From sequence record PV029745.1: a stretch of 64,000 bases of DNA; one strand, given 5' to 3'. This document shows, in pieces, positions 1 to 64,000 of the stretch. The position numbers and the translations under genes were made by a program. Every line of letters starts with the position of its first letter. Position 1 is the first letter of the stretch. The notes below the pieces were generated by a model. It made no database searches, had not been told where the DNA came from, and saw only the letters and a list, made by a program, of their open reading frames with translations.

Positions 1-2187
1 ATGGAACTTATTTTATTCCGCGATGATTGGGAGAAGTTCCCAACAGCAATAGCGGATACAAAAACGTCAAATAAAACATTCTTAAAATTAGCAGCTCTTT
101 ATAGAGATGAGCTTAAAATAGCAAACTGGAAATTCATTTTAGCATTACTCCAGCCTGATCTTCAGGGAGTAGATCCCTATGATCCAGATCTAGACGATGC
201 TACAAAAATGAAGATTGCCTTGGAGTGTAAATACAATCCTTGGTATTACTTCCGTGAAGTTGCCCGTGTCCCAGCGACATCTGGTAACGTCCCAAACCCT
301 TTCCGCGCTAACCGTGGTAACATTGCACTTTTCTGGTGCTTCTTTAACCACTTAGACTTTGGTCTGTTACAACCACGACAGACTGGTAAATCGGTTTCAA
401 CTGACATCTTGATGACGGGTATGATGTATATCTGGGGTGAGAACACCACGATCAACCTGATCACTAAAGATAATAAACTTCGAACAGCGAACATTGAACG
501 TCTAAAGGTAATGCGAGATCTATTACCTGATTACATTCACTGGGCTAATCCAAATGACGTGGACAATAATGAGCTGATGACGTGTATTCGTTTAGGTAAC
601 CGTTATAAGACCGCAGTTGGTCGTAACGATAAGATTGCTGCCGACAAACTTGGTCGTGGTCTTACAGTACCTATCATGCAGTTCGACGAATTTGCGTACA
701 TTAACTTGATTGAGATCTCTCTCCCTGTAGCCCTGGCCTCTGGTTCAGCAGCCCGTGCCGAAGCCAAGCGTCAAGGTCAACCATACGGAAACATCTTTAC
801 AACAACTGCTGGCAACATTACCACTCGCGATGGAGCATTTGCTTACAAGTTCATGACAGGTGGACATACCTGGTCTGAAACAATGTTCGATCTAGTGAAC
901 CAACGTATGGCAGTGTTGGTAATGGAGAAAGGATCCAAGGCTGATCAGAAACCTATCATCTACGGAGCTTTTAACCATAGGCAGTTAGGTCGTACAGATG
1001 AATGGTTGTTCCAGGAACTTAAAGAGTCTAGTTCTTTTGGCGAGATCGCTGACCGAGACTTCTTCAATATCTGGACTGTTGGTGGTGAAGGTTCTCCATT
1101 ATCACCCGAACATAAGAAGCAACTAAAATCATCTGAACGTGAACCAATTTGGACCGAGATCACGCCAGACGGTTACACCATTCGCTGGTATATCCCTAAA
1201 CATGAAGTTGACCAGAGAATGGCTGAAGGTCGCTTTATGATGGGCATGGACCCAAGTGAACTTCTAGGATCGGGTAATGACGCCACTGGTATGGTTATAT
1301 TCGATGTGGAGACACACGAAGTAGTAGCAGCTGGTTGTTATAATGAAACCTCTGTTCCTGTTATTGCTGCATTCGTCGGTAATCTATTAATTCGTTATCC
1401 GACGATTACATGGGTACCTGAACGTAAATCGATGGGCACTGCTCTCATTGACTTCGTTGTAATGCAACTGCATAAAGCTGGGATAGATCCGTTCCGCCGA
1501 ATCTTTAATAGAATCGTAGATGAACACACGGTACTAGAATCTGAGTTCCGTGATATTCAGACTCCGTTGTCTCAACGACCTGCTTCGTTCTATGATCGAT
1601 TCAAACGTTACTTTGGTTTCAACACCTCAGGTTCCGGTCGGTATTCTCGTAACAGCCTGTTCCTTGAAGCATTACCGAGTTCAATGGATTACGGTAGCCG
1701 GAGAATGGCGGATAAGACGCTGATTACAGAACTACTTGCTTTGACAATTAAGAATGGGCGAATTGACCACACTCGTGATAATCACGACGACATGGTAATT
1801 TCCATGCTGTTGGCGCACTGGGTATGTATTCGTGGACAGAACCTTTCTTATTACGGTATTAATCCAGCAACAATTTTCTCCCGTGCTGTTACTCGTGACG
1901 TAGAGTTAACTGCTCTGGAAAAATATCGTGAAGATAAAGAGAAGCAAAACAAAGGTGAGTTCGAGGACTTGATTACTCAGCTAAAAGGTGAGACAAATCC
2001 ATTCGTAATTACCAAGCTTGAGATGCGTCTTCGTAATCTTTCGAAGAGTATTAACATGGAAGAAACAACCGGTGTTGGTATCGACGCCATGTTGAAACAA
2101 GTACGTGATGATCGTGTTAGACGTGTCCGTACTTCTCGTTTCCAACAAGAACGTAGTTTCAATTCACTTGGATTCTATGGACGGTAA
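1..2187 (+). CDS. terL: Terminase large subunit, phiKZ-like
   Basis: 728 aa; Walker A PRQTGKS, Walker B MQFDEFAY, C-terminal RNase H-like nuclease residues (GMDPS, HDDMVIS). Confidence 0.92.
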   Translation: MELILFRDDWEKFPTAIADTKTSNKTFLKLAALYRDELKIANWKFILALLQPDLQGVDPYDPDLDDATKMKIALECKYNPWYYFREVARVPATSGNVPNPFRANRGNIALFWCFFNHLDFGLLQPRQTGKSVSTDILMTGMMYIWGENTTINLITKDNKLRTANIERLKVMRDLLPDYIHWANPNDVDNNELMTCIRLGNRYKTAVGRNDKIAADKLGRGLTVPIMQFDEFAYINLIEISLPVALASGSAARAEAKRQGQPYGNIFTTTAGNITTRDGAFAYKFMTGGHTWSETMFDLVNQRMAVLVMEKGSKADQKPIIYGAFNHRQLGRTDEWLFQELKESSSFGEIADRDFFNIWTVGGEGSPLSPEHKKQLKSSEREPIWTEITPDGYTIRWYIPKHEVDQRMAEGRFMMGMDPSELLGSGNDATGMVIFDVETHEVVAAGCYNETSVPVIAAFVGNLLIRYPTITWVPERKSMGTALIDFVVMQLHKAGIDPFRRIFNRIVDEHTVLESEFRDIQTPLSQRPASFYDRFKRYFGFNTSGSGRYSRNSLFLEALPSSMDYGSRRMADKTLITELLALTIKNGRIDHTRDNHDDMVISMLLAHWVCIRGQNLSYYGINPATIFSRAVTRDVELTALEKYREDKEKQNKGEFEDLITQLKGETNPFVITKLEMRLRNLSKSINMEETTGVGIDAMLKQVRDDRVRRVRTSRFQQERSFNSLGFYGR

Positions 2188-2194
2188 GTGACAA

Positions 2195-2227
2195 CATAAA
2201 AGCCTTCCCGTTGGGGAAGGCTTTATG
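2195..2227. terminator. Bidirectional intrinsic terminator between convergent genes
   Basis: CATAAAAGCCTTCCC-gttg-GGGAAGGCTTTATG inverted repeat with A-run before and T-run after. Confidence 0.8.
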
Positions 2228-2230
2228 CCG

Positions 2231-2725
2231 TTAAGCTCTTTGACCTAAAGAACATTGTTGTTCAAGTCGACGTTTCTCTTTCTTAACATTCGGTTTAGAG
2301 GGACGTGTAACAATTCGGTAACTATCCACACCTGCACGAATCAAACCACGGATAATTGGATTAACCTTAGATACTTTTAGCGCCTCATAGAAGATATGGT
2401 CTATCTCTTTTCGAGTTACCTTAACTTCTGTCTCTTTCCCATCTACCATCTGGAAGATAGTGTATGTCTCACAAAGCTTATCATGCAACGCTGCTGCCTG
2501 ACCATGCTTACCTAATCGAGGGATCAACCAACGTACTGGCCGTGGAATAGATGCACCATCTGTTAGGAAACATTTATTAACAACTGCGTATTTACCAGAG
2601 CCTTCACTTCCAATGTCATATTGAAAGGTCTCCATAATCCGCCAGTAGTCATCACCCAGAATAACAGATGCATCATCGTCATACTGGATAGACATCTTGG
2701 CATTAAACTTAGTATAGCTACTCAT
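2231..2725 (-). CDS. DUF1353-family protein
   Basis: FLTDGASIPR...AAALHD motif typical of DUF1353. Confidence 0.8.
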   Translation of the reverse strand: MSSYTKFNAKMSIQYDDDASVILGDDYWRIMETFQYDIGSEGSGKYAVVNKCFLTDGASIPRPVRWLIPRLGKHGQAAALHDKLCETYTIFQMVDGKETEVKVTRKEIDHIFYEALKVSKVNPIIRGLIRAGVDSYRIVTRPSKPNVKKEKRRLEQQCSLGQRA

Positions 2726-2756
2726 TTACAATCTCCGTTAACCACAGAGGATTGGG

Positions 2757-3278
2757 TTAACGTCTTGCCCAGTATTGCAAACTATATCCAAGACCTGGAT
2801 TACGGGGAGCGTTAGTTACACCTTTCTGACAGGAAATGAATCGCCATTTGATCGGATCAATGTATTCTTCAAACTTAGCAATTTCAGTTACGTCGTCGGA
2901 AGAACAATCAATGTCCATATCCACAACCGTGCGATAGAACTCACTGCAACGAGAGAGACCATCTTTAAATAGTCGTTCTCCACCAATGATAAAAACTTTC
3001 TTTTCATTTTGAGATAATTCCAATGCTTCATCTAGAGATTTAACATGGATATACCCATCACCTTTCAAATTGCCATTAGAAGATAGAACGTAGTTAGTAC
3101 GACCTGGAAGAGGTTTATTACCAAGAGACTCCCAGGTCTTTCGTCCCATTATAACCGCATGTCCCAAAGTCTTCTCTTTGAACCATTTAAAATCTTCAGG
3201 GATATGCCATGGGATATTTCCATTGATTCCAATAATGCCATTGGTAGACACAGCAAAAATCATTGCTAAAGTGGGCAT
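2757..3278 (-). CDS. folA: Dihydrofolate reductase
   Basis: IGINGNIPWHIPEDFKWFK, VIMGRKTW, PLPGRTN and FIIGG DHFR motifs. Confidence 0.96.
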   Translation of the reverse strand: MPTLAMIFAVSTNGIIGINGNIPWHIPEDFKWFKEKTLGHAVIMGRKTWESLGNKPLPGRTNYVLSSNGNLKGDGYIHVKSLDEALELSQNEKKVFIIGGERLFKDGLSRCSEFYRTVVDMDIDCSSDDVTEIAKFEEYIDPIKWRFISCQKGVTNAPRNPGLGYSLQYWARR

Positions 3279-3289
3279 GACTAACTCAC

Positions 3290-3871
3290 TTACTCTGCGA
3301 ACTTAACATTGAAAGAGAAGGGTGTCCAATGGAACGTATATTCCACATCAAAGGTACCACGGAAAACAGCACACTCCTCGTGTAGATTAGCGATGCAATG
3401 ACTCAAAGCAATCTGTTGTAGAATACTGAATTGATTAAGAGAGAACTCAAACTCTTTTTTACTAATCGTGGAAGACGGATCAAAGTCAGGATGTCCATCA
3501 ACTGTCGATTTATGTGCCAGCGTACCACGGAAAATAGCTTTATTACCAGTGGGAAGGACATCGATAAAATATTCGGTAATTACAAATCCTTTCTCTCCAA
3601 CTTCCTTAAGATCCTCTAGCAGATATTGCGTGATAAGGAATAGTTGTGGCGGGAGTTCGAGTGAAGGGTGCTTACCAGTGATGGTATCAATGAGGCTAGT
3701 GATTTGACTGAAATGAAGTGAATGAACAACACCGTCATTATCAAGAATAGAGAGTTCATGCGAAATCATCGTTTCGCTCTCACCCTCAGCTTGATGTTCA
3801 AAAATAAGACCTTTTGTGATCTTATCAAATTTATCCATGGTATCTACAAACGGGTAATTAACAGCGGTCAT
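3290..3871 (-). CDS. chmB: ChmB-like nuclear shell pore / capsid-docking protein (PA1C gp2 / 201phi2-1 gp2 family)
   Basis: 193 aa starting MTAVNYPFVDTMDKFDKITKGLIFEHQAEG, which I recall as near-identical to PA1C gp2. Position beside DHFR fits phiKZ-like gene order. Recall only; needs BLAST. Confidence 0.75.
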   Translation of the reverse strand: MTAVNYPFVDTMDKFDKITKGLIFEHQAEGESETMISHELSILDNDGVVHSLHFSQITSLIDTITGKHPSLELPPQLFLITQYLLEDLKEVGEKGFVITEYFIDVLPTGNKAIFRGTLAHKSTVDGHPDFDPSSTISKKEFEFSLNQFSILQQIALSHCIANLHEECAVFRGTFDVEYTFHWTPFSFNVKFAE

Positions 3872-4263
3872 TTCTTAACTCCATTGGTAACAACTTTTTC
3901 AAAGATCGCTTCAAATTCTTTTTTATGATGAAGCCTGTAACTCAGAATACGTTTCTTGTCATCCCGAATAAACTCAATATAGTCACCTGGACAAACAACA
4001 GCGGGACTATCATCAGTTCGAACTTTAAGGATCCCATGAAGGGCCATCTTACAGTTACAGTCAGGACAGATCATTCCACCTTGTACACTACCATGGCTAA
4101 TATGCCGTCCAACGATAGCCCCTTCGTTAATTCCATTAACGGTGCGGTCCATGGGATGGTCGCCATTTTTAAACCATTGGTGAGCTTCTACGAGTGGTAG
4201 AATAGCTTGATAATAAGGCATTTGTATTCTCCAGATTGAAATAAATAGCATATCCTTTTCCAT
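3868..4263 (-). CDS. Conserved phage protein with CxxC and CPGDYI motif
   Basis: EAHQWFKNGDHP, CPDC...HG...VCPGDYI; overlaps the chmB start (coupled). Confidence 0.7.
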   Translation of the reverse strand: MEKDMLFISIWRIQMPYYQAILPLVEAHQWFKNGDHPMDRTVNGINEGAIVGRHISHGSVQGGMICPDCNCKMALHGILKVRTDDSPAVVCPGDYIEFIRDDKKRILSYRLHHKKEFEAIFEKVVTNGVKK

Positions 4264-4418
4264 CTGAGTAGTTCTTCTTTTTTAGGTGTTGTATGGTATG
4301 CTGTTAGAAGATTTTAACTTATTTAAAACTAAATGATCGTAAAAATACTTGCGTGGTTTTAGTTATGTTAGAATTCATCAACTTACGTTTTACGCAATAA
4401 ACAACTGGAAAAATAGAG

Positions 4419-6704
4419 ATGATTGAAACTATTATCAAACTGGATGGCACTGAACAACCCTTCGATAACGAGAAAGCAAATGGATGGGGCGAGTGGGCAG
4501 CGGCACGTCTGGGCAACAAAGTTGACTGGGGTAGTATCGTACTAGGTGCTGTAAGCGGTAAGCCCAAAAAGGTTACATCTCAGGAGTTCCAGGGTTGGCT
4601 GATCGAAGAATGTCTTAATCGTAAGACCTGGTCGTATTACCTAATGGCTGGTCGTCTGTACGCAGTATTTCTGCGTAAGAAAATCTATGGACTGGACGGT
4701 ATTCCGACAGTAAAACAACTTCATGCCAAAATGCATGAAGATGGAGTAATGATCAAACTGGATTATAGCGATGATGAATATCAGGCTATCCAGGAGATGA
4801 TTGATCATGATCTTGATTTCAATTCCCCTCATTTCGCTCTCCACCATATCCGTGGTAAGTATTCCCTTCGTAATCGCGTGTCTGGGAAAGAGTATGAAAC
4901 TCAGCAGTTTACATACATGCGGATGGCAATGGCTCTTTCTGAGAAAGAACCTAAAGCTGAGCGGCTGGAACATGTGAAGAACTATTATGAATTGTTCTCT
5001 CAAAAACAATTGTCGGCGCCGACTCCTAACTACGTTAACCTTGGTACTGTACTGCGGGGCTTTGCTTCTTGCTGCCTCTTCGCTTCTGGCGACAACGGTA
5101 CTTCGTTGGCTATCGGAGACTACATCGCGAACATCATGACCCAGTCTTCGGCTGGTATTGGTGTAAACATCATGTCCCGTTCTGTTGGGGATCCTGTACG
5201 TAACGGTCTCATCGTTCACCAAGGTAAGAAACCTTACATCGATGTAATGGGTAAGGCTGTTCGAGCTAACCTGCAAAATGGTCGTGGCGGTGCTGTAACT
5301 AGCTTCTATAGTCTCTTTGATCCAGAAGCTGATATGATTTCCCAACTCCGTAACCCTCGCTCTACCGAAGACCGTAAGAATCGTGATCTTCACTATGCAG
5401 CAATGGGTAACGTTCTGTTCGCAGCTAAAGCAGCTAAGAATGAAAAGGTGTTCGTATTTAACCCGTATACTGCTCCTGACCTGTTCGAAGCCTTTTACGG
5501 TAAAGACCAAGCTAAGTTCAAAGAGCTCTATGAAAAGTATGAAGCTGATCCGAACTTTGCTAAGACCTACATCGATGCACGGGATCTTCTAAAAACGGTT
5601 CTTAACGAAGCCTATGAAACCGGTGTTGCGTATACTGCTCAAATCGATGAAATGAATCGCCATACCCCGTTCAAAGAACCGATTCATAGTTCGAACCTCT
5701 GTATGGAAATTGCTGAACCGACAAAACCTTACTATGACATGCGTGACCTCTATTCTGAGGAAGACCATGGTCGAGGTGAGATTGCTACCTGTTCGCTGGC
5801 GGCTATTGTTGTTGACAATATCCCAGATGCAGCAACTTATCGTAAAGCTGCTTATTATGCGCTGAAGATGATTGACTACTGTATTCTCAATGCAGAATAC
5901 GCCTTCCCTCACCTGGGTTTCACTGCTAAGCAGCGTATGAGCGCTGGTGTCGGTATCATGGGTCTTGCTACCCATATGGCCCGTGCAGGTCTAGCATATT
6001 CTTCCGAAGCTGGTAAGCGTGAAATGCACTTTGTTGCAGAACGGCATATGTATCACCTGATCGAGGCTTCCCTGCGTATCTCTAAAGAACGTGGTCTTGC
6101 TCCATGGATGCATAAGACTCTGTGGCCTGAAGGTTGGCTGCCTCTTGATACCTACAAGCGAAATGTAGATGAAATCGTACCTGGTGGGTTTGAGAACATT
6201 TATAACTGGGAGAAACTCCGTAAGGAAATTATTGCTAACGGTGGTATCGGTCACTCGGTGCTCGTTGCATATATGCCTGGTGAAGCATCCTCTAAAGCAG
6301 TAGGCGGTGCTAACTCGATCTATCCGGTTCGTCGTCTTGTTATTAACAAGTCGGACAATAACAACCTGATTAACTGGGCTGCACCGTTTGGTGATGATAA
6401 AGCGTACAAGTATGAACTTGCTTACGATATTCCAACTAAGGATATGATCGAAGCTTACGCTATCTTCCAGAAGTGGACTGACCAAGGTATTTCTGCTGAC
6501 CTGTATCGTCGGATTATCGGCGACGAGAAGATTAGCTCTAACGAAATGCTTCGCGACTACTTCTTGCAGGTTAAGCTTGGTATGAAGACTCGATACTACA
6601 TGAACACCGAGACTTCCGCTAATCTGTCGCTTGCTGCATTAGAATCCGCGTTTGAAAATAACGATGGTTCCAAAGGTTGCGCTGGTGGAGCTTGTACTCT
6701 GTAA
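4419..6704 (+). CDS. nrdA: Ribonucleotide reductase class Ia alpha subunit
   Basis: ATP-cone-like N-terminus, SCCL, SSNLCMEI active site, C-terminal CAGGAC cysteine pair. Confidence 0.96.
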   Translation: MIETIIKLDGTEQPFDNEKANGWGEWAAARLGNKVDWGSIVLGAVSGKPKKVTSQEFQGWLIEECLNRKTWSYYLMAGRLYAVFLRKKIYGLDGIPTVKQLHAKMHEDGVMIKLDYSDDEYQAIQEMIDHDLDFNSPHFALHHIRGKYSLRNRVSGKEYETQQFTYMRMAMALSEKEPKAERLEHVKNYYELFSQKQLSAPTPNYVNLGTVLRGFASCCLFASGDNGTSLAIGDYIANIMTQSSAGIGVNIMSRSVGDPVRNGLIVHQGKKPYIDVMGKAVRANLQNGRGGAVTSFYSLFDPEADMISQLRNPRSTEDRKNRDLHYAAMGNVLFAAKAAKNEKVFVFNPYTAPDLFEAFYGKDQAKFKELYEKYEADPNFAKTYIDARDLLKTVLNEAYETGVAYTAQIDEMNRHTPFKEPIHSSNLCMEIAEPTKPYYDMRDLYSEEDHGRGEIATCSLAAIVVDNIPDAATYRKAAYYALKMIDYCILNAEYAFPHLGFTAKQRMSAGVGIMGLATHMARAGLAYSSEAGKREMHFVAERHMYHLIEASLRISKERGLAPWMHKTLWPEGWLPLDTYKRNVDEIVPGGFENIYNWEKLRKEIIANGGIGHSVLVAYMPGEASSKAVGGANSIYPVRRLVINKSDNNNLINWAAPFGDDKAYKYELAYDIPTKDMIEAYAIFQKWTDQGISADLYRRIIGDEKISSNEMLRDYFLQVKLGMKTRYYMNTETSANLSLAALESAFENNDGSKGCAGGACTL

Positions 6705-6713
6705 CGACATATC

Positions 6714-6741
6714 GCCCTCTCCTAAAGGGGAGGGCTTTATG
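6714..6741 (+). terminator. Intrinsic terminator after nrdA
   Basis: GCCCTCTCC-taaa-GGGGAGGGC-TTTATG. Confidence 0.7.
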
Positions 6742-6833
6742 ATAACAAACATTAACATCACTTTAATAATTAGAAGAATTACTAACGTTCTATATCAAGT
6801 GTAAGTAATCTTGATATTAACAAGGAAACGAAA

Positions 6834-7991
6834 ATGACTGACAAGCTCCCCAAGAAAATCTTTAACGTAGAAAAGACTGACTATGACGTACCCGAAATCA
6901 TTCTTGGTCAAGAACCTGGCCTTCTAGATTCTATCCATACCCATTTCCCTGTACCCTGGTCTCTCTATAAACGTCTGCGTAAGCTTGACTGGGATGAACT
7001 GGAATTCGATTTCCAGCAATGCCTTATTGAATTCGAAACCTGTAATAAGTCGACTTACGACATGATGATCAAAACCCTTGCATGGCAATGGGAAGCTGAC
7101 TCTGTAGCTAGTCGAGCAATTGTGAATATTCTTGGTCCTGTAATGACTGACTCTAGGATTTGGACTGGTTATGTTCGAATCAATGATAACGAAGATGTTC
7201 ACGCCCTTACTTATTCCGAGATTGTCCGTGGTTCGTTTAAGAATCCGCGTGTTATTCTCGATGAAATCCTGCGCGTTGAAGAAGCACAGGAACGCATGGT
7301 TGCTGTTGCACGTGTAATGGGTGAAGCACACGATACATCTCACGCCTATGCATTGAAGCAAGTACCCAACAACCAGGAAACTTACAATAAGATCTTCATG
7401 TTCTTCATTGCACTTTATATGCTGGAACGTATTCAGTTCATGGCATCGTTTGCAGTGACTTTTGCTATTTGTAAAACTGGCCTGTTCCAACAAATCGGTG
7501 AAGCGGTTAAGAAGATCGCTCAAGATGAATTCGAGATCCATGCCCAATACGGACAAGAAGTCATCAAGGCCCTTCTGAAAACTGAACGTGGTATGACTGC
7601 TTATGAGCAATGCAAACCACAAATCGTTGAACTGTTCTGGGAAATCATTCGGACTGAAGTTACTTGGGTTAAATACCTGTTCTCCGAAGGTCGTAGCTTG
7701 GCTGGCGTTAACGCACAAAAACTGTTCCAATGGGTTCTGTTTAATGGTAACGCTGCTGGTACTTTCCTGAATATTATTCCGGAGACTCTGGAAAAGCATT
7801 CGGCAGAATACCTGGAACTTACTGGTGTTCCTCTGGAATTCCCTGAAGATAACCCACTGCCGTTCATGGTAGAATATCTCGACATTTCGGCAACTCAAGC
7901 CTCTCCACAAGAAGCAGAGAAAGGTGACTACATGGTTAACCTTCTTGACACCCGTGGTGAGAAAGACGAATTTGATGTGGATTTCCTGTAA
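6834..7991 (+). CDS. nrdB: Ribonucleotide reductase class Ia beta subunit
   Basis: WEADS, EDVHALTY, ERIQFMASF, QDEFEIH di-iron/tyrosyl motifs and SPQE C-terminal motif. Confidence 0.95.
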   Translation: MTDKLPKKIFNVEKTDYDVPEIILGQEPGLLDSIHTHFPVPWSLYKRLRKLDWDELEFDFQQCLIEFETCNKSTYDMMIKTLAWQWEADSVASRAIVNILGPVMTDSRIWTGYVRINDNEDVHALTYSEIVRGSFKNPRVILDEILRVEEAQERMVAVARVMGEAHDTSHAYALKQVPNNQETYNKIFMFFIALYMLERIQFMASFAVTFAICKTGLFQQIGEAVKKIAQDEFEIHAQYGQEVIKALLKTERGMTAYEQCKPQIVELFWEIIRTEVTWVKYLFSEGRSLAGVNAQKLFQWVLFNGNAAGTFLNIIPETLEKHSAEYLELTGVPLEFPEDNPLPFMVEYLDISATQASPQEAEKGDYMVNLLDTRGEKDEFDVDFL

Positions 7992-8404
7992 TGAAAAAGA
8001 TCACTCTTGCTGTAACTCTAATGTTCCCTCTAATTGCATTTGCAGCAGGGGAGATCAAATCTTCTACCACTGGTATCGTAAAGCAGTCTGAGTGTCAACT
8101 GGTTGCTAAAGATAACAGTATCGTTGGTGCAACTGTCGGTGGTACAGCAGGTGCAGTTGGCGGTGCAATGTTGGGTAGAGCTATCTTCGGTAAATCAGGC
8201 GGTTGGATTGGTGGTCTCGTTGGAGGCGCCGCTGGTGGTGCTGTCGGAAACGAGATAGGGGCTACTGAAACATTCCAGTGTAAGATGATTATCGAAGCTG
8301 ATGGAAAGCAACATCTGGTGCAAACTGTTGCTAACAAGAAACCAGAGGTCGGTAAAACGATTACAGTTCTTGAAATGGCAGATGGTACCCGAGAAGTAAT
8401 GTAA
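7991..8404 (+). CDS. Secreted glycine-zipper 2TM protein
   Basis: Signal peptide (PLIAFA) and GATVGGTAGAVGG...GGLVGGAAGGAVGNEIG glycine zipper. Confidence 0.8.
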   Translation: MKKITLAVTLMFPLIAFAAGEIKSSTTGIVKQSECQLVAKDNSIVGATVGGTAGAVGGAMLGRAIFGKSGGWIGGLVGGAAGGAVGNEIGATETFQCKMIIEADGKQHLVQTVANKKPEVGKTITVLEMADGTREVM

Positions 8405-8411
8405 ACATATA

Positions 8412-8435
8412 GCTCTCCTTCGGGAGGGCTTTATG
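8412..8435 (+). terminator. Intrinsic terminator with UUCG loop
   Basis: GCTCTCC-TTCG-GGAGGGC-TTTATG. Confidence 0.75.
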
Positions 8436-8461
8436 TTATGTCAATTCTAAAGGTAACAATC

Positions 8462-9190
8462 ATGCCTAACATTAACCTTTTGCTGCGATACGCGATATCA
8501 CTCGAAGCGGAAATGGATGACCTCATCAATCAGTTGTTTGATGAAGTTAACAATCCACGCGCGGATCGTCCTTACGATGTATGGGTAGAACCAGATACAG
8601 ATAACGTTATCCAACCACCAACCATAACTGAGCTTATTAATAATACGGACGATATGTGGACCTACTACAATCGCTCCGGAAGATCTAATGTAAAGAGTTA
8701 CAAATATGGTCCTGATTGGATGCTTGTAGAATTCGGTGGAGAGGTGTTTTATCTTTATACACTAAAAAGTATCACTGAAATACAACTACAGGACATGAAA
8801 TACTTCGCTGATGGCGGTGCTGGTTTGAACAGTTATATCAGCAAGGTTATCCGTGGTGGTTATGTAGCTAAAAATATTAATAATGAGATTATCCTAACTC
8901 CAGGTTTTGAAATGTATAAATCTGAAGGACCTATAATCTTCATTCATGTAAGAAACAAAAAAGAGGAAAAGAACATGTCTTCTCTTACTACCCTCACTGG
9001 ATATAAAGCTGCTATTGAAGCAGCAGGTATTGATGGACTTAGCCCAGACGCTCGCAAAGTGATGCAGATTGGACTAGCGCAAATTGATAAAGAACATAAT
9101 TTCACAAGTGTTTCTACTGAGAACTTCGATGAAGTAATAACTCTGGAAAATATCGAAGAGCGTATTGCTTTCGTTAGCGAAGAAGAATAA
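8462..9190 (+). CDS. Probable virion head protein with central KTSC-like domain
   Basis: Start chosen from AAGG SD. GRSNVKSY..G.DW..VEF...YLY...GAGLNSYI resembles KTSC-like domains; SLE/STE motifs present. Confidence 0.6.
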   Translation: MPNINLLLRYAISLEAEMDDLINQLFDEVNNPRADRPYDVWVEPDTDNVIQPPTITELINNTDDMWTYYNRSGRSNVKSYKYGPDWMLVEFGGEVFYLYTLKSITEIQLQDMKYFADGGAGLNSYISKVIRGGYVAKNINNEIILTPGFEMYKSEGPIIFIHVRNKKEEKNMSSLTTLTGYKAAIEAAGIDGLSPDARKVMQIGLAQIDKEHNFTSVSTENFDEVITLENIEERIAFVSEEE

Positions 9191-9350
9191 CTTACCAGCT
9201 ATGTAATGATATGTAGAGATGTCACTCCTCATCTTTACTAGGATCACAGCGCGCCGGAGCCAGCAACCCTTCCAGCTGGCTTCTAGGAAGTAAGACTCCC
9301 TGTTGTGATCCCCTCCTTTCAGTTGGTAAGTTGTATCTTTCTCCTTGTTG
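9191..9350 (+). ncRNA. Candidate structured ncRNA with anti-SD-like motifs
   Basis: ORF-free; nested helices 9191-9200/9321-9330, 9241-9250/9302-9311, 9256-9264/9275-9283; terminator at 9367. Confidence 0.5.
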
Positions 9351-9366
9351 TGTTGATGAGCATATC

Positions 9367-9389
9367 GCCTCCCACTGGGAGGCTTTATG
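9367..9389 (+). terminator. Intrinsic terminator
   Basis: GCCTCCC-act-GGGAGGC-TTTATG. Confidence 0.7.
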
Positions 9390-9429
9390 TTGAATAATAC
9401 TGAGGAGCCTCTATTTATAGAGAAGAAAT

Positions 9430-9515
9430 GCCCGGTTGGTGAAATTGGTAGTACACAAGAGACTTAAAATCTCTCGGCGAAAGCCGTGTCGGTTCGAGTC
9501 CGACACCGGGTACCA
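9430..9515 (+). tRNA. tRNA-Leu (anticodon TAA)
   Basis: GCCCGGT/ACCGGGT acceptor, AGAGA-CTTAAAA-TCTCT anticodon arm, long V arm, GGTTCGAGTCC, encoded CCA. Confidence 0.96.
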
Positions 9516-9521
9516 AATTTA

Positions 9522-9597
9522 CGGAGTGTAGCGCAGTTGGTAGCGCGCCTGCTTTGGGAGCAGGATGTCGGGAGTTCGAGTCTCTCCACTCCGACCA
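9522..9597 (+). tRNA. tRNA-Pro (anticodon TGG)
   Basis: CGGAGTG/CACTCCG acceptor, CCTGC-TTTGGGA-GCAGG, T loop, CCA. Confidence 0.96.
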
Positions 9598-9652
9598 TTT
9601 AAATATAAGCCCTCCGTTATGGAGGGTATTATATTGCATCGGGATAATAAAC

Positions 9653-9874
9653 ATGAACATCGCGACAATGTTTGTTCTGGCAATACATGTTGGCTGGTTT
9701 GGAATTACATCTACAAAAGAATCGACCATTCATTTTGAAAATAAAGAACAATGCATATCACACTTAGACATTTTGGAAAACAAATACCGTAGACACGAGA
9801 TACTACGAACGGATAACGTTTTGAAAGTTACTGATCATAACGAGCATTCTATTCTTATATTCAAATGTCTTTGA
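9653..9874 (+). CDS. Small hypothetical protein with hydrophobic N-terminus
   Basis: Start moved to the ATG downstream of tRNA-Pro and its terminator. Confidence 0.6.
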   Translation: MNIATMFVLAIHVGWFGITSTKESTIHFENKEQCISHLDILENKYRRHEILRTDNVLKVTDHNEHSILIFKCL

Positions 9875-9883
9875 GAGAAACGC

Positions 9884-10171
9884 ATGGAACACCAAGAACA
9901 AAAAGCGCTACTGAAAGAACCATTACAAAAACTTTATAATCTTACGTTTAACCCTCGTTTACGTAATGGAGCGAAAGCGCCCGATTGGATTCGTCTAACC
10001 GATGAAGTAGTCCTATTCCCAAATGGCTTAGATATTACAATCAACGCCATCACACGTTGTATCAAATGGGAACTTATTGAAGAGACTGTAAGTAATATCA
10101 CTTACGTTGAAGTCATGTTCTTTAATAAAGGTCTTAAAGCGATTGAGTCCTACCTCAAACATACGGAGTAA
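9884..10171 (+). CDS. Hypothetical protein
   Basis: 95 aa, GAGAG SD, co-oriented with neighbours. Confidence 0.7.
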   Translation: MEHQEQKALLKEPLQKLYNLTFNPRLRNGAKAPDWIRLTDEVVLFPNGLDITINAITRCIKWELIEETVSNITYVEVMFFNKGLKAIESYLKHTE

Positions 10172-10173
10172 AT

Positions 10174-10521
10174 ATGAATCATCTAACCCCAACACAAAAC
10201 GCTGTATATTTCACATTTGTTAGTCCTGAGTTTATGAAACTAACTCTTGTTGAATCTTTTGTAGCTATCCACAAGAAACATCCAGAAGTAAAACATTGCG
10301 TTAAGAAAAAGATTAGTGATAATGAAACTCAGTTTATCTTTATCTTCAAAGATGGAACTGACAATCTAATCATCACACGTAAGACCGAACCCTGTCCCGA
10401 ACTGGATAGTCCAGTAGGCGATAGAATTAAGTTGTCTGGTGAAGAACTTAAAAACATTCTCGCCAAGCATGGCCGCCCTAGTGACAGTAACTATTTTAAA
10501 CATTGGACAGATCGTCCATGA
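10174..10521 (+). CDS. Hypothetical protein
   Basis: 115 aa, GGAG SD inside the upstream gene end. Confidence 0.7.
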   Translation: MNHLTPTQNAVYFTFVSPEFMKLTLVESFVAIHKKHPEVKHCVKKKISDNETQFIFIFKDGTDNLIITRKTEPCPELDSPVGDRIKLSGEELKNILAKHGRPSDSNYFKHWTDRP

Positions 10522-10538
10522 TATTAAGAATACCCTAT

Positions 10539-10553
10539 GTATACTAATATGTA
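10539..10553 (+). promoter_or_regulatory. Putative phage promoter (TATG-type) for tRNA-Ile2
   Basis: GTATACTAATATGTA, 13 nt before the tRNA; similar motifs precede other tRNAs. Confidence 0.45.
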
Positions 10554-10565
10554 GGTAATGAATTA

Positions 10566-10642
10566 GGGCCTATAGCTCAGTTGGTTAGAGCAGGCGACTC
10601 ATAATCGCTTGGTCGCAGGTTCAAGTCCTGCTGGGCCCACCA
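10566..10642 (+). tRNA. tRNA with CAT anticodon, most likely tRNA-Ile2 (lysidine type)
   Basis: GGGCCTA/TGGGCCC acceptor; AGAGCAGGCGACTCATAATCGCTTGGTCG body resembles enterobacterial ileX rather than tRNA-Met. Confidence 0.9.
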
Positions 10643-10725
10643 AATTAATAAAGCATAATGCCTCCCCTATTTAAGGGGAGGCATTATGCTGTCTACGATA
10701 ATAAAATAAATATCTGAACCGCAAA

Positions 10726-10740
10726 GGTTATCCTATGATC
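10726..10740 (+). promoter_or_regulatory. Putative late promoter of Kelch gene 1
   Basis: GGTTATCCTATGATC; near-copy GGTTATCTTATGAATC at 12785-12800 before Kelch gene 2. Confidence 0.5.
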
Positions 10741-10767
10741 TAAAATGGTTTACTTGAGAGCACACTC

Positions 10768-11775
10768 ATGTTTGAATTACTATTATCACCAGATATAGGC
10801 GAAGAGTTACCCTTGGTTGGATTTAATGAAATTATTAAATTAGGTGATCTACCTGTAGCGTTAGCTGGTACAATGTCATATGTGGATGGAAATACACTGT
10901 ATGTTGGATCTGGTCATCATACTGAAGGACAAACAGCTGCAACTGTGTTCAGACGTTTTACCATATCGCCATTTGCCGATATAGGTGCAACTGCTTCTGG
11001 AACATTCTTACCAGGGGTATCTTTAGGATTTGGGACATTACATAAGAATAACTTTATTGTTTATGGCGGTATTACTGGATGGAACTCGGCTGGTAATGGT
11101 GGTACGGGAACATCTAACTTTATACAACATTTTGATATAGCTACAGGCAATAGGGTTGAGCGATATAGTGGTCCCGTACCACTTTGGGGCACAGCCTCCG
11201 CATCAGATGGTAATGATCTTATTCTATGCGTTAACCCAATTGGCGTAAACGCAATGCGATTAAAACCATCAAGTAAGTCTTGGCTTAGCGGGCAAGACTA
11301 TTCAGGTGGTGCTCGTTCAGGTCAACAGTTATTCTTTTATAATGGTTACTTTTACCATTTTGGTGGTTGGGATAATACAAAGAACATACCTAATCTTGAA
11401 GTTTATCGATATAATGCAACTACCTTAATATGGGAGCAAACACCTTGGATGATTATACCTGCTGATAAAGGAACAATCTGGCAAGGTAATGGTTATGTAG
11501 ATGGGGACTATTTTAATTACCTTAACGCTGTTGATGTCGGCGGTGTAACTAAAATGTTTGCACAGCGTTTTAATATTAGGCGCCGGAAATGGGCTGAACC
11601 ATTTGAACTAGGTATTGGATTCCTTAATATTTCATCTATAGCCAAAGGTCCAGATAATAGCATGATCATTGCAGGTGGATCTAAAATGCCAGTTGGTGGT
11701 GGAGCATATATGTTAAAAAGCCAATTGTTATCGGGTATCTATCAGGTAAAACTAGCACCATTAGCCATTGATTAA
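10768..11775 (+). CDS. Kelch-like beta-propeller protein 1
   Basis: Repeated blades with GG dipeptide and downstream Y/W (LYVGSG, FIVYGG, FYHFGG, MIIAGG). Confidence 0.75.
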   Translation: MFELLLSPDIGEELPLVGFNEIIKLGDLPVALAGTMSYVDGNTLYVGSGHHTEGQTAATVFRRFTISPFADIGATASGTFLPGVSLGFGTLHKNNFIVYGGITGWNSAGNGGTGTSNFIQHFDIATGNRVERYSGPVPLWGTASASDGNDLILCVNPIGVNAMRLKPSSKSWLSGQDYSGGARSGQQLFFYNGYFYHFGGWDNTKNIPNLEVYRYNATTLIWEQTPWMIIPADKGTIWQGNGYVDGDYFNYLNAVDVGGVTKMFAQRFNIRRRKWAEPFELGIGFLNISSIAKGPDNSMIIAGGSKMPVGGGAYMLKSQLLSGIYQVKLAPLAID

Positions 11776-11849
11776 AATAATAATATTTATAATAAGGTTA
11801 ACTACACGTTATTTACATAATGTCATAAAAAATAAATAATACTCAGATT

Positions 11850-11862
11850 GTAATAATATGTA
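11850..11862 (+). promoter_or_regulatory. Putative phage promoter for the tRNA-Asn locus
   Basis: GTAATAATATGTA; matches GTAATGATATGTA (9203) and GTAATACTATGTA (14699). Confidence 0.55.
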
Positions 11863-11924
11863 GTGAAATACTGTAATTCAGTTACTTGTGATTTTTCTAC
11901 AAGAAAGAAGTTGTTAGTAATTCT

Positions 11925-11951
11925 TCCGCGATAGCTCAGTCGGTAGAGCAA
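11925..11951 (+). pseudogene. 5' half of a split tRNA-Asn gene
   Basis: TCCGCGA-TAGCTCAGTCGGTAGAGC-AA: acceptor 5' strand plus D arm, complementary to TCGCGGA at 12731-12737; no anticodon arm follows. Confidence 0.85.
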
Positions 11952-11969
11952 GCGATTGGATAGTTTTCT

Positions 11970-12056
11970 TGGTAAGTACCCGAGCGGTAGCAGGGGGCGG
12001 ACTGTTAATCCGTTGGCGAAAGCCCATCGTAGGTTCGAATCCTACCTTACCAGCCA
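11970..12056 (+). tRNA. tRNA-Asn (anticodon GTT) with long variable arm
   Basis: TGGTAAG/CTTACCA acceptor, G73+CCA, GCGGA-CTGTTAA-TCCGT, V arm GGC-GAAA-GCC, GTAGG-TTCGAAT-CCTAC. Confidence 0.9.
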
Positions 12057-12061
12057 ATTTC

Positions 12062-12085
12062 AAAGAGTAGCTCCGGCTACTCTTT
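12062..12085 (+). terminator. Terminator-like hairpin after the inner tRNA-Asn
   Basis: AAAGAGTAGC-tccg-GCTACTCTTT; near-duplicate of the hairpin at 12751. Confidence 0.65.
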
Positions 12086-12137
12086 ATTCCGTCACATAGA
12101 TCGAACTAGCGATCTATTTATATATCCTAGGTTCGAT

Positions 12138-12695
12138 ATGAAAGAGAAAATAATTAACGGCTATAGGGCATTATATTTACCCGAACATCGTCAAGCCATA
12201 GCTAACCCTAAAATGTTTGGATGGGTTTACGAACATCGAGTGGTTGGAGAAGACACATTAGGTAGACCACTTTACGATGACGAGGAAGTTCATCATCTGG
12301 ATGAGAATAAGCTTAACAACCATCCAGAGAACTTATTGATTCTCCCTCAGTCACAACACATGAAGTTACATGGTTGGATGAAACGGCTCGGTATTGATCC
12401 TAGGAACTATCCAACTAAGCTTTGTGCTGGCTGCGGTATTGTCATTAGTCACCGACTGATAACATTCTGTAGCCCCGAGTGTTCAGCCAAAGGTCGTCGT
12501 AAGGTGGATCGACCATCCAAAGAACAACTTGCCCTCGATGTTACATTGCTATCACTTGTAAAAATAGGAGAGAAGTATGGAGTATCCGATAACGCTATTC
12601 GTAAATGGTGCCGAGCATACAAGATCAATATTCCGGCTAGGTTTATTAGGGTCGGTGCTAATGGGGGTATTAGCACCTTGGTCCCCACACAATAA
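12138..12695 (+). CDS. HNH homing endonuclease-like protein (HNH + Zn ribbon + HTH)
   Basis: YEHRVV...EEVHHLDENKLNNHPENL...HMKLH; CAGC...FCSPEC; KIGEKYGVSDNAIRKW helix-turn-helix. Confidence 0.9.
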   Translation: MKEKIINGYRALYLPEHRQAIANPKMFGWVYEHRVVGEDTLGRPLYDDEEVHHLDENKLNNHPENLLILPQSQHMKLHGWMKRLGIDPRNYPTKLCAGCGIVISHRLITFCSPECSAKGRRKVDRPSKEQLALDVTLLSLVKIGEKYGVSDNAIRKWCRAYKINIPARFIRVGANGGISTLVPTQ

Positions 12696-12707
12696 AAAAA
12701 AATATAC

Positions 12708-12741
12708 TGGGTCCCTGGTTCGAGTCCAGGTCGCGGAGCCA
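12708..12741 (+). pseudogene. 3' half of the split tRNA-Asn gene
   Basis: TGGGTC-CCTGG-TTCGAGT-CCAGG-TCGCGGA-G-CCA: variable loop, T arm, acceptor 3' strand. Confidence 0.85.
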
Positions 12742-12750
12742 AATTCAATT

Positions 12751-12776
12751 GAGTAGCCATTGGCTACTCTTTTATG
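12751..12776 (+). terminator. Intrinsic terminator
   Basis: GAGTAGCCA-t-TGGCTACTC-TTTTATG. Confidence 0.7.
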
Positions 12777-12825
12777 CCGTTAGTGGTTATCTTATGAATC
12801 ATTAATACTAACTGAGAGCACGCAC

Positions 12826-14682
12826 ATGTTCGAGATATTACTCAGTTCTGGTGCAATGGAGAGAGCTCCATATGTACCCTTTTATATGCGAACCAAGAAG
12901 GTAGCTGACCTTCCAGTGGGTATTGCAGGTCCAATCGTTGCAATGGATAACGATAACTTATATGTAGTTGGCGGTCAAGATTCTACTGGGGCTATCCGCT
13001 CTGCAACTGAAATATTTAAACTATCTGATATGTCGATGACTGTTGGTGGAAACCACGCTAGAACTATTTCCATCAATGGAGCAACTATTTATAATAATAG
13101 AATGCTAATACCAGGCGGCCAATTTTCTACTAATTTAGCTGGTCTTTTATCAACGACAGGTGCATTGAATTTACCTGGGTTAACTAGTGCAGTTGAGTTA
13201 ACGGGACGTTTACCACAGACGTCGTATGGGAATGCTGTATGTCAGCATAGAGGGGACATATATGTTTTACCCAGTTATAAAGCCGGATTCTATAAATTAA
13301 ATCCACTTACTGGCGCGACTCTTGAAAATTATCCAGGATTACCAAGTTTTGATGATGTCGGTGGTGGGATATTAGCAGGTATGTCAATTTTTGGACATGG
13401 AGATTATATCTATTGTTTGGGTGGATGGGCAAATAATCAGAACCTAAGAATACATCGATTTAATCTGATTTCCAAACAATGGGAATTATGGCAGACAATG
13501 GACCCTGCGTATCACCATGTATGGCATGGTGGTTTTATTGATGAGGAAGGTTACTATAACTATACCGGCTGGGGTAACCTCGGTCAAGGTAACAAAATAT
13601 ACCTCCATCGTTATAATCCAGTCAAAAAATCTTGGGCGCGCTCGTCGGATACCGGATTATCATATCGAAACATGTCGGGTGTTATTGGACTAAAAGATGA
13701 TATTTATATTGTCGGTGGTACATCTGAATCATTCTCTACTAATTGGACTAGCACAACAAATAAAATAAAAGAAATCTACAAGGTATCTCGTGCTCCCGAA
13801 AACTGGGAACCTGTCCCAGAGAAAACATGGGTAAGAAAAGCAGACATGCCTGGCGGTAGGGTGCAAGCAGCCGTAGCAAGTACTTATTCAGAACTGTTCG
13901 TTATGTTTGGTAGTGATGGTGCAGTAAAGAATACAAACTTGATTTACGATGTATTTACTGATACGTGGAAAGAAGGACCAGTTAAACCATCCGCACGTTA
14001 TCAATCGGCAGCCACAACTGTCGCCGACCAGATTCTTATTTTCTCTGGTAGTAACTATTCTCCAGACCTGTATTCTTATAACCATCTAGAAGACAAGTGG
14101 AGTGACAGTATATCTGAACCAAACGCACCCACATGGCGGACAAACCACTGCATGACATCTTTTGGTAGATATGCCTATCTTTTTGGTGATGATGGACGTA
14201 CCGATAGAGCTATTTATCGTTATAGTTTAGATGCTGCGGCTGGAAGCAAATGGTATAAATTACCTCAACTTGCTCCAGAAGGATTGGCTAGAGCGGCAAT
14301 GGTTATTGTGAATAATAAACTTTACATTGCCTGTGGTTGGATTAGTTCCAACACCATGACTAAAACCATTCGTGTTCTTGATTTGGTCGCTGGTACATGG
14401 TCTACCATATCTAACGTACCCGCCAGCTTTGTTGCTCGTGTAGGTTGTCTATTAGCTGCGATTGATAATAAACTTTACATAGGTGGTGGCGCTAGTCCAA
14501 GCACTGGATTGAATGATTTCTGGGAATATGATACAGTCAGTGGTGCGTGGACAAGACTCCCCGACATTCCTATAAACGGTGATGCTGCTATGATGGCTGC
14601 ATGTGCTGATACCTTATATATCGCTGGCGGTAATAGGCCAAACGGTGTGAAAGGTAATGAGCTCTACGCATATAGGCCATAA
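12826..14682 (+). CDS. Kelch-repeat protein 2 (probably two propellers)
   Basis: About 12 blades (LYVVGG, IYCLGG, IYIVGG, LYIACG, LYIGGG, LYIAGG) with W.....MP spacers. Confidence 0.88.
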   Translation: MFEILLSSGAMERAPYVPFYMRTKKVADLPVGIAGPIVAMDNDNLYVVGGQDSTGAIRSATEIFKLSDMSMTVGGNHARTISINGATIYNNRMLIPGGQFSTNLAGLLSTTGALNLPGLTSAVELTGRLPQTSYGNAVCQHRGDIYVLPSYKAGFYKLNPLTGATLENYPGLPSFDDVGGGILAGMSIFGHGDYIYCLGGWANNQNLRIHRFNLISKQWELWQTMDPAYHHVWHGGFIDEEGYYNYTGWGNLGQGNKIYLHRYNPVKKSWARSSDTGLSYRNMSGVIGLKDDIYIVGGTSESFSTNWTSTTNKIKEIYKVSRAPENWEPVPEKTWVRKADMPGGRVQAAVASTYSELFVMFGSDGAVKNTNLIYDVFTDTWKEGPVKPSARYQSAATTVADQILIFSGSNYSPDLYSYNHLEDKWSDSISEPNAPTWRTNHCMTSFGRYAYLFGDDGRTDRAIYRYSLDAAAGSKWYKLPQLAPEGLARAAMVIVNNKLYIACGWISSNTMTKTIRVLDLVAGTWSTISNVPASFVARVGCLLAAIDNKLYIGGGASPSTGLNDFWEYDTVSGAWTRLPDIPINGDAAMMAACADTLYIAGGNRPNGVKGNELYAYRP

Positions 14683-14698
14683 AAGAAATACCGGTATG

Positions 14699-14711
14699 GT
14701 AATACTATGTA
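14699..14711 (+). promoter_or_regulatory. Putative phage promoter for tRNA-Tyr
   Basis: GTAATACTATGTA, 17 nt before the tRNA. Confidence 0.55.
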
Positions 14712-14728
14712 AGACTATATCGGATTTC

Positions 14729-14817
14729 GGAGAGATAGGAAAATTGGTAACCCCAGCTGACTGTAAATCAGCCGTCCGTATCGGGCATTACTGGTTCGAG
14801 TCCAGTCCTCTCCACCA
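14729..14817 (+). tRNA. tRNA-Tyr (anticodon GTA)
   Basis: GCTGA-CTGTAAA-TCAGC, long V arm, ACTGG-TTCGAGT-CCAGT, CCA; one A-C mismatch at acceptor pair 7. Confidence 0.93.
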
Positions 14818-14829
14818 ATGCGTCATAGT

Positions 14830-14855
14830 GCTCTCCCTTCGGGGAGAGCTTTATG
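14830..14855 (+). terminator. Intrinsic terminator with UUCG loop
   Basis: GCTCTCCC-TTCG-GGGAGAGC-TTTATG. Confidence 0.8.
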
Positions 14856-14879
14856 TCAACTATTACAAAAGGAAATAGC

Positions 14880-15416
14880 ATGTCAGCATTAAGTTTGATT
14901 AAACGTTGGTCGCCCGCAGTACCTAAGATTCTATTGAGTCCACAGGACACGGTCAATGAGACTAAGATGGTCTTAGATAACGAGAGTGGAGAATATATAA
15001 AGTTTAATGACTTCTTGATCCTCCTTCAAAACGGCGTGTACCTAGAAGCCACCAAAGAGATGCACGAGACTTTGTTAGATGGTAAAGCACAGCAAAGTCT
15101 CATTGCTCGACTCAGTCGCATGGGTTATGAAGACTTTGATCAAGTAATGAAAGTCTTAGAAGAACAGCGTGATTCTGTACTTAAGAAGAAAGAATATGAA
15201 ATCTGGCAAGAAGGACATCGCGCTACTGGTGAATCTAGTATAGCCAGCTTTGTAGGTAAAGCTGAAGGTTATTCTTTCTTAGATGCTGTAGACAACTACA
15301 TGAAGACAGCTAGTGCGGAAGTTAAGAAATGTTTCCGTGCTGAACTAGATGCAGCTTATATTTGGGGCTGTCGTTTGTTTGACAATGAAGCCGACGCACG
15401 TAAATCTTTCGGGTGA
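14880..15416 (+). CDS. Hypothetical protein
   Basis: Start chosen from AAGGA SD; no motif recognised. Confidence 0.7.
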   Translation: MSALSLIKRWSPAVPKILLSPQDTVNETKMVLDNESGEYIKFNDFLILLQNGVYLEATKEMHETLLDGKAQQSLIARLSRMGYEDFDQVMKVLEEQRDSVLKKKEYEIWQEGHRATGESSIASFVGKAEGYSFLDAVDNYMKTASAEVKKCFRAELDAAYIWGCRLFDNEADARKSFG

Positions 15417-15419
15417 CTT

Positions 15420-15590
15420 ATGGTTCCTAATCTTTCTATAAAAGCAATTCATGCTCGTCAAACTCCAGAACAACTTGCTGGCAACCGAGAGAAAACTCTT
15501 GAGGCCCTGGCTAAGTTCAACCAGGCTCAACGTAAACTTGAAGAGCATTGCAAACGCAATGGACTTGAAGTACCAATTATGGTTTGTTAA
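15420..15590 (+). CDS. Small hypothetical protein (56 aa, not in the ORF track)
   Basis: MVPNLSIKAIHARQTPEQLAG...PIMVC; starts 3 nt after the upstream stop. Confidence 0.55.
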   Translation: MVPNLSIKAIHARQTPEQLAGNREKTLEALAKFNQAQRKLEEHCKRNGLEVPIMVC

Positions 15591-15592
15591 TA

Positions 15593-15739
15593 ATGACTGA
15601 TGACAAAAAAGAAAAACAGCATAAAGGGCGACAAGCCCTCAATGTAGTTGGTGAAATCATTGGTGCTGTGTTCGAAGCTATTTGGTGGGTCTTGACCTGC
15701 CCGTTCCGTTTAATCGGTGTACTCTGTACGCTTGATTAA
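15593..15739 (+). CDS. Small membrane protein (48 aa, not in the ORF track)
   Basis: MTDDKKEKQHK then hydrophobic IIGAVFEAIWWVLTCPFRLIGVL; TAATAATG coupling. Confidence 0.55.
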   Translation: MTDDKKEKQHKGRQALNVVGEIIGAVFEAIWWVLTCPFRLIGVLCTLD

Positions 15740-15767
15740 AATAATACCTAGTTGATTACAATATGTA

Positions 15768-16010
15768 ACGAACAAAGTTACTTCATCGAAAGCTACCTGT
15801 AGAAACATCTCACATTAGGTCCAGCAGACTGTAGTATTTCGATGTGACCATTTATAGCACCCGGAAACCAAAGGCTAATAGTGGCAAGCCGATGATTGAG
15901 GGAAGTCGAATGGGCCGCCCATACCGAAAGGTGTCTCTTCAGTTCCACTAACTGTCACCTCACGATGGACATTACGATCAAAAAGAGACTGGTTTTAATG
16001 TCCGATATAC
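15768..16010 (+). ncRNA. Candidate structured ncRNA
   Basis: Follows an AATATGTA motif and ends at a terminator; several helices and a possible pseudoknot. Confidence 0.45.
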
Positions 16011-16011
16011 G

Positions 16012-16036
16012 ACTCTCCGATAAGGAGAGTTTTATG
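16012..16036 (+). terminator. Intrinsic terminator
   Basis: ACTCTCC-gataa-GGAGAGT-TTTATG. Confidence 0.7.
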
Positions 16037-16089
16037 TCGTTTTATACTGGGCTATATAACAGTATGTCAAAGGATGTAAAGAGGTAATC

Positions 16090-16380
16090 ATGACAGCTTT
16101 CATGCCATGTCATACTGAGGCTGATATAGACCTAGCTTCAAGAAATAAAATGTTGTCAGAGCTACTTATAGAAGAATTCCCAAATACAGAAGGGATGTCA
16201 ACTAAAGCAGCAGAAGACTATCTACGGTCTAAGGTCATAGATAAATTCAATATTAACCATCCCGAATATCAAGCACATGTAAGTTACGATTGTACTACAC
16301 GTGGAGATTTCATTACGGCTTGGGTAACTCGAAGACTTGCCCTTGTAAAACTTGCTATAACTACAGAGGATCAATCATGA
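16090..16380 (+). CDS. Hypothetical protein
   Basis: GAGG SD, 96 aa. Confidence 0.7.
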   Translation: MTAFMPCHTEADIDLASRNKMLSELLIEEFPNTEGMSTKAAEDYLRSKVIDKFNINHPEYQAHVSYDCTTRGDFITAWVTRRLALVKLAITTEDQS

Positions 16381-16592
16381 ACGAAAACGCACTGTACCAA
16401 GACGATGGACTTGGCGCACTCATTACGGAAATTTTTAGTCGGGATCTGAATAAGAAATTTCAAGAATGGTATCGTCCGATTATGGATGACCCCAGCATTG
16501 AAAAGGTACCCGTTTGTAGAAACGGTCAGGTTGTAAAAGAACCCGTTAATTTTGTAGCCCTTTTGAAAGAATGGTTAGCTAATCAAGATTAA
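16377..16592 (+). CDS. Hypothetical protein
   Basis: ATGA overlap with the upstream stop, GAGG SD. Confidence 0.65.
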   Translation: MNENALYQDDGLGALITEIFSRDLNKKFQEWYRPIMDDPSIEKVPVCRNGQVVKEPVNFVALLKEWLANQD

Positions 16593-16652
16593 AAACATAA
16601 AGCCTCCCTTCGGGGAGGTTATATGTTATGATTTTGACGAAAGGTAATCGTT

Positions 16653-17591
16653 ATGTTTGAAGTTTTGTTAGGAATTGGGGAATATAAAAGTAAGCAAGGT
16701 TGGGTTCAGCTACAGGGACCCGATGTCGGAAGAAATCAGTCAACATCTGTTGTTGTAGGAGACAAACTTTATATCTTCGGTGGACGCCGTGCCACCACTA
16801 ATGCGTTTAACACGGTATCCGTCTATGACTTCATAGCAGACGAATGGAAAGAACTACCAGCTGGAGCGAACGTTAACCTACGTGCTGCTGGTGGTTTAGT
16901 TGGTAATAAATTTTACGTATTCGGTGGATATACAGGTTCCGCTGATACGAATACAATGGTAGAGTTTACTATTGATGGCGAAACTATCACCCCTGTAACT
17001 CGATCCAATGGTGGATTGGCTGTTCGTAATAGCCACTGCATGTCGGCTATTGATAATAAAGTGTATCTGTTTGGTGGGAACGGTGCACAGGGTATTATGT
17101 ATGAATTTAAAAGCTACAATACCGATAACTTTACAGTAGCTAATCTAACACCACCATACCAAATCCGTTATGCGTCTCTAACTAGTCATGATCGCCGTCT
17201 TTACACGCTCGGTGGATATGAAACCGCTAACACATCAGTTGCCTCATTTAGAAGTTATAATGTTGACAACAACACATGGACTGCCCACAAGAATGGTCTT
17301 GTAAATAGAAATAGACATTCTGCCGTAGCTCTTAATAATAAGATCTATGTATTCGGTGGTCAATCTGGTACGAGCTCTACTCCAAACACTATTAACAACG
17401 ATCATATTTTCAGTGTCTATGATATTGAAACCGATACATGGTCAAACATAATACTTCCTCCGGGTAAGATGCCCCCTACTAGATTCTATGCTAATATGGA
17501 AGTCTACGACGGTAAGATTTATTTATCTGGTGGTTACACGAATGGTGTGTACCACAATGATCTATGGGTATACGATCCAGAGAATCCATGA
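16653..17591 (+). CDS. Kelch-repeat protein 3 (single propeller)
   Basis: LYIFGG, FYVFGG, VYLFGG, LYTLGG, IYVFGG, IYLSGG: six canonical Kelch blades. Confidence 0.92.
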   Translation: MFEVLLGIGEYKSKQGWVQLQGPDVGRNQSTSVVVGDKLYIFGGRRATTNAFNTVSVYDFIADEWKELPAGANVNLRAAGGLVGNKFYVFGGYTGSADTNTMVEFTIDGETITPVTRSNGGLAVRNSHCMSAIDNKVYLFGGNGAQGIMYEFKSYNTDNFTVANLTPPYQIRYASLTSHDRRLYTLGGYETANTSVASFRSYNVDNNTWTAHKNGLVNRNRHSAVALNNKIYVFGGQSGTSSTPNTINNDHIFSVYDIETDTWSNIILPPGKMPPTRFYANMEVYDGKIYLSGGYTNGVYHNDLWVYDPENP

Positions 17592-17648
17592 AAACAAATA
17601 CTGGCGTAGTGATTATATGTAAGGATTAGCGTTAAGCATATTCTACAT

Positions 17649-17734
17649 GGGAACATAGGCGAATTGGTATAGCCAGCTGGTTTAGGTCCAGCCGTCGTAA
17701 GACACTGTGGGTTCGAGTCCCTCTGTTCCTACCA
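17649..17734 (+). tRNA. tRNA-Leu (anticodon TAG)
   Basis: GGGAACA/TGTTCCT acceptor, GCTGG-TTTAGGT-CCAGC, long V arm, T loop, CCA. Confidence 0.92.
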
Positions 17735-17743
17735 TTTCAATAG

Positions 17744-17768
17744 AGCCTGCCGAAAGGCGGGCTTTATG
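17744..17768 (+). terminator. Intrinsic terminator
   Basis: AGCCTGCC-GAAA-GGCGGGCT-TTATG. Confidence 0.75.
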
Positions 17769-17899
17769 TTGCAAATTGTATGATTTAGTCTTTTGGTAAG
17801 TACCTTTAATGGGGGAGGCCTTAGACGGTAAGGGAGTAGGAACGTGAAGTTCTATACAGTCACCCCTCTGTAAACAGTCACTTTTCAATGGATAAAATT

Positions 17900-19468
17900 A
17901 TGTTTGAATCGTTGTTGTCAGTACTCATTAAGGTAACAGAAAATAAATTACCCGGTCCCTCTACCTTTGAATACGGTGATTCGACACTTGGTCTGTATGG
18001 TGAGTTAGCAAGTGATAAGTTTATAACTTACCCTCAGTTAAGAACACTTGTTGAACTCGATTCCATTGGTAGCATAAATACCGATGCCGGCTGGATTAAG
18101 GTATCTAGGAATAATGTTGTCATGTATTATTCAAAGACAGCTATTCTCCGATCCATTAGTCCAAACCAACTTGATACCGCTGGTTTAATAGATGGTAGTA
18201 AAGTTATTGTAATTGACGGAAATATGTTTAAAGTCCGTCTTATGAATGCAGGTGAAAATCCTTATTCTGATATTACTACCCAAGGTAATGAAGGTTCCGA
18301 GTTATGGGATATTTTTGGTAACGTTACAACCAAAGGAAGCTGGGCGAAATATACAGATTCTCAACTTATAGGTGCTGAAGGCGGTAGTTATAGCTGGGCG
18401 GCTAATAGAAATACAAATGGTAATTATCTACAGTTCTCGCCTTCGTCTACTCATCCCCAGGCAAAGAATGGAGTTTATGTTTACGACGGACACCCACCGA
18501 CGGAAGCTACTAATTATAGAGGATGGCGTCCAGTACTAGAATATATTCCACCTAAGGAACTTAAAGGTTTATCGTCTGTACTATCGACAGTAAATCCACC
18601 ACCACAACGTGGGATGCCAGTGCTTGCATATGACTCGGATAACAATGATATCTATATGGCTTGTGGATATACAACTGGACCAACTGCTTTCATGTCCGAC
18701 CTACATCGATTAGACATGGATACAAAAACATGGACTAAGTTACCATCGGTTGTGCCATTCCAAGGTGAAACCACTACCACGAATATGGTTTACAGTAACG
18801 GTAAATTAATTCTTCATGGTAACCCATTGTCAACTGGGCCAACTATTTATATTTACACCATAGCTACTGATACCTGGGAAACTAAAAAGCTCGCGGCTAT
18901 TCCAGGTTTGGTTGACGCTTACTACATCGAACGTACAGCCAGTATAGTTAAAGATGACATACTCTATATTGTCGGTGGTTTCTCTGGTCGAAACGATAAG
19001 ATCCATAAGAGTATTATAACGGTTGATCTAACCTCCTACTCAATCGATCTTATTGAAAATATTCTACCATTTGAGGCTTGGCATCACGATCTTGGATTTA
19101 ATGATAATAACGAATTAGTTATTGTTGCATCTCAAGGTAGATTATCTATTGGTGGAACAAATATCACACCAACGGACTATATAAAAATTAGTCCCGATTT
19201 TAGTGCCGCTGAGACCATCCCTTTAAATGCACCGGCTAATAAGTATTCGACGTATAGGTCTATTGTTTTCGGCAACAATATCTATATTACGAATAATACT
19301 ACAACACAGTTAGCATTGGTACAACTTAATAAAGAACCAGAGCTAATCGGAGATCCTTTCCCTACAATTAGGTCGTATGAAGAAATGGTGATTACATCAG
19401 CTGGTGTATATAGATTCAGCGGTGATGTTTCTAAAACAGCACCTGTAGTCGAATACGAAATTAAATAA
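17900..19468 (+). CDS. phiKZ gp131-like virion structural domain fused to a Kelch-like propeller
   Basis: Starts MFESLLS; PGP...GDSTLGLYGEL...GWIK...FKVRLM...GWRPVLE domain, then IYMACG / LYIVGG blades. Confidence 0.75.
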   Translation: MFESLLSVLIKVTENKLPGPSTFEYGDSTLGLYGELASDKFITYPQLRTLVELDSIGSINTDAGWIKVSRNNVVMYYSKTAILRSISPNQLDTAGLIDGSKVIVIDGNMFKVRLMNAGENPYSDITTQGNEGSELWDIFGNVTTKGSWAKYTDSQLIGAEGGSYSWAANRNTNGNYLQFSPSSTHPQAKNGVYVYDGHPPTEATNYRGWRPVLEYIPPKELKGLSSVLSTVNPPPQRGMPVLAYDSDNNDIYMACGYTTGPTAFMSDLHRLDMDTKTWTKLPSVVPFQGETTTTNMVYSNGKLILHGNPLSTGPTIYIYTIATDTWETKKLAAIPGLVDAYYIERTASIVKDDILYIVGGFSGRNDKIHKSIITVDLTSYSIDLIENILPFEAWHHDLGFNDNNELVIVASQGRLSIGGTNITPTDYIKISPDFSAAETIPLNAPANKYSTYRSIVFGNNIYITNNTTTQLALVQLNKEPELIGDPFPTIRSYEEMVITSAGVYRFSGDVSKTAPVVEYEIK

Positions 19469-19507
19469 TACTTCGTGTCTAATAGTATACGAGAGTATTC
19501 AATTTTC

Positions 19508-19585
<78 letters not shown>

Positions 19586-19605
19586 GTTTAAGTAGTTTAA
19601 AATTA

Positions 19606-19682
19606 GGCTCCATAGTTCAGTTGGTTAGAATGCTTGCCTGTCACGCAAGAGGTCGCCGGTTCAAGTCCGGCTGGAGTCGCCA
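19606..19682 (+). tRNA. tRNA-Asp (anticodon GTC)
   Basis: GGCTCCA/TGGAGTC acceptor, CTTGC-CTGTCAC-GCAAG, G73+CCA. Confidence 0.96.
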
Positions 19683-19690
19683 AACATAAC

Positions 19691-19715
19691 AAGGAATCTT
19701 CGGATTCCTTTTATG
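19691..19715 (+). terminator. Intrinsic terminator with UUCG loop
   Basis: AAGGAATC-TTCG-GATTCCTT-TTATG. Confidence 0.8.
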
Positions 19716-19776
19716 CCGTAACATGAATATACTGAAAGACCAGATCCTATGGTTAAACATTATCTAGGGTAAAGAC

Positions 19777-19962
19777 GTGTCACTAAAAGCTTTGCAGGGT
19801 ATAGCTAGTAGTGTTCCTACAAATGAACAAAAGGAACGATTGGCTAAAGTTCGAGAAACAATGGAAGAGCTAAACGAATCTATTAAAAGACAAATTCGGA
19901 ATAGAAAGCCAAGCGCTACTCTTCTCAACAAAACAGTAAACTGGGGAAACAAATATGACTAA
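19777..19962 (+). CDS. Small coiled-coil hypothetical protein
   Basis: GTG start; overlaps the next gene. Confidence 0.55.
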   Translation: MSLKALQGIASSVPTNEQKERLAKVRETMEELNESIKRQIRNRKPSATLLNKTVNWGNKYD

Positions 19963-20254
19963 GACTCTGGTTCGTGCTAAACTGATTACGGAAACAGGTG
20001 CTTGGATGTCTTCTGATTGGGGGAGTGGATTTATCGCTAGTCGGTTTGTTAAGACGAGTGGAGATACCATTACTCCTAACGAATTCGAGTCTCTGATCAC
20101 TGACTTTGAAGTTGGCAATATGCTCGTTGTATGGCCTAACGGATTGAGAACTTCTTATAAAACAGAAAGCTTTGATAAGAACTTTACACACGTGAAGGAC
20201 GAGTATTATCAAACTGATTTGCGTCCATTGTTCTATACAGGGAGTAAACAGTAA
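19955..20254 (+). CDS. Hypothetical protein
   Basis: GGGGA SD; TAATG coupling to the next gene. Confidence 0.7.
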   Translation: MTKTLVRAKLITETGAWMSSDWGSGFIASRFVKTSGDTITPNEFESLITDFEVGNMLVVWPNGLRTSYKTESFDKNFTHVKDEYYQTDLRPLFYTGSKQ

Positions 20255-20514
20255 TGGCTTTCGCATGTTGTAATGCCGTCTATATGAACTACATCAATCA
20301 TGATAGTAGTTTTAACATCGATGTATTAAGAAAGATATTTGGCGTTGTAGACGATATCGTTCAGAAAGAACGTACAGACGAGTTAGCTGTATGGCATGCT
20401 AAGAAACATGATGTACCTGTAGCTAAGGCTACGTTTGTAATCATAGGTGGAATTGAGCAAGAACTCTGTACCTGTGATTGTCATAAGCATGACGGTTTGA
20501 ACGTTTTACATTGA
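20254..20514 (+). CDS. Hypothetical protein
   Basis: GGGAG SD, coupled start. Confidence 0.65.
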   Translation: MAFACCNAVYMNYINHDSSFNIDVLRKIFGVVDDIVQKERTDELAVWHAKKHDVPVAKATFVIIGGIEQELCTCDCHKHDGLNVLH

Positions 20515-20521
20515 GGTGATT

Positions 20522-20698
20522 ATGAGTACACTGGTACATAAATACGTTGCGTTCACACGAACTTTTAAACTCACTGAAATCAAGATGGATAAGGGTGATC
20601 GTATGGTTCGTGTTGGTGGTGGTTTCAATAAAGGTAAAGGGTTTTTTAGAGTAGACTTAGGTGCACTTGGCTACCGTATAACTCGCCGAAATAGATAA
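20522..20698 (+). CDS. Small basic hypothetical protein
   Basis: GAGGTG SD; followed by a hairpin at 20703-20729. Confidence 0.6.
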   Translation: MSTLVHKYVAFTRTFKLTEIKMDKGDRMVRVGGGFNKGKGFFRVDLGALGYRITRRNR

Positions 20699-20878
20699 CA
20701 TAAAAGCCTTCCCCACTGATGAAGGCTTTGTTTCGTCATTAGAGATCGTTAGAACTCCCACTGCACTGAACAACCCCGATTACGCTCGTCTTGCTCGTGG
20801 TGTTATTACAAAGACAGTTGCTACCGATACAACAAATAGAGTGTTGTGGCCACTGTTTAAATATAGAGGGCGAGTTTA

Positions 20879-21763
20879 ATGAAGATTACGTTTTATGGGA
20901 CTGGAGTTGCTTGTAAGGAATATCGTGTTTATGCATCAGCCGAAATCACTGATCTTAATACACTAACGCCAATTGCAACCATTCCAGCTACTCCGCCTTA
21001 CCGTAACTATCATGAAGTTGATTTCAATGCCATAAAGAACGTTCAGTACTATGTTGTTATTAGGCAGGTATTAGAAGAAGGTTTATTCTTAGATACCGGT
21101 CATACTACCTGTATAGAACGTAATACTGGTGCCTTGTCTAATAATGCCGACATGGGTGTAGACAGGCTACAAAGGGGTGATTCTACATTGGGCTATTTCG
21201 GTACAGTCCCTATGGAAGACTTACCTGGACTAACAGAACTCGTAGCAGCATATAGCTCTCTCAGGAGTGCTGACCTCAAGGGTACTACTAAACCTCCTTA
21301 TGGAAAGTTTATGGTTAACAATGAGGTATATTTCATTCCATCCAGCGTACATAACTGGTTGTATCCAAATGAAGTATATGCAGCTGGGTTTGCAGCTGTC
21401 GAGGGAACACTTGACGGTACTTATATAACTCCGCAGATAAAAAGTGACAGTCGATTTAAAGGTCTAGTTGAACAAGGACGCGATATTATCTATCAAGGAC
21501 ATACCTACCGACCATTCATTATGGATCAGTGGATGTTTGATAATCTGTTCACTCCGATGAACAATAATAAACAGTTACGGACAGCATCTAACTTACAAGT
21601 TAAATATGATACAATAAGTAAGAAGGATGCTTATACAGCAGTTGCGCTTTCTAATAACAAGGCATCTAAATACGTTAGGCAAAATACAGTCGGGGCAACT
21701 ATTCTTTGGTACGACCACTGGCTATTGTCTAATATTGATATCTGCTGGAAGCTGATGGAATAA
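20879..21763 (+). CDS. Probable virion structural protein (gp131-like GDSTLGYFG domain)
   Basis: RGDSTLGYFGTV...YGKFMVNNEVYFIP...GHTYR parallels the N-terminal domain of 17900-19468. Confidence 0.6.
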   Translation: MKITFYGTGVACKEYRVYASAEITDLNTLTPIATIPATPPYRNYHEVDFNAIKNVQYYVVIRQVLEEGLFLDTGHTTCIERNTGALSNNADMGVDRLQRGDSTLGYFGTVPMEDLPGLTELVAAYSSLRSADLKGTTKPPYGKFMVNNEVYFIPSSVHNWLYPNEVYAAGFAAVEGTLDGTYITPQIKSDSRFKGLVEQGRDIIYQGHTYRPFIMDQWMFDNLFTPMNNNKQLRTASNLQVKYDTISKKDAYTAVALSNNKASKYVRQNTVGATILWYDHWLLSNIDICWKLME

Positions 21764-21780
21764 AAAAAATAAGGCATATA

Positions 21781-21802
21781 GCCCTCTCCCGAAGGAGAGG
21801 GC
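21781..21802. terminator. Bidirectional terminator at the strand switch
   Basis: GCCCTCTCCCGAAGGAGAGGGC between convergent blocks; exact copies at 53175 and 56052. Confidence 0.85.
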
Positions 21803-21813
21803 TATATGTCGTC

Positions 21814-22347
21814 TTATACCAACTCGACTACATCGTAATCGTGATGTTTACCTTTACCGGTCCACCAGGCAAATTTACCGTCCTTGTTGATCCGATAACC
21901 ATCTCTTTCGGTCAGAGGATTCACAGCCAGATAGGTAGCGAATTGGGGATGGTCGTTATAGACTGGAAAACGATCGATAAGGAGTTTGGAAAATGGGAGA
22001 ATGTCGCGCATCGACTTATACAGCGGTGCGGTGATAGCGCGGTTATATTCTGTCAGGATGCGATTGACCTCAATGAATACAGGATCTTTTTCATCGATCA
22101 ACCATGGCGTTTCACCTTCATTCAGAAGGAGCTGCTCACCATAGATCGGTATAGCAACTTCATAATCCTTTACGAATGCGAGACCACCTTTATTACCGGT
22201 TACTTCGGTGTGAATGATATTACCGTTATCATCACGCATTTGTACACGCCAGGTCATACCGAGCAGTTTTGCAGCGTGAACCATCCTTTCAACAAAGGTT
22301 TTGAAAGTGAAGAGTTCTTTTGCAATAGCGATTTCATGTTGAGACAT
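21814..22347 (-). CDS. Hypothetical protein
   Basis: 177 aa, AAGGA SD. Confidence 0.72.
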   Translation of the reverse strand: MSQHEIAIAKELFTFKTFVERMVHAAKLLGMTWRVQMRDDNGNIIHTEVTGNKGGLAFVKDYEVAIPIYGEQLLLNEGETPWLIDEKDPVFIEVNRILTEYNRAITAPLYKSMRDILPFSKLLIDRFPVYNDHPQFATYLAVNPLTERDGYRINKDGKFAWWTGKGKHHDYDVVELV

Positions 22348-22359
22348 TTTAATTTCCTT

Positions 22360-22488
22360 TTAAAAAAGTTGGATAACAGAAATGATGACAACGACACTGA
22401 TGAACGACCACATCAATCCACGTTGTAGCTTATCTTTACGCATATCACGTTGACGACGTTTAAGCCGTTCTTCAGGGAGGTTGCGCAT
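22360..22488 (-). CDS. Small membrane protein (42 aa, not in the ORF track)
   Basis: Basic N-terminus then GLMWSFISVVVIISVIQLF; fills the gap between neighbours. Confidence 0.55.
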   Translation of the reverse strand: MRNLPEERLKRRQRDMRKDKLQRGLMWSFISVVVIISVIQLF

Positions 22489-22493
22489 TATAT

Positions 22494-23171
22494 TTACCTA
22501 TTTACGATATTAACTGGGCGTGGTTTAGAGTTAACCGAAATCTTTTTCACTGCTCGACTAGCAACCCAATGACGTGCACGATCACTAAGGTCGTTGTCAC
22601 GTGTGAGTATATTAGATTCAGCATTCCAGTGGTCAAACCGCCTACCCAAAACGGGATAATGTGCTTGCGCTAGAACCATACATTCCAACGGACTCAGTTT
22701 GTTCTCAGCCGAGGTGAATACATTATTCAGCAGTTCAACCGCTACAGCGCATCCAAAGATGATTGGTTTCCGTGCAGGCGTGGAATAATAATTGCTCCTA
22801 AACATGTCATGGGTTGATTCGAACACATGAAGAACATTATCCTCATCGATGAGGATGTATTCGGCATTAGGCGTAAGCAGGTGTTGGAAATTCTTTGCGG
22901 TCTCTGCTAGACTATGTACATCATCTCCTGTCTCCAAGAAATTCAACCAGCAATGACGATGTTCCGTATCACCAACCATTGTAAATGCTTTTATAGCTCG
23001 ACCCCAGACTTTAGCTTCCCATTTGTTCTCAGAAGCAAGATAAATCTTAGACTTGTCCAGTTCCACGTAGTATGGTTGTGGTGTACCATCCTCTCCAGTG
23101 ATATCGCTCTGGGTGATCGTAGTAACTCGATCAACCAAAAGATCCTTACCATCCCATATGACAATAGTCAT
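22494..23171 (-). CDS. Ntn-hydrolase / proteasome-beta-like protein
   Basis: MTIVIWDGKDLLVDR resembles phage MTTIAWDG..LAAD proteins; Thr2 would be the nucleophile. Confidence 0.45.
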   Translation of the reverse strand: MTIVIWDGKDLLVDRVTTITQSDITGEDGTPQPYYVELDKSKIYLASENKWEAKVWGRAIKAFTMVGDTEHRHCWLNFLETGDDVHSLAETAKNFQHLLTPNAEYILIDEDNVLHVFESTHDMFRSNYYSTPARKPIIFGCAVAVELLNNVFTSAENKLSPLECMVLAQAHYPVLGRRFDHWNAESNILTRDNDLSDRARHWVASRAVKKISVNSKPRPVNIVNR

Positions 23172-23204
23172 TCTTTATATTCTCCTGTTTACAAGCTGAG
23201 ACGG

Positions 23205-23232
23205 AATAAAACCCGCTCCTCAACGGAGCGGG
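23205..23232 (-). terminator. Intrinsic terminator
   Basis: Minus strand CCCGCTCC-gttga-GGAGCGGG-TTTTATT. Confidence 0.8.
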
Positions 23233-23244
23233 CTATTCGTTAGA

Positions 23245-23572
23245 TTACCTTACCAGAAAGCTGGCCAGCTAAGGCACCGATTACGGGTCGGCACCCATCT
23301 GGTTAGGTAACGCCACTCGGGGATACCCCTCTCAACTGGAGGTAGTAACCGTCGTAACTTCAGATATAAAGACGGCCAAGTCAATATACCTGCTTCGGCT
23401 TGATCCTTTGGCATGGATCGCTGTTATTCTCTCCGATCTTATGCGGAGAGAGCCCACTTACACCGAAAGCTAGTGGGAATAAGGTGAGGTCACTGCGGCA
23501 CCCTAATATGGCGACGGGGAGCCTTAGGGGAGATGATCCGGGTGACCTCTGTTCTGTTGGGACATTAGTCCT
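23245..23572 (-). ncRNA. Candidate large structured ncRNA (about 330 nt)
   Basis: No credible ORF; about 10 helices; upstream motif GTAATGATATACG (23585-23573) and downstream terminator. Confidence 0.6.
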
Positions 23573-23600
23573 CGTATATCATTACAACTCAAGTATTCTT

Positions 23601-24131
23601 TTACGAGAGTTTAACTTCTACGTCAACTGACTCAAGACCAGCCCCGTTTCTTTTATTAGATCCACGTGCTAGCAGGTAACGAGACCAGGTCTCCGCTTGC
23701 ACTCGGTCAAACTTAAAGTAGATATGCTGCATGATCATCTTACTCAGGTCAGCGATTTCTTTCGACACCATATCAAAGAACAGGTCTTTGTCCATTACGT
23801 CAGCATCATAACGAGCCAGCTCAACGTTGCAATACTGTGCTTTCACTTTATCATAGAACTCAACAGCAGGTTCTTGATGAAAGTAATGGACTTTGTTATC
23901 TTTGATTTCGATACCATGGAGAGTGATCTCGATGTGGTTGCTATGATAGAAATGTTCACGCATAGCTTTATTAAACTCTTCCACCATCTTATCCAGATGG
24001 ATACCTCTAATAACCTCTTTGGTAGTGAATAGATAATTGCCATTTGGATCAACGTATTGTTCGCGCGCCCAAAGACAGCACAGACCAATAGGAATGATCT
24101 CAGTGGGGATACGTAGATCACTGAGCTGCAT
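23601..24131 (-). CDS. Hypothetical protein
   Basis: Start chosen from GGAG SD. Confidence 0.7.
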   Translation of the reverse strand: MQLSDLRIPTEIIPIGLCCLWAREQYVDPNGNYLFTTKEVIRGIHLDKMVEEFNKAMREHFYHSNHIEITLHGIEIKDNKVHYFHQEPAVEFYDKVKAQYCNVELARYDADVMDKDLFFDMVSKEIADLSKMIMQHIYFKFDRVQAETWSRYLLARGSNKRNGAGLESVDVEVKLS

Positions 24132-24585
24132 CGAGTTGCTCCTTCTTTGCATGGATGGATTTGGTTATGATAGTACGTCGTTCGCTTGCTGCATTGGACA
24201 TTATTGTAATTTGTTCTTGCATTTGAGTAAACAGCAAAAGTTCCAACATGGTGAGCAGCATATGCTCAATCCAGAGACGTACACACACCTTGTTCATAGG
24301 GGCAGTGTAATTGAGAGGCTGGACGACCTTAGCAAGTGCGCCAGTCAGCGGGCAGGTAAAGCAGATATGTAGATTCTCGCTATCGCTATCTTCTGCCCAG
24401 TGAACATCTTCTCCCTCGCCATGTACCATATTCGTTACATGGACAACCGGCTGATGCTCAAATGCTTCGGGATGAGGAGTCGTGCCTTTCTCCGCGCATT
24501 GATCAAGATAGATATCGCGAATGACAGCCGTAAGCTCAGCTGGCTCAAGAGACGGCATAAAAGGGAATTTAAGAGTTACTGCCAT
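24118..24585 (-). CDS. Hypothetical protein
   Basis: Start chosen from AGGA SD. Confidence 0.7.
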   Translation of the reverse strand: MAVTLKFPFMPSLEPAELTAVIRDIYLDQCAEKGTTPHPEAFEHQPVVHVTNMVHGEGEDVHWAEDSDSENLHICFTCPLTGALAKVVQPLNYTAPMNKVCVRLWIEHMLLTMLELLLFTQMQEQITIMSNAASERRTIITKSIHAKKEQLDAAQ

Positions 24586-24610
24586 TTGAAGGTTCCTATT
24601 GACGAGAGAC

Positions 24611-24642
24611 AAAATAAACCCCTCCCCCGATCAAGGGGAGGG
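24611..24642 (-). terminator. Intrinsic terminator
   Basis: Minus strand CCCTCCCC-ttgatcg-GGGGAGGG then TTTATTTT. Confidence 0.75.
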
Positions 24643-24790
24643 AGCTCAAGGTTGGTTGTGACACTAGTCACAGGGATCAGCCGATGGAAGACCCCTAAAG
24701 GTGATGGGACTCTAACCCATCGTGTCGATCGCTGGATTTCAGCCCAGCTTAACCAAATTGTAAAAGAGCTATCGTAAAGGATCAGGAAAC
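24643..24790 (-). ncRNA. Candidate structured ncRNA (about 140 nt)
   Basis: Closed multibranch fold with three hairpins immediately before a terminator. Confidence 0.45.
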
Positions 24791-24815
24791 GCATATGATA
24801 GTGCGTAACCTTTAA

Positions 24816-25238
24816 CTAAACGATTACCTCCCTAGGTGGAGGTTCGACCTTTGTCCAATCTAAAGTTAGAGGAGTAGCTATCTCTTCCTTCATTTTGAAC
24901 TCAACGATAGTACGTTGTCCAAAGTGCTTAACACCTAACATGTACCCATCGATGGCAACTTCGTATTGTCTACATAATTTACGGATGTATAACTCAGTGT
25001 CAGTTTCAACACGAGGATCTTCCGCTGTAGAACGATGTTGATGATCCCAGAAAATACAGAACTCTAGTTTCTGCCAGTTACTGAATTCTGGGTTATAGGA
25101 GAATTGATGTAGATGGGCCGCCTCATGTTCCTCTCCAACATAGAACATTAGACTATCAGTGGGCTCTCTAGTCAACTCACTGAAGTCGACTTTTTGCCCA
25201 CCTTTAGTGAGATCGACAACAATGAGTTGAGAAGCCAT
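24816..25238 (-). CDS. Hypothetical protein
   Basis: TAATG coupling with the upstream gene. Confidence 0.72.
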   Translation of the reverse strand: MASQLIVVDLTKGGQKVDFSELTREPTDSLMFYVGEEHEAAHLHQFSYNPEFSNWQKLEFCIFWDHQHRSTAEDPRVETDTELYIRKLCRQYEVAIDGYMLGVKHFGQRTIVEFKMKEEIATPLTLDWTKVEPPPREVIV

Positions 25239-25939
25239 TATGCGCTCCGTCGGCTATCGGTCAGAGAACGGATGGTTCTACTGTCCGCCTCATTACGATT
25301 TTTATTCCGCGTGCGTTCAACTACACGGAATACATTTACATGTTGTTCATCAACTTCATAATTCTCAAACAGTTCACCAAAGTTGTTGGTCAACGAATCT
25401 ACGATCAGTCGTTTGGCATCTACCTCATTGATGTAGTGATAGAGAATAACGCCACGATGATACAGGAACAGAGGATAGTCCTGACCATTGATTCGAACTT
25501 CAGCTGCGAAGCCTCCGTAAGACATGGTGTCTGAATTGATGTCTTCGCGATATACATCCAACTGCACGTTATTGATCGTGTGCATTTGGATCATGTCGTT
25601 TCCATGACCACCAAAGAAGGTGGGACGCTTACGACCAGTTACAACATCTTGGATAGATTCCATCAGTCGTGATACGTCTGTAACGATCTCGATTACATCG
25701 CACAGTTTGTTGATTGCTTCGAGGAAACGAGCTTTCATTTCATCGACCTCGAAACTAGACCATGCCCGAGTTTCGTGGTTGAGAATGTTAACGCCAAACC
25801 AGGCATAACCGTTGTTATGTTTTACCTTTACGCACAGATGCGGTACATCATCCAAACCAGACTGATGATTCAACGTATAATCACTGATGCGTTTCAGGAC
25901 CAGTTGTACGAAGGGAAGATTGATGATCTTTGTCGACAT
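25238..25939 (-). CDS. Hypothetical protein
   Basis: 233 aa, AGGA SD. Confidence 0.75.
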   Translation of the reverse strand: MSTKIINLPFVQLVLKRISDYTLNHQSGLDDVPHLCVKVKHNNGYAWFGVNILNHETRAWSSFEVDEMKARFLEAINKLCDVIEIVTDVSRLMESIQDVVTGRKRPTFFGGHGNDMIQMHTINNVQLDVYREDINSDTMSYGGFAAEVRINGQDYPLFLYHRGVILYHYINEVDAKRLIVDSLTNNFGELFENYEVDEQHVNVFRVVERTRNKNRNEADSRTIRSLTDSRRSA

Positions 25940-26016
25940 GGAGCTATTCCTATTAATTCTTAAAAGAGATTAGAGGCTACATAAGCACTCACTAGATTAT
26001 GTAGCCTCAGTACATT

Positions 26017-26706
26017 TTAATGACGAGTGAAGCTTTGATTCAAGCATCGACCCATAGGGGAATCGATGGTGAAGTTTTCCATGATCTCGATTGCTTCATC
26101 AATCGACTTGAACTCAGCTACCTCGGTGATAGTGAAACCCCGACATTTCAGGATATCTTCAGCTTGTTCAGTAACGAAGCTCTGAAGAAGCTTGTTCGAA
26201 CGGAAATGGTGAGAGTGTTCGATCTTACCAATGTAGTACATGAACTTGGTCAGTACTTCATATTCCGTGGTATTATTATTACGGGTTTTCGTCAGGAAAT
26301 AATCCGCCGACTTATCATGGCGGATGACGAACACCCGACCATTGGAAGATTTACGTGGCGCAGTTCGTTGCAGAAGTTGATCCCTTTGATCCAACTCTTC
26401 TCGCAGTTGTTCCACATTGATCTCCGGTTTAGTACAGAACCAAAGATCCAGTTTTTGGCCAGCCTTTACTGCTTCATCAATAGCAACCGGCATGTTTGCC
26501 ATACTTCCAGAACGGAAGCGTTGCATTACAGCAGAAAATGACGGAGACTCCGCAAGCCATACGTCCCCAGTATCGCGGGTGACCAAAGCATACCAACCCT
26601 TTTTAACTTTAGGTGGGGTTGAGGTATTGGTGAAGTCAGCCATGTATTTCATGATCAGGCGGCGAGTATTCTCGTACGCTGCGGTCTTGGAATCATTAGT
26701 GTACAT
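26017..26706 (-). CDS. Hypothetical protein with two GIY-YIG-like repeats
   Basis: KGWYALVTRDTGDVWLAES and GRVFVIRHDKSADYFLTKT resemble degenerate GIY-YIG beta-hairpins. Confidence 0.45.
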   Translation of the reverse strand: MYTNDSKTAAYENTRRLIMKYMADFTNTSTPPKVKKGWYALVTRDTGDVWLAESPSFSAVMQRFRSGSMANMPVAIDEAVKAGQKLDLWFCTKPEINVEQLREELDQRDQLLQRTAPRKSSNGRVFVIRHDKSADYFLTKTRNNNTTEYEVLTKFMYYIGKIEHSHHFRSNKLLQSFVTEQAEDILKCRGFTITEVAEFKSIDEAIEIMENFTIDSPMGRCLNQSFTRH

Positions 26707-26781
26707 CAGGTACTCCTCTTAGAATTTGTATTTTCTATTTAATTGAGAAAAGCGGTGGGTTTTCCCCACCGCAATATATCG

Positions 26782-28296
26782 TCAAACGATATCTTTCGGG
26801 ATAGACTCGATGAAGGCTTTAACGTCATTGCGGTTTTCTGCAAACAGAGCTTGCAGATCACAACCGGCAATTGAACGGAACACAATACCTTTATCTACTT
26901 GAGTAGACGGGAACATCAGCTCGATATAATCACGAACTTCTGCATCCTCCAGCAGACCGATCTCCCATTGATGATCAACACGGCCCTTACGAACCAATGC
27001 TGGATCAAGGTGCTCTGGATGGTTGGTAGTTAGAAGAATCAGCGATCCATCCAACGGAACAACACCATCAAGGGCATTCAACAGGCCAGAGAGTGTTAGG
27101 CCACCCATGCGAGTATCTTCTTCACCTCCATTAGCACGACGGTTATGAAGTTCCCATATGCGAAGCATAATTGGGTCATCGGCAATGTATTTAGAAAGGG
27201 GTTCTTCCGGCACCGGTGCATCAAAGCTGTTTCCAATGACATCTCGGTATTGGCGAGATTCAGTTGGGTTATGTTGCTGATACCCAACACTGAAATCTTC
27301 ACCGGGTATATCCCATATACACATGGGTCCGCCGCCATTATCTATCACTCGATAGTTAGTCAACCCCATCTGAGTGATAAGGCTATCCAACTCATCTTCC
27401 TCGCCAGCTGTCAGTTTCTTAAGCGAACGATTCTGGACTGCCTTATTGGTATCGAAGTCCTCGATCATCAGAACACTACCAGAAGGCATAGACGTAACAG
27501 CTTTACGAAGCAGTTCATCGGAGATACTGGCTAAAGACAACCAATAAATATTCTTATTAAACGCCGAAGCGATTGCCTTACCGATAGATGTCTTACCAGT
27601 GCCAGGGGGACCTGAAAGCATAGCGCACATTTTGTACGGCATGCCACGGGACTCATACCACTCCCGTCCAGAGAAGAACTCTTCAATCTTACCAATGATC
27701 TCCGCTTTTTGTTTGCGGTTCATGATAACTGTGTTCAGCGCGCGTTTAGTAATCGGGATAGAATCACCCCAACGCAAGCCCTCCCATGGAATGACGCAGA
27801 CTTCTTTATCATCTCCCTTAACACGGAATTCCTCTACGAGATCTAACAGTAGTTGAGTGTTCCTAGTCAAGCCGTGGATCTCAATCTGGAATTTTTCCAT
27901 ATGAGTACCAGAGCTATCCAGCTTAGAGCGATTGAACCAGAAGAAGCGCCCTTTGTAGAAGAAGAAATGGGTACCAAAACCAGCGCCGATATCGGTGCTA
28001 GGAGAGGGACTACCATTCCACATAGAGTTCAACGATAGCTTCCGACTGAACCTGGCGATAGGTTGTTGTTTGAACCACTTCATGAAGGCGATACATTGTT
28101 CTTCATTAGGGCCATGTCCGCCATTGTTCATTATCAGAGATGTGACAACCTGATTCCGAATTGCGTTGAACATTTTCTTAGGCAAACTTCGCGCCATCAT
28201 AAGCACCCAGCCACCCAAACCAACACCGACTAAAGATGCGAATGTCGGATTGATCGACATGATCTCTTTGTACCAGGACATAAACTCCTGAATCAT
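26782..28296 (-). CDS. BCS1-like membrane-anchored AAA+ ATPase
   Basis: N-terminal TM; GPPGTGKT, VLMIEDFD, LTLSGLLNALDG, TTNHPEHLDPALVRKGRVD. Confidence 0.88.
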   Translation of the reverse strand: MIQEFMSWYKEIMSINPTFASLVGVGLGGWVLMMARSLPKKMFNAIRNQVVTSLIMNNGGHGPNEEQCIAFMKWFKQQPIARFSRKLSLNSMWNGSPSPSTDIGAGFGTHFFFYKGRFFWFNRSKLDSSGTHMEKFQIEIHGLTRNTQLLLDLVEEFRVKGDDKEVCVIPWEGLRWGDSIPITKRALNTVIMNRKQKAEIIGKIEEFFSGREWYESRGMPYKMCAMLSGPPGTGKTSIGKAIASAFNKNIYWLSLASISDELLRKAVTSMPSGSVLMIEDFDTNKAVQNRSLKKLTAGEEDELDSLITQMGLTNYRVIDNGGGPMCIWDIPGEDFSVGYQQHNPTESRQYRDVIGNSFDAPVPEEPLSKYIADDPIMLRIWELHNRRANGGEEDTRMGGLTLSGLLNALDGVVPLDGSLILLTTNHPEHLDPALVRKGRVDHQWEIGLLEDAEVRDYIELMFPSTQVDKGIVFRSIAGCDLQALFAENRNDVKAFIESIPKDIV

Positions 28297-29120
28297 TTCT
28301 TCTCCCTCACATAGCTGAAGTTTCCACGAGTGTAGGTATTTTGGATCGGATGCTTCTCGATAATCTCATGGTTGGCCATCGAAAGCATGTTTTCAGTGAG
28401 CGCGGGAATATATTCCCCACCGATCATGTAACCGAGGTTCTTCCTTTCTTCATCGCCAATGTGACGTTGATACAAAGGTTGCTCATAGGTCACAATGAAT
28501 AGACCAGTATAACACTTGAAGATGATAAAGCATTGTCCGCGGAGGAACTTATAACGCCATTGCTGCTTTTTAATTTTCTCAATAGGGAACCGGTATTCTT
28601 TACCACCTTCACGGGAAATACGACGAAGCTCACCTGCACATTTCTGTGCCCAGGATCCTTCACCGACGACATAGATGTCTTCGATCAAATCGTCGTAACC
28701 GGGACGGAACTCAGCCTTTCTCCCTCGGGCATTCTTGTAAATTTTGTACGACTGAACTTCAGGACCGAACCAGAATCCTTCAGTGAAGTTTACGACGTGT
28801 GGTGGACGATACACATTACGTGCGATTTTTACATCCACCTTAACGTCGCCATTAAGGGTGAAATCTTCGATATATGCCAGACGACGCATCAGTTGATGAT
28901 ACGGGTAAAGCTTTTGCGTTTGTTCTCCCGGCAAATGAAAACGAAGAAGATGTGGTTCCACGTTATCGGAAATACGCATCCGATGGTTCTTGGTGAGTTC
29001 ACTCAGATTGAATGACTTAATTTCCTCACGCGCAGCTCGCGCTACATATTTCGCATATTTATTTTCACGGTCATCAACGTAAATGTTCATGACAGCTGTG
29101 ACACTTTCATTGAAGTTCAT
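28293..29120 (-). CDS. Hypothetical protein
   Basis: 275 aa; stop overlaps the ATPase start. Confidence 0.75.
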   Translation of the reverse strand: MNFNESVTAVMNIYVDDRENKYAKYVARAAREEIKSFNLSELTKNHRMRISDNVEPHLLRFHLPGEQTQKLYPYHQLMRRLAYIEDFTLNGDVKVDVKIARNVYRPPHVVNFTEGFWFGPEVQSYKIYKNARGRKAEFRPGYDDLIEDIYVVGEGSWAQKCAGELRRISREGGKEYRFPIEKIKKQQWRYKFLRGQCFIIFKCYTGLFIVTYEQPLYQRHIGDEERKNLGYMIGGEYIPALTENMLSMANHEIIEKHPIQNTYTRGNFSYVREKK

Positions 29121-29156
29121 TGCATTTTCCTTTTGGTTAAGCTTAACGGCATAAAA

Positions 29157-29165
29157 GTAATATAG
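29157..29165 (-). promoter_or_regulatory. phiKZ-type early promoter
   Basis: CTATATTAC on the minus strand upstream of the gene starting at 29120; TATTAC is the phiKZ early -10 element. Confidence 0.6.
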
Positions 29166-29199
29166 ACCTCTAAACGGTTAGAATAGAGGTCTACTTTTT

Positions 29200-29412
29200 C
29201 TAGAACTTCAGTTCATGTTCCCTGGCTTTGAATACCAGAGGACGTGCACGATCCTGAACACTGACCACAAATTGATCAGTCCCAGGAATCTGACCGAGCA
29301 GAGTTAGGGGTTCATCCTTTTCTGCACAGAGATAAGAAGTCCGCCCTTTCAAGGCTGAAGCTTCAATTCGTTCACTAGCACGAACAGTAACACGATAAGT
29401 CATTTCATTCAC
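29200..29412 (-). CDS. Small beta-barrel (SH3-like) hypothetical protein
   Basis: ATGA overlap; similar to 40356-40553. Confidence 0.6.
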   Translation of the reverse strand: MNEMTYRVTVRASERIEASALKGRTSYLCAEKDEPLTLLGQIPGTDQFVVSVQDRARPLVFKAREHELKF

Positions 29413-29975
29413 TCAAAGTCAATTACACGCCAACGATCATACCCGCACGCAGCGAGCAAACCGACACGCTCCATTGCAGGCACATAGCCCGACAGTTTGA
29501 CGGTCTTCAATTCTCCGGTTTCCATCCCATGATACAACGATTTCGCAATAGCAGTGTCCGGATACCACTGCGTCAACGGAATCGAAGTATTATAGGTATA
29601 ACCGCAGAACACATCATAAACGTGATGATGTTCATTAATGAACAGACAGTTACCTTGAGCGCCGTTATCGTGATGGGTTTCTTGGATCAACGCGCGGATC
29701 TCACTCAGATGGCCGGAAGTAAAGCTATCGTAAAACCGGCCAACATCATCATCCCAAAGCAGATCACGAATACGACGAACCAGAGTATCTTCACCACCAA
29801 TGATGATACACTTGATTTTCTGTTTGCGTTCTTCCTGCGGGGGATGGTAAGTGTTGTCGTTATTTTCATGGAAGCGAACGACATGGGTATTGAAACCGCA
29901 ATCCTTACGACCGAAGAAAACAACCTGATCGGCAAAAACTGCCTGGGCGAAATGCATTTGTCCTTTCATATTCAC
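29409..29975 (-). CDS. Hypothetical protein
   Basis: Coupled to neighbours; possible distant paralog of 22494-23171. Confidence 0.7.
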   Translation of the reverse strand: MNMKGQMHFAQAVFADQVVFFGRKDCGFNTHVVRFHENNDNTYHPPQEERKQKIKCIIIGGEDTLVRRIRDLLWDDDVGRFYDSFTSGHLSEIRALIQETHHDNGAQGNCLFINEHHHVYDVFCGYTYNTSIPLTQWYPDTAIAKSLYHGMETGELKTVKLSGYVPAMERVGLLAACGYDRWRVIDFE

Positions 29976-30313
29976 TCCTCCAAAATATGGATGGCTTCAC
30001 CGCGTTCCAAGAACGGCAGATAAGTCTCGTAGTTGTTGATGACCCACTGACAGGATTCGTGCTTCGGGGTATCCTGAATGAATACACGCATAAAGGTCAG
30101 AAGGTAGATCAGAGAAGCACGGTTGAAACTCAGACCAGCCTGTTCCCATTCTTCCTTGTATTGGCGGGCCTTATCGATGTGATAATCCAAACCTTCCAAT
30201 GCAGCGATGTTAACACCATCGACAGCGTTAGCCAAATCCTCGATCATGTACGGGAAAACCAGATCGACGTACTCATCATGTTCAACAGCGTTTACTTGTT
30301 CGATAGCGTTCAT
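29972..30313 (-). CDS. Hypothetical protein
   Basis: ATGA overlaps on both sides. Confidence 0.72.
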   Translation of the reverse strand: MNAIEQVNAVEHDEYVDLVFPYMIEDLANAVDGVNIAALEGLDYHIDKARQYKEEWEQAGLSFNRASLIYLLTFMRVFIQDTPKHESCQWVINNYETYLPFLERGEAIHILEE

Positions 30314-30519
30314 ACTTCATTTCCTTGTTTGTAATAAACTGATTTACGAGAATGTGGAAGACACGACATATCGCGGACGGGGAAGATCCCGTCCGCGTAT
30401 GCTGTTATCACCTGTGGTCTTGCCCGAGTGGGCATCTCAGCTTCAGCTTTCATGGTTACAGGCAGCACGCCTTTACTGAGAATATCATCGACCAGCGCAT
30501 TCCAGGCGGTATTTTTCAT
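30310..30519 (-). CDS. Small hypothetical protein
   Basis: TAATG / ATGA coupling. Confidence 0.6.
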   Translation of the reverse strand: MKNTAWNALVDDILSKGVLPVTMKAEAEMPTRARPQVITAYADGIFPVRDMSCLPHSRKSVYYKQGNEV

Positions 30520-31295
30520 TAGCGGTTGACCTGTTCGCGATAGTCACGATCGGCCAGCGCCAACAGAGACCAGGAAGTCGCCACCGGCAGTTCACGGCAA
30601 TCTGTAGCTACACGTTCAACGGTGTAACCCGCTACGCGTTCAGCTACGATATCGATCCGCCAATCCGGATCAGTGATCTGCTTGATCGCTTTCGGCCGCG
30701 CCAGATCGTACACGATACCCTGGAAGGTAATACCAATGACGTTAACCTTACCGGCTGCACGCTTAGAGATCTCGACCATGTCGGATTCTTTCAACAGATG
30801 AGTACGACGTACGATGTGTTGCAGATAACGACGAGTGCTACGCATGGCGTTATGTTCGCCCATGAAGTAGAACTGGCTGATGAAAATATGCTCGTTGTTA
30901 TTAGTACGGATCTGAACTGGACGAGGAAACCCACTGCCGATACCCAGGTTCAGAGTGGTCTTTTTGTCCATGGCGTAGAAGTCTACATACTTCTTACGCA
31001 GCATATAGAGTTCACCAGTGGGAGTCAGATAGATCTTAGTAGCGCTGGAATCATCTACTTCAACTTCGTTCAGTTCGCAATAGATACCCAGACCTTGTAC
31101 AACCGATTGTGCTTGTAGTAGCCGTTCTTCAGTGAGGCGTTTCGAATAGGTCACCAGTGTATCTGCGATTACACCAACTAGCAGGTTCTCACCATTGCAG
31201 GGAATGATCTCCATGCCGATCAGTTCTACAAGCTCTAGAGCCAGCTTTACTTTCTCCGCATCATAGCGGTCATAAATACCAATGAACTTAGCCAT
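30519..31295 (-). CDS. Hypothetical protein
   Basis: 258 aa, GAGGA SD, long structured leader. Confidence 0.78.
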   Translation of the reverse strand: MAKFIGIYDRYDAEKVKLALELVELIGMEIIPCNGENLLVGVIADTLVTYSKRLTEERLLQAQSVVQGLGIYCELNEVEVDDSSATKIYLTPTGELYMLRKKYVDFYAMDKKTTLNLGIGSGFPRPVQIRTNNNEHIFISQFYFMGEHNAMRSTRRYLQHIVRRTHLLKESDMVEISKRAAGKVNVIGITFQGIVYDLARPKAIKQITDPDWRIDIVAERVAGYTVERVATDCRELPVATSWSLLALADRDYREQVNR

Positions 31296-31537
31296 TTCTC
31301 ATTTTCCTCTTTTGGTTGAAGTAATTACATACAACAGGGGTGGGGAGTGGATTCTTACTCGGTGCAGCTACTCTTGAGGTAGCTGAGATCCGAGGAACAA
31401 TAATGCTCGATTGTATCGGGAGTTTAATACTCATTTCGGATGTACCTAAAGGTAGTGTATATTAAAAGAAGAATAAAGAGGGGTAATCTCCCCCTCATTA
31501 GATCAAGGTGATCCAGTATAAAATTCCTTATCTTTTT

Positions 31538-31774
31538 TTAGATAAGGTTATTGCTCCAGGTGAAACCATCAGGAGCATTCTTACTAAAGAACTCATTACC
31601 CCAACCAAAAGAAATCTTAAAGTCTTTAACTACACCTGAATCGGAGTTAATAACTTTATATTCACTGACCTCATCGCTATTCTGCAATACAATCAACAGA
31701 GCGATAAGATCTTCAGGATTGCCAATACAGAGCTCATGACGCTTGTCATGTCTCTTAAAGATAACTGTCAGCAT
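31538..31774 (-). CDS. Hypothetical protein
   Basis: 78 aa, co-oriented. Confidence 0.55.
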   Translation of the reverse strand: MLTVIFKRHDKRHELCIGNPEDLIALLIVLQNSDEVSEYKVINSDSGVVKDFKISFGWGNEFFSKNAPDGFTWSNNLI

Positions 31775-31815
31775 ATCAAACCTCGTGACGGAATAAAGAG
31801 AGCTCCGAAGAGCTC

Positions 31816-32331
31816 TCAGAATTTATACATCAATACGTCTTTCGGATATCGACGCAGAAGAACCTTGAAATCGGTATCCATGGGTGCAGTGGTCGAAGTA
31901 ACAACTTTACCCTTCATAACTTCACGAAGGTCTACCTCTTCAACTGTTACATTGTGGATAGTCTTCCGAGTGGTCCATTCCGTATCAATGTTGTTATACG
32001 GATTATTATTCTTCTGCCATCCATCTGAATCGCGGAAGGGAATAGTGTAAACATAAATCGTCAACTTGAGGAATTCTTCAAGTGTGATTAATCGATCGGA
32101 GAAGATCCATATATCACCATTGATCTCAACGAAGCGATCAGAGTTAAACTCTTTTTCTACAGCACTACCTATTCCAAGTAGTTCAGCTTCTCGTTTGACA
32201 GAGGTAGCATAAAGATTTAGGTTAGACTCAACCCCATCCCACACTGTTAACTTACCGGACCTTTTAAAGCCAGGCATGAGTTCCTTCTGTTTGTAGAGAG
32301 AGCCATGATACAACAGCTCTGGTTTGTCCAT
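31816..32331 (-). CDS. ADP-ribosyltransferase-fold protein (Arr-like)
   Basis: LLYHGS...ELMPG...LYATS...IYVY pattern typical of H-Y type ART folds. Confidence 0.5.
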   Translation of the reverse strand: MDKPELLYHGSLYKQKELMPGFKRSGKLTVWDGVESNLNLYATSVKREAELLGIGSAVEKEFNSDRFVEINGDIWIFSDRLITLEEFLKLTIYVYTIPFRDSDGWQKNNNPYNNIDTEWTTRKTIHNVTVEEVDLREVMKGKVVTSTTAPMDTDFKVLLRRYPKDVLMYKF

Positions 32332-32395
32332 GATGCGTTTCTCTTGATAAACTCATACGATGGATGCCTTTTACAACATCCATCGTCTATGAGCC

Positions 32396-32755
32396 TTACA
32401 CGGCCTTGTAGCTATCATCCATATCGATAGGACTTCCATAATAAATCTGGAACCTATTGAACAGACTGTCCATGTCTACACGTAGAGCACGGATATTCAT
32501 GCGGTTATCACTCGGCCGCCCTTCGGACTCCCAAATGGCATGTGCGATCGAAGGAGCTACGTTATTCAGGTAGTCTTCAACCTCATGCTCTTCGAGTAAC
32601 AGAGTATCCTGGAAACCGATACGGGAGATAATAGCATAGTCACGCTGATCGTGTTTTTTAGAACCTTCACGTACCAGGTAACTCGTGCCAGATCCATTCC
32701 TACAGCCATTACCATGAATCTCTACAACGAACTTACCGTGCCATTTGTAGTCCAT
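32396..32755 (-). CDS. Hypothetical protein
   Basis: AAGGAG SD. Confidence 0.7.
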   Translation of the reverse strand: MDYKWHGKFVVEIHGNGCRNGSGTSYLVREGSKKHDQRDYAIISRIGFQDTLLLEEHEVEDYLNNVAPSIAHAIWESEGRPSDNRMNIRALRVDMDSLFNRFQIYYGSPIDMDDSYKAV

Positions 32756-32768
32756 GTGAAGTACTCCT

Positions 32769-33290
32769 TTATTTGATCCGCTTCATTACAAGAGGGACAG
32801 ACAAAGTAATCCCATTCGACAGTTTCTCCAGGATGCGGTTTACAGCAGCAGCCTCTTGGGCGTTCTCACAAGGGAGCATAATAGCATCCCCGTAGTAATG
32901 ACTGTGATCCAGACGATCACCCCAGACACTGTTTACGAAACCATATTCCATGCCGTCGTTTGTAGTTACAATCGCAACGACATGGTCAGGACCAATCATA
33001 CCAGTTTCGAGATCACCGACAAGATCCAGCTTCTGTACAACGCCCCGCTGGCAGATCCATACTTCATGATAACGATAAGGAGTAAGGTCACCACCAGTAC
33101 TCGGATCGACTTCGCTAACGAAATACAGAGTACCCCAGTTCATGCTTTGAAACTGAACGGTCTGCTTGTAAGCTTCCCATTTGTCTTCAAGACAGTTTAC
33201 ATGTTTGTCGATCCACAAACCCTCGTTATTGAGGCTATCGACGATACCGTCCCGGACACGTACGACATGAAGAGTCTTAGTCATTTTCAA
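32769..33290 (-). CDS. Hypothetical protein
   Basis: AAGGAG SD. Confidence 0.72.
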   Translation of the reverse strand: MKMTKTLHVVRVRDGIVDSLNNEGLWIDKHVNCLEDKWEAYKQTVQFQSMNWGTLYFVSEVDPSTGGDLTPYRYHEVWICQRGVVQKLDLVGDLETGMIGPDHVVAIVTTNDGMEYGFVNSVWGDRLDHSHYYGDAIMLPCENAQEAAAVNRILEKLSNGITLSVPLVMKRIK

Positions 33291-33297
33291 TCTCCTT

Positions 33298-33744
33298 TTA
33301 ATAGTTTCTGAATCGATCGTAAGTGACTTTTTCTTTAAGCCGATCGATAATGTAATTACGACCTTGAGTGAACTGAAGTTTTTGATGACTGTCCAACTCG
33401 CTCCATTCGGTCAAACGAGGAAGATCTGAAACCTGATCATATTTCGCCTTATTGAGCTTCCTGATCATGTCCCAGATATAGTCACCTTCAATGAACCAGC
33501 GGAAACTAGTGAACGTATCCACGTCAGTTAGCTTGACCCCATAGAGGCTAAGATCAACTCCTGCTTCTTCTGCCATCTTACAGGTCTTTTTATAGGCATC
33601 GAATACCGCACGAAGGCGATGGTCGAAACCATCGCCTTCGCACATTTCGATAGCTACGATCAACATCGGAAACGTATCACTGTAGAACTTGATCAGCTTC
33701 CGGGTCGCTGCTTCCAGCGCTTTCTGCTTTTGCGTTTTTGCCAT
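33298..33744 (-). CDS. Hypothetical helical protein
   Basis: Start MAKTQKQKALE chosen from AGGGA SD. Confidence 0.7.
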   Translation of the reverse strand: MAKTQKQKALEAATRKLIKFYSDTFPMLIVAIEMCEGDGFDHRLRAVFDAYKKTCKMAEEAGVDLSLYGVKLTDVDTFTSFRWFIEGDYIWDMIRKLNKAKYDQVSDLPRLTEWSELDSHQKLQFTQGRNYIIDRLKEKVTYDRFRNY

Positions 33745-34189
33745 TTTTAATATCCCTAAATTCACGAAGGAATTCTTTGTGTTCATCGTAATGTTTAAAA
33801 GCCAGTGCAAGCACATTAAGTGCCTTCCCGAAAGCGCGTCGTTCACTGACGGGATATTCTGACCAGATTTTAAACTTGTTCTTTGGTAGTTGAAAGTTCA
33901 GATGTACGATCGTGTCCCAATAGGAATACGAAAGCAACCAGCTCGCATGTTCATAGACAGTGTGGTTAGCAGGGTCTACACCCATCACATCCATGTAGAT
34001 GCCGTTTTCTTTCGCCACGCACAGAAGATTCCTGTGACAATGGAGAAGGTCAGTCATCACATCTACGTCTGGTATGCCTTTACCAGAATAAGAATGGAAC
34101 TTACGAACCATTACCATCCAGGCCTCGAATGCTCTTTTAAATGCAGCAGTCTGCCGACGCGTCTTCGTTGATTTCTTAGTCTCCATCAT
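33677..34189 (-). CDS. Hypothetical helical protein
   Basis: GGAG SD; 3' end overlaps the next gene by 68 nt. Confidence 0.68.
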   Translation of the reverse strand: MMETKKSTKTRRQTAAFKRAFEAWMVMVRKFHSYSGKGIPDVDVMTDLLHCHRNLLCVAKENGIYMDVMGVDPANHTVYEHASWLLSYSYWDTIVHLNFQLPKNKFKIWSEYPVSERRAFGKALNVLALAFKHYDEHKEFLREFRDIKNGKNAKAESAGSSDPEADQVLQ

Positions 34190-34769
34190 GATGCTCCACT
34201 CGACCAGAAAGGTTATATTCGACCTTGAACTGCATTCTTACCGGAGCGTAAGTTTGCGGATATTCTGGAATACTTTTGTATTCACCTTCAAAACAGGTGA
34301 ACAACATTTCACCCGTATTGACTTTGTAGATACTTGGCATGTAGTGTACGTACCACAGCTTGTCATCTTTTAGAACATAATGACCAAAACTGTTTTCACG
34401 ACGAGCATCTTTTATGACCTGGATATTCTTACCAAGTACGTCTCCGATGAAACCGAGGTGATCATCCAGATCCATACCCTCGGAATCACCATTCATGACT
34501 AAAGCTTCAGGAGACAAATACATCTTTCGAATGGTGGCATTAACCGGTTCGAGATAACCTTTCTCTACACCCGACATCCATTTGTTGAAAGAACCAATCC
34601 GCTTGGGATCGTCTGTACCTACCAGGATAGTGGTATCGTCATAAACGATATTAATCAAATCGTAGCCAGCTGCACGATTACGTTGAATGATCCAACCATG
34701 ATAGTTGACCCGCAGAAAAGCCATTGCATGTAGTTTGCCTCGGAGGGCTTCCAGAGTAAGCTTTTTCAT
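34176..34769 (-). CDS. Hypothetical protein
   Basis: AAGGA SD. Confidence 0.72.
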   Translation of the reverse strand: MKKLTLEALRGKLHAMAFLRVNYHGWIIQRNRAAGYDLINIVYDDTTILVGTDDPKRIGSFNKWMSGVEKGYLEPVNATIRKMYLSPEALVMNGDSEGMDLDDHLGFIGDVLGKNIQVIKDARRENSFGHYVLKDDKLWYVHYMPSIYKVNTGEMLFTCFEGEYKSIPEYPQTYAPVRMQFKVEYNLSGRVEHHDGD

Positions 34770-34778
34770 TTTAGTTCC

Positions 34779-35240
34779 TTAGTAAACGCCATTGATGATG
34801 GCCTCGCGGAAACGAGCCCACTCAGTTTGACCAACTACCAGCTCTCTTTCTTTTGGACGCCAGAGGTGGTCGCCGCAATCAAGACCTAGGTAAAGCATAT
34901 TAGCTTTCCATTGGTTCCGATGGTTACGCAGTGTAGCCGACAGACTGAACTCACGCATAACTTCATTAACATCCAAATGAACCAGAGTTTCACTGGTCAT
35001 TCCGCTCATGCTGATACCAAGAACCTCACGAACACGAATCAGATCATCCGTCATCGAACGCCAGGCTTGGATATGTGCGTAATACTCATCTGGAGTCATG
35101 CTGTTTTTATAGTTCGATGCTCCGGGCGTCATGGACATCCAACTCGGAAATTGGATAGACATGTAGTAAAGCCAGTCGCTATCGTATCGCAGTTCGTTCA
35201 GTTTTTCCTGGATAATGGGGTTGGTGGTTGCTTTAGCCAT
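34779..35240 (-). CDS. Hypothetical protein, paralog of 35240-35695
   Basis: Shared KL.L..D, FP..M..P..NYK, QW...L.L...WR and WA.F.E motifs. Confidence 0.75.
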   Translation of the reverse strand: MAKATTNPIIQEKLNELRYDSDWLYYMSIQFPSWMSMTPGASNYKNSMTPDEYYAHIQAWRSMTDDLIRVREVLGISMSGMTSETLVHLDVNEVMREFSLSATLRNHRNQWKANMLYLGLDCGDHLWRPKERELVVGQTEWARFREAIINGVY

Positions 35241-35695
35241 TAGACTACTACCTCGCGTAGATAAGCAATGAGTTCCTCCTGGAACTCAGCCCAGACAGAT
35301 TTCATATCAACCCCTTCAGGTTGACGTGCACGCCATACATCAGAGTCTGCCGGTAGTTCCAGCGCTTTACAGATATCACGCCATTGGTGAACATACTTAC
35401 GGACACCAGCCGGAGTGGAAAGAACCACCAGAGAATCGATGGTAGCCAATTTAACGAAAGGTTCGTCTTCAATCGGCATACCACCCCAACTGACATCAAT
35501 CTCACGAACGATGTCATTCAGTTCAGCCAGGCGATGATGGAACTCGACAACACCTTCACGACCAGGTTTGTAGTTCAGACCAGACGGCATAGTACGCATC
35601 ATGGCCGGGAACAGTTCGGTCAGCACAGCGTAGTAACGCTCGTCCTTGGCCAGATCACGGAGTTTGTTTTCGAGCATGGAATTAACTTTAGGCAT
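35240..35695 (-). CDS. Hypothetical protein, paralog of 34779-35240
   Basis: GAGGA SD; motifs as above. Confidence 0.75.
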   Translation of the reverse strand: MPKVNSMLENKLRDLAKDERYYAVLTELFPAMMRTMPSGLNYKPGREGVVEFHHRLAELNDIVREIDVSWGGMPIEDEPFVKLATIDSLVVLSTPAGVRKYVHQWRDICKALELPADSDVWRARQPEGVDMKSVWAEFQEELIAYLREVVV

Positions 35696-35721
35696 TTCTA
35701 TTTCCTCAGGGCTTGATGGAA

Positions 35722-36240
35722 TTAAGCAGTTGTAACTTTAGGTTGGACGGGTTTGATAATTTCGTTATAGGACATCCAGTTGTAGGTGGTGAAGAACTTC
35801 GGATGACTTACTTTCAACCATTTAACGAACTTATTCAGTTCTTCTTCCCGAACGAAACCATTACCGTAAAGATCACGGCGGCACGGATCACCCTCGGGCA
35901 TTTCAGCGCAGTGGGCGTCATGCATTTGTCGGATCAACTCCAACAAATTTTCTTTACGTCCAATCAGGAACGTAAATACATGCAGCGGATCCCAACTTGT
36001 CATGGTGGTCCACATGGATTTGTTGGCAGTCAGATTTTCGAGCTTGAGCTCTTTCACCTTATCCATCACCAATTTGCATTGGACCAACATCCCTTCAAGT
36101 TGTTCGTTCGGATCACCGTCAATAATCCAGTGAGAACCGCCAGGCATATAACCGCAGAAGGTGTAAAGATTGTCACGCAGATACGCATGACGACCACGTT
36201 CCAATGCTTCTGCTTTCTTCTGTTCCTTAGACTTAGCCAT
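35722..36240 (-). CDS. Hypothetical helical protein
   Basis: Start MAKSKEQKKAEALE chosen from GAGGG SD. Confidence 0.7.
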   Translation of the reverse strand: MAKSKEQKKAEALERGRHAYLRDNLYTFCGYMPGGSHWIIDGDPNEQLEGMLVQCKLVMDKVKELKLENLTANKSMWTTMTSWDPLHVFTFLIGRKENLLELIRQMHDAHCAEMPEGDPCRRDLYGNGFVREEELNKFVKWLKVSHPKFFTTYNWMSYNEIIKPVQPKVTTA

Positions 36241-36676
36241 TTTCATAACCCTCATCAGACTTGAATGTGCGTTCAGGACTGAACACGTATTTGATATCGT
36301 CAATCACAGCTGTGATATAGACCTGATATTCTTTTGAAATAGATTCCATCAACTCTACCGATACGTACTCCGCAGTTTGAATACGGTTGTAAGCATCGTC
36401 AAGCATGTCATCATCATGACCGAACAACAAACCGAGATCAGTAGAATTGATTACCGGGTAATGTACCCAGTTACGGATATACGGTTTACCAAGATGAATT
36501 ACTTGAATAACTTCATCATGTTCCTGTTTCTTTTTCTTGTTTACGTATTTGACGTGACGTTCGATGAAAGCATAGATACCGGAACCGTTGGTGTTACCGT
36601 ATGCAGCCAGTTCGAAGCCGTATTTATGGTCGATGTTATTGGTGTCACGACGCCATTGAGGAATGAAAGCACTCAT
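36233..36676 (-). CDS. Hypothetical protein
   Basis: ATGA overlap with the upstream stop. Confidence 0.7.
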   Translation of the reverse strand: MSAFIPQWRRDTNNIDHKYGFELAAYGNTNGSGIYAFIERHVKYVNKKKKQEHDEVIQVIHLGKPYIRNWVHYPVINSTDLGLLFGHDDDMLDDAYNRIQTAEYVSVELMESISKEYQVYITAVIDDIKYVFSPERTFKSDEGYENG

Positions 36677-37188
36677 TTGAATTCGTACCATCCGTTAATG
36701 ATCAGATCAAGATCCTTCCAGAACAACTGAGAGAATTCATCGAAGGTATCTGCGTTCTCCAGTCCATCGAGATCAACGTCAGGAGACTTAACGAAACTCA
36801 TACCAGTTTCGGGATAGATATCTGTGATGACCCTAGTACTGTTGTCAGAGTAATCACGGGTGAATGTGGTTACCGAATGGTCAGTAAAAAGAGCGACACA
36901 GATATCACCTTTATGATTCCCCAGCTCATCGGTAAGAGCATCGATGATATCGACATCGATGATATTTCCACCAAAGTCAAGAATTTTTAGACGATTACGG
37001 ACAAGTTCATTTGCTGCCCAATCGCCAGACTGGATAACCAAAAGCTTCGCGGTTTCACCGCGATAGGTTACAAGATCTTCCTCGCCTTCTCGCCGCATAC
37101 CCCAGTCGAAACGGATGTCCGTATCTTCATTGGCTTTATCACGTGCGATGATTACACCCTGCTTACCATAAACTACGATATGTTTCAT
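36673..37188 (-). CDS. Hypothetical protein (possible degenerate Ntn fold)
   Basis: MKHIVVYGKQGVIIARD N-terminus; AAGGA SD. Confidence 0.7.
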   Translation of the reverse strand: MKHIVVYGKQGVIIARDKANEDTDIRFDWGMRREGEEDLVTYRGETAKLLVIQSGDWAANELVRNRLKILDFGGNIIDVDIIDALTDELGNHKGDICVALFTDHSVTTFTRDYSDNSTRVITDIYPETGMSFVKSPDVDLDGLENADTFDEFSQLFWKDLDLIINGWYEFK

Positions 37189-37205
37189 TTGTATATTCCT
37201 TTTGG

Positions 37206-37586
37206 TTAATTGAAACGGCTATATTCAACCCACCACTCTTCGTCACGAATGTGAAGAGTAGTACACAGGTCGATGATTGCATCGAAAAGCAGAACAGTCG
37301 TTGGATTGCGTCCAATAAACTGACGTTGGAAAGAAGTGAAGATAGCGATGATGTTATCGCCGTCTTCTGTGTCAAACAAGATCTGATCATGAACAAGAGA
37401 CATGCCATAGAAATCAATCTTAGACAATGCCTCTAGAAGAACTTCCATGCGAGTGAGGGCGGTATTCAGTTCGAATACAATCAGCGGACTGCAACCACGA
37501 TCCTTATGGTGATGCATGCGATGTTTGGAGATACGTTCGACGATAAGCCGGGGAAGACCTTGTACATCTACGAGTTTACGTTTCAT
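37206..37586 (-). CDS. Hypothetical protein
   Basis: GAGGA SD. Confidence 0.7.
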   Translation of the reverse strand: MKRKLVDVQGLPRLIVERISKHRMHHHKDRGCSPLIVFELNTALTRMEVLLEALSKIDFYGMSLVHDQILFDTEDGDNIIAIFTSFQRQFIGRNPTTVLLFDAIIDLCTTLHIRDEEWWVEYSRFN

Positions 37587-37614
37587 TTTTGATTTTCCTC
37601 TTTACGAAATAGAA

Positions 37615-37632
37615 GCCCTCCCGAAGGAGGGC
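37615..37632 (-). terminator. Intrinsic terminator with UUCG loop
   Basis: GCCCTCCCGAAGGAGGGC. Confidence 0.75.
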
Positions 37633-37642
37633 AATTATGTTG

Positions 37643-38122
37643 TTACAGGTTGATAACGGTTACGAACTCGAATACACGACAGAGTTCTTCGTCACGATAA
37701 GCTTGACGGAAAGGTTTACCTTCTTTACCACAATACGGGAAGAACAGTTTACGATGCTCCGTATCGCCAAACCAGAAGGTAGTGGTATTGGAATCGATGA
37801 TCCCGTGTGTAGCCACATCCCGGATGTTCTGGAATACATGGACCACTTTGTCGGCGATAACGCGAAGTTCCACACCATGCTCGGTCATCATGGCCAGAAT
37901 GTCTTCACGACTGTAGTCGGTCCGTTCGTTGTTGGTCATGATCTCGTGAACCAGAGAACGCTTCTCTTTGTCACCGAAGCAGATGCATACCAGATGAACA
38001 GAAGCACCTTCGATCTTCATGCCATTGATAGGTTTAAACAGAACAATGTTCTCGTATTTGAAATCGTTGGTGACGATCAATACCGAACTATCACGTACAG
38101 CGATACCCAGGCTATAGGCCAT
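37643..38122 (-). CDS. Hypothetical protein (possible degenerate Ntn fold)
   Basis: GAGGA SD; CFGDKE and VIADKVVHVF match 22494-23171. Confidence 0.7.
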   Translation of the reverse strand: MAYSLGIAVRDSSVLIVTNDFKYENIVLFKPINGMKIEGASVHLVCICFGDKEKRSLVHEIMTNNERTDYSREDILAMMTEHGVELRVIADKVVHVFQNIRDVATHGIIDSNTTTFWFGDTEHRKLFFPYCGKEGKPFRQAYRDEELCRVFEFVTVINL

Positions 38123-38125
38123 GAC

Positions 38126-38485
38126 TTATTCCTCTTTAGCGATTGAAATAGTTGTACTTGCCGCAATCTCATGATCGCGGAGATACACAAGTTTAACTTT
38201 GTAATTACCCGGAGTTTCACCCATTGCCAGGATCAACTTAGGTAGGTCAGGTTGAGTGGTTACATGTGCCAGCATAAGCTGAGCTGTTTTGAAGTCTTTC
38301 CACCGGACCAACTCCTCATTAACATAAGAAGTGACCCATTCAGCGATCTTCTCACCGCGCTTTCGAACGAACCACAAAAGATCCCGACCATCTTCGGTCG
38401 AGACCTTCATGTAGTACGGCGATTGAACGGGGAGCATCAGGTTACGAATATTATTCGCTCCCGATGTATCCCAGTTAAATACCAT
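38126..38485 (-). CDS. Hypothetical protein
   Basis: GAGG SD. Confidence 0.7.
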   Translation of the reverse strand: MVFNWDTSGANNIRNLMLPVQSPYYMKVSTEDGRDLLWFVRKRGEKIAEWVTSYVNEELVRWKDFKTAQLMLAHVTTQPDLPKLILAMGETPGNYKVKLVYLRDHEIAASTTISIAKEE

Positions 38486-38492
38486 GCTTACC

Positions 38493-38723
38493 TCACAGAC
38501 TTGGTAGAGGGAACGCCGGATTTACACGGATATCAGTTTCAGTGACATACACGTAATTGATGGTGGTTTCATCTCGACGAATACCATACATCAATGGAGC
38601 TTTTGCCGGATCGACTACCATGATTCGACCCGGTTGATCTGCTTCCATATAGATCTCACCTTTGGCATTCTTTACCTGATTATTGGTGAGAATGAACGTA
38701 CCACATTTGAATTTCTTTTCCAT
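38493..38723 (-). CDS. Small beta-rich hypothetical protein
   Basis: GAGG SD. Confidence 0.65.
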   Translation of the reverse strand: MEKKFKCGTFILTNNQVKNAKGEIYMEADQPGRIMVVDPAKAPLMYGIRRDETTINYVYVTETDIRVNPAFPLPSL

Positions 38724-38730
38724 GTTTACC

Positions 38731-39375
38731 TCAATTCAACCAACGGTTATCGGTATCAGCGAAACGTGCAGATGCACGATGCGGGTAACCGTAAGGGATT
38801 TGCGGGAGGATAGGTTGATCGATGAGATTAGAAGGATAACCTTCTTCATCAGGGAAATACCCATCCAGGGAGTAAATCAATTGCACTACACGTACACGGT
38901 CGGAGTTCGGTCCATAAAAACGGCCGCAGTTCAAACCAACTCCATGCATGAACTGTTCGGAGTCAATAGGAATGAACCGATAGTAGTAGCGAAGATTTTT
39001 GGTCGACAACAGCTTTTCGTTCAGATAGTCTGCCCAGTCTCCAGCGTTGTACAGATCCCGTTCCTCAATATCAACAGTATCTGCGGCTACAGCAGCTGCA
39101 CGGAAAATGTCACGCACGTAGTCTTTTTCAGTAAGACCCATGGTAACAAATTCAGGTAACCCGGTTCGACCAAGACCAATGGTGAAACGTGCTTGCGGCA
39201 GTTCGTCAGCACGACGTGTATAAATAACGTAGTCATTACCTTCGAATTGATTAACAATCGCCTTCTGGATATCTGCTACCTTTTGTTCGAGTACATGCGA
39301 CATCTCGAATACAGGGTTGTTCGGTTGAATGGCCATACCAGATACAGTTCCTGCAACATCAACTACATTAGACAT
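38731..39375 (-). CDS. DUF4262-domain protein
   Basis: FTIGLGRTGLPEFVTMGL and VVQLIY...GYFPDEEGY...QPIL motifs. Confidence 0.7.
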   Translation of the reverse strand: MSNVVDVAGTVSGMAIQPNNPVFEMSHVLEQKVADIQKAIVNQFEGNDYVIYTRRADELPQARFTIGLGRTGLPEFVTMGLTEKDYVRDIFRAAAVAADTVDIEERDLYNAGDWADYLNEKLLSTKNLRYYYRFIPIDSEQFMHGVGLNCGRFYGPNSDRVRVVQLIYSLDGYFPDEEGYPSNLIDQPILPQIPYGYPHRASARFADTDNRWLN

Positions 39376-39412
39376 GTTCGCTCCTAAGGGAATAAAGAGG
39401 ACCCGAAGGTCC

Positions 39413-39772
39413 TCAATTGAGTAACAGATAGCTATACTGCGTTTCTTTTAGGGCGATCCGAATGCGACCTTCGATTTGTTTGGCTTCTGCTTGACTTGCA
39501 GGAAACTCCAACAATTCCAGATCGCTGTTTTCTGGATCACCTTCCATCAATCGATTCATCTTAGGCCAAGGGCTAGCTTGTCCTTTAATGCGTGCGATCA
39601 ATTGGTCTACATCTTTAGAGACTGTTTTACTTCGCCCCATGACGAACTTACCGGTCCCAAGATGGACAATGCAGTACAACCCATTCGTTACAACATCTTT
39701 ACGTTTCCCCCTACCCCAGATAGTCGAAGACCATTTGTTGTATTGGGTTTCACCATGGAATGCCTGTTGCAT
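39413..39772 (-). CDS. GIY-YIG-like protein
   Basis: NGLYCIVHLGTGKFVMGRS...E...I resembles the GIY-YIG catalytic domain. Confidence 0.5.
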   Translation of the reverse strand: MQQAFHGETQYNKWSSTIWGRGKRKDVVTNGLYCIVHLGTGKFVMGRSKTVSKDVDQLIARIKGQASPWPKMNRLMEGDPENSDLELLEFPASQAEAKQIEGRIRIALKETQYSYLLLN

Positions 39773-39816
39773 TTCAAAATCCTTGCTAAATGACTATTAC
39801 ATTTAGCAGCCCAGTA

Positions 39817-40341
39817 TTACTTGTGGTATTCTGGGAAGAGCAGACGGGATTCTTCTCGGTATGTAACAACAAGCGATTCCAGCTTACTGAGAATCTCAGC
39901 CATGTTGAGATACGCATCTCGGCTAGCTTTATGTTGCTCATACATAGGATCGAATACACCAATCGATTCCATTTCGGAGTCGAGTTGAATGGCTTTGTCC
40001 AATGCCTCGTCAGAAATCATAAAGATCTGACGACCTTCCATCGCCACCTTCAATTGCATTTCGAGGATACGGTTGTAACCTTTGCGGAAGAACTCGGGGC
40101 TACCATCATATCCTCGTGCAACAGCACGGCGGAAAAGTTCAGGATCGACTGGGATATCAGTAGCTACCCCATTATGAGGTCCGACCACGAATCGACGTCC
40201 GCAGCTATCTACACCGATAAACAGTGTAGTGCCTTCCATTTCTTTTTCGAGGGTAAGTACCCAGCCAGGATGATAGGTTACATTCGGATTATCCTGCGTG
40301 CGCAGTGTGGTAGTTGTATAGAACTGATCACCTACTTTCAT
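39817..40341 (-). CDS. Hypothetical protein
   Basis: AGGA SD. Confidence 0.72.
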   Translation of the reverse strand: MKVGDQFYTTTTLRTQDNPNVTYHPGWVLTLEKEMEGTTLFIGVDSCGRRFVVGPHNGVATDIPVDPELFRRAVARGYDGSPEFFRKGYNRILEMQLKVAMEGRQIFMISDEALDKAIQLDSEMESIGVFDPMYEQHKASRDAYLNMAEILSKLESLVVTYREESRLLFPEYHK

Positions 40342-40355
40342 TTTCGAATCCTCTA

Positions 40356-40553
40356 TTAATGAATGACAATCTGACTACGGGAGGCATAGAACGATACAGC
40401 TTCAGGATCACTCGATAGAACAACCTCGTAAGTGTCCCCGCTTACCTTACGAATGATCTTGAGTTCATCACCTTTATTTGCCATTATTAAACCAGGCCCA
40501 CTATCACTAACGTTGGCAGTGATGTTTTCCAGAGCAGTAGCTTTAACACTCAT
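40356..40553 (-). CDS. Small SH3-like hypothetical protein
   Basis: ANKGDELKII...YEV; GAGGA SD. Confidence 0.62.
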   Translation of the reverse strand: MSVKATALENITANVSDSGPGLIMANKGDELKIIRKVSGDTYEVVLSSDPEAVSFYASRSQIVIH

Positions 40554-40584
40554 GGTTTATTCCTCTTGATCGAGATAACTATGT

Positions 40585-40884
40585 TTATTTGCCATAGTCG
40601 TTGAATGTATCTTCCATCTCACTAAATGGGATGGTTTCAATCTGATTGAAATTATCATGGTTGATTACCCGGAAACCACCAGCTGGATTATCTACATCCT
40701 CACAAATGATTTCAAGGTCATCACCTTCATTGGCATACTTTGTTTCGGTATAACCTTTTTCTCTATCAGTACGGGTAATAAAGATATCCCTGGCCGCCTG
40801 CAATACCATGCCTTTAACGACATCGTTCTTTGCCAGGTTAGCACTAAGTTTCATTGTATCACTAATGAGAGTACTGAAGTTCAT
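40585..40884 (-). CDS. Hypothetical protein, SH3-like
   Basis: YANEGDDLEII...FRV, similar to 40356-40553. Confidence 0.65.
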   Translation of the reverse strand: MNFSTLISDTMKLSANLAKNDVVKGMVLQAARDIFITRTDREKGYTETKYANEGDDLEIICEDVDNPAGGFRVINHDNFNQIETIPFSEMEDTFNDYGK

Positions 40885-40994
40885 TTCTTTTTACCTTTCG
40901 CTTTATCTGTCACTACATCTTTACGCTCTCTCCATTTTTGGTCGAGTATCGTGTTGATGATATATTTTTGTTTACTTGTTGTAACTTGTTGCAT
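40881..40994 (-). CDS. Very small basic protein (37 aa, not in the ORF track)
   Basis: MQQVTTSKQK...KGKKK; TAAAATG and ATGA coupling on both sides. Confidence 0.45.
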   Translation of the reverse strand: MQQVTTSKQKYIINTILDQKWRERKDVVTDKAKGKKK

Positions 40995-40995
40995 T

Positions 40996-41352
40996 TTACA
41001 CCGTTGAAGCAATTACAGCGACAGAGATTAGTTCACGTTGGAAACGATTTGCATCGGGCCAATTCAGAGTGTGATTTGCATGTGCATTGATCTCACCCGT
41101 GGAACGATCAACCCAAACAGTGAGGTAACGGCGATCCCGTCCCTCGAAGATACAGTTTACAACAAACAGACGTTCATCGTTTGCGTTATCCCTCAGTTCA
41201 GCTTTGAAGTCGAAACGATTGTTGAAAGCATCAACGATAGCATTCGTTGCAGCTTCGGTCGTTACACCAGCCTTATGTTGTTGATCGTAATAAATACGCA
41301 TGACGCTAGTTACAGCCGCATTACGTGATTCACGGATCAGTATATCTTTCAT
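40996..41352 (-). CDS. Hypothetical early protein
   Basis: First gene after the early promoter at 41379. Confidence 0.7.
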   Translation of the reverse strand: MKDILIRESRNAAVTSVMRIYYDQQHKAGVTTEAATNAIVDAFNNRFDFKAELRDNANDERLFVVNCIFEGRDRRYLTVWVDRSTGEINAHANHTLNWPDANRFQRELISVAVIASTV

Positions 41353-41378
41353 TACATGTTCCCCGGTTGACCAAGCTT

Positions 41379-41400
41379 GTAATATAGGCTTTTAAAACAA
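41379..41400 (-). promoter_or_regulatory. phiKZ-type early promoter
   Basis: Minus strand TTTTAAAAGCCTATATTAC. Confidence 0.7.
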
Positions 41401-41419
41401 TTGAATGTAACGACATAAT

Positions 41420-41439
41420 GCTCTCCCCGAAGGGAGAGC
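41420..41439 (-). terminator. Intrinsic terminator with UUCG loop
   Basis: GCTCTCCCCGAAGGGAGAGC. Confidence 0.78.
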
Positions 41440-41445
41440 TCTATG

Positions 41446-41886
41446 TTAAGCCACCAGAGAGAACTTAACTCCGATAATCGGAGATTCCCGATCGATCTTG
41501 ATCACAGCACGACCAGTAACACCATCGACTTCGAAGGTAGTTCCCCACCGCAGTCCATCCATCTTGGATACCATACCAAAACGGAAAAGACCATCGCGAC
41601 GAATTTCGATAGGATCGTGTTCGGTGACTTTGTGGAATAGAATATTATCACCCGAATCAACGTAGGCGACTTCTTCAATCTTCAGTTTACGAATGTCTTC
41701 ATCACCACCACAGAGTGCAAAGATATTGAACGTGGAATCCACCTTCACATAACTAGACAGAACCGAACCAACACCTTCTATATCAACCCGATAAACAGGC
41801 ATACGTAAATGTTGTGCGAAGTGCTTATCGCTCTTACCCATTTGGTAAAGCGGTACACGGATAGAACTAGAGACTTTCTCAGTCAT
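41446..41886 (-). CDS. Hypothetical protein
   Basis: GGAG SD, TGATG coupling. Confidence 0.7.
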   Translation of the reverse strand: MTEKVSSSIRVPLYQMGKSDKHFAQHLRMPVYRVDIEGVGSVLSSYVKVDSTFNIFALCGGDEDIRKLKIEEVAYVDSGDNILFHKVTEHDPIEIRRDGLFRFGMVSKMDGLRWGTTFEVDGVTGRAVIKIDRESPIIGVKFSLVA

Positions 41887-42263
41887 CAGTATTCTCCAAA
41901 TTTGAAATTGAAGCTAATGGGTTTATCAGATCGCGTTCTAATGACTCGAACAAATTCATTCAATGAAGTTTCAATGACATAATAGAACGAGGACTGATAT
42001 ATCAAATCTTCCCTATAGCGTTGATCTAGTATAACCATGTCATTAGAAAGATAGACATAAAATGTCGAATCTAAGCTATCGACCACAACAGGATTCGAAC
42101 AGACCGGAGTCGTTTTTATACCGTCATGTGAGTATCCTACTACTTCTATATTCACGCGCTTATTATTCACTACAAGAGGACGATGAATAATAATCATTAC
42201 CCAAGCTAGTAGTAATGCAGTCATGAATAATAGAAAAGATAACTCAATGAGAGTTTTATCCAT
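41886..42263 (-). CDS. Membrane-anchored hypothetical protein
   Basis: N-terminal TM helix; start chosen from GGAG SD. Confidence 0.68.
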   Translation of the reverse strand: MDKTLIELSFLLFMTALLLAWVMIIIHRPLVVNNKRVNIEVVGYSHDGIKTTPVCSNPVVVDSLDSTFYVYLSNDMVILDQRYREDLIYQSSFYYVIETSLNEFVRVIRTRSDKPISFNFKFGEY

Positions 42264-42277
42264 ACGGAATCTCCGTG

Positions 42278-42670
42278 TTAGATTGTCCTCCAATCAATAA
42301 CGTTATTGTTACCCTTCAAATCGAATTCCTCGAATTTATAAGCACCACCGCCTCTTAACCAGACTTGGTGATATTTGAAGTACAGGGTATCAGCATCGTT
42401 GGAGATTAAATCTATCTCCAGATTGGTAAGGTTTTTGTGGTAGGTCACTTCACCATTTCTAACTACAACATAGAACTGGTTCCTACCATCACGCAGCCCA
42501 TAGCAATTACCTTTATTTTTAATTGGTATTTTGCGACTCACTACACCTCGGACATGTAGTACATTTACGACGAAATGTTTCCTGATCCTAAATACAAAAC
42601 GAACGACTGTATAAGCAAGTGCAATTACAGCAACTATGATGCATAAGTTAACCAGTGTTTCAATAAACAT
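42278..42670 (-). CDS. Membrane-anchored hypothetical protein
   Basis: N-terminal TM helix; GAGG SD; architecture like 41886-42263. Confidence 0.68.
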   Translation of the reverse strand: MFIETLVNLCIIVAVIALAYTVVRFVFRIRKHFVVNVLHVRGVVSRKIPIKNKGNCYGLRDGRNQFYVVVRNGEVTYHKNLTNLEIDLISNDADTLYFKYHQVWLRGGGAYKFEEFDLKGNNNVIDWRTI

Positions 42671-42678
42671 TGATAACC

Positions 42679-42939
42679 TCATTGAATATTAAGTTGGCGT
42701 GCAAGACCATGGTTAGATGGGATTTCAACCACATCAAGATCAATGTTGTCTTTCACCCGATAAACCCGTTCTAGAACACCACTCATATTGCATTCGAAAC
42801 GAAGACCCGAGTCAGGATGAATTCCTAGTGACACCCAACTGGTATCATCATCCAGCGAAAACGTAAACTTGTTTTGAGTTTCCATTTTCTGTACCAGCCA
42901 TTCGCCTTCGTTTTTTACCAGTTTGATGTTAGAATTCAT
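42679..42939 (-). CDS. Hypothetical protein
   Basis: GGAG SD. Confidence 0.65.
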   Translation of the reverse strand: MNSNIKLVKNEGEWLVQKMETQNKFTFSLDDDTSWVSLGIHPDSGLRFECNMSGVLERVYRVKDNIDLDVVEIPSNHGLARQLNIQ

Positions 42940-42941
42940 GT

Positions 42942-43364
42942 CTATTCTCCGGGTAATTTTACGACCTTATAAACAGACTGACCATTGTCATGTGTCTCAT
43001 TAGTCGTATGTTCATCTAAATAGAGATAAGCTATCTGCACAGCTTTGCTAATGGTATCGGCCCAGATGCACAAGGTTTTAGTTCGATATGTTTGTTTTTC
43101 CCACGAGTACTTTTTAGGTTCTTTGTAGGTAAGCTCGATGCTAAGCGATACGAATTGCTTCGTAGCCTTAGCGGATTCAAACATAGTCTTCTGGTCTTCA
43201 TCAGACACCAAGAGTTTATTGGCATCGATGAAGGATCCATAATAGCAACTACGGCCACATAGCATTTGTGTCAGAGTGGCCTTTCCATTATAATGGCGAG
43301 GCTCTATCTCTACACGCCAACTCCAGTCCAATAACTTCTTTATCTTTTCGTCGAGTTCAGTCAT
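42942..43364 (-). CDS. Hypothetical protein
   Basis: TAATG coupling. Confidence 0.7.
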   Translation of the reverse strand: MTELDEKIKKLLDWSWRVEIEPRHYNGKATLTQMLCGRSCYYGSFIDANKLLVSDEDQKTMFESAKATKQFVSLSIELTYKEPKKYSWEKQTYRTKTLCIWADTISKAVQIAYLYLDEHTTNETHDNGQSVYKVVKLPGE

Positions 43365-43720
43365 TATGGCATCTCAAATTGAATGGTGACCATAGATTTT
43401 TCAGGGTTGTATTCGATGTAAGGGTTGACATAACCCAAACGGAAAAGCCATTGCCGGAGTTCTTGATAGTCTGCCATGTTCCACGGCATACTGCCCATAC
43501 TGACGCGATAGACCAGACCTTTAGTGTGGTCATAGAGTTTCCAGTTCTCCGGTTCCAATACACCAGACCGAATAATAATGCGCGTTTGATCAACGACATT
43601 GAACATTTCTGGATTAGCTTCGCGTACCTTACGGAATGCTTCAGAAGCCTTACTCGTGTTGTCGAAGAGAGACAACGACTCGGGGAGTGAACCCCAACCT
43701 TGTTTAACTTGCATTTTCAA
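43364..43720 (-). CDS. Hypothetical protein
   Basis: 118 aa, co-oriented. Confidence 0.68.
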   Translation of the reverse strand: MKMQVKQGWGSLPESLSLFDNTSKASEAFRKVREANPEMFNVVDQTRIIIRSGVLEPENWKLYDHTKGLVYRVSMGSMPWNMADYQELRQWLFRLGYVNPYIEYNPEKSMVTIQFEMP

Positions 43721-43768
43721 GACCCTAAAGAAAAATGTATAGAAAGGGGACCCGAAGGTCCCCTGTCA

Positions 43769-44242
43769 TTAGTTCAGAGAAGTGCGATGAGCGTACTCGA
43801 AGGTATCGACACCATCAACCATGTTGAACACAGCGATGATCGCGCTCATGGGTTTCTTACCCATGTTGAAGTGCACGATGAAGCTGTCTTTGTAACACTC
43901 GATGGAACGAATGCCATAAACGACATTGATGCGATCGATTTGGTTACGAATAACCAGCGCTTCCTCATCGGTCATATTTTCGATGTAGTTCTCGATCAGC
44001 TGGAACACCCGCTCATCGCCCAGGATCAGATTTTTACGTTCGACTTCCACCGGAGCGAAGGTCAGTAGGTGAGGCATGAATTCCGGAAGAGCCTCCACGT
44101 TGAACAACAGCTTGTCGTCCATCAGAGGAGTTGCACGATACAGATCCGACAGGACGATATTACCACCCACGATCTCGATTTTGTTTTCTTGAGCCAGAGT
44201 GGAAGCGAGGCGGCGATCAGCAGTATTATTAGAACCGAACAT
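43769..44242 (-). CDS. Hypothetical protein
   Basis: AAGGA SD; followed by a terminator at about 43745-43763. Confidence 0.72.
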   Translation of the reverse strand: MFGSNNTADRRLASTLAQENKIEIVGGNIVLSDLYRATPLMDDKLLFNVEALPEFMPHLLTFAPVEVERKNLILGDERVFQLIENYIENMTDEEALVIRNQIDRINVVYGIRSIECYKDSFIVHFNMGKKPMSAIIAVFNMVDGVDTFEYAHRTSLN

Positions 44243-44284
44243 TACATTTTCCTTTTTAGTTAATCAGTAGATTGGGATTCCGGG

Positions 44285-44860
44285 TTAGACTTCCCAGGTG
44301 TCTTTCCAGCGAGTTACAGGAAGTTGGAACATCTCACAGAGTTTAGTTACTGCACGATGTTCCAGGTTATTTTCTGGATGGAATGTGATGGGGCTCATCG
44401 AACAACCCCAGTCAACACGACAGCCAGTTTCTTTATGGATTTCACTGAGAGCGGTATAAGAACCACTGCCATCATCGTAACCCATTTTGTACGGGTTAAC
44501 GCAGATCTGGGTATTACGCTTCATCAGAACCTTATCAACTTCAATCGACAAGAGTCGGACGAATTCGTTGGTTTTCTCGATGTCATCAACCCAGAATTCC
44601 AGAAGGATCCATTTTCCACGTGGGTCATTATGACCGCCTTGGAAGAATACACTGAAACCTTGTTTTGCTTGATAGAACGGAGAGGACATCAGGTTACATG
44701 TAACAACCCGATGAACAGCTTCCCATACACGCTCGGTGACATAGTCACCATAGAGTTCAATGCATGGACCACGACCAGGGAAACTTTCCTTTTCAGCGAA
44801 TTTGAGTTCGAACATGTTATTCTCCCGAGCGATAGCGGTTGTAACGAACCCAGTTTCCAT
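44285..44860 (-). CDS. Hypothetical protein
   Basis: Start approximate. Confidence 0.7.
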   Translation of the reverse strand: METGFVTTAIARENNMFELKFAEKESFPGRGPCIELYGDYVTERVWEAVHRVVTCNLMSSPFYQAKQGFSVFFQGGHNDPRGKWILLEFWVDDIEKTNEFVRLLSIEVDKVLMKRNTQICVNPYKMGYDDGSGSYTALSEIHKETGCRVDWGCSMSPITFHPENNLEHRAVTKLCEMFQLPVTRWKDTWEV

Positions 44861-45209
44861 CACCCGGCCGCTGGAATTCAATGGTATCCATCATGTGGTA
44901 ACCGAAGTGTTCGATGATCCACAGAGCTACTTGCTTGGAACGCTTCATGCCCATTTCACAATGGACAACGATATTTTCGCCATTACAGGCTTTCACCCAT
45001 TCGACGAGCTCTGCATTACGGCTATTGATGGGATTATCGAATCCATCAATCTCGAAGACATTGACACCGTCAGCGATACCGTAATTATCAGCACGGTTGT
45101 ATTCGATACTGATCAGATTGGTACCGGGATTAACGGCACACCCAACACCACGAGGAACATGGATAACGCCTTTACGCTTACGAGTAACCTTTACAGATAC
45201 GATGCTCAT
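44817..45209 (-). CDS. Protein-tyrosine / dual-specificity phosphatase-like protein
   Basis: IVVHCEMGMKRS = HCxxGxxRS (CX5R) P-loop. Confidence 0.7.
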   Translation of the reverse strand: MSIVSVKVTRKRKGVIHVPRGVGCAVNPGTNLISIEYNRADNYGIADGVNVFEIDGFDNPINSRNAELVEWVKACNGENIVVHCEMGMKRSKQVALWIIEHFGYHMMDTIEFQRPGDGNWVRYNRYRSGE

Positions 45210-45442
45210 TTGGAATCAACCTCTCGCAGTGCTTGAATCAGTTTTTCTTTGGCTTCTACGCTGGAACCCCAGCATTCGATCACGTCGTAGCCGTGCCCAT
45301 CTTTCTTCATGAAAGCACGTGCATCATGTCCGAGTTTACCAGCCACATGCATGTTGTAAGCCTGGAAGCGCTCGGGAGTCATGGTAACCGGATCCAGATG
45401 GATGATGGTAACCATATCGTTCAGGATGTTGTAAGTCAGCAT
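45206..45442 (-). CDS. Hypothetical protein
   Basis: AAGGA SD, ATGA overlap. Confidence 0.65.
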   Translation of the reverse strand: MLTYNILNDMVTIIHLDPVTMTPERFQAYNMHVAGKLGHDARAFMKKDGHGYDVIECWGSSVEAKEKLIQALREVDSK

Positions 45443-45456
45443 TTTGAATTTTCCTT

Positions 45457-46062
45457 TTAAATATTAGTGGTGTAGTGGCGAACGACACTATGTGTACGCT
45501 CTGCGGTTTTTCGGAGAACACTGAAGTTAACGACATCATGATCGTTGAAAACTCCAGTTTTGATGATTTCGGTTACGGACGCCATCTCGCATGCGAGTCC
45601 AAGGCGAGCGATAATCATGTCAGCATGTCCAAGATTATTGAAGTTACATGCCTTGCTGATATCCGATGTGAAGTGAAGAGAATTGGGATCATCTCCAACA
45701 GTGAGAAACACAAATTTGTTCCCAGCCGAGATCTCGATGATAAGTTCATCATCACCGTTTTTGTCTTCCAGTAGCTCATAAAGCTCATGGTATTTGATGC
45801 ACCCTTGTACCCGCCCGAGTTCGATCTCGGTGTTACCATACCAGGTAGCTTTAGCGAGTTGCATGAAATTCATCGCGGAATAGAAATCCACGAACACAGC
45901 ACCGTAACGACGAACATCGTTTACATCGAAATCTTTAGCTAGTTGATTATGGACGATGAACACAGGTACGTTAAAAATGAAATCAACGTACAGGTGAAGC
46001 TCACATGCAGACGGAATACCGTCGATGGTATTGCTCAGAATTTCTTTTCGCAATTGTTTCAT
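45457..46062 (-). CDS. Hypothetical early protein
   Basis: First gene after the tandem early promoters. Confidence 0.72.
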   Translation of the reverse strand: MKQLRKEILSNTIDGIPSACELHLYVDFIFNVPVFIVHNQLAKDFDVNDVRRYGAVFVDFYSAMNFMQLAKATWYGNTEIELGRVQGCIKYHELYELLEDKNGDDELIIEISAGNKFVFLTVGDDPNSLHFTSDISKACNFNNLGHADMIIARLGLACEMASVTEIIKTGVFNDHDVVNFSVLRKTAERTHSVVRHYTTNI

Positions 46063-46098
46063 TGTACTATCCTTTTTACATGGTGGAATATCACATTT

Positions 46099-46180
46099 GT
46101 AATATAGGGATTTAAAAGGTTTAAATATAACCTTCTATTATCACAGTTGTAATATAGGCTTTTAATGCGTTTAAATATAA
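46099..46180 (-). promoter_or_regulatory. Tandem pair of phiKZ-type early promoters
   Basis: GTAATATAGGnnTTTAAnnnnTTTAAATATAA at 46099 and 46149 (50-bp direct repeat). Confidence 0.72.
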
Positions 46181-46198
46181 AAGAAAAAAGGACATAAC

Positions 46199-46218
46199 GC
46201 CTCTCCCGAAGGAGAGGC
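46199..46218 (-). terminator. Intrinsic terminator with UUCG loop
   Basis: GCCTCTCCCGAAGGAGAGGC. Confidence 0.78.
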
Positions 46219-46226
46219 AATTATGT

Positions 46227-46634
46227 TTACTCACCAACGTCGGGTTCGGTTTCGCCGCCAGTCTCCGGAGGAGTACCGCCAGTGCCACCATTCTCACCTT
46301 CGTTATCGCCGCCTTCACCCGGTTCAGGTTCTACCGGAGCTTCCGGTTGTTCTTCAACATAGAAGCTGACGAACATCTCATTTCCATTCTTGATTTCAAC
46401 GGAAACGGATTTCCAACCGGCATCTTCAATCGCTTTCTTTAGAGCAGCAACGGAAGTTTCAGCAATGGTGACATTACGGAAATGACGGTGAACGAAATGG
46501 ACAGCTTGTTCCGGATCGTTAAGGAAATCAACAGTCCCAGGAAGAGACAGATATTCGTTGATAGCATCTTCGTACTGAGCAATCTCAGCATCGGACATAG
46601 CCTTGCCGGCTTCGTCCAGGGAATAAATCGCCAT
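46227..46634 (-). CDS. Hypothetical protein with acidic Gly/Pro-rich tail
   Basis: GGAG SD; EQPEAPVEPEPGEGGDNEG... low-complexity C-terminus. Confidence 0.7.
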   Translation of the reverse strand: MAIYSLDEAGKAMSDAEIAQYEDAINEYLSLPGTVDFLNDPEQAVHFVHRHFRNVTIAETSVAALKKAIEDAGWKSVSVEIKNGNEMFVSFYVEEQPEAPVEPEPGEGGDNEGENGGTGGTPPETGGETEPDVGE

Positions 46635-46685
46635 TGGGTGATTCTCCATAGTCATGAACAGCGGTATTGCTGTACATAACATCGG

Positions 46686-47117
46686 TCACTTCATAGCGAT
46701 AATACCAAAGCCAAGTTCAGTCCGTACACCGGTTTGCCCCTCTGTAACCTGCTCTACTTTAACACTCCATTCAGGATCGCCAACCAAAGTAACTTCTAGA
46801 ATAGAATGCGTATCTTCCCCTGCCATTCGGTATGCCGATTCAAGAGATTGGTATACTTCAATTGTTCTATCCTGACAGCAAAGAAACACAGTGCCCTGGG
46901 TATCTGGAAAGTCTAGATACATTCGACGGAAGTCTGAATAAGCAATAAGGTTACTACCGACGTAGTGTGTCATACTACCGATAATAACACGACGCTTTTC
47001 TTTCTTTTTTGGCTTTTCTTTCTTTTTTGATTCTGTTGGTAGTGTTAACCAAATTAAACCGGCCAGAATTAAAAGAATAATAGCCGATGTCGGAATAGTA
47101 AATGGCATACTTTCCAC
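46686..47117 (-). CDS. Membrane-anchored hypothetical protein
   Basis: TM helix followed by KKKEKPKKKEKRR. Confidence 0.68.
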   Translation of the reverse strand: MESMPFTIPTSAIILLILAGLIWLTLPTESKKKEKPKKKEKRRVIIGSMTHYVGSNLIAYSDFRRMYLDFPDTQGTVFLCCQDRTIEVYQSLESAYRMAGEDTHSILEVTLVGDPEWSVKVEQVTEGQTGVRTELGFGIIAMK

Positions 47118-47170
47118 CTAAAAATTAAACGGTAAAAAAGCTGTCCCCGTGGGGACAGCCTTATGTCAGA

Positions 47171-47482
47171 TCAGTTGTTGACAGTGGCCCAGTAGGATGC
47201 CGCCAGATCAATCTCCAGAGTATTCGGAGCGACTTCAACCGTCTGAGATTCACCACTCTCATTAACAATGAACTTCGGTACCAGATGGAAATCATTCTGG
47301 ATACCGGCCATGGTACCAGCGATAGCACGATCGATAAATGCCGAATGTACTTTGACTGCTTCGGCTTCAACATCAAGACCTTTAAGAAGATCGCTTTTGA
47401 GATCTTCGCAGTATTTCAGTACAGAAGCACCAGCGTTGGTCAGAGCCGAGTGTTGTTCAATTACGTTTTCTACATGTTCCAT
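47171..47482 (-). CDS. Hypothetical protein (VNx-terminal family)
   Basis: AAGGA SD; ends DLAASYWATVNN. Confidence 0.7.
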   Translation of the reverse strand: MEHVENVIEQHSALTNAGASVLKYCEDLKSDLLKGLDVEAEAVKVHSAFIDRAIAGTMAGIQNDFHLVPKFIVNESGESQTVEVAPNTLEIDLAASYWATVNN

Positions 47483-47541
47483 TTTCGTATCCTTAATTAG
47501 AGAGAAGGTATAACTGCGTCTCCTAAGAGACGCAGATTAAA

Positions 47542-48408
47542 TTACTTGCTGAATACACGATTGCTCATGCCAGTGCTGTTCAGTGCTTCATATGGAACAA
47601 AGATGGACGAGCCGGAGTTACCCAGACTGTTAGCCATTTTTTCTTGAACTTCCAGAGCACGATATTGCAGAAGCTTCTCGCTAATACCCGCTGCAACGAT
47701 TTGGTTCTGATCACGCAGGGTACGTGCTTTAGTCAGCTCAACCTCACGATCAGCTTCGGCCAGTTTCAAGGCGTTAGTGCGTTTGGTCATTTCAATCGCT
47801 TGCTGGTTATTCTCGGTCTGAATAGCAAGTTCACGCTCAGCTTGTTTCTCAATAGCTTCAGTAATAACACTCGGATACTTCAGACTACCGAGAGTAACGT
47901 TAGATACTTCAAGCGGAGAATTTTTCATTGCTTCTTGGAGTTTGGCCAGAAGATCAGCAGTGATCTTATCGAAGTTTGCAGGAACTTCTTCGACTTTATA
48001 TTTGCCGAGCACAGAACGAGAAACCGAGCTAACTACATCACGCCCGTAGATACTGTAAACTTGATCCAGGGTAACGATGTTGTCAACAACGGTGATCGAG
48101 TTGAACATGGCGTTGATAACTTGTTCGTTACCAGCAACGCGAGTACGGAAACTAACAGTAAAAGTCAGATCGAGTTTATCTGCCATCTTTACAGTCAGTT
48201 GTTCGTTTTTGGTCTGAACCGAACCATCCAGCAGGATGAGTTGATCACGTCCATAGACAGTGAGTTTACCGGGTTCGAGAACTTCCGGGGAATAGCCGTT
48301 AACAGTGAGTAGCTTACCTTTGTGCGCCGGAGGAATAACCTCAAACGAACAACCTGTAACTGCGAGAGCGATCAGAATTGCAAAAACAAATTGGATGTAC
48401 TTTTTCAT
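47542..48408 (-). CDS. SPFH / band 7 / prohibitin-family lipoprotein
   Basis: Lipobox-like ALAVTGC; EVIPPAHKG...LEPG, VSNVTL..YP..IT.AI, then coiled coil. Confidence 0.85.
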   Translation of the reverse strand: MKKYIQFVFAILIALAVTGCSFEVIPPAHKGKLLTVNGYSPEVLEPGKLTVYGRDQLILLDGSVQTKNEQLTVKMADKLDLTFTVSFRTRVAGNEQVINAMFNSITVVDNIVTLDQVYSIYGRDVVSSVSRSVLGKYKVEEVPANFDKITADLLAKLQEAMKNSPLEVSNVTLGSLKYPSVITEAIEKQAERELAIQTENNQQAIEMTKRTNALKLAEADREVELTKARTLRDQNQIVAAGISEKLLQYRALEVQEKMANSLGNSGSSIFVPYEALNSTGMSNRVFSK

Positions 48409-48755
48409 TGCGCGTTTTCCTGTTTAGATTTCTTGAGTTGTTCGTCAAAAGAAGATTGAGCTTTCGACACATTATCTTGGGGTTTGGTAACTTTTTCCGG
48501 GATCGATGTTTGATCAACAATAGGTGCATCGAATCGAGTTACCGCTGATTGTTTCACCGGAGTGGTAATTTGAAGCAGCGACAATTGGAAGAAGATTACG
48601 ATGACCAAAGCGATGAGGAAGCGTTTTGCAAAACCAAGTTGTTTTACCCAGTTCTTTTTAGAGAACAGAATCCATCCCGCCAGACCAATCGAAATCAGTG
48701 TGAGGATTCCATAGAGGAACGGACTACCAATAATAACGATGTTTAGATTATGCAT
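48405..48755 (-). CDS. Two-TM membrane protein coupled to the SPFH gene
   Basis: Two hydrophobic helices; ATGA overlap with the SPFH start. Confidence 0.7.
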   Translation of the reverse strand: MHNLNIVIIGSPFLYGILTLISIGLAGWILFSKKNWVKQLGFAKRFLIALVIVIFFQLSLLQITTPVKQSAVTRFDAPIVDQTSIPEKVTKPQDNVSKAQSSFDEQLKKSKQENAQ

Positions 48756-48762
48756 ACTTACC

Positions 48763-49107
48763 TCATTGATTAATGTGTTTGAAATATCGATCTGCTAAGG
48801 TATTGTTATTATCAGAAATAAGCCTAACACCAACAGCGCGATCAGTTACAGATTTACTCCGCTTGAGCTTAGAGTCATAATCCCTGGAGCAACGATAGTT
48901 ACCTGAACTCAGGAACCGAAGGGCCAGAAGGATACCTTCTTTAATTCCTTCATCGAACGCGTCTTGTTGTGCAGCGTCCGTGTAACGGAGCACATTTTCT
49001 CGGCTGAACGTTTCATGAGTTTCTGAAAACTCTTGGAGGAATAAGTCATTTGCTCTTAACCACTCTTTTGTAGGTTTAAAGGGACAATCATCTTTCGTAT
49101 CAGTCAC
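48763..49107 (-). CDS. Hypothetical protein
   Basis: GTGA overlap, GGGAG SD. Confidence 0.68.
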   Translation of the reverse strand: MTDTKDDCPFKPTKEWLRANDLFLQEFSETHETFSRENVLRYTDAAQQDAFDEGIKEGILLALRFLSSGNYRCSRDYDSKLKRSKSVTDRAVGVRLISDNNNTLADRYFKHINQ

Positions 49108-49439
49108 GTGTTAACTCCCTCAAAAAGAGATTGCGTGAGATCAGGATACCACGGTGTACTAGTGAGGCGGATTTTACCCTCTTCATCGTACACATCACTA
49201 CCGACGATCATGATTTGACCATGAGTCTGAATAGCATCGATAGTAGCCAAAGCAGCTTTTCTTGCAGTATCAGTGAAGAGTTTAGACATCATTCGTCCTT
49301 CGCCGTTATATGAAATATCAGCGAAACCTTCATTGATGATGCCGTCTACCCGTTCGCGAATTTCATCTTGTAGGAATTTTGTTTTCCCGCTCTGAAATTC
49401 GTTATCATGGTAGGGGTATTCTACTTTCGCTTCTTCCAT
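49104..49439 (-). CDS. Hypothetical protein (VNx-terminal family)
   Basis: GAGGTG SD; ends DLTQSLFEGVNT. Confidence 0.7.
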   Translation of the reverse strand: MEEAKVEYPYHDNEFQSGKTKFLQDEIRERVDGIINEGFADISYNGEGRMMSKLFTDTARKAALATIDAIQTHGQIMIVGSDVYDEEGKIRLTSTPWYPDLTQSLFEGVNT

Positions 49440-49636
49440 ACATTCACCTCGGTTATGGAACTACGCTTCATTCGCCGCCTTAGCGATGATGCTGCTTTCT
49501 CTGTTGTCTCGGTCCAACCACCACCGAAGATGATGTGATCGCCATTGATCTGTGTATGTAGTTCATGTGTAGCCATTACGCCACTAAGACCACGAGATGC
49601 GTAATACTCGATAAGAGCGTTAGCCGGATCACTCAT
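49421..49636 (-). CDS. Small hypothetical protein
   Basis: ATGA overlap. Confidence 0.6.
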   Translation of the reverse strand: MSDPANALIEYYASRGLSGVMATHELHTQINGDHIIFGGGWTETTEKAASSLRRRMKRSSITEVNVWKKRK

Positions 49637-49974
49637 GTGTTAACCCTGTCGTAGTGATAGGAGTAGATGGAACCCACAACGTGACTAGCAGCTGAAGTAT
49701 CCAGAGAATGGTTCTCCACCATTTTCACAGCAGAGAGGTTAATGTCACCGAGCTTGTAAGCAAAGTCAGTGAGCCATTCACGGACAGGTCCTTCAGCTAT
49801 ACCCGTCTTGTCAACCACGTCAACCGTTGCTTTATCCAGAAGATCATTTAACATTGCAACACCGACATTGATAATGGATTTCTCAAGGTCGATAACAACG
49901 GCAGAAAACTCCCCACTCACTCGGAGCAGGGAGTCAAGGTCTGGATCGTTCCAATCTAACGAAGGAACCTTCAT
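49633..49974 (-). CDS. Hypothetical protein (VNx-terminal family)
   Basis: Start moved to the TGATG overlap; ends YHYDRVNT. Confidence 0.65.
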   Translation of the reverse strand: MKVPSLDWNDPDLDSLLRVSGEFSAVVIDLEKSIINVGVAMLNDLLDKATVDVVDKTGIAEGPVREWLTDFAYKLGDINLSAVKMVENHSLDTSAASHVVGSIYSYHYDRVNT

Positions 49975-50264
49975 CAGGTATTCACGGACTCGAAGTAGGT
50001 TTCCGAGAGCCCGGAGACACAAGTGAGATTCACACCAGGATCTTCATCGTGGTCGGTAGACCCAGTGATGATATCCTCGTAATGGTTTTCAACAGCGTCG
50101 AGAACACCACCCACCGCATAGTCAATAGCGGCAGCAGCTGCCCCGCAAAGAACATCATTGCCGTCGTTGGTGTCATCTTTACTGAGTTCACGAACTTTGT
50201 TCTTGAACAGTTCAATTGCCTCAGTACGTACTTCTACAGCAGCGCCAATCAGTTGAGTAGCCAT
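49974..50264 (-). CDS. Hypothetical protein (VNx-terminal family)
   Basis: AGGAG SD; ends GLSETYFESVNT. Confidence 0.7.
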   Translation of the reverse strand: MATQLIGAAVEVRTEAIELFKNKVRELSKDDTNDGNDVLCGAAAAAIDYAVGGVLDAVENHYEDIITGSTDHDEDPGVNLTCVSGLSETYFESVNT

Positions 50265-50764
50265 TAAGCTTCTCCTACAAGTTGTTTGGTTTTAAGACGT
50301 AGTTTGTGTTGCCGGTATTTCAGAATGGACGATGCTTTAACTTCACCCCTCAGAATGCGTTTAGTTTCTTCAGTCGTGAAGTCAGCATCGACTTGGTAGA
50401 TGTAATGCTTCTCGTAGAAATGTTGGTATCCATGGAAACCATAATAACCACGTAGAAGTTTTGGACCAGTCAATCGTCGTAGCTCTTTCACCATACCTGA
50501 ACCGACGCCTTTTCGCCGGAATTCGGGTTTAACGTAGAACATACAGAGATTACGACGGCCAGTATTGTGCAAGATATAACCAACCAGTGCACCATCAGTA
50601 TCATCGATCGCCATTACCACACGGTAACGTCTCACGGTACCATTTTTCAGAATGGTTTTGATATAACGACAGAGTGAACCGGATTGTTCGTAAAGTTTGT
50701 TCTCTATGATCGTACGTAGGGACATCTTCACAAGAATGGGAGCTTCGATGATACTGTAGTTCAT
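50264..50764 (-). CDS. GNAT-family acetyltransferase
   Basis: FYVKPEFRRKGVGSGMV acetyl-CoA binding motif A. Confidence 0.85.
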   Translation of the reverse strand: MNYSIIEAPILVKMSLRTIIENKLYEQSGSLCRYIKTILKNGTVRRYRVVMAIDDTDGALVGYILHNTGRRNLCMFYVKPEFRRKGVGSGMVKELRRLTGPKLLRGYYGFHGYQHFYEKHYIYQVDADFTTEETKRILRGEVKASSILKYRQHKLRLKTKQLVGEA

Positions 50765-51132
50765 TAGCTGTTTACCAATTTGAAATAATCAACTACCCCA
50801 TCGGAAATATCGATTGCTTCCACATCTTCAGATGCGAAAGGAATCCAGTTTCCACCTGCTTCAATAGCTTCGGCTTTTTCTTCTTCACCCACCTTAGGAA
50901 TGAGTGAAAAACCGGGACAGTCGGGATGGTTACCTTCAATCACACCGAGTACACCGGAGACAATATCATCCGCCATGGCAGCATTCGGATTGACGTATGC
51001 CTCATACTTACCTTGTTCAGCTTCAGCGAGAATTTCATCTCGTTTACTATTTACCGCGTCTATAAACAGATCACGTACTTCACTGAACGTGGCTGCGCGC
51101 GGTTCACCAGTGCCTTCGAAATATACGGTCAT
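50764..51132 (-). CDS. Hypothetical protein (VNx-terminal family)
   Basis: Coupled; ends VVDYFKLVNS. Confidence 0.72.
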   Translation of the reverse strand: MTVYFEGTGEPRAATFSEVRDLFIDAVNSKRDEILAEAEQGKYEAYVNPNAAMADDIVSGVLGVIEGNHPDCPGFSLIPKVGEEEKAEAIEAGGNWIPFASEDVEAIDISDGVVDYFKLVNS

Positions 51133-51581
51133 GGTTTTTCGATCGCTTTGTTGAGTTCTTGTTCTAGTTGCACGAGTTCTTCATCGGTGAGATCCCTTGA
51201 AGCACACATGCAACGCCCTGGTCGTTTGTACCACGTGATACAGACATCACGCCAAATCAAAGCACCCTCATCTTCACCTGGAATCCTGAATGTTTCAAGT
51301 TCATCGGTGTTAAGAGTGGGACCACCCGGATAAGGGTTAACTCGATCGTGGTCTATTTTACTAAACTTCATCAGGAGGTCGTAAAGAGGACCGGTAGATA
51401 CGAGTTTCCAATGCGAAGCAAGTTTGATGTCTTCACTCGGTATAGTCGCCCAGTATTCTTTTTCATTTTCATCAAGGTCTTCTGGCTCAGGCAGACCACC
51501 GATTAAACAATAGGCATGTTTAGCCACTTCTACTAAACGGGTGTTTTTCATAGCTTGATCCTGATCTTTGTAATACCGCAA
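51129..51581 (-). CDS. Hypothetical protein
   Basis: Overlaps neighbours; WYKRPGR motif. Confidence 0.7.
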   Translation of the reverse strand: MRYYKDQDQAMKNTRLVEVAKHAYCLIGGLPEPEDLDENEKEYWATIPSEDIKLASHWKLVSTGPLYDLLMKFSKIDHDRVNPYPGGPTLNTDELETFRIPGEDEGALIWRDVCITWYKRPGRCMCASRDLTDEELVQLEQELNKAIEKP

Positions 51582-51892
51582 CTATGTTCGCAGAACTCTA
51601 CCTTCGTCCATCCTGCTTCTTTCAACCGCGCTTTAACAACTTTCTTTACAGACAAAGCAATGTCGTCTTTATGTTCGACAACAATCTCATAGCTTCTGAC
51701 ATAATGGAAGTTATTGAAACCAGGTAGATCTTCAAGGATCTTTTTACGGATGCTTGCACAGACTTCATTAGCCTGGCGTTCTACCAGCATCGCAATAACT
51801 TCACTTTTTGTCGGAATAGAACAATTGTCGGTTTCCATCCGGAGAGTTTTGATTGCATCTTCCAGAAGCGATTTTGAAATACCAAGGGTCAT
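51548..51892 (-). CDS. Hypothetical protein
   Basis: ATGA overlap; C-terminal LKEAGW motif. Confidence 0.68.
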   Translation of the reverse strand: MTLGISKSLLEDAIKTLRMETDNCSIPTKSEVIAMLVERQANEVCASIRKKILEDLPGFNNFHYVRSYEIVVEHKDDIALSVKKVVKARLKEAGWTKVEFCEHSCGITKIRIKL

Positions 51893-52344
51893 CGGACAAG
51901 CTCTCCATGAGTGAGATAGATTTTAATACGGGTCACAATTGACTCACCTGTTTCATTAGTAGGGCTAGCCTCATCAATGATTTCAATTGACCAACCATGC
52001 TTACCCATTGCTTCTCTTAGAGAGAGTTTTAACTCTTTTGTGAGTATGTGGGATACATGTATTTCGAACCAGGCTGCTCCAGACGAATCATATTTTACGT
52101 TCGCGTAATTTCCACCATAATCATCCAATTCCATTTCAGAACGGATATCCCGAAGAATTTGAGTTGTCATGTAGCGAACATATTTGTCATAGAACTCTTC
52201 TTTAGAATCTATGACAATGGTTCTATCTCGAAGCATAAAAGATAACTCTTTTTTATTTAGTGACGTGACATTTGAGTCATTCACCGAAGCGGACTTGCTT
52301 GAGAAGTTCCAAGGTAGCCAATTCCAACAGCTCATCTTCTTCAA
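51889..52344 (-). CDS. Hypothetical protein
   Basis: C-terminal MGKHGW motif; start uncertain. Confidence 0.65.
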   Translation of the reverse strand: MKKMSCWNWLPWNFSSKSASVNDSNVTSLNKKELSFMLRDRTIVIDSKEEFYDKYVRYMTTQILRDIRSEMELDDYGGNYANVKYDSSGAAWFEIHVSHILTKELKLSLREAMGKHGWSIEIIDEASPTNETGESIVTRIKIYLTHGELVR

Positions 52345-52771
52345 CCTCGATGTCTCTCAGTAAGTACATCCCTTCCCATTCAAAACACCGGTCTTTAAGA
52401 GCGGCATTAATATTACTTGGGATCATCAGGTAAACATCATACTCTTCACCTTCATCGTCCAACTGGCCGAGATTATGCATGGTGATACTACCTGTTTTAG
52501 GAACAGGTGTCATTCGATGAATACCTGGTTTATTTGTTACCTTGATAAAGGTTTCAATGTCATGCGTAAATGACATTGAGTTATTAATAGCCTTATCGAG
52601 AACAGTATCATCAGTCAGATTAATCAGACTGAATTGACCACCAGGGATATAACGAGTACAATTTGAATTGCAATACGTCTGAACAAGCGGAACGACAGCG
52701 AGTTCCCAGCCGGTCTCATTATCTGGATCAGGCATCCATGTACCGTGGATTATTGCGATCTTGTTAGCCAA
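52277..52771 (-). CDS. Hypothetical protein
   Basis: GGGTGG SD. Confidence 0.7.
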   Translation of the reverse strand: MANKIAIIHGTWMPDPDNETGWELAVVPLVQTYCNSNCTRYIPGGQFSLINLTDDTVLDKAINNSMSFTHDIETFIKVTNKPGIHRMTPVPKTGSITMHNLGQLDDEGEEYDVYLMIPSNINAALKDRCFEWEGMYLLRDIEVEEDELLELATLELLKQVRFGE

Positions 52772-52958
52772 TTACACCACCCCTCAAAGGTTCTGGATCT
52801 CGGAATGTAATTTTTACAGTGGGAAGTAATTCACCAGAACGTTCTTCCCAACCTATCTCAAGACTGGCGATACGTTTTGCGATATCTGGGTTTGTAGCGA
52901 TAACCGATTTACCACCATTTACAAGTACTTGAAGACGATCAGCGGAACGGCTGGACAT
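52764..52958 (-). CDS. Small hypothetical protein
   Basis: GAGG SD. Confidence 0.62.
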   Translation of the reverse strand: MSSRSADRLQVLVNGGKSVIATNPDIAKRIASLEIGWEERSGELLPTVKITFRDPEPLRGGVIG

Positions 52959-53109
52959 GTGTAACTACCTCTTGACAAGAAAGGGGATATTTTTTACATT
53001 GCTCAACTTGACGTTCAGCGTGTTTCTTCGTGTAGATACAGGCAATAATGACAAAGACGACTAGTCCAATTATCATTAACCAGATAGACTGTTTCCTCTT
53101 ATACGTCAT
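52939..53109 (-). CDS. Small membrane protein (56 aa, not in the ORF track)
   Basis: MTYKRKQSIWLMIIGLVVFVIIAC...; first ORF after the early promoter at 53140. Confidence 0.55.
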   Translation of the reverse strand: MTYKRKQSIWLMIIGLVVFVIIACIYTKKHAERQVEQCKKYPLSCQEVVTHVQPFR

Positions 53110-53139
53110 TTGTAAAGTCCTTATGGATTCAGCAAATAC

Positions 53140-53160
53140 GTAATATAGATCTGAAAAAAA
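53140..53160 (-). promoter_or_regulatory. phiKZ-type early promoter
   Basis: Minus strand TTTTTTTCAGATCTATATTAC. Confidence 0.62.
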
Positions 53161-53174
53161 TTTTAGTACATACA

Positions 53175-53196
53175 GCCCTCTCCCGAAGGAGAGGGC
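53175..53196 (-). terminator. Intrinsic terminator with UUCG loop
   Basis: Exact copy of 21781-21802. Confidence 0.8.
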
Positions 53197-53204
53197 ATAT
53201 GCAT

Positions 53205-53654
53205 TTATTTCTTATCGGCTGGGTTAGGCACCGTAAAAGGTTTAGGATCGAAACTCTTACTCATCCGACATGCAGAAAACAATCTTTCAGCCGCACGATC
53301 GGTCGCAGTCATCCCATTAAAACCATTTGGACCAAACTGTTTCCTGTATCGCGTAATGTCAACATGGAAGTTAACGATCTTGTCTTTGATATACCACAGA
53401 GCCGTAAGGTTTGCAGTGATTTCGTACTCCATGGATTTCGGCATGTCTTTCACTTTATTCCATAGAGTCCAATACGCATTCTGAACAGCAATCGAAGCTT
53501 GATCAGAATTAGCGTTCTTCTCCTCAATCTGATTACCGACAACGATGCTGGTTTGATAAACCAACGCACATACGTCATCGTTCAACACGAGATAATTATT
53601 CGCATTGACTGCAAAGGACAAGACGAGAAGAAATAGAGCTACTACATGTTTCAT
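53205..53654 (-). CDS. Secreted helical protein
   Basis: Signal peptide (LSFAVNA); two Cys. Confidence 0.72.
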   Translation of the reverse strand: MKHVVALFLLVLSFAVNANNYLVLNDDVCALVYQTSIVVGNQIEEKNANSDQASIAVQNAYWTLWNKVKDMPKSMEYEITANLTALWYIKDKIVNFHVDITRYRKQFGPNGFNGMTATDRAAERLFSACRMSKSFDPKPFTVPNPADKK

Positions 53655-53668
53655 GAAATATCCTCAGT

Positions 53669-54124
53669 TTAAAGGGCGCGACCTACAATAGGACGAAGGT
53701 ATTCGAACTTAGTGCCGATTGCTTTTTTGCAATCGAGGTAAGCTGCACCGCCAATAAAATCAGGGTATTGGCTGAGATTACCTTTCAGATTAAGCCAGCT
53801 AAGCCGGTAGGTTTTACTGTAGAGGTTACCGTGCAACGTTGGCGAATAGACCGAAATGAAATGGAATGTTGCCCAACTGGTTGGGTCTTTGCTCTCGTTA
53901 TTAAGAAGAGCAGTAACTACTTGTTGAGAAAGATCCCGTGCACCCACAGAACTCTGCATGTTATCGATGGCAAGAGCAGTCGCGATAATCTCGACTTTTT
54001 CGCAGAGCTCAGTGTCAACCATCCGGATATCCCGCATGAAACCTTTAGGTACCGGCGCTGCATTGGCCACGCTCATTACCGCTATCATTACAAAACCTAC
54101 AATAAGACGAACGAACATATTCAT
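53669..54124 (-). CDS. Secreted helical protein
   Basis: Signal peptide (SVANA); two Cys. Confidence 0.72.
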   Translation of the reverse strand: MNMFVRLIVGFVMIAVMSVANAAPVPKGFMRDIRMVDTELCEKVEIIATALAIDNMQSSVGARDLSQQVVTALLNNESKDPTSWATFHFISVYSPTLHGNLYSKTYRLSWLNLKGNLSQYPDFIGGAAYLDCKKAIGTKFEYLRPIVGRAL

Positions 54125-54477
54125 TTACTCCCTGCGAATTTGTAACCCATGTTAGCTTCACAACTTTCGATTACGGCCTGAATAATATCTTTATCAGGAA
54201 AACGTTTAGTTATGTTGCGTTTAATATCTATTACAAGAACTTGTGCATAGATGGCACCAGTACGAATGTCATCGTTATCAGTGTCGCCCATGCGCTTATT
54301 CAAATAGGACATTGCTTGGAACTGGTCACCGCCATTCCGAAAGATCTTGATAACATCGCGGGACATAGATACAGCGATCTTACAGGATTTTTCGGTTATC
54401 TGTTGATCACGTTCAGCGAACGATGGTTGGCAACCAGTAAACATCATGATCAGAAAAGCGATTATATAGCGTTTCAT
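54121..54477 (-). CDS. Secreted or lipoprotein helical protein
   Basis: Start chosen from AAGGAG SD; MKRYIIAFLIMMFTGC lipobox-like. Confidence 0.7.
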   Translation of the reverse strand: MKRYIIAFLIMMFTGCQPSFAERDQQITEKSCKIAVSMSRDVIKIFRNGGDQFQAMSYLNKRMGDTDNDDIRTGAIYAQVLVIDIKRNITKRFPDKDIIQAVIESCEANMGYKFAGSK

Positions 54478-54584
54478 CTCCTTAACCTCTTTTGAGTATA
54501 TGTCAAGTTTGTTATGTAGTGATTCAAATGTTTTAAATGTAATATCCATCCAACATAAAGTCCTCCCCGAAGGGAGGACTATGT

Positions 54585-54857
54585 TTAGATAGCATACGAC
54601 TCTACAATTGGACCGACCAGATAGCCAATCCATATAGCGAATACGCATGGCATCAAAAAGTTATGTCCAATTACCCAACGTTTATACCACACGGGTGACC
54701 ATTTGAAAATATCTTTCCAAATACCACGTGCTTCCAGTTGTATATAAAGGTAGAACCAGATGGATGTACCTATGAACATAACTATCGCTACACTCTCATG
54801 ATAAGCAGAGATATAGGCGGTTACTATACCAACTATAAAAGCAAGGTAGTATGACAT
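54585..54857 (-). CDS. Three-TM membrane protein
   Basis: Three hydrophobic segments; TAATG coupling with the HD gene. Confidence 0.68.
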   Translation of the reverse strand: MSYYLAFIVGIVTAYISAYHESVAIVMFIGTSIWFYLYIQLEARGIWKDIFKWSPVWYKRWVIGHNFLMPCVFAIWIGYLVGPIVESYAI

Positions 54858-55465
54858 TAAGCCTCCAGTTTAGCAAATGCCTCGTCTAAGAAAATCTTGA
54901 ATACATCTCTTACTACCGGATGAGCTTTAGTCATTCGATTATAGAGGTCCAATTTCTCTTTGAGGAAGACGGGCGCAAACTTAGGAGCATCATCAACGAT
55001 GACATACACGTTGGTGAGAGATTCAATAAGTTTGCACGTCTGTGTAACGTCACAACATTCTTCTAATTGCCGATGATACGCATCGATTCGAACTTTCCGA
55101 GGAGCATCAAAATTCGGCTGCGTTAAACCTTGTACAAGTTTGGTGATATACGGCGTGAAATGAGTTAGAACGTCATCGAGAGTCCAGCTACTATCTTCGA
55201 CGATGTCATGTAACCACAAGGCAGCCTGTTCGCCAGGACCAAGTCCAAACATTTTACCGATGGATGCTGCATTGTGTAAATGTGTCCATACCGGTAGCCC
55301 AGAACCTTTACGTCGTTCACCAGAACCGATCGTATAACCTACACCAATAGCTGCTGCTAACTCTACTGTGTGATGCCCTTTCCATAGCGGAAGCACGTTC
55401 GCCGGGATGCGAGTATCCAAGATAGCTTTAACTTGCTGATATGCTTCTGCTACAATATCCATCAT
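54857..55465 (-). CDS. RelA/SpoT-type HD-domain protein (small alarmone hydrolase-like)
   Basis: RRKGSGLP..THL, ALWLHDIVED, CKLIESLTN. Confidence 0.8.
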   Translation of the reverse strand: MMDIVAEAYQQVKAILDTRIPANVLPLWKGHHTVELAAAIGVGYTIGSGERRKGSGLPVWTHLHNAASIGKMFGLGPGEQAALWLHDIVEDSSWTLDDVLTHFTPYITKLVQGLTQPNFDAPRKVRIDAYHRQLEECCDVTQTCKLIESLTNVYVIVDDAPKFAPVFLKEKLDLYNRMTKAHPVVRDVFKIFLDEAFAKLEA

Positions 55466-55488
55466 TTACTCCACGTTAAGCGTTAGTA

Positions 55489-55974
55489 CTATTGAGGAAA
55501 AAGGATCTTCTCGTTAGGATCAACAAAGAATCCACAATTAACGAGAATTACGTCCATCCAAGTTTTAGTTTGGAGAATACCCGTTTCATATGCATCTTCA
55601 AGATCGATTAGATCAAGCGGATCGAATGAACCATAATAGATCGGACCATCTTCAATCTGCAATTGATAGAATCGAAGTTTGGACATATCCTCTTCGTCTA
55701 GGGTATCATCGAGGTCTTCGTCGTCATCATCCTCATCGTCCACACCGCTCATTAAATCAAGCACGTGTTCACGATAAAGGAATTGTTGACCACTTTCAAC
55801 TGTGAACCAATGTTTCTTATCTTTAATTGGAATCCGGCGCTTAAATTGAGGCTCGGCAAAGAATGCCCTATATTCCTCTTCAAGCTCGTCCGCTCTACCG
55901 CATGCCATGGTAGAAGAACGGATGGCTGTAAGTACAACCGACTCCAAAATAGGATGTAGTTCTATCATTGACAC
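55489..55974 (-). CDS. Acidic hypothetical protein
   Basis: GTG start, AGGAGG SD; DDEDDDDED tract. Confidence 0.7.
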   Translation of the reverse strand: MSMIELHPILESVVLTAIRSSTMACGRADELEEEYRAFFAEPQFKRRIPIKDKKHWFTVESGQQFLYREHVLDLMSGVDDEDDDDEDLDDTLDEEDMSKLRFYQLQIEDGPIYYGSFDPLDLIDLEDAYETGILQTKTWMDVILVNCGFFVDPNEKILFPQ

Positions 55975-56051
55975 CTCCTAGTAATGAGTTCATGATCATC
56001 TACATGATGTAGATCTGAGATAATCTTTAACGGTAAAGAAAAAGATAGAGT

Positions 56052-56073
56052 GCCCTCTCCCGAAGGAGAGGGC
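56052..56073 (-). terminator. Intrinsic terminator with UUCG loop
   Basis: Exact copy of 21781-21802. Confidence 0.8.
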
Positions 56074-56083
56074 TTTATGCACC

Positions 56084-56476
56084 TTAAGCTTTTAATGCAT
56101 CGCAGTTCTGGGCTACGTAGCGAAGCACTTCATGAAGAAGACTTCTCATCCAACCCTCGGAGCGACTTCCTTGACGATATTTCTTAAAGATCGTCAAATG
56201 GTTCATGCAGTCTATGTCGAATTCATATTCGATCCAAGATGTCTCTTTGTCACGAGTTGCCGTGATATGGACGATGAAACGTTCTGGTGCTTCAGATTTC
56301 CAATCAATCCTCACATCAACCGAGTGGTTATCTGGACCAGTGATGTTGTTGAGGATATATGGAAGCTTCTCTGGTGTAACTTTATCGAGAATGAACCTGA
56401 ACAATGCCATTGAGATTGCATCGTGTTCAAGGATATAAAGTTCATTACGACGAAGGCGATGGAATTCTTGATCCAT
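56084..56476 (-). CDS. Hypothetical early protein
   Basis: AAGGA SD. Confidence 0.7.
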   Translation of the reverse strand: MDQEFHRLRRNELYILEHDAISMALFRFILDKVTPEKLPYILNNITGPDNHSVDVRIDWKSEAPERFIVHITATRDKETSWIEYEFDIDCMNHLTIFKKYRQGSRSEGWMRSLLHEVLRYVAQNCDALKA

Positions 56477-56486
56477 TACTTTTTCC

Positions 56487-56825
56487 TTATCGAGTTACAT
56501 ACTCGGCCCATTTCACAAGAACCTGCGCACAGTCACGGTATAGCTCAGCAGATTCGATACAACCGCGACTAGCGTAGTCATTAATTATTACGCCACCGTC
56601 ATGAACGGTCACATCGAAGTGAAGGATACCAGGACCGGTACCTACGGCGATTGTCCAGGTTTTTACTTCCGGATCAAAACTGGTATCACCGATTATCACC
56701 TGTGTCCCATCGCAGAAATGTACATGCTCTTTATCCAAGCAACTTGGATGCGACATGACCGTATCGGTGACAACCATGACTATTGTTTTCTTCCACAGCT
56801 CTTGATAACGCTTATCGGTATCCAT
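56487..56825 (-). CDS. Hypothetical early protein
   Basis: AAGGA SD. Confidence 0.7.
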   Translation of the reverse strand: MDTDKRYQELWKKTIVMVVTDTVMSHPSCLDKEHVHFCDGTQVIIGDTSFDPEVKTWTIAVGTGPGILHFDVTVHDGGVIINDYASRGCIESAELYRDCAQVLVKWAEYVTR

Positions 56826-56861
56826 AAATTAAATCCTTGCAATGTGGGTTAGAAGAAACAG

Positions 56862-57266
56862 TTAGACTTTAGTTTTAACCGTGATAGGTTTACCGTATTG
56901 ATCGAAGTTAGAGGAACAGTATGCAACTGCCTCTGTAAACAAACTGTTCACTTCTTCCATATCCGAAATGATGTCATCAGAAACTGTACCTCCAACTAGT
57001 TGGAAGTCAATGCCACCAGGGACGCCATAGCTATATTCCTGTACGACGTTCCACAGACGATCAGATACCTTTACTTCAGCAATGACATAGCTCAGGCGAC
57101 GATCAACGGAGCGATGATGGAAGGTAACAGTAGCGTCACCAACCTCAACAGTGGGGAGGGCATTAGCAGCTTCACGACGGAAAGCGTTATTATAGTAAAC
57201 GAATACAGCTTCTGCAATGCGTTGCAGAATGGTGATATGTACGCTGGTTTGGATTTCGGTGTTCAT
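56862..57266 (-). CDS. Hypothetical early protein
   Basis: GAGGA SD; first gene after the promoter at 57339. Confidence 0.72.
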   Translation of the reverse strand: MNTEIQTSVHITILQRIAEAVFVYYNNAFRREAANALPTVEVGDATVTFHHRSVDRRLSYVIAEVKVSDRLWNVVQEYSYGVPGGIDFQLVGGTVSDDIISDMEEVNSLFTEAVAYCSSNFDQYGKPITVKTKV

Positions 57267-57338
57267 GGAACATTCCTCTATGGACTATCGATGATCTTCT
57301 TTACGTATTTGAATGATATCTTTACGAATATCAAATTG

Positions 57339-57370
57339 GTAATATAGGTTTTTAATGTATTTAAATGCAA
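57339..57370 (-). promoter_or_regulatory. phiKZ-type early promoter
   Basis: GTAATATAGGTTTTTAATGTATTTAAAT matches the 46099/46149 extended motif. Confidence 0.72.
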
Positions 57371-57411
57371 AAAAAAGAAAAGAACAAAGGGGAGCCGAAG
57401 CTCCCCGTGAT

Positions 57412-57972
57412 TCAGATGGAGCGACGCAGAATCGGATCGAGACTCTGGGTAGATTCCAGGAACACCGAACGCAGATCGATACCCCAACGACTAATGGCTT
57501 CAGCCGCAGCAGGCCAATGCTCTGTACCAAGAGGACACTCGATGGCGAAACGAGGACCATCGATATCACGTAGAGTGAACTTGTTAGCATCAACCAGTTT
57601 TAGGTGTTCTACCAGAATGTGGTAAATGGCGCTACACAGAATTGATTTACCACGATGAGTACCACCAAGAACAGCAATGCGGAGTTCTTTACTCCAAAGT
57701 GGGTTAATTGCATTATTCACCGGTGGAGACACTTTGGTTCCACATGGATGAATAGCATGTTCACTGACAGTGAGATGATACTTGTCTTCTTTGAACTTAC
57801 CCAAGATTACAGCGGGATCGAGATTATCATAGTCTTCACGACCGGTGTGCATTACTTCGTGGTTAAGACCAAGAGATGTCAACCCATTAGAAAGCACATT
57901 GCGAATAGCCAGGCTGGTAGCAGGGTCATCGGTCATAACGAGGATTTGATTACGGATACTGTTGGATTGCAT
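57412..57972 (-). CDS. Hypothetical protein with a P-loop-like motif
   Basis: IAVLGGTHRGKS (GxxxxGKS); start chosen from AAGGA SD. Confidence 0.6.
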   Translation of the reverse strand: MQSNSIRNQILVMTDDPATSLAIRNVLSNGLTSLGLNHEVMHTGREDYDNLDPAVILGKFKEDKYHLTVSEHAIHPCGTKVSPPVNNAINPLWSKELRIAVLGGTHRGKSILCSAIYHILVEHLKLVDANKFTLRDIDGPRFAIECPLGTEHWPAAAEAISRWGIDLRSVFLESTQSLDPILRRSI

Positions 57973-57973
57973 T

Positions 57974-58441
57974 TTATTTTCCTTCAAGTTCTTTTTCGAT
58001 GGCGATGTAGATTTCTTTGATTTCTGAGAAGGGAGGATAAACAATTTCTGCCCTTCTATTCCAAACCCATCTGTAATAAGATTCGATATGGAATAGATCT
58101 GTTCGGTAAACATACTCATCTACACCGACTCCATTCCAATTAGGAGAGTCGATCCAAATACGACAAATATCGAACAGCCAATCGAGTTCGGTTTGAATTT
58201 CTTTTTGAATAGCTTCTTTATCTTCTTCAACCATTACTCTGTAAAGTTGAACGAGATAATGACTATTGTTCCAGATGAGAGGAGCTCTGGTTACGTTTTT
58301 ATAAAAATAGCGTACCTTTCTGACAAACTCTTTTTTGAATTGCTCGAATTCAGTACGTGGAAGTTTTATCGCCTGATTCAAATAAATGAAGCGGAGATAC
58401 ACTTCGTATAGATCTATGTTGATTTTATTTTTTGCTGACAT
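57974..58441 (-). CDS. Hypothetical protein
   Basis: TAAAATG coupling to the next gene. Confidence 0.7.
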   Translation of the reverse strand: MSAKNKINIDLYEVYLRFIYLNQAIKLPRTEFEQFKKEFVRKVRYFYKNVTRAPLIWNNSHYLVQLYRVMVEEDKEAIQKEIQTELDWLFDICRIWIDSPNWNGVGVDEYVYRTDLFHIESYYRWVWNRRAEIVYPPFSEIKEIYIAIEKELEGK

Positions 58442-58543
58442 CGGAATACCCTAATCGATATAAAGCCCAGCTAACGCCGGGCTTATATGACGTTAAGAGA
58501 AGATGTAGTCTTCCCAAGAATCAGAAACCTTCATAATCGTCTC

Positions 58544-58855
58544 TCATAGAGCTTTCCTAATGCGAATAGAAAGAGTACTACCATCGTCACCTTTGAACTT
58601 AAACAGAGCTGTACCAGGTTGAAGAATCGAAGGTACAACGGTGACTGTCCATGTACGCGCTTTCTTACGACTGCGTACATAATCATTGATAGCTTCACTC
58701 AACTGTTCAGTCCAGTGATACTTTTCGAAATGTGCAATTACCTGGAGAATATACTCCTTATCTCCAACAAAAGTAGCTCGATCTTTTAGATAGTTGGGGA
58801 AACCAACAGTGGCGATAGCATGCAGTCGTTGACAAGCAGAAAGGAGCAGACTCAT
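58544..58855 (-). CDS. Hypothetical protein
   Basis: GAGG SD, ATGA overlap. Confidence 0.68.
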   Translation of the reverse strand: MSLLLSACQRLHAIATVGFPNYLKDRATFVGDKEYILQVIAHFEKYHWTEQLSEAINDYVRSRKKARTWTVTVVPSILQPGTALFKFKGDDGSTLSIRIRKAL

Positions 58856-59223
58856 AATGACCTCGTTAAGTAAGCGCTAATGATTTCGATACCAATCCAA
58901 CATCCAGAGAGAAAGGCGATGCAGAACCATGTCCACGGCGATATACCGTCAAACAGATTGAATCGTTCTCTGGGTACAAACTTGACACCAGATTTCTTCT
59001 CATTCCAATCTATGTCTATCGTCGAATAGACTGGATCGACACTCACTGGAATTGGTTCTTTCAATGGAGGTGGGACAGGAACTAACGATTCGATGTCGCG
59101 ATAAATATCACGGACGTCCGTAGCATTCATTCGCGGCTTCGATGGTTTCCTTGTAGTAGTCGGGGTTTCCCATGATCGCCTTATATGGTTCCTTGACGTA
59201 CGCGACGTAGTATTCTTCCTCAT
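58852..59223 (-). CDS. Hypothetical protein with C-terminal TM
   Basis: WTWFCIAFLSGCWIGIEII; start uncertain because of overlap with the upstream ORF. Confidence 0.55.
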   Translation of the reverse strand: MRKNTTSRTSRNHIRRSWETPTTTRKPSKPRMNATDVRDIYRDIESLVPVPPPLKEPIPVSVDPVYSTIDIDWNEKKSGVKFVPRERFNLFDGISPWTWFCIAFLSGCWIGIEIISAYLTRSL

Positions 59224-59677
59224 AAGCTATCCTCGTATTAATATCGCCATTAAGAAGACGATAAGGTTGCGCACCGATCTTCTCTGCAAAGGCTCTAACC
59301 CGAGCGACAGTTATTGGGTAAGCATCTAGACGCTTTTTATCAAGAGTATACAGGACACTGATATCGTAATTGAAGAAGCTGTTATTTAGACTAACCCCTT
59401 GTTCAATTGCTTTATCATAAGCTGTCTCAAGATAGTCCAGCTTATTGTTTACAACACGCATCCATTGATCAATACGGAAATCAGATTCTGCAATGAGCCG
59501 AGGGGTTCTTTCGATGCTCCCCTTCGACTCAAATGTGATAGAATGACTTTCCAACCATTTCTTTGCATCGGGAAGACGATCTGAAATAACTTGTGGACCG
59601 AGAGCAGAGGTCGTACAAAATTCAGAAATGAATTCGTCAAGCAGACCTTTTTGTGTCAGTTGTTCAAGAATTTTCAT
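59108..59677 (-). CDS. Hypothetical protein
   Basis: ATGA overlap. Confidence 0.72.
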   Translation of the reverse strand: MKILEQLTQKGLLDEFISEFCTTSALGPQVISDRLPDAKKWLESHSITFESKGSIERTPRLIAESDFRIDQWMRVVNNKLDYLETAYDKAIEQGVSLNNSFFNYDISVLYTLDKKRLDAYPITVARVRAFAEKIGAQPYRLLNGDINTRIAYEEEYYVAYVKEPYKAIMGNPDYYKETIEAANECYGRP

Positions 59678-60231
59678 TTAAACCGTTCCAGGAAAGTCCA
59701 ACGTTCATACGCGCTATACACACGAAGACCAGGATTAGTAACCAGTTCCAGTTGTCCACCTTCTACATAGGGGCGCATCGCAATTTCGAAATTCTCTTCG
59801 CCGCCACAGTTAAGATCTACGTCAGATTCGAACTTAAAGTCTTCTTTAACAATGGCAATGACCATGTTATTTTTAAGATCGCTACCACTATAAACAGGGC
59901 GAGGGAAAAGAACAATCATTTCACCGGCTTTATAGTCAATCTTACCAGCAGTCATGGTTTCAAACAGAACTTCAGTTCGATCCTTCAGATCTTCCAGCGT
60001 AGTCGGCAGATTTTTACCACGAAGGAATTTCAATCCGAGATCATGACGGTAGACAGTAACTACGTCAGGATTAAAATCGAGTTCTTCTGGAGTGGCATCT
60101 TCATAGCAGAGACGTTTAAAGTCTTCAGTAAGACCACACTTACGGACGATGTCAAAAACGTCAGTCGGTTGTAGGGGAGTCTCTTTACGAGGTTCCAGCG
60201 GAGATACAGTCAAATCGATTTCTTGAGACAT
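59674..60231 (-). CDS. Hypothetical protein
   Basis: AGGA SD. Confidence 0.72.
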   Translation of the reverse strand: MSQEIDLTVSPLEPRKETPLQPTDVFDIVRKCGLTEDFKRLCYEDATPEELDFNPDVVTVYRHDLGLKFLRGKNLPTTLEDLKDRTEVLFETMTAGKIDYKAGEMIVLFPRPVYSGSDLKNNMVIAIVKEDFKFESDVDLNCGGEENFEIAMRPYVEGGQLELVTNPGLRVYSAYERWTFLERFK

Positions 60232-60283
60232 TTTCGTTTCCTGTTTATAGTTAATAACACATTATCAGTTAACTCGGTATTTT

Positions 60284-60733
60284 CTAATTCCGAGAAAAAA
60301 GTTCACGCCAGCTTCGTTTCCATTTGTAGTTAGGTGAGTATATACTACAGAAACCTTCATCTGCCATGAAGATTGGATTAACTCGTTCAACGATTTTTAC
60401 AATTGCGTGAGGGCTATCAGAATTAGCTAGAATACATTCTCTAGCCTCTTTCGTGTAAGTACCCCAATCATCAATGTAACCTTCCTTCAGCTGATCAACT
60501 CGACCAATCCAACACCGAGGTATAAACAGACAACGGAACCAACCCACGAATAGAATATGGATCAACCACATTGACAGAAGGAGAGAACAGAAATATAACG
60601 CTGTAAAGAACGTGTGTCCATCAGATGCATTAGCTGTGGTGAGTTCTTGCCAACCACGTTTAATCCAACTAATGGGATTCCACCAAACAATTTCTGTTTT
60701 AGGTTGACTAGCGTAACGGTAAAATATTGACAT
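60284..60733 (-). CDS. Membrane protein
   Basis: Central long hydrophobic segment. Confidence 0.68.
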   Translation of the reverse strand: MSIFYRYASQPKTEIVWWNPISWIKRGWQELTTANASDGHTFFTALYFCSLLLSMWLIHILFVGWFRCLFIPRCWIGRVDQLKEGYIDDWGTYTKEARECILANSDSPHAIVKIVERVNPIFMADEGFCSIYSPNYKWKRSWRELFSRN

Positions 60734-60735
60734 GT

Positions 60736-61017
60736 TTATCCCTCTACGTCAAGAATAGTTTCCCAGGTTTTGTCCGTCTGAAGCTGGATCTTTATTTGAT
60801 TGACATACATCTGATCCGAGTATTGGCGGAATATCGTCATCCGGATTTTCTGCCATAGTGGCATATAACGACGATAGCTGATGGTGAAGCGTTGATTTGG
60901 GTCATACGCTTCAATAGCTTTCCTGATTGTCTCAGCAAAGAAAGCAAACGAATATACATTGTTGTTATACAGCAATGCAGTTATGGTTTTATTAGAGCCG
61001 ACGAGGTTTACCTTCAT
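60736..61017 (-). CDS. Hypothetical protein
   Basis: Co-oriented, overlaps the upstream gene end. Confidence 0.6.
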   Translation of the reverse strand: MKVNLVGSNKTITALLYNNNVYSFAFFAETIRKAIEAYDPNQRFTISYRRYMPLWQKIRMTIFRQYSDQMYVNQIKIQLQTDKTWETILDVEG

Positions 61018-61378
61018 GGAAGATGTCCATTACGTCAATGGTGGTACTATACTCAACACGAGCATACCCAGGTTCTTCAAAGATAACAATATTGAATCCA
61101 TCGTCACGCCAGATAAACTTAAAGTAGTTGCGAACAACACTGATGAGATCTTCTTGGAACTCTGGAAGATTATGTTCGGCCCGGATAAATCGACAAAGTT
61201 TCCAAATGGCGTTATCGAACTTATAGTAGACGCGTCGCCCTTCTTCACCCATTTCTTCAGATAGGATACCAACTGTCTGAAGAATAGGAGAGAGAACCTT
61301 ATCGGTCTTCCAGTTCAATATCAGGTATAGTTCTTCACTATCCAAATTACGAGTCAGGAATTTTAGAGCTTGTGACAT
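60992..61378 (-). CDS. Hypothetical protein
   Basis: AAGGTG SD. Confidence 0.7.
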   Translation of the reverse strand: MSQALKFLTRNLDSEELYLILNWKTDKVLSPILQTVGILSEEMGEEGRRVYYKFDNAIWKLCRFIRAEHNLPEFQEDLISVVRNYFKFIWRDDGFNIVIFEEPGYARVEYSTTIDVMDIFHEGKPRRL

Positions 61379-61431
61379 ATATTCACCTTCTTGACAAAAA
61401 TAAAAAGGGAGCTAGAGCTCCCTTTATGTCG

Positions 61432-62826
61432 TTATACAGCGTCTTCTTTAGCGGCTGCTTTCTCTTCTTCTTTCTCTTTCTTCAAGAGATAATTAGTCGA
61501 AATGGCTTTCCACGACAGTACACGTTGGTTGGACTTAAATACCAGACCTTCCCGGTATCCACGCTTGTTCTTAAATGCAGATGGACCTTCAGCCATAGCG
61601 AGAACATCTTTAACAGACATTTCCTTAGAAGGTTTCCAGCACGGGTCAAGCACGGGAACATAATTCAGACCAAGGTCTTTTACAACAGCTCGTGCTTCGG
61701 CCGGCAGGAGTTCACGATTACCATCCTCATACACGTTGAAGATGTAATAATCGTAATCAGCCACTTCTTCAAAGTTATCTTGAATAGATGGTCCAATCAG
61801 TTCCCCTTGTACAGAAATGAAGCGACCGGTGTTCTTGTGGAACTTGAGAAGACGTTCGATGATCTGTTGTTGGTTAGTTACACGTACGAAGTTATTGTCT
61901 TCGATAGCGGTACCTTTCGTCCAAAGGGGCAGAATAATACCATTACGAAGTTTACCTTCTGGAGTAACCCAGGTCTTCTTACGGAACAGATTACGGTTAC
62001 GGATAAGGAAGTTACCAACCCAATACCGAAGCTGCTGGATGAATCCCCACTTCTCGCCACCCATTCCGAGTTCGTAGTTCCGCGAACAAACGCCAGTACG
62101 AATGCCTTTGTCATCGACACAGAATACGGTCATGGAGCTACCATCCAGCTTATAGGTAACTTCCATGTCATCACCGTCTTCTTTCAGGTTATAAAACGCA
62201 ACGGTCTTATTCTGAATGCGGTCTTGATCGGACTTAGTTAGCATCTCAGGCCACGGTTTCAGAGCGCCACCCAGATTACCAATCAGCTTGGCACCAAGCT
62301 TAACGATCCACGGAGCGTTACGTGCTGCATGAGCCTTCGATACCATCGGAGGAGCAGACTCGTACTTAAGGATACCCAGCTTCAGGGTCAGGTTAGTATC
62401 AACGGGTTCATCTTTGAACTCATCGGGAATCGGAACCAGTAGTCCTTGAGAGAGCTCTTTACGAAGCTTGATAGTTTTCAAACGATGATAGTTTTTACCG
62501 TCTACACGCCGATTGTCGGACCGACGGCTCTCAAGAAAACCGAAGAGCTTAACGTTATCCAGAGGAAGAAGAGAATCAATCTCGCAGTAAATAGCGCGAT
62601 CACCTTTCTTATATTCGCCCATCTTTACACAAAGTTGCCAACCACCAACAATAGCCAATTCCAGAGCATCGGCATTAGGGTGTTTCACAACATCATCGAT
62701 CTCAACAATGCGTGCAAGCTTACGAGTTTCTTCTACTACACCAAAACCTTCGCGGATCGGTTTCAATTCATCCATTTCAATCGTCATTTTATTTACCTTT
62801 ATCAGTGATGGTTGTGCGAACGTCAT
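61432..62826 (-). CDS. RNA ligase (Rnl2 / DRB0094-like) with N-terminal OB-like tRNA-binding domain
   Basis: KHPNADALE...CEIDS N-domain; TYKLDGSS (motif I), GELIG, REGLVFK, SWKAIS. Start may be 62787. Confidence 0.9.
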   Translation of the reverse strand: MTFAQPSLIKVNKMTIEMDELKPIREGFGVVEETRKLARIVEIDDVVKHPNADALELAIVGGWQLCVKMGEYKKGDRAIYCEIDSLLPLDNVKLFGFLESRRSDNRRVDGKNYHRLKTIKLRKELSQGLLVPIPDEFKDEPVDTNLTLKLGILKYESAPPMVSKAHAARNAPWIVKLGAKLIGNLGGALKPWPEMLTKSDQDRIQNKTVAFYNLKEDGDDMEVTYKLDGSSMTVFCVDDKGIRTGVCSRNYELGMGGEKWGFIQQLRYWVGNFLIRNRNLFRKKTWVTPEGKLRNGIILPLWTKGTAIEDNNFVRVTNQQQIIERLLKFHKNTGRFISVQGELIGPSIQDNFEEVADYDYYIFNVYEDGNRELLPAEARAVVKDLGLNYVPVLDPCWKPSKEMSVKDVLAMAEGPSAFKNKRGYREGLVFKSNQRVLSWKAISTNYLLKKEKEEEKAAAKEDAV

Positions 62827-62995
62827 TACGGAACCGCCGCACTATTTCGAGTATTTCTTTTTGATCTACATAACGAATGTCTGTCAGTTCAATTTCACGA
62901 CAAGCCAATGAAATTTCAGCTTCAATCTGATCTGACAACGTTCGACGTAAACCATCTATCGTTACTTTACCCGGTGGCGGCGGCGCTGCGATCAT
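62789..62995 (-). CDS. Small hypothetical protein
   Basis: ATGA overlap. Confidence 0.55.
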   Translation of the reverse strand: MIAAPPPPGKVTIDGLRRTLSDQIEAEISLACREIELTDIRYVDQKEILEIVRRFRNDVRTTITDKGK

Positions 62996-63390
62996 GTATT
63001 CACACCCCAGTTATAATCATAGAAGGTTTCAACGAAAGACTTACCAGGTAGTTCTTGTACGACCTGCTCTGTGCTATTTACCAAGGTTACAGCTTGCTCA
63101 AATGGGACAGGATGCCCACTTACCGGCGAGATGATCTTGTAACCATTCTCGCGTAGGTGATCAACGAAGTTCACCATACCAGTTTCAAGACCGACATTAT
63201 AAATATCGTTCTCCTGGTTGGTAGTGATTTCATAAGTCTTTCCAGCAGGGATATCGACAATGGGAGTACGGTCGTCACTGGTACGTGCTACGTCGCCCAT
63301 GGTACGACTTACAGTCCAGCAGAACTCATTGAGAACTGGGTTCGATTCTTGCCATTCTTTCTTTTCATCTAAACGGTCTTTATTCGACAT
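62992..63390 (-). CDS. Hypothetical early protein
   Basis: Start chosen from GAGG SD, after the promoter at 63420. Confidence 0.68.
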   Translation of the reverse strand: MSNKDRLDEKKEWQESNPVLNEFCWTVSRTMGDVARTSDDRTPIVDIPAGKTYEITTNQENDIYNVGLETGMVNFVDHLRENGYKIISPVSGHPVPFEQAVTLVNSTEQVVQELPGKSFVETFYDYNWGVNT

Positions 63391-63419
63391 TGCAGTTACC
63401 TCGTTGTGGATACAAAAGA

Positions 63420-63445
63420 GTAATATAGATTTGAAATCTTTTTTA
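63420..63445 (-). promoter_or_regulatory. phiKZ-type early promoter
   Basis: Minus strand AAAAAAGATTTCAAATCTATATTAC. Confidence 0.62.
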
Positions 63446-63479
63446 TGACATAAAGGGGAGCCGAAGCTCCCCATGTCTA

Positions 63480-64000
63480 TTACAGAGAGGTCGCAATCCG
63501 TTCCCGGATTTTTGCCATCGTGTCATTCTTGTAGAATTCACCATTCTTAAAGAATAGCTTCAATTCACCGGATTCTGTTTCCAGAGTCGCCCAAGACATG
63601 TCGGCTTCTTGTTCAAGAACGAAGTTACCTTCTTCATCTTTAATTACACGAAGGAAACCTTTTGCAGACTTCTTACTAGATGCAGCTTTTGGATCTTTAT
63701 ACAGCTCTACGAATTCCTCTTCGATCTGAACAGCAGTGGCTTTAACGGCCATACCGAACGTATCGCGAGTGTTGTACTGATAGGTGTAGCTACCAATACC
63801 GAGAACGACGTTACTAGAGGCGTAGCCTTTACGTTCCAAGCGAGACATGATCTGCTCGGTACGATCTACAGTAATCGAATCACCATAGATCAGGCCAACA
63901 TATTCGTTCAGGCATTTGAAGCCTTTACCGTTAACAGTACCGCCAAAGGAATCCCACAGGACTTCAATCGCACCACGTACTTCAACTTCCGGGATAGTCT
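63480..64000 (-). CDS. nadV: Nicotinamide phosphoribosyltransferase, C-terminal part (5' end outside window)
   Basis: Frame stays open to the window edge: GAIEVLWDSFGGTVNGKGFK...GLIYGDSIT...LGIGSYTYQYNTRDTFGMAVKAT...KKSAKG. Confidence 0.92.
   Translation of the reverse strand, partial: TIPEVEVRGAIEVLWDSFGGTVNGKGFKCLNEYVGLIYGDSITVDRTEQIMSRLERKGYASSNVVLGIGSYTYQYNTRDTFGMAVKATAVQIEEEFVELYKDPKAASSKKSAKGFLRVIKDEEGNFVLEQEADMSWATLETESGELKLFFKNGEFYKNDTMAKIRERIATSL

Follow-up and report, generated by a model that had tools for sequence, protein, structure and literature searches.

The RNA locus and its conservation

On the minus strand of the window, i.e. the whole 64-kb stretch of DNA analysed here, to which all positions refer, a 429-nt gap separates the ORFs at 23601-24152 and 22494-23171, and it is this gap that harbors the RNA locus, from its promoter to the spacer that leads into the next gene (Table 1). 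Over the 501 bases surrounding the RNA, identity is 100% to Pseudomonas phage phiHQ, at matching coordinates, 95-99.8% to BRkr, HHBS36_1, PS119XW, PA1C and phiLBG22, and 89% to HPP-Temi; these are all ~300-kb P. aeruginosa jumbo phages. phiHQ is a PA1C/PS119XW-like phage; PS119XW and HPP-Temi are classified in Pawinskivirus, and the literature treats PA1C as a nucleus-forming phage.

Table 1. Features of the phiHQ RNA locus, listed from the promoter downstream (positions in the window).
Feature	Position	Strand	Basis or remarks
Promoter, phiKZ 'middle' type	23573..23595	minus	A-rich stretch, TACT, then GTAATGATATACG; motif kept in all homologs
Predicted RNA, long form, ~368 nt	23205..23572	minus	Ends by homology to the mapped phiKZ TSS and TTS
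5' hairpin GGAC-UAAU-GUCC	23560..23571	minus	PhiPA3 has GGAA...UUCC in the same spot
Domain D1, 74-nt core	23478..23551	minus	Covariance model R1 and covariation
Hairpin H2, loop with invariant CUUUCGGUGUA	23453..23477	minus	Stem covaries between Pawinskivirus and PhiPA3
Hairpin H3, UCUCUCCG / CGGAGAGA	23428..23451	minus	Pairing kept with differing sequences
Hairpin H4, then invariant single-stranded CCGAAGC	23392..23421	minus	PhiPA3 7/7 pairs, different sequence
Hairpin H5, UGG in loop	23362..23391	minus	L144 11/11 and Viktualia 10/11 pairs, unrelated sequences
Junction domain, closing helix GUUAC / GUGGC	23312..23358	minus	5/5 pairs in all six sequences
3' three-way domain H7	23245..23310	minus	Long closing helix, one hairpin and palindromic hairpin GCUGGCCAGC
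Intrinsic terminator	23205..23234	minus	9-bp GC-rich stem, then UUUUAUU; terminator scan
Spacer, 33 nt, terminator to start codon	23172..23204	minus	Shine-Dalgarno AGGAGA at 23181-86
First gene of downstream operon, 225 aa	22494..23171	minus	Homolog of phiKZ gp289 and PhiPA3 gp355

The segment had been singled out from its letters as a heavily base-paired, GC-rich stretch with no ORF, and in these respects the original prediction holds. The minus strand folds with -147.8 kcal/mol (z = -5.1, matched by none of 100 dinucleotide shuffles), the plus-strand fold being weaker (z = -3.3); GC content is 52.2% vs 42-43% in the window as a whole and in either flanking gene; and the ORFs of at least 25 aa that can be read differ, even between close relatives within the genus, in where they lie and how long they are. 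The listed sequence elements are all found where they had been placed: 12 of the 13 positions of 23245-57 pair with 23298-310, all eight of 23486-93 with 23542-49, and the arms CTCTCCG/CGGAGAG, CCCACT/AGTGGG and GATCC/GGATC are present. A correction concerns the proposed hairpin CCGTC/GACGG, which is not retained in PhiPA3 and clashes with the covarying helix H5.

The promoter-like motif, which reads CGTATATCATTAC on the plus strand (23573-85) and had been noticed to resemble those before tRNA genes, is part of a longer one, TACYn6GTAATnnTAT, that recurs with at most one mismatch directly upstream of the tRNA genes at 9193, 11840, 14689, 17599 and 19469 of the window. A TACT-type middle promoter, with its motif ~22 nt upstream of the start, has been described by Wicke et al. 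(Wicke 2021). Aligning the promoter and the terminator with those of phiKZ puts the phiHQ start at 23572 and the stop at ~23205, which would make the transcript ~368 nt long instead of the ~330 nt initially estimated; the strong terminator expected at its end is the intrinsic one of Table 1. From promoter to terminator the segment does form the transcription unit that had been proposed, but calling it self-contained tells only part of the story: the segment doubles as the 5' leader of the next gene, because the gap between terminator and start codon, ~34 nt, is too short for another promoter.

Comparison with relatives shows where conservation resides. Between HPP-Temi and phiHQ the intergenic and RNA-encoding DNA is 92% identical, vs 79% for the downstream protein. 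For the more distant PhiPA3, sensitive blastn yields 78% identity across 158 nt of the 5' half of the RNA, the downstream protein being homologous but just 33% identical and the upstream genes of the two phages unrelated. The RNA is better conserved than the neighbouring genes, and therefore the non-coding DNA is the more strongly constrained. Taken with the covariation described below, this strongly supports that the flagged segment is a real structured non-coding RNA of a Pseudomonas jumbo phage.

Domain D1

D1 comprises four helices, P1 (8 bp), P2 (3 bp), P3 (6 bp) and P4 (3 bp), an internal loop of 8 nt with AUCUC at its end, which faces a UG bulge, and a hairpin loop that terminates in CCCGUC. 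AUCUC, CCCGUC and UG are its invariant unpaired stretches. It also carries a C-rich tail, ACCUUAUU in phiHQ and ACCUAUU in many members, of which CCUA is common to most relatives.

A covariance model (R1) built from five sequences has D1 as its sole match in the 64-kb window (98.8 bits, E = 1.4e-25). R1 located single D1 copies in RVTF4, Psa21, D6, Viktualia and 201phi2-1, and found the domain as well on several 200-310-kb metagenomic or IMG/VR contigs gathered by a degenerate pattern scan, while searches with the downstream protein led to a 74-nt D1 upstream of phiKZ gp289 and its relatives. D1 is single-copy in each genome, and the Pseudomonas jumbo phages that carry it span at least 10 lineages.

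The 16 distinct sequences have 96.1% of their cells paired, and both sides have changed in 17 of the 20 pairs; none of 500 shuffles does as well, and sliding the pairing partner by 1-3 columns abolishes the signal. Single-sequence folds of seven lineages return an identical D1 architecture. D1 joins, as riboswitches do, a conserved, covarying, aptamer-like fold to invariant unpaired nucleotides.

Short and long forms

Two size classes of the RNA can be distinguished by what lies between D1 and the terminator. The short form consists of D1, 12-14 nt and the terminator, and is found in phiKZ, SL2, U5, RVTF4, Psa21, D6 and several contigs; in the long form, that of phiHQ, PhiPA3, Viktualia, contig L144 and 201phi2-1, D1 and terminator are separated by ~250 nt of conserved helices. 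A second covariance model (R2), of this extension, was built from Pawinskivirus and PhiPA3 only. It recovers 201phi2-1 with E = 1.7e-9, Viktualia with E = 0.002-0.009 and L144 with E = 0.04-0.06, and in these three the match is full-length and directly adjoins the phage's own D1. Judged from these matches, the ~250-nt extension is homologous across genera. Two contigs, L021 and L026, also show long inserts between D1 and terminator; R2 does not match them and they have just short words in common with the phiHQ extension, and therefore we do not claim homology for their inserts.

The helices of the long form are supported one by one. The 5' hairpin shows a compensatory C-G to A-U change between phiHQ and PhiPA3. 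H3, H5 and the junction domain's closing helix, GUUAC/GURGC, stay paired in the model-fitted alignment despite quite different sequences: H3 retains 8 of 8 pairs in PhiPA3 and 7 of 8 in both Viktualia and L144, and the junction closing helix has a C-G to U-A change in Viktualia. For H2, H4, H7 and the terminator, covariation is seen within lineage pairs; the closing helix of H7 carries at least three compensatory changes in HPP-Temi, the terminator stem covaries in PhiPA3 and HPP-Temi, and the architecture of H7, palindrome included, is the same in Viktualia and L144 as in phiHQ.

Concerning unpaired nucleotides, the invariant words of the long form are CUUUCGGU, CCGAAGC and GAAGUUA. CCGAAGC is unchanged across Pawinskivirus, PhiPA3, Viktualia, L144 and 201phi2-1, and the sequence of the H2 loop is retained in Viktualia, L144 and 201phi2-1 though the local stem is missing there. 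The invariant GAAGUUACGACG begins at 23361, 3 nt upstream of the junction domain. UUUCGG of the H2 loop is complementary to CCGAAG(C), with which it may form a long-range helix; since both words never vary, this pairing is beyond covariation testing.

The downstream operon

In every case D1 lies in a leader that runs via a terminator and a Shine-Dalgarno sequence into an operon, and among the lineages with readable downstream DNA this operon contains a gp289-like gene in all but one. Synteny of RNA and gene extends over Pawinskivirus, PhiPA3, phiKZ, RVTF4, Psa21, D6, Viktualia and several metagenomic contigs. The exception is 201phi2-1, which has the long RNA and the neighbour genes common to Viktualia, and in whose syntenic operon no gp289-like gene is detectable; the RNA is therefore independent of that protein. 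A further gene of the phiHQ operon, of 177 aa, is not similar to phiKZ gp290, with which it was compared.

Searches of Pfam, PHROG functions and PDB sequences gave no match for the 225-aa product of the first gene. Its structure was modelled with AlphaFold2 from eight homologs (pLDDT 79, pTM 0.78) and compared with known structures by Foldseek, and the best 50 PDB matches are all 20S proteasome subunits (E ~1e-4, TM ~0.5, probability 0.99-1.00); in BFVD the model also resembles many uncharacterised jumbo-phage proteins. The model thus predicts a proteasome-type fold, i.e. the alpha-beta-beta-alpha sandwich of the Ntn-hydrolases. All gp289-like homologs start with M-T or M-S, and a Thr or Ser right after the initiator Met is what is expected of an N-terminal-nucleophile hydrolase. 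The family, unannotated in these phages, is in this way brought to notice.

A maximum-likelihood tree of 15 gp289-like homologs splits into two clades (support 98/97), and these coincide exactly with the long-form and short-form RNAs.

The phiKZ transcript

For phiKZ, transcript data are available. ONT-cappable-seq assigned to its promoter P130, a 'middle promoter', a start at 263172 (Putzeys et al., Microlife 2024; bioRxiv 10.1101/2023.10.13.562163), and the intrinsic terminator T119 was mapped at 263292 in the same work. The unit between them, TU198, is 120 nt long and carries no annotated feature, and the longest read from 263172 extends to 264292, within PHIKZ289 (10.1101/2023.10.13.562163). 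The supplement gives 263172-263292 as a '5'UTR-derived ncRNA candidate' upstream of PHIKZ289, and most 5'UTR terminators in these phages are reported to yield either a short RNA or the full-length mRNA (10.1101/2023.10.13.562163). According to these supplementary coordinates, the interval coincides exactly with D1 and terminator of phiKZ.

TU198 and the phiHQ RNA are alike in promoter motif, in D1 (96.7 bits with R1 for phiKZ), in the arrangement of the terminator and in the family of the downstream gene; they differ in that TU198, at 120 nt, is D1 and terminator only, whereas phiHQ adds the 5' hairpin and ~250 nt of helices. Within this family phiKZ has a short member, detected as a transcript, and the flagged RNA is the long variant. 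In the supplement of Putzeys et al. this member is a table row, with no family, covariation structure or function attached, and our literature search found no paper that treats the RNA as a family, gives its structure or mentions the long form or gp289. What is new here is the family, its covarying structure and the long form; the phiKZ short transcript was known before, listed in that supplement and left unanalysed.

Possible mode of action

In phiKZ-like phages, middle and late genes are transcribed by the phage's own non-canonical RNA polymerase. The reading we put first, at roughly even chances, is that of a leader RNA: the terminated product accumulates, the operon is expressed through read-through, and D1 is bound by a putative effector. 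The phage polymerase would initiate at the middle-type promoter, at ~23572 on the minus strand, and the transcript would fold into the 74-nt D1 and then the ~250 nt of further helices, and would meet the intrinsic terminator ending at ~23205, ~34 nt ahead of the start codon of the proteasome-like gene. The majority of transcripts would terminate here, giving a stable non-coding RNA, and a minority would read through, which would be the sole evident route to expression of the operon downstream. D1 with its invariant unpaired nucleotides would serve as platform for the putative effector, be it a protein, a small molecule or the polymerase itself, which would set the ratio of termination to read-through.

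Several lines of evidence argue for such a leader. The RNA is conserved beyond the neighbouring proteins, the D1 covariation is very strong and the extension is homologous across genera; the context is fixed, with a single-copy D1, a leader, a terminator, a Shine-Dalgarno and an operon; the form of the RNA maps onto one branch of the gp289-like tree; and the phiKZ homolog, in the published tables, has a mapped start, a mapped stop and read-through into PHIKZ289. A promoter motif was sought in the 33-nt spacer between terminator and start codon and none is present. The spacer being this short and holding a Shine-Dalgarno with no promoter motif, the operon should therefore be expressed via read-through, which for phiHQ would be consistent with the phiKZ reads. 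For phiHQ itself we infer that the transcript ends as in phiKZ and that termination is conditional; the RNA would be a phage leader or non-coding RNA ended by a conditional terminator.

In the short forms the 3' strand of P3 pairs with the 5' strand of its own terminator better than with the terminators of other phages (-8.2 vs -6.6 kcal/mol; permutation p ~0.01, the sequences being related and hence non-independent). This lends weak support to a switch. For the long form no convincing alternative, antiterminator pairing was found.

Three observations sit less easily with a leader: a multi-helix extension of 250 nt goes well beyond an attenuator's needs, 201phi2-1 retains the long RNA with no detectable gp289-like gene, and tRNA genes use the same promoter type, as would fit a stable RNA made for its own sake. 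It is on these that a second reading builds, to which we lean less but which deserves serious weight, namely that of a stable trans-acting RNA (a regulator, scaffold or sponge) whose operon position is incidental and whose read-through is leakage. Its C-rich unpaired AUCUCC, CCCGUC and CACCU could pair with purine-rich ribosome-binding sites, or its fold could accommodate a protein of the host or of the phage. For a role as sponge, decoy or scaffold in particular, as the original prediction had it, the analysis brought up no specific argument. The extension is both sizeable and conserved, the 3' end is a terminator with a U-tail like that of bacterial sRNAs, and the phiKZ short form is recorded in the supplement as its own 120-nt unit and ncRNA candidate. 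Yet the leader position is fixed in every lineage, the downstream gene has no independent promoter, and a pairing seed needs no invariant architecture such as that of the D1 internal loop. The leader and the trans-acting readings are not mutually exclusive.

A bolder reading, in our view rather unlikely, makes D1 a new RNA-switch class of nucleus-forming jumbo phages, acting either by small-molecule binding or directly on the phage's non-canonical polymerase so that termination is overridden, with the 370-nt form as an RNP core or catalytic RNA that has an infection function of its own.

The exact match between the long/short split of the RNA and the two protein clades, together with the synteny of RNA and gp289-like gene across lineages, would also be accounted for if the proteasome-like protein were itself the effector, binding D1 (and, in its own clade, the extension) and repressing its own operon, or forming an RNP with the terminated RNA. 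We consider this distinctly improbable: neighbours co-inherited along one tree would equally explain the clade match, the predicted proteasome-subunit fold has no known RNA-binding role, and 201phi2-1 has the RNA with no detectable gene in the operon.

That D1 serves as aptamer in a novel small-molecule riboswitch we hold to be very unlikely, despite its compact covarying fold, its invariant loop nucleotides, the terminator directly after it in short forms and the weak terminator/antiterminator signal. No Rfam riboswitch model matches, the downstream genes give no metabolic clue, none of the at least 80 pattern-scan loci listed from bacterial genomes passes the R1 model, and in the long forms the 'aptamer' is separated from the terminator by 250 nt. 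Finally, small CDSs are annotated over the locus in the HPP-Temi, Viktualia and 201phi2-1 records, but a small-protein gene, a decayed mobile element or a GC-rich spacer in place of a functional RNA is hardly credible given ORFs unconserved in frame, position and length, pervasive compensatory base-pair changes, conservation above that of the flanking proteins, the absence of repeats and the phiKZ transcript listed in the published supplement.

Relation to known RNAs

Regulatory RNA of nucleus-forming jumbo phages is nearly unexplored. Few large RNAs have many covarying helices, and those that have been studied usually proved sophisticated in what they do. In the present family the covariation is of textbook grade, the position is fixed and the two size classes follow the protein clade; the family provides a handle on the control of termination and read-through for the phage polymerase, and allows testing for riboswitch-like or autoregulatory RNA elements in these phages.

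The Rfam search returned no family, either at gathering thresholds in the window or at E up to 10 in the region, where only terminator look-alikes with scores far under the threshold appear, and the six homolog loci gave nothing at E up to 1; the failure to recognize RNase P, tmRNA, SRP, 6S or group I/II cores, reported at the outset, is thereby borne out. The original prediction had named an Rfam match and a lack of covariation among homologs as grounds for abandoning it; Rfam yielded none and the covariation is strong. It had also called the RNA undescribed, which is right insofar as no Rfam family matches, but goes too far in that a phiKZ homolog of the 5' domain figures in the supplement of Putzeys et al.

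The closest analogy is with attenuators and riboswitches such as the T-box, ribosomal-protein leaders and PyrR-type elements, which share the order promoter, structured sensor, terminator, ribosome-binding site and gene, and the production from one start site of a short terminated RNA and a read-through mRNA, here known from the phiKZ entries. Unlike them, the jumbo-phage RNA matches no curated family, has no clear mutually exclusive structure in its long form and is transcribed by the phage's non-canonical polymerase. Promoter-proximal structured RNAs of ~70 nt upstream of terminators are also represented by the processive-antitermination RNAs, put of phage HK022 and EAR. D1 has no similarity to the Rfam EAR model, however.

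With OLE, GOLLD, ROOL, raiA and HEARO, some of which occur in phages, the long form has in common a length of several hundred nt, many covarying helices and conserved unpaired stretches, but their covariance models do not match it, and the D1 RNA has been seen only in Pseudomonas-type jumbo phages and in a fixed leader position. The order RNA gene, terminator, protein gene recalls type III toxin-antitoxin systems (ToxIN); the phiHQ protein, however, is predicted to be proteasome-like and not of an endoribonuclease fold, and a type III antitoxin RNA was rejected, Tandem Repeats Finder having detected no tandem repeat. A bacterial origin was likewise discarded: the matches listed from a bacterial and archaeal pattern scan are due to chance and fail the model, the best having E = 0.08.

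Several further pairings and resemblances were considered and set aside. Mimicry of 5S rRNA or of the 16S 3' domain was examined by comparing eight members with E. coli 16S, 23S and 5S, all of which gave z <= 1.3 against shuffles. The words that prompt this idea by eye are GCCGAAGC, GAAGUUAC, GGGGUAUCCCC, CCCGUC and CACCU. H5 can form 9 bp with the ribosome-binding site of the next gene in phiHQ; by eye this pairing is lost in HPP-Temi and PhiPA3, and because it is not kept there we treat it as chance. CCGUCG of the D1 loop can pair with the invariant CGACG of the extension over 5-6 bp in phiHQ, PhiPA3 and Viktualia, but over just 3-4 bp in L144 and L026, and such a pairing does not account for the conservation of the loop in short forms. 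A last candidate was the CCGUC that follows the terminator, as a second binding site. It belongs to the phage's general terminator-tail motif, present in the spacer as UUUAUUCCGU, which overlaps the U-tract of the terminator; TTTATKCCGY occurs 10 times in the window vs 0.5 expected.

The gene downstream of the leader RNA and its relatives

The first gene 3' of the leader RNA belongs to the phiKZ gp289 family, the predicted fold of its product matches proteasome subunits, and in the family protein the initiator Met is followed at once by Thr or Ser. Proteins of related structure are widespread among the jumbo phages that infect Pseudomonas, Erwinia, Ralstonia and Vibrio. The family is labelled 'hypothetical' in all annotations.

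Concerning the relatives of the locus, a metagenomic contig (L021) carries the conserved 5' domain D1 as leader, followed by the proteasome-like gene in two paralogous copies arranged in tandem. Its insert, of about 200 nt, is divergent and AT-rich, and its palindrome is perfect but different, with GUGGUACCAC where GCUGGCCAGC would stand. 201phi2-1 retains the long RNA, composed of D1, further helices and the terminator, together with the genes in common with Viktualia; the stretch from the gp427 homolog to the small conserved gene that comes next contains no detectable gp289-like gene.

Terminator and promoter motifs

The motif TTTATKCCGY occurs 10 times in the window, against 0.5 copies expected, and lies directly 3' of a terminator or gene end at the sites inspected (the leader RNA and the ends of tRNA-Asn and tRNA-Asp). 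The phiKZ terminator T120 has an identical tail, and the motif seems to extend the terminator signature in these phages. In PS119XW the terminator hairpin has an inverted loop with respect to phiHQ (CCGTTGAGG vs CCTCAACGG), the stem being the same.

The promoter motif of the leader RNA, TACYn6GTAATnnTAT, is also found ahead of tRNA genes. About 218 nt separate the copy at 9193-9212 from tRNA-Leu at 9430, a gap that could accommodate another RNA.

Coordinates of the features described in this section
Feature	Locus	Position	Strand	Remark
phiKZ gp289 family gene, 3' of leader RNA	window	22494-23171	-	predicted fold
TTTATKCCGY copies	window	12, 2222, 12083, 12771, 19710, 23201, 24552, 25301, 29146, 31788		
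TACYn6GTAATnnTAT copies ahead of tRNA genes	window	9193-9212, 11840-59, 14689-708, 17599-618, 19469-88		
Tandem proteasome-like paralogs	L021	2317-3675		Logan SRR8512233 contig, AT-rich
Long RNA and shared genes, 201phi2-1	L282	2513-2900 and 3093-4680		
Inverted terminator loop	L015 (PS119XW)	homologous to window 23217-23223		
CDS annotated over RNA, HPP-Temi	L012	1541-1758		
CDS annotated over RNA, Viktualia	L010	1086-1536		
Gene 5' end annotated over RNA, 201phi2-1	L282	2817-2880		
gp354, gene 5' of PhiPA3 RNA	L001	3157-3561		134 aa

Annotation and taxonomy

In HPP-Temi and Viktualia, small 'hypothetical protein' CDSs are annotated on top of the RNA; in 201phi2-1 it is gp425 whose 5' end, as annotated, lies on the RNA. 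These CDSs and this 5' end are probably spurious, the real start of gp425 being likely the ATG located 3' of the terminator and a Shine-Dalgarno sequence. PhiPA3 gp354 is labelled 'putative phage integrase', a name that looks unfounded because Pfam and PHROG searches with this protein give no match.

The taxonomy line of PV029745 places phiHQ in Chimalliviridae; Phikzvirus. Over the region studied phiHQ shares 98.5-99% identity with PS119XW, which is the type member of Pawinskivirus, in contrast with the Phikzvirus label on the phiHQ record.
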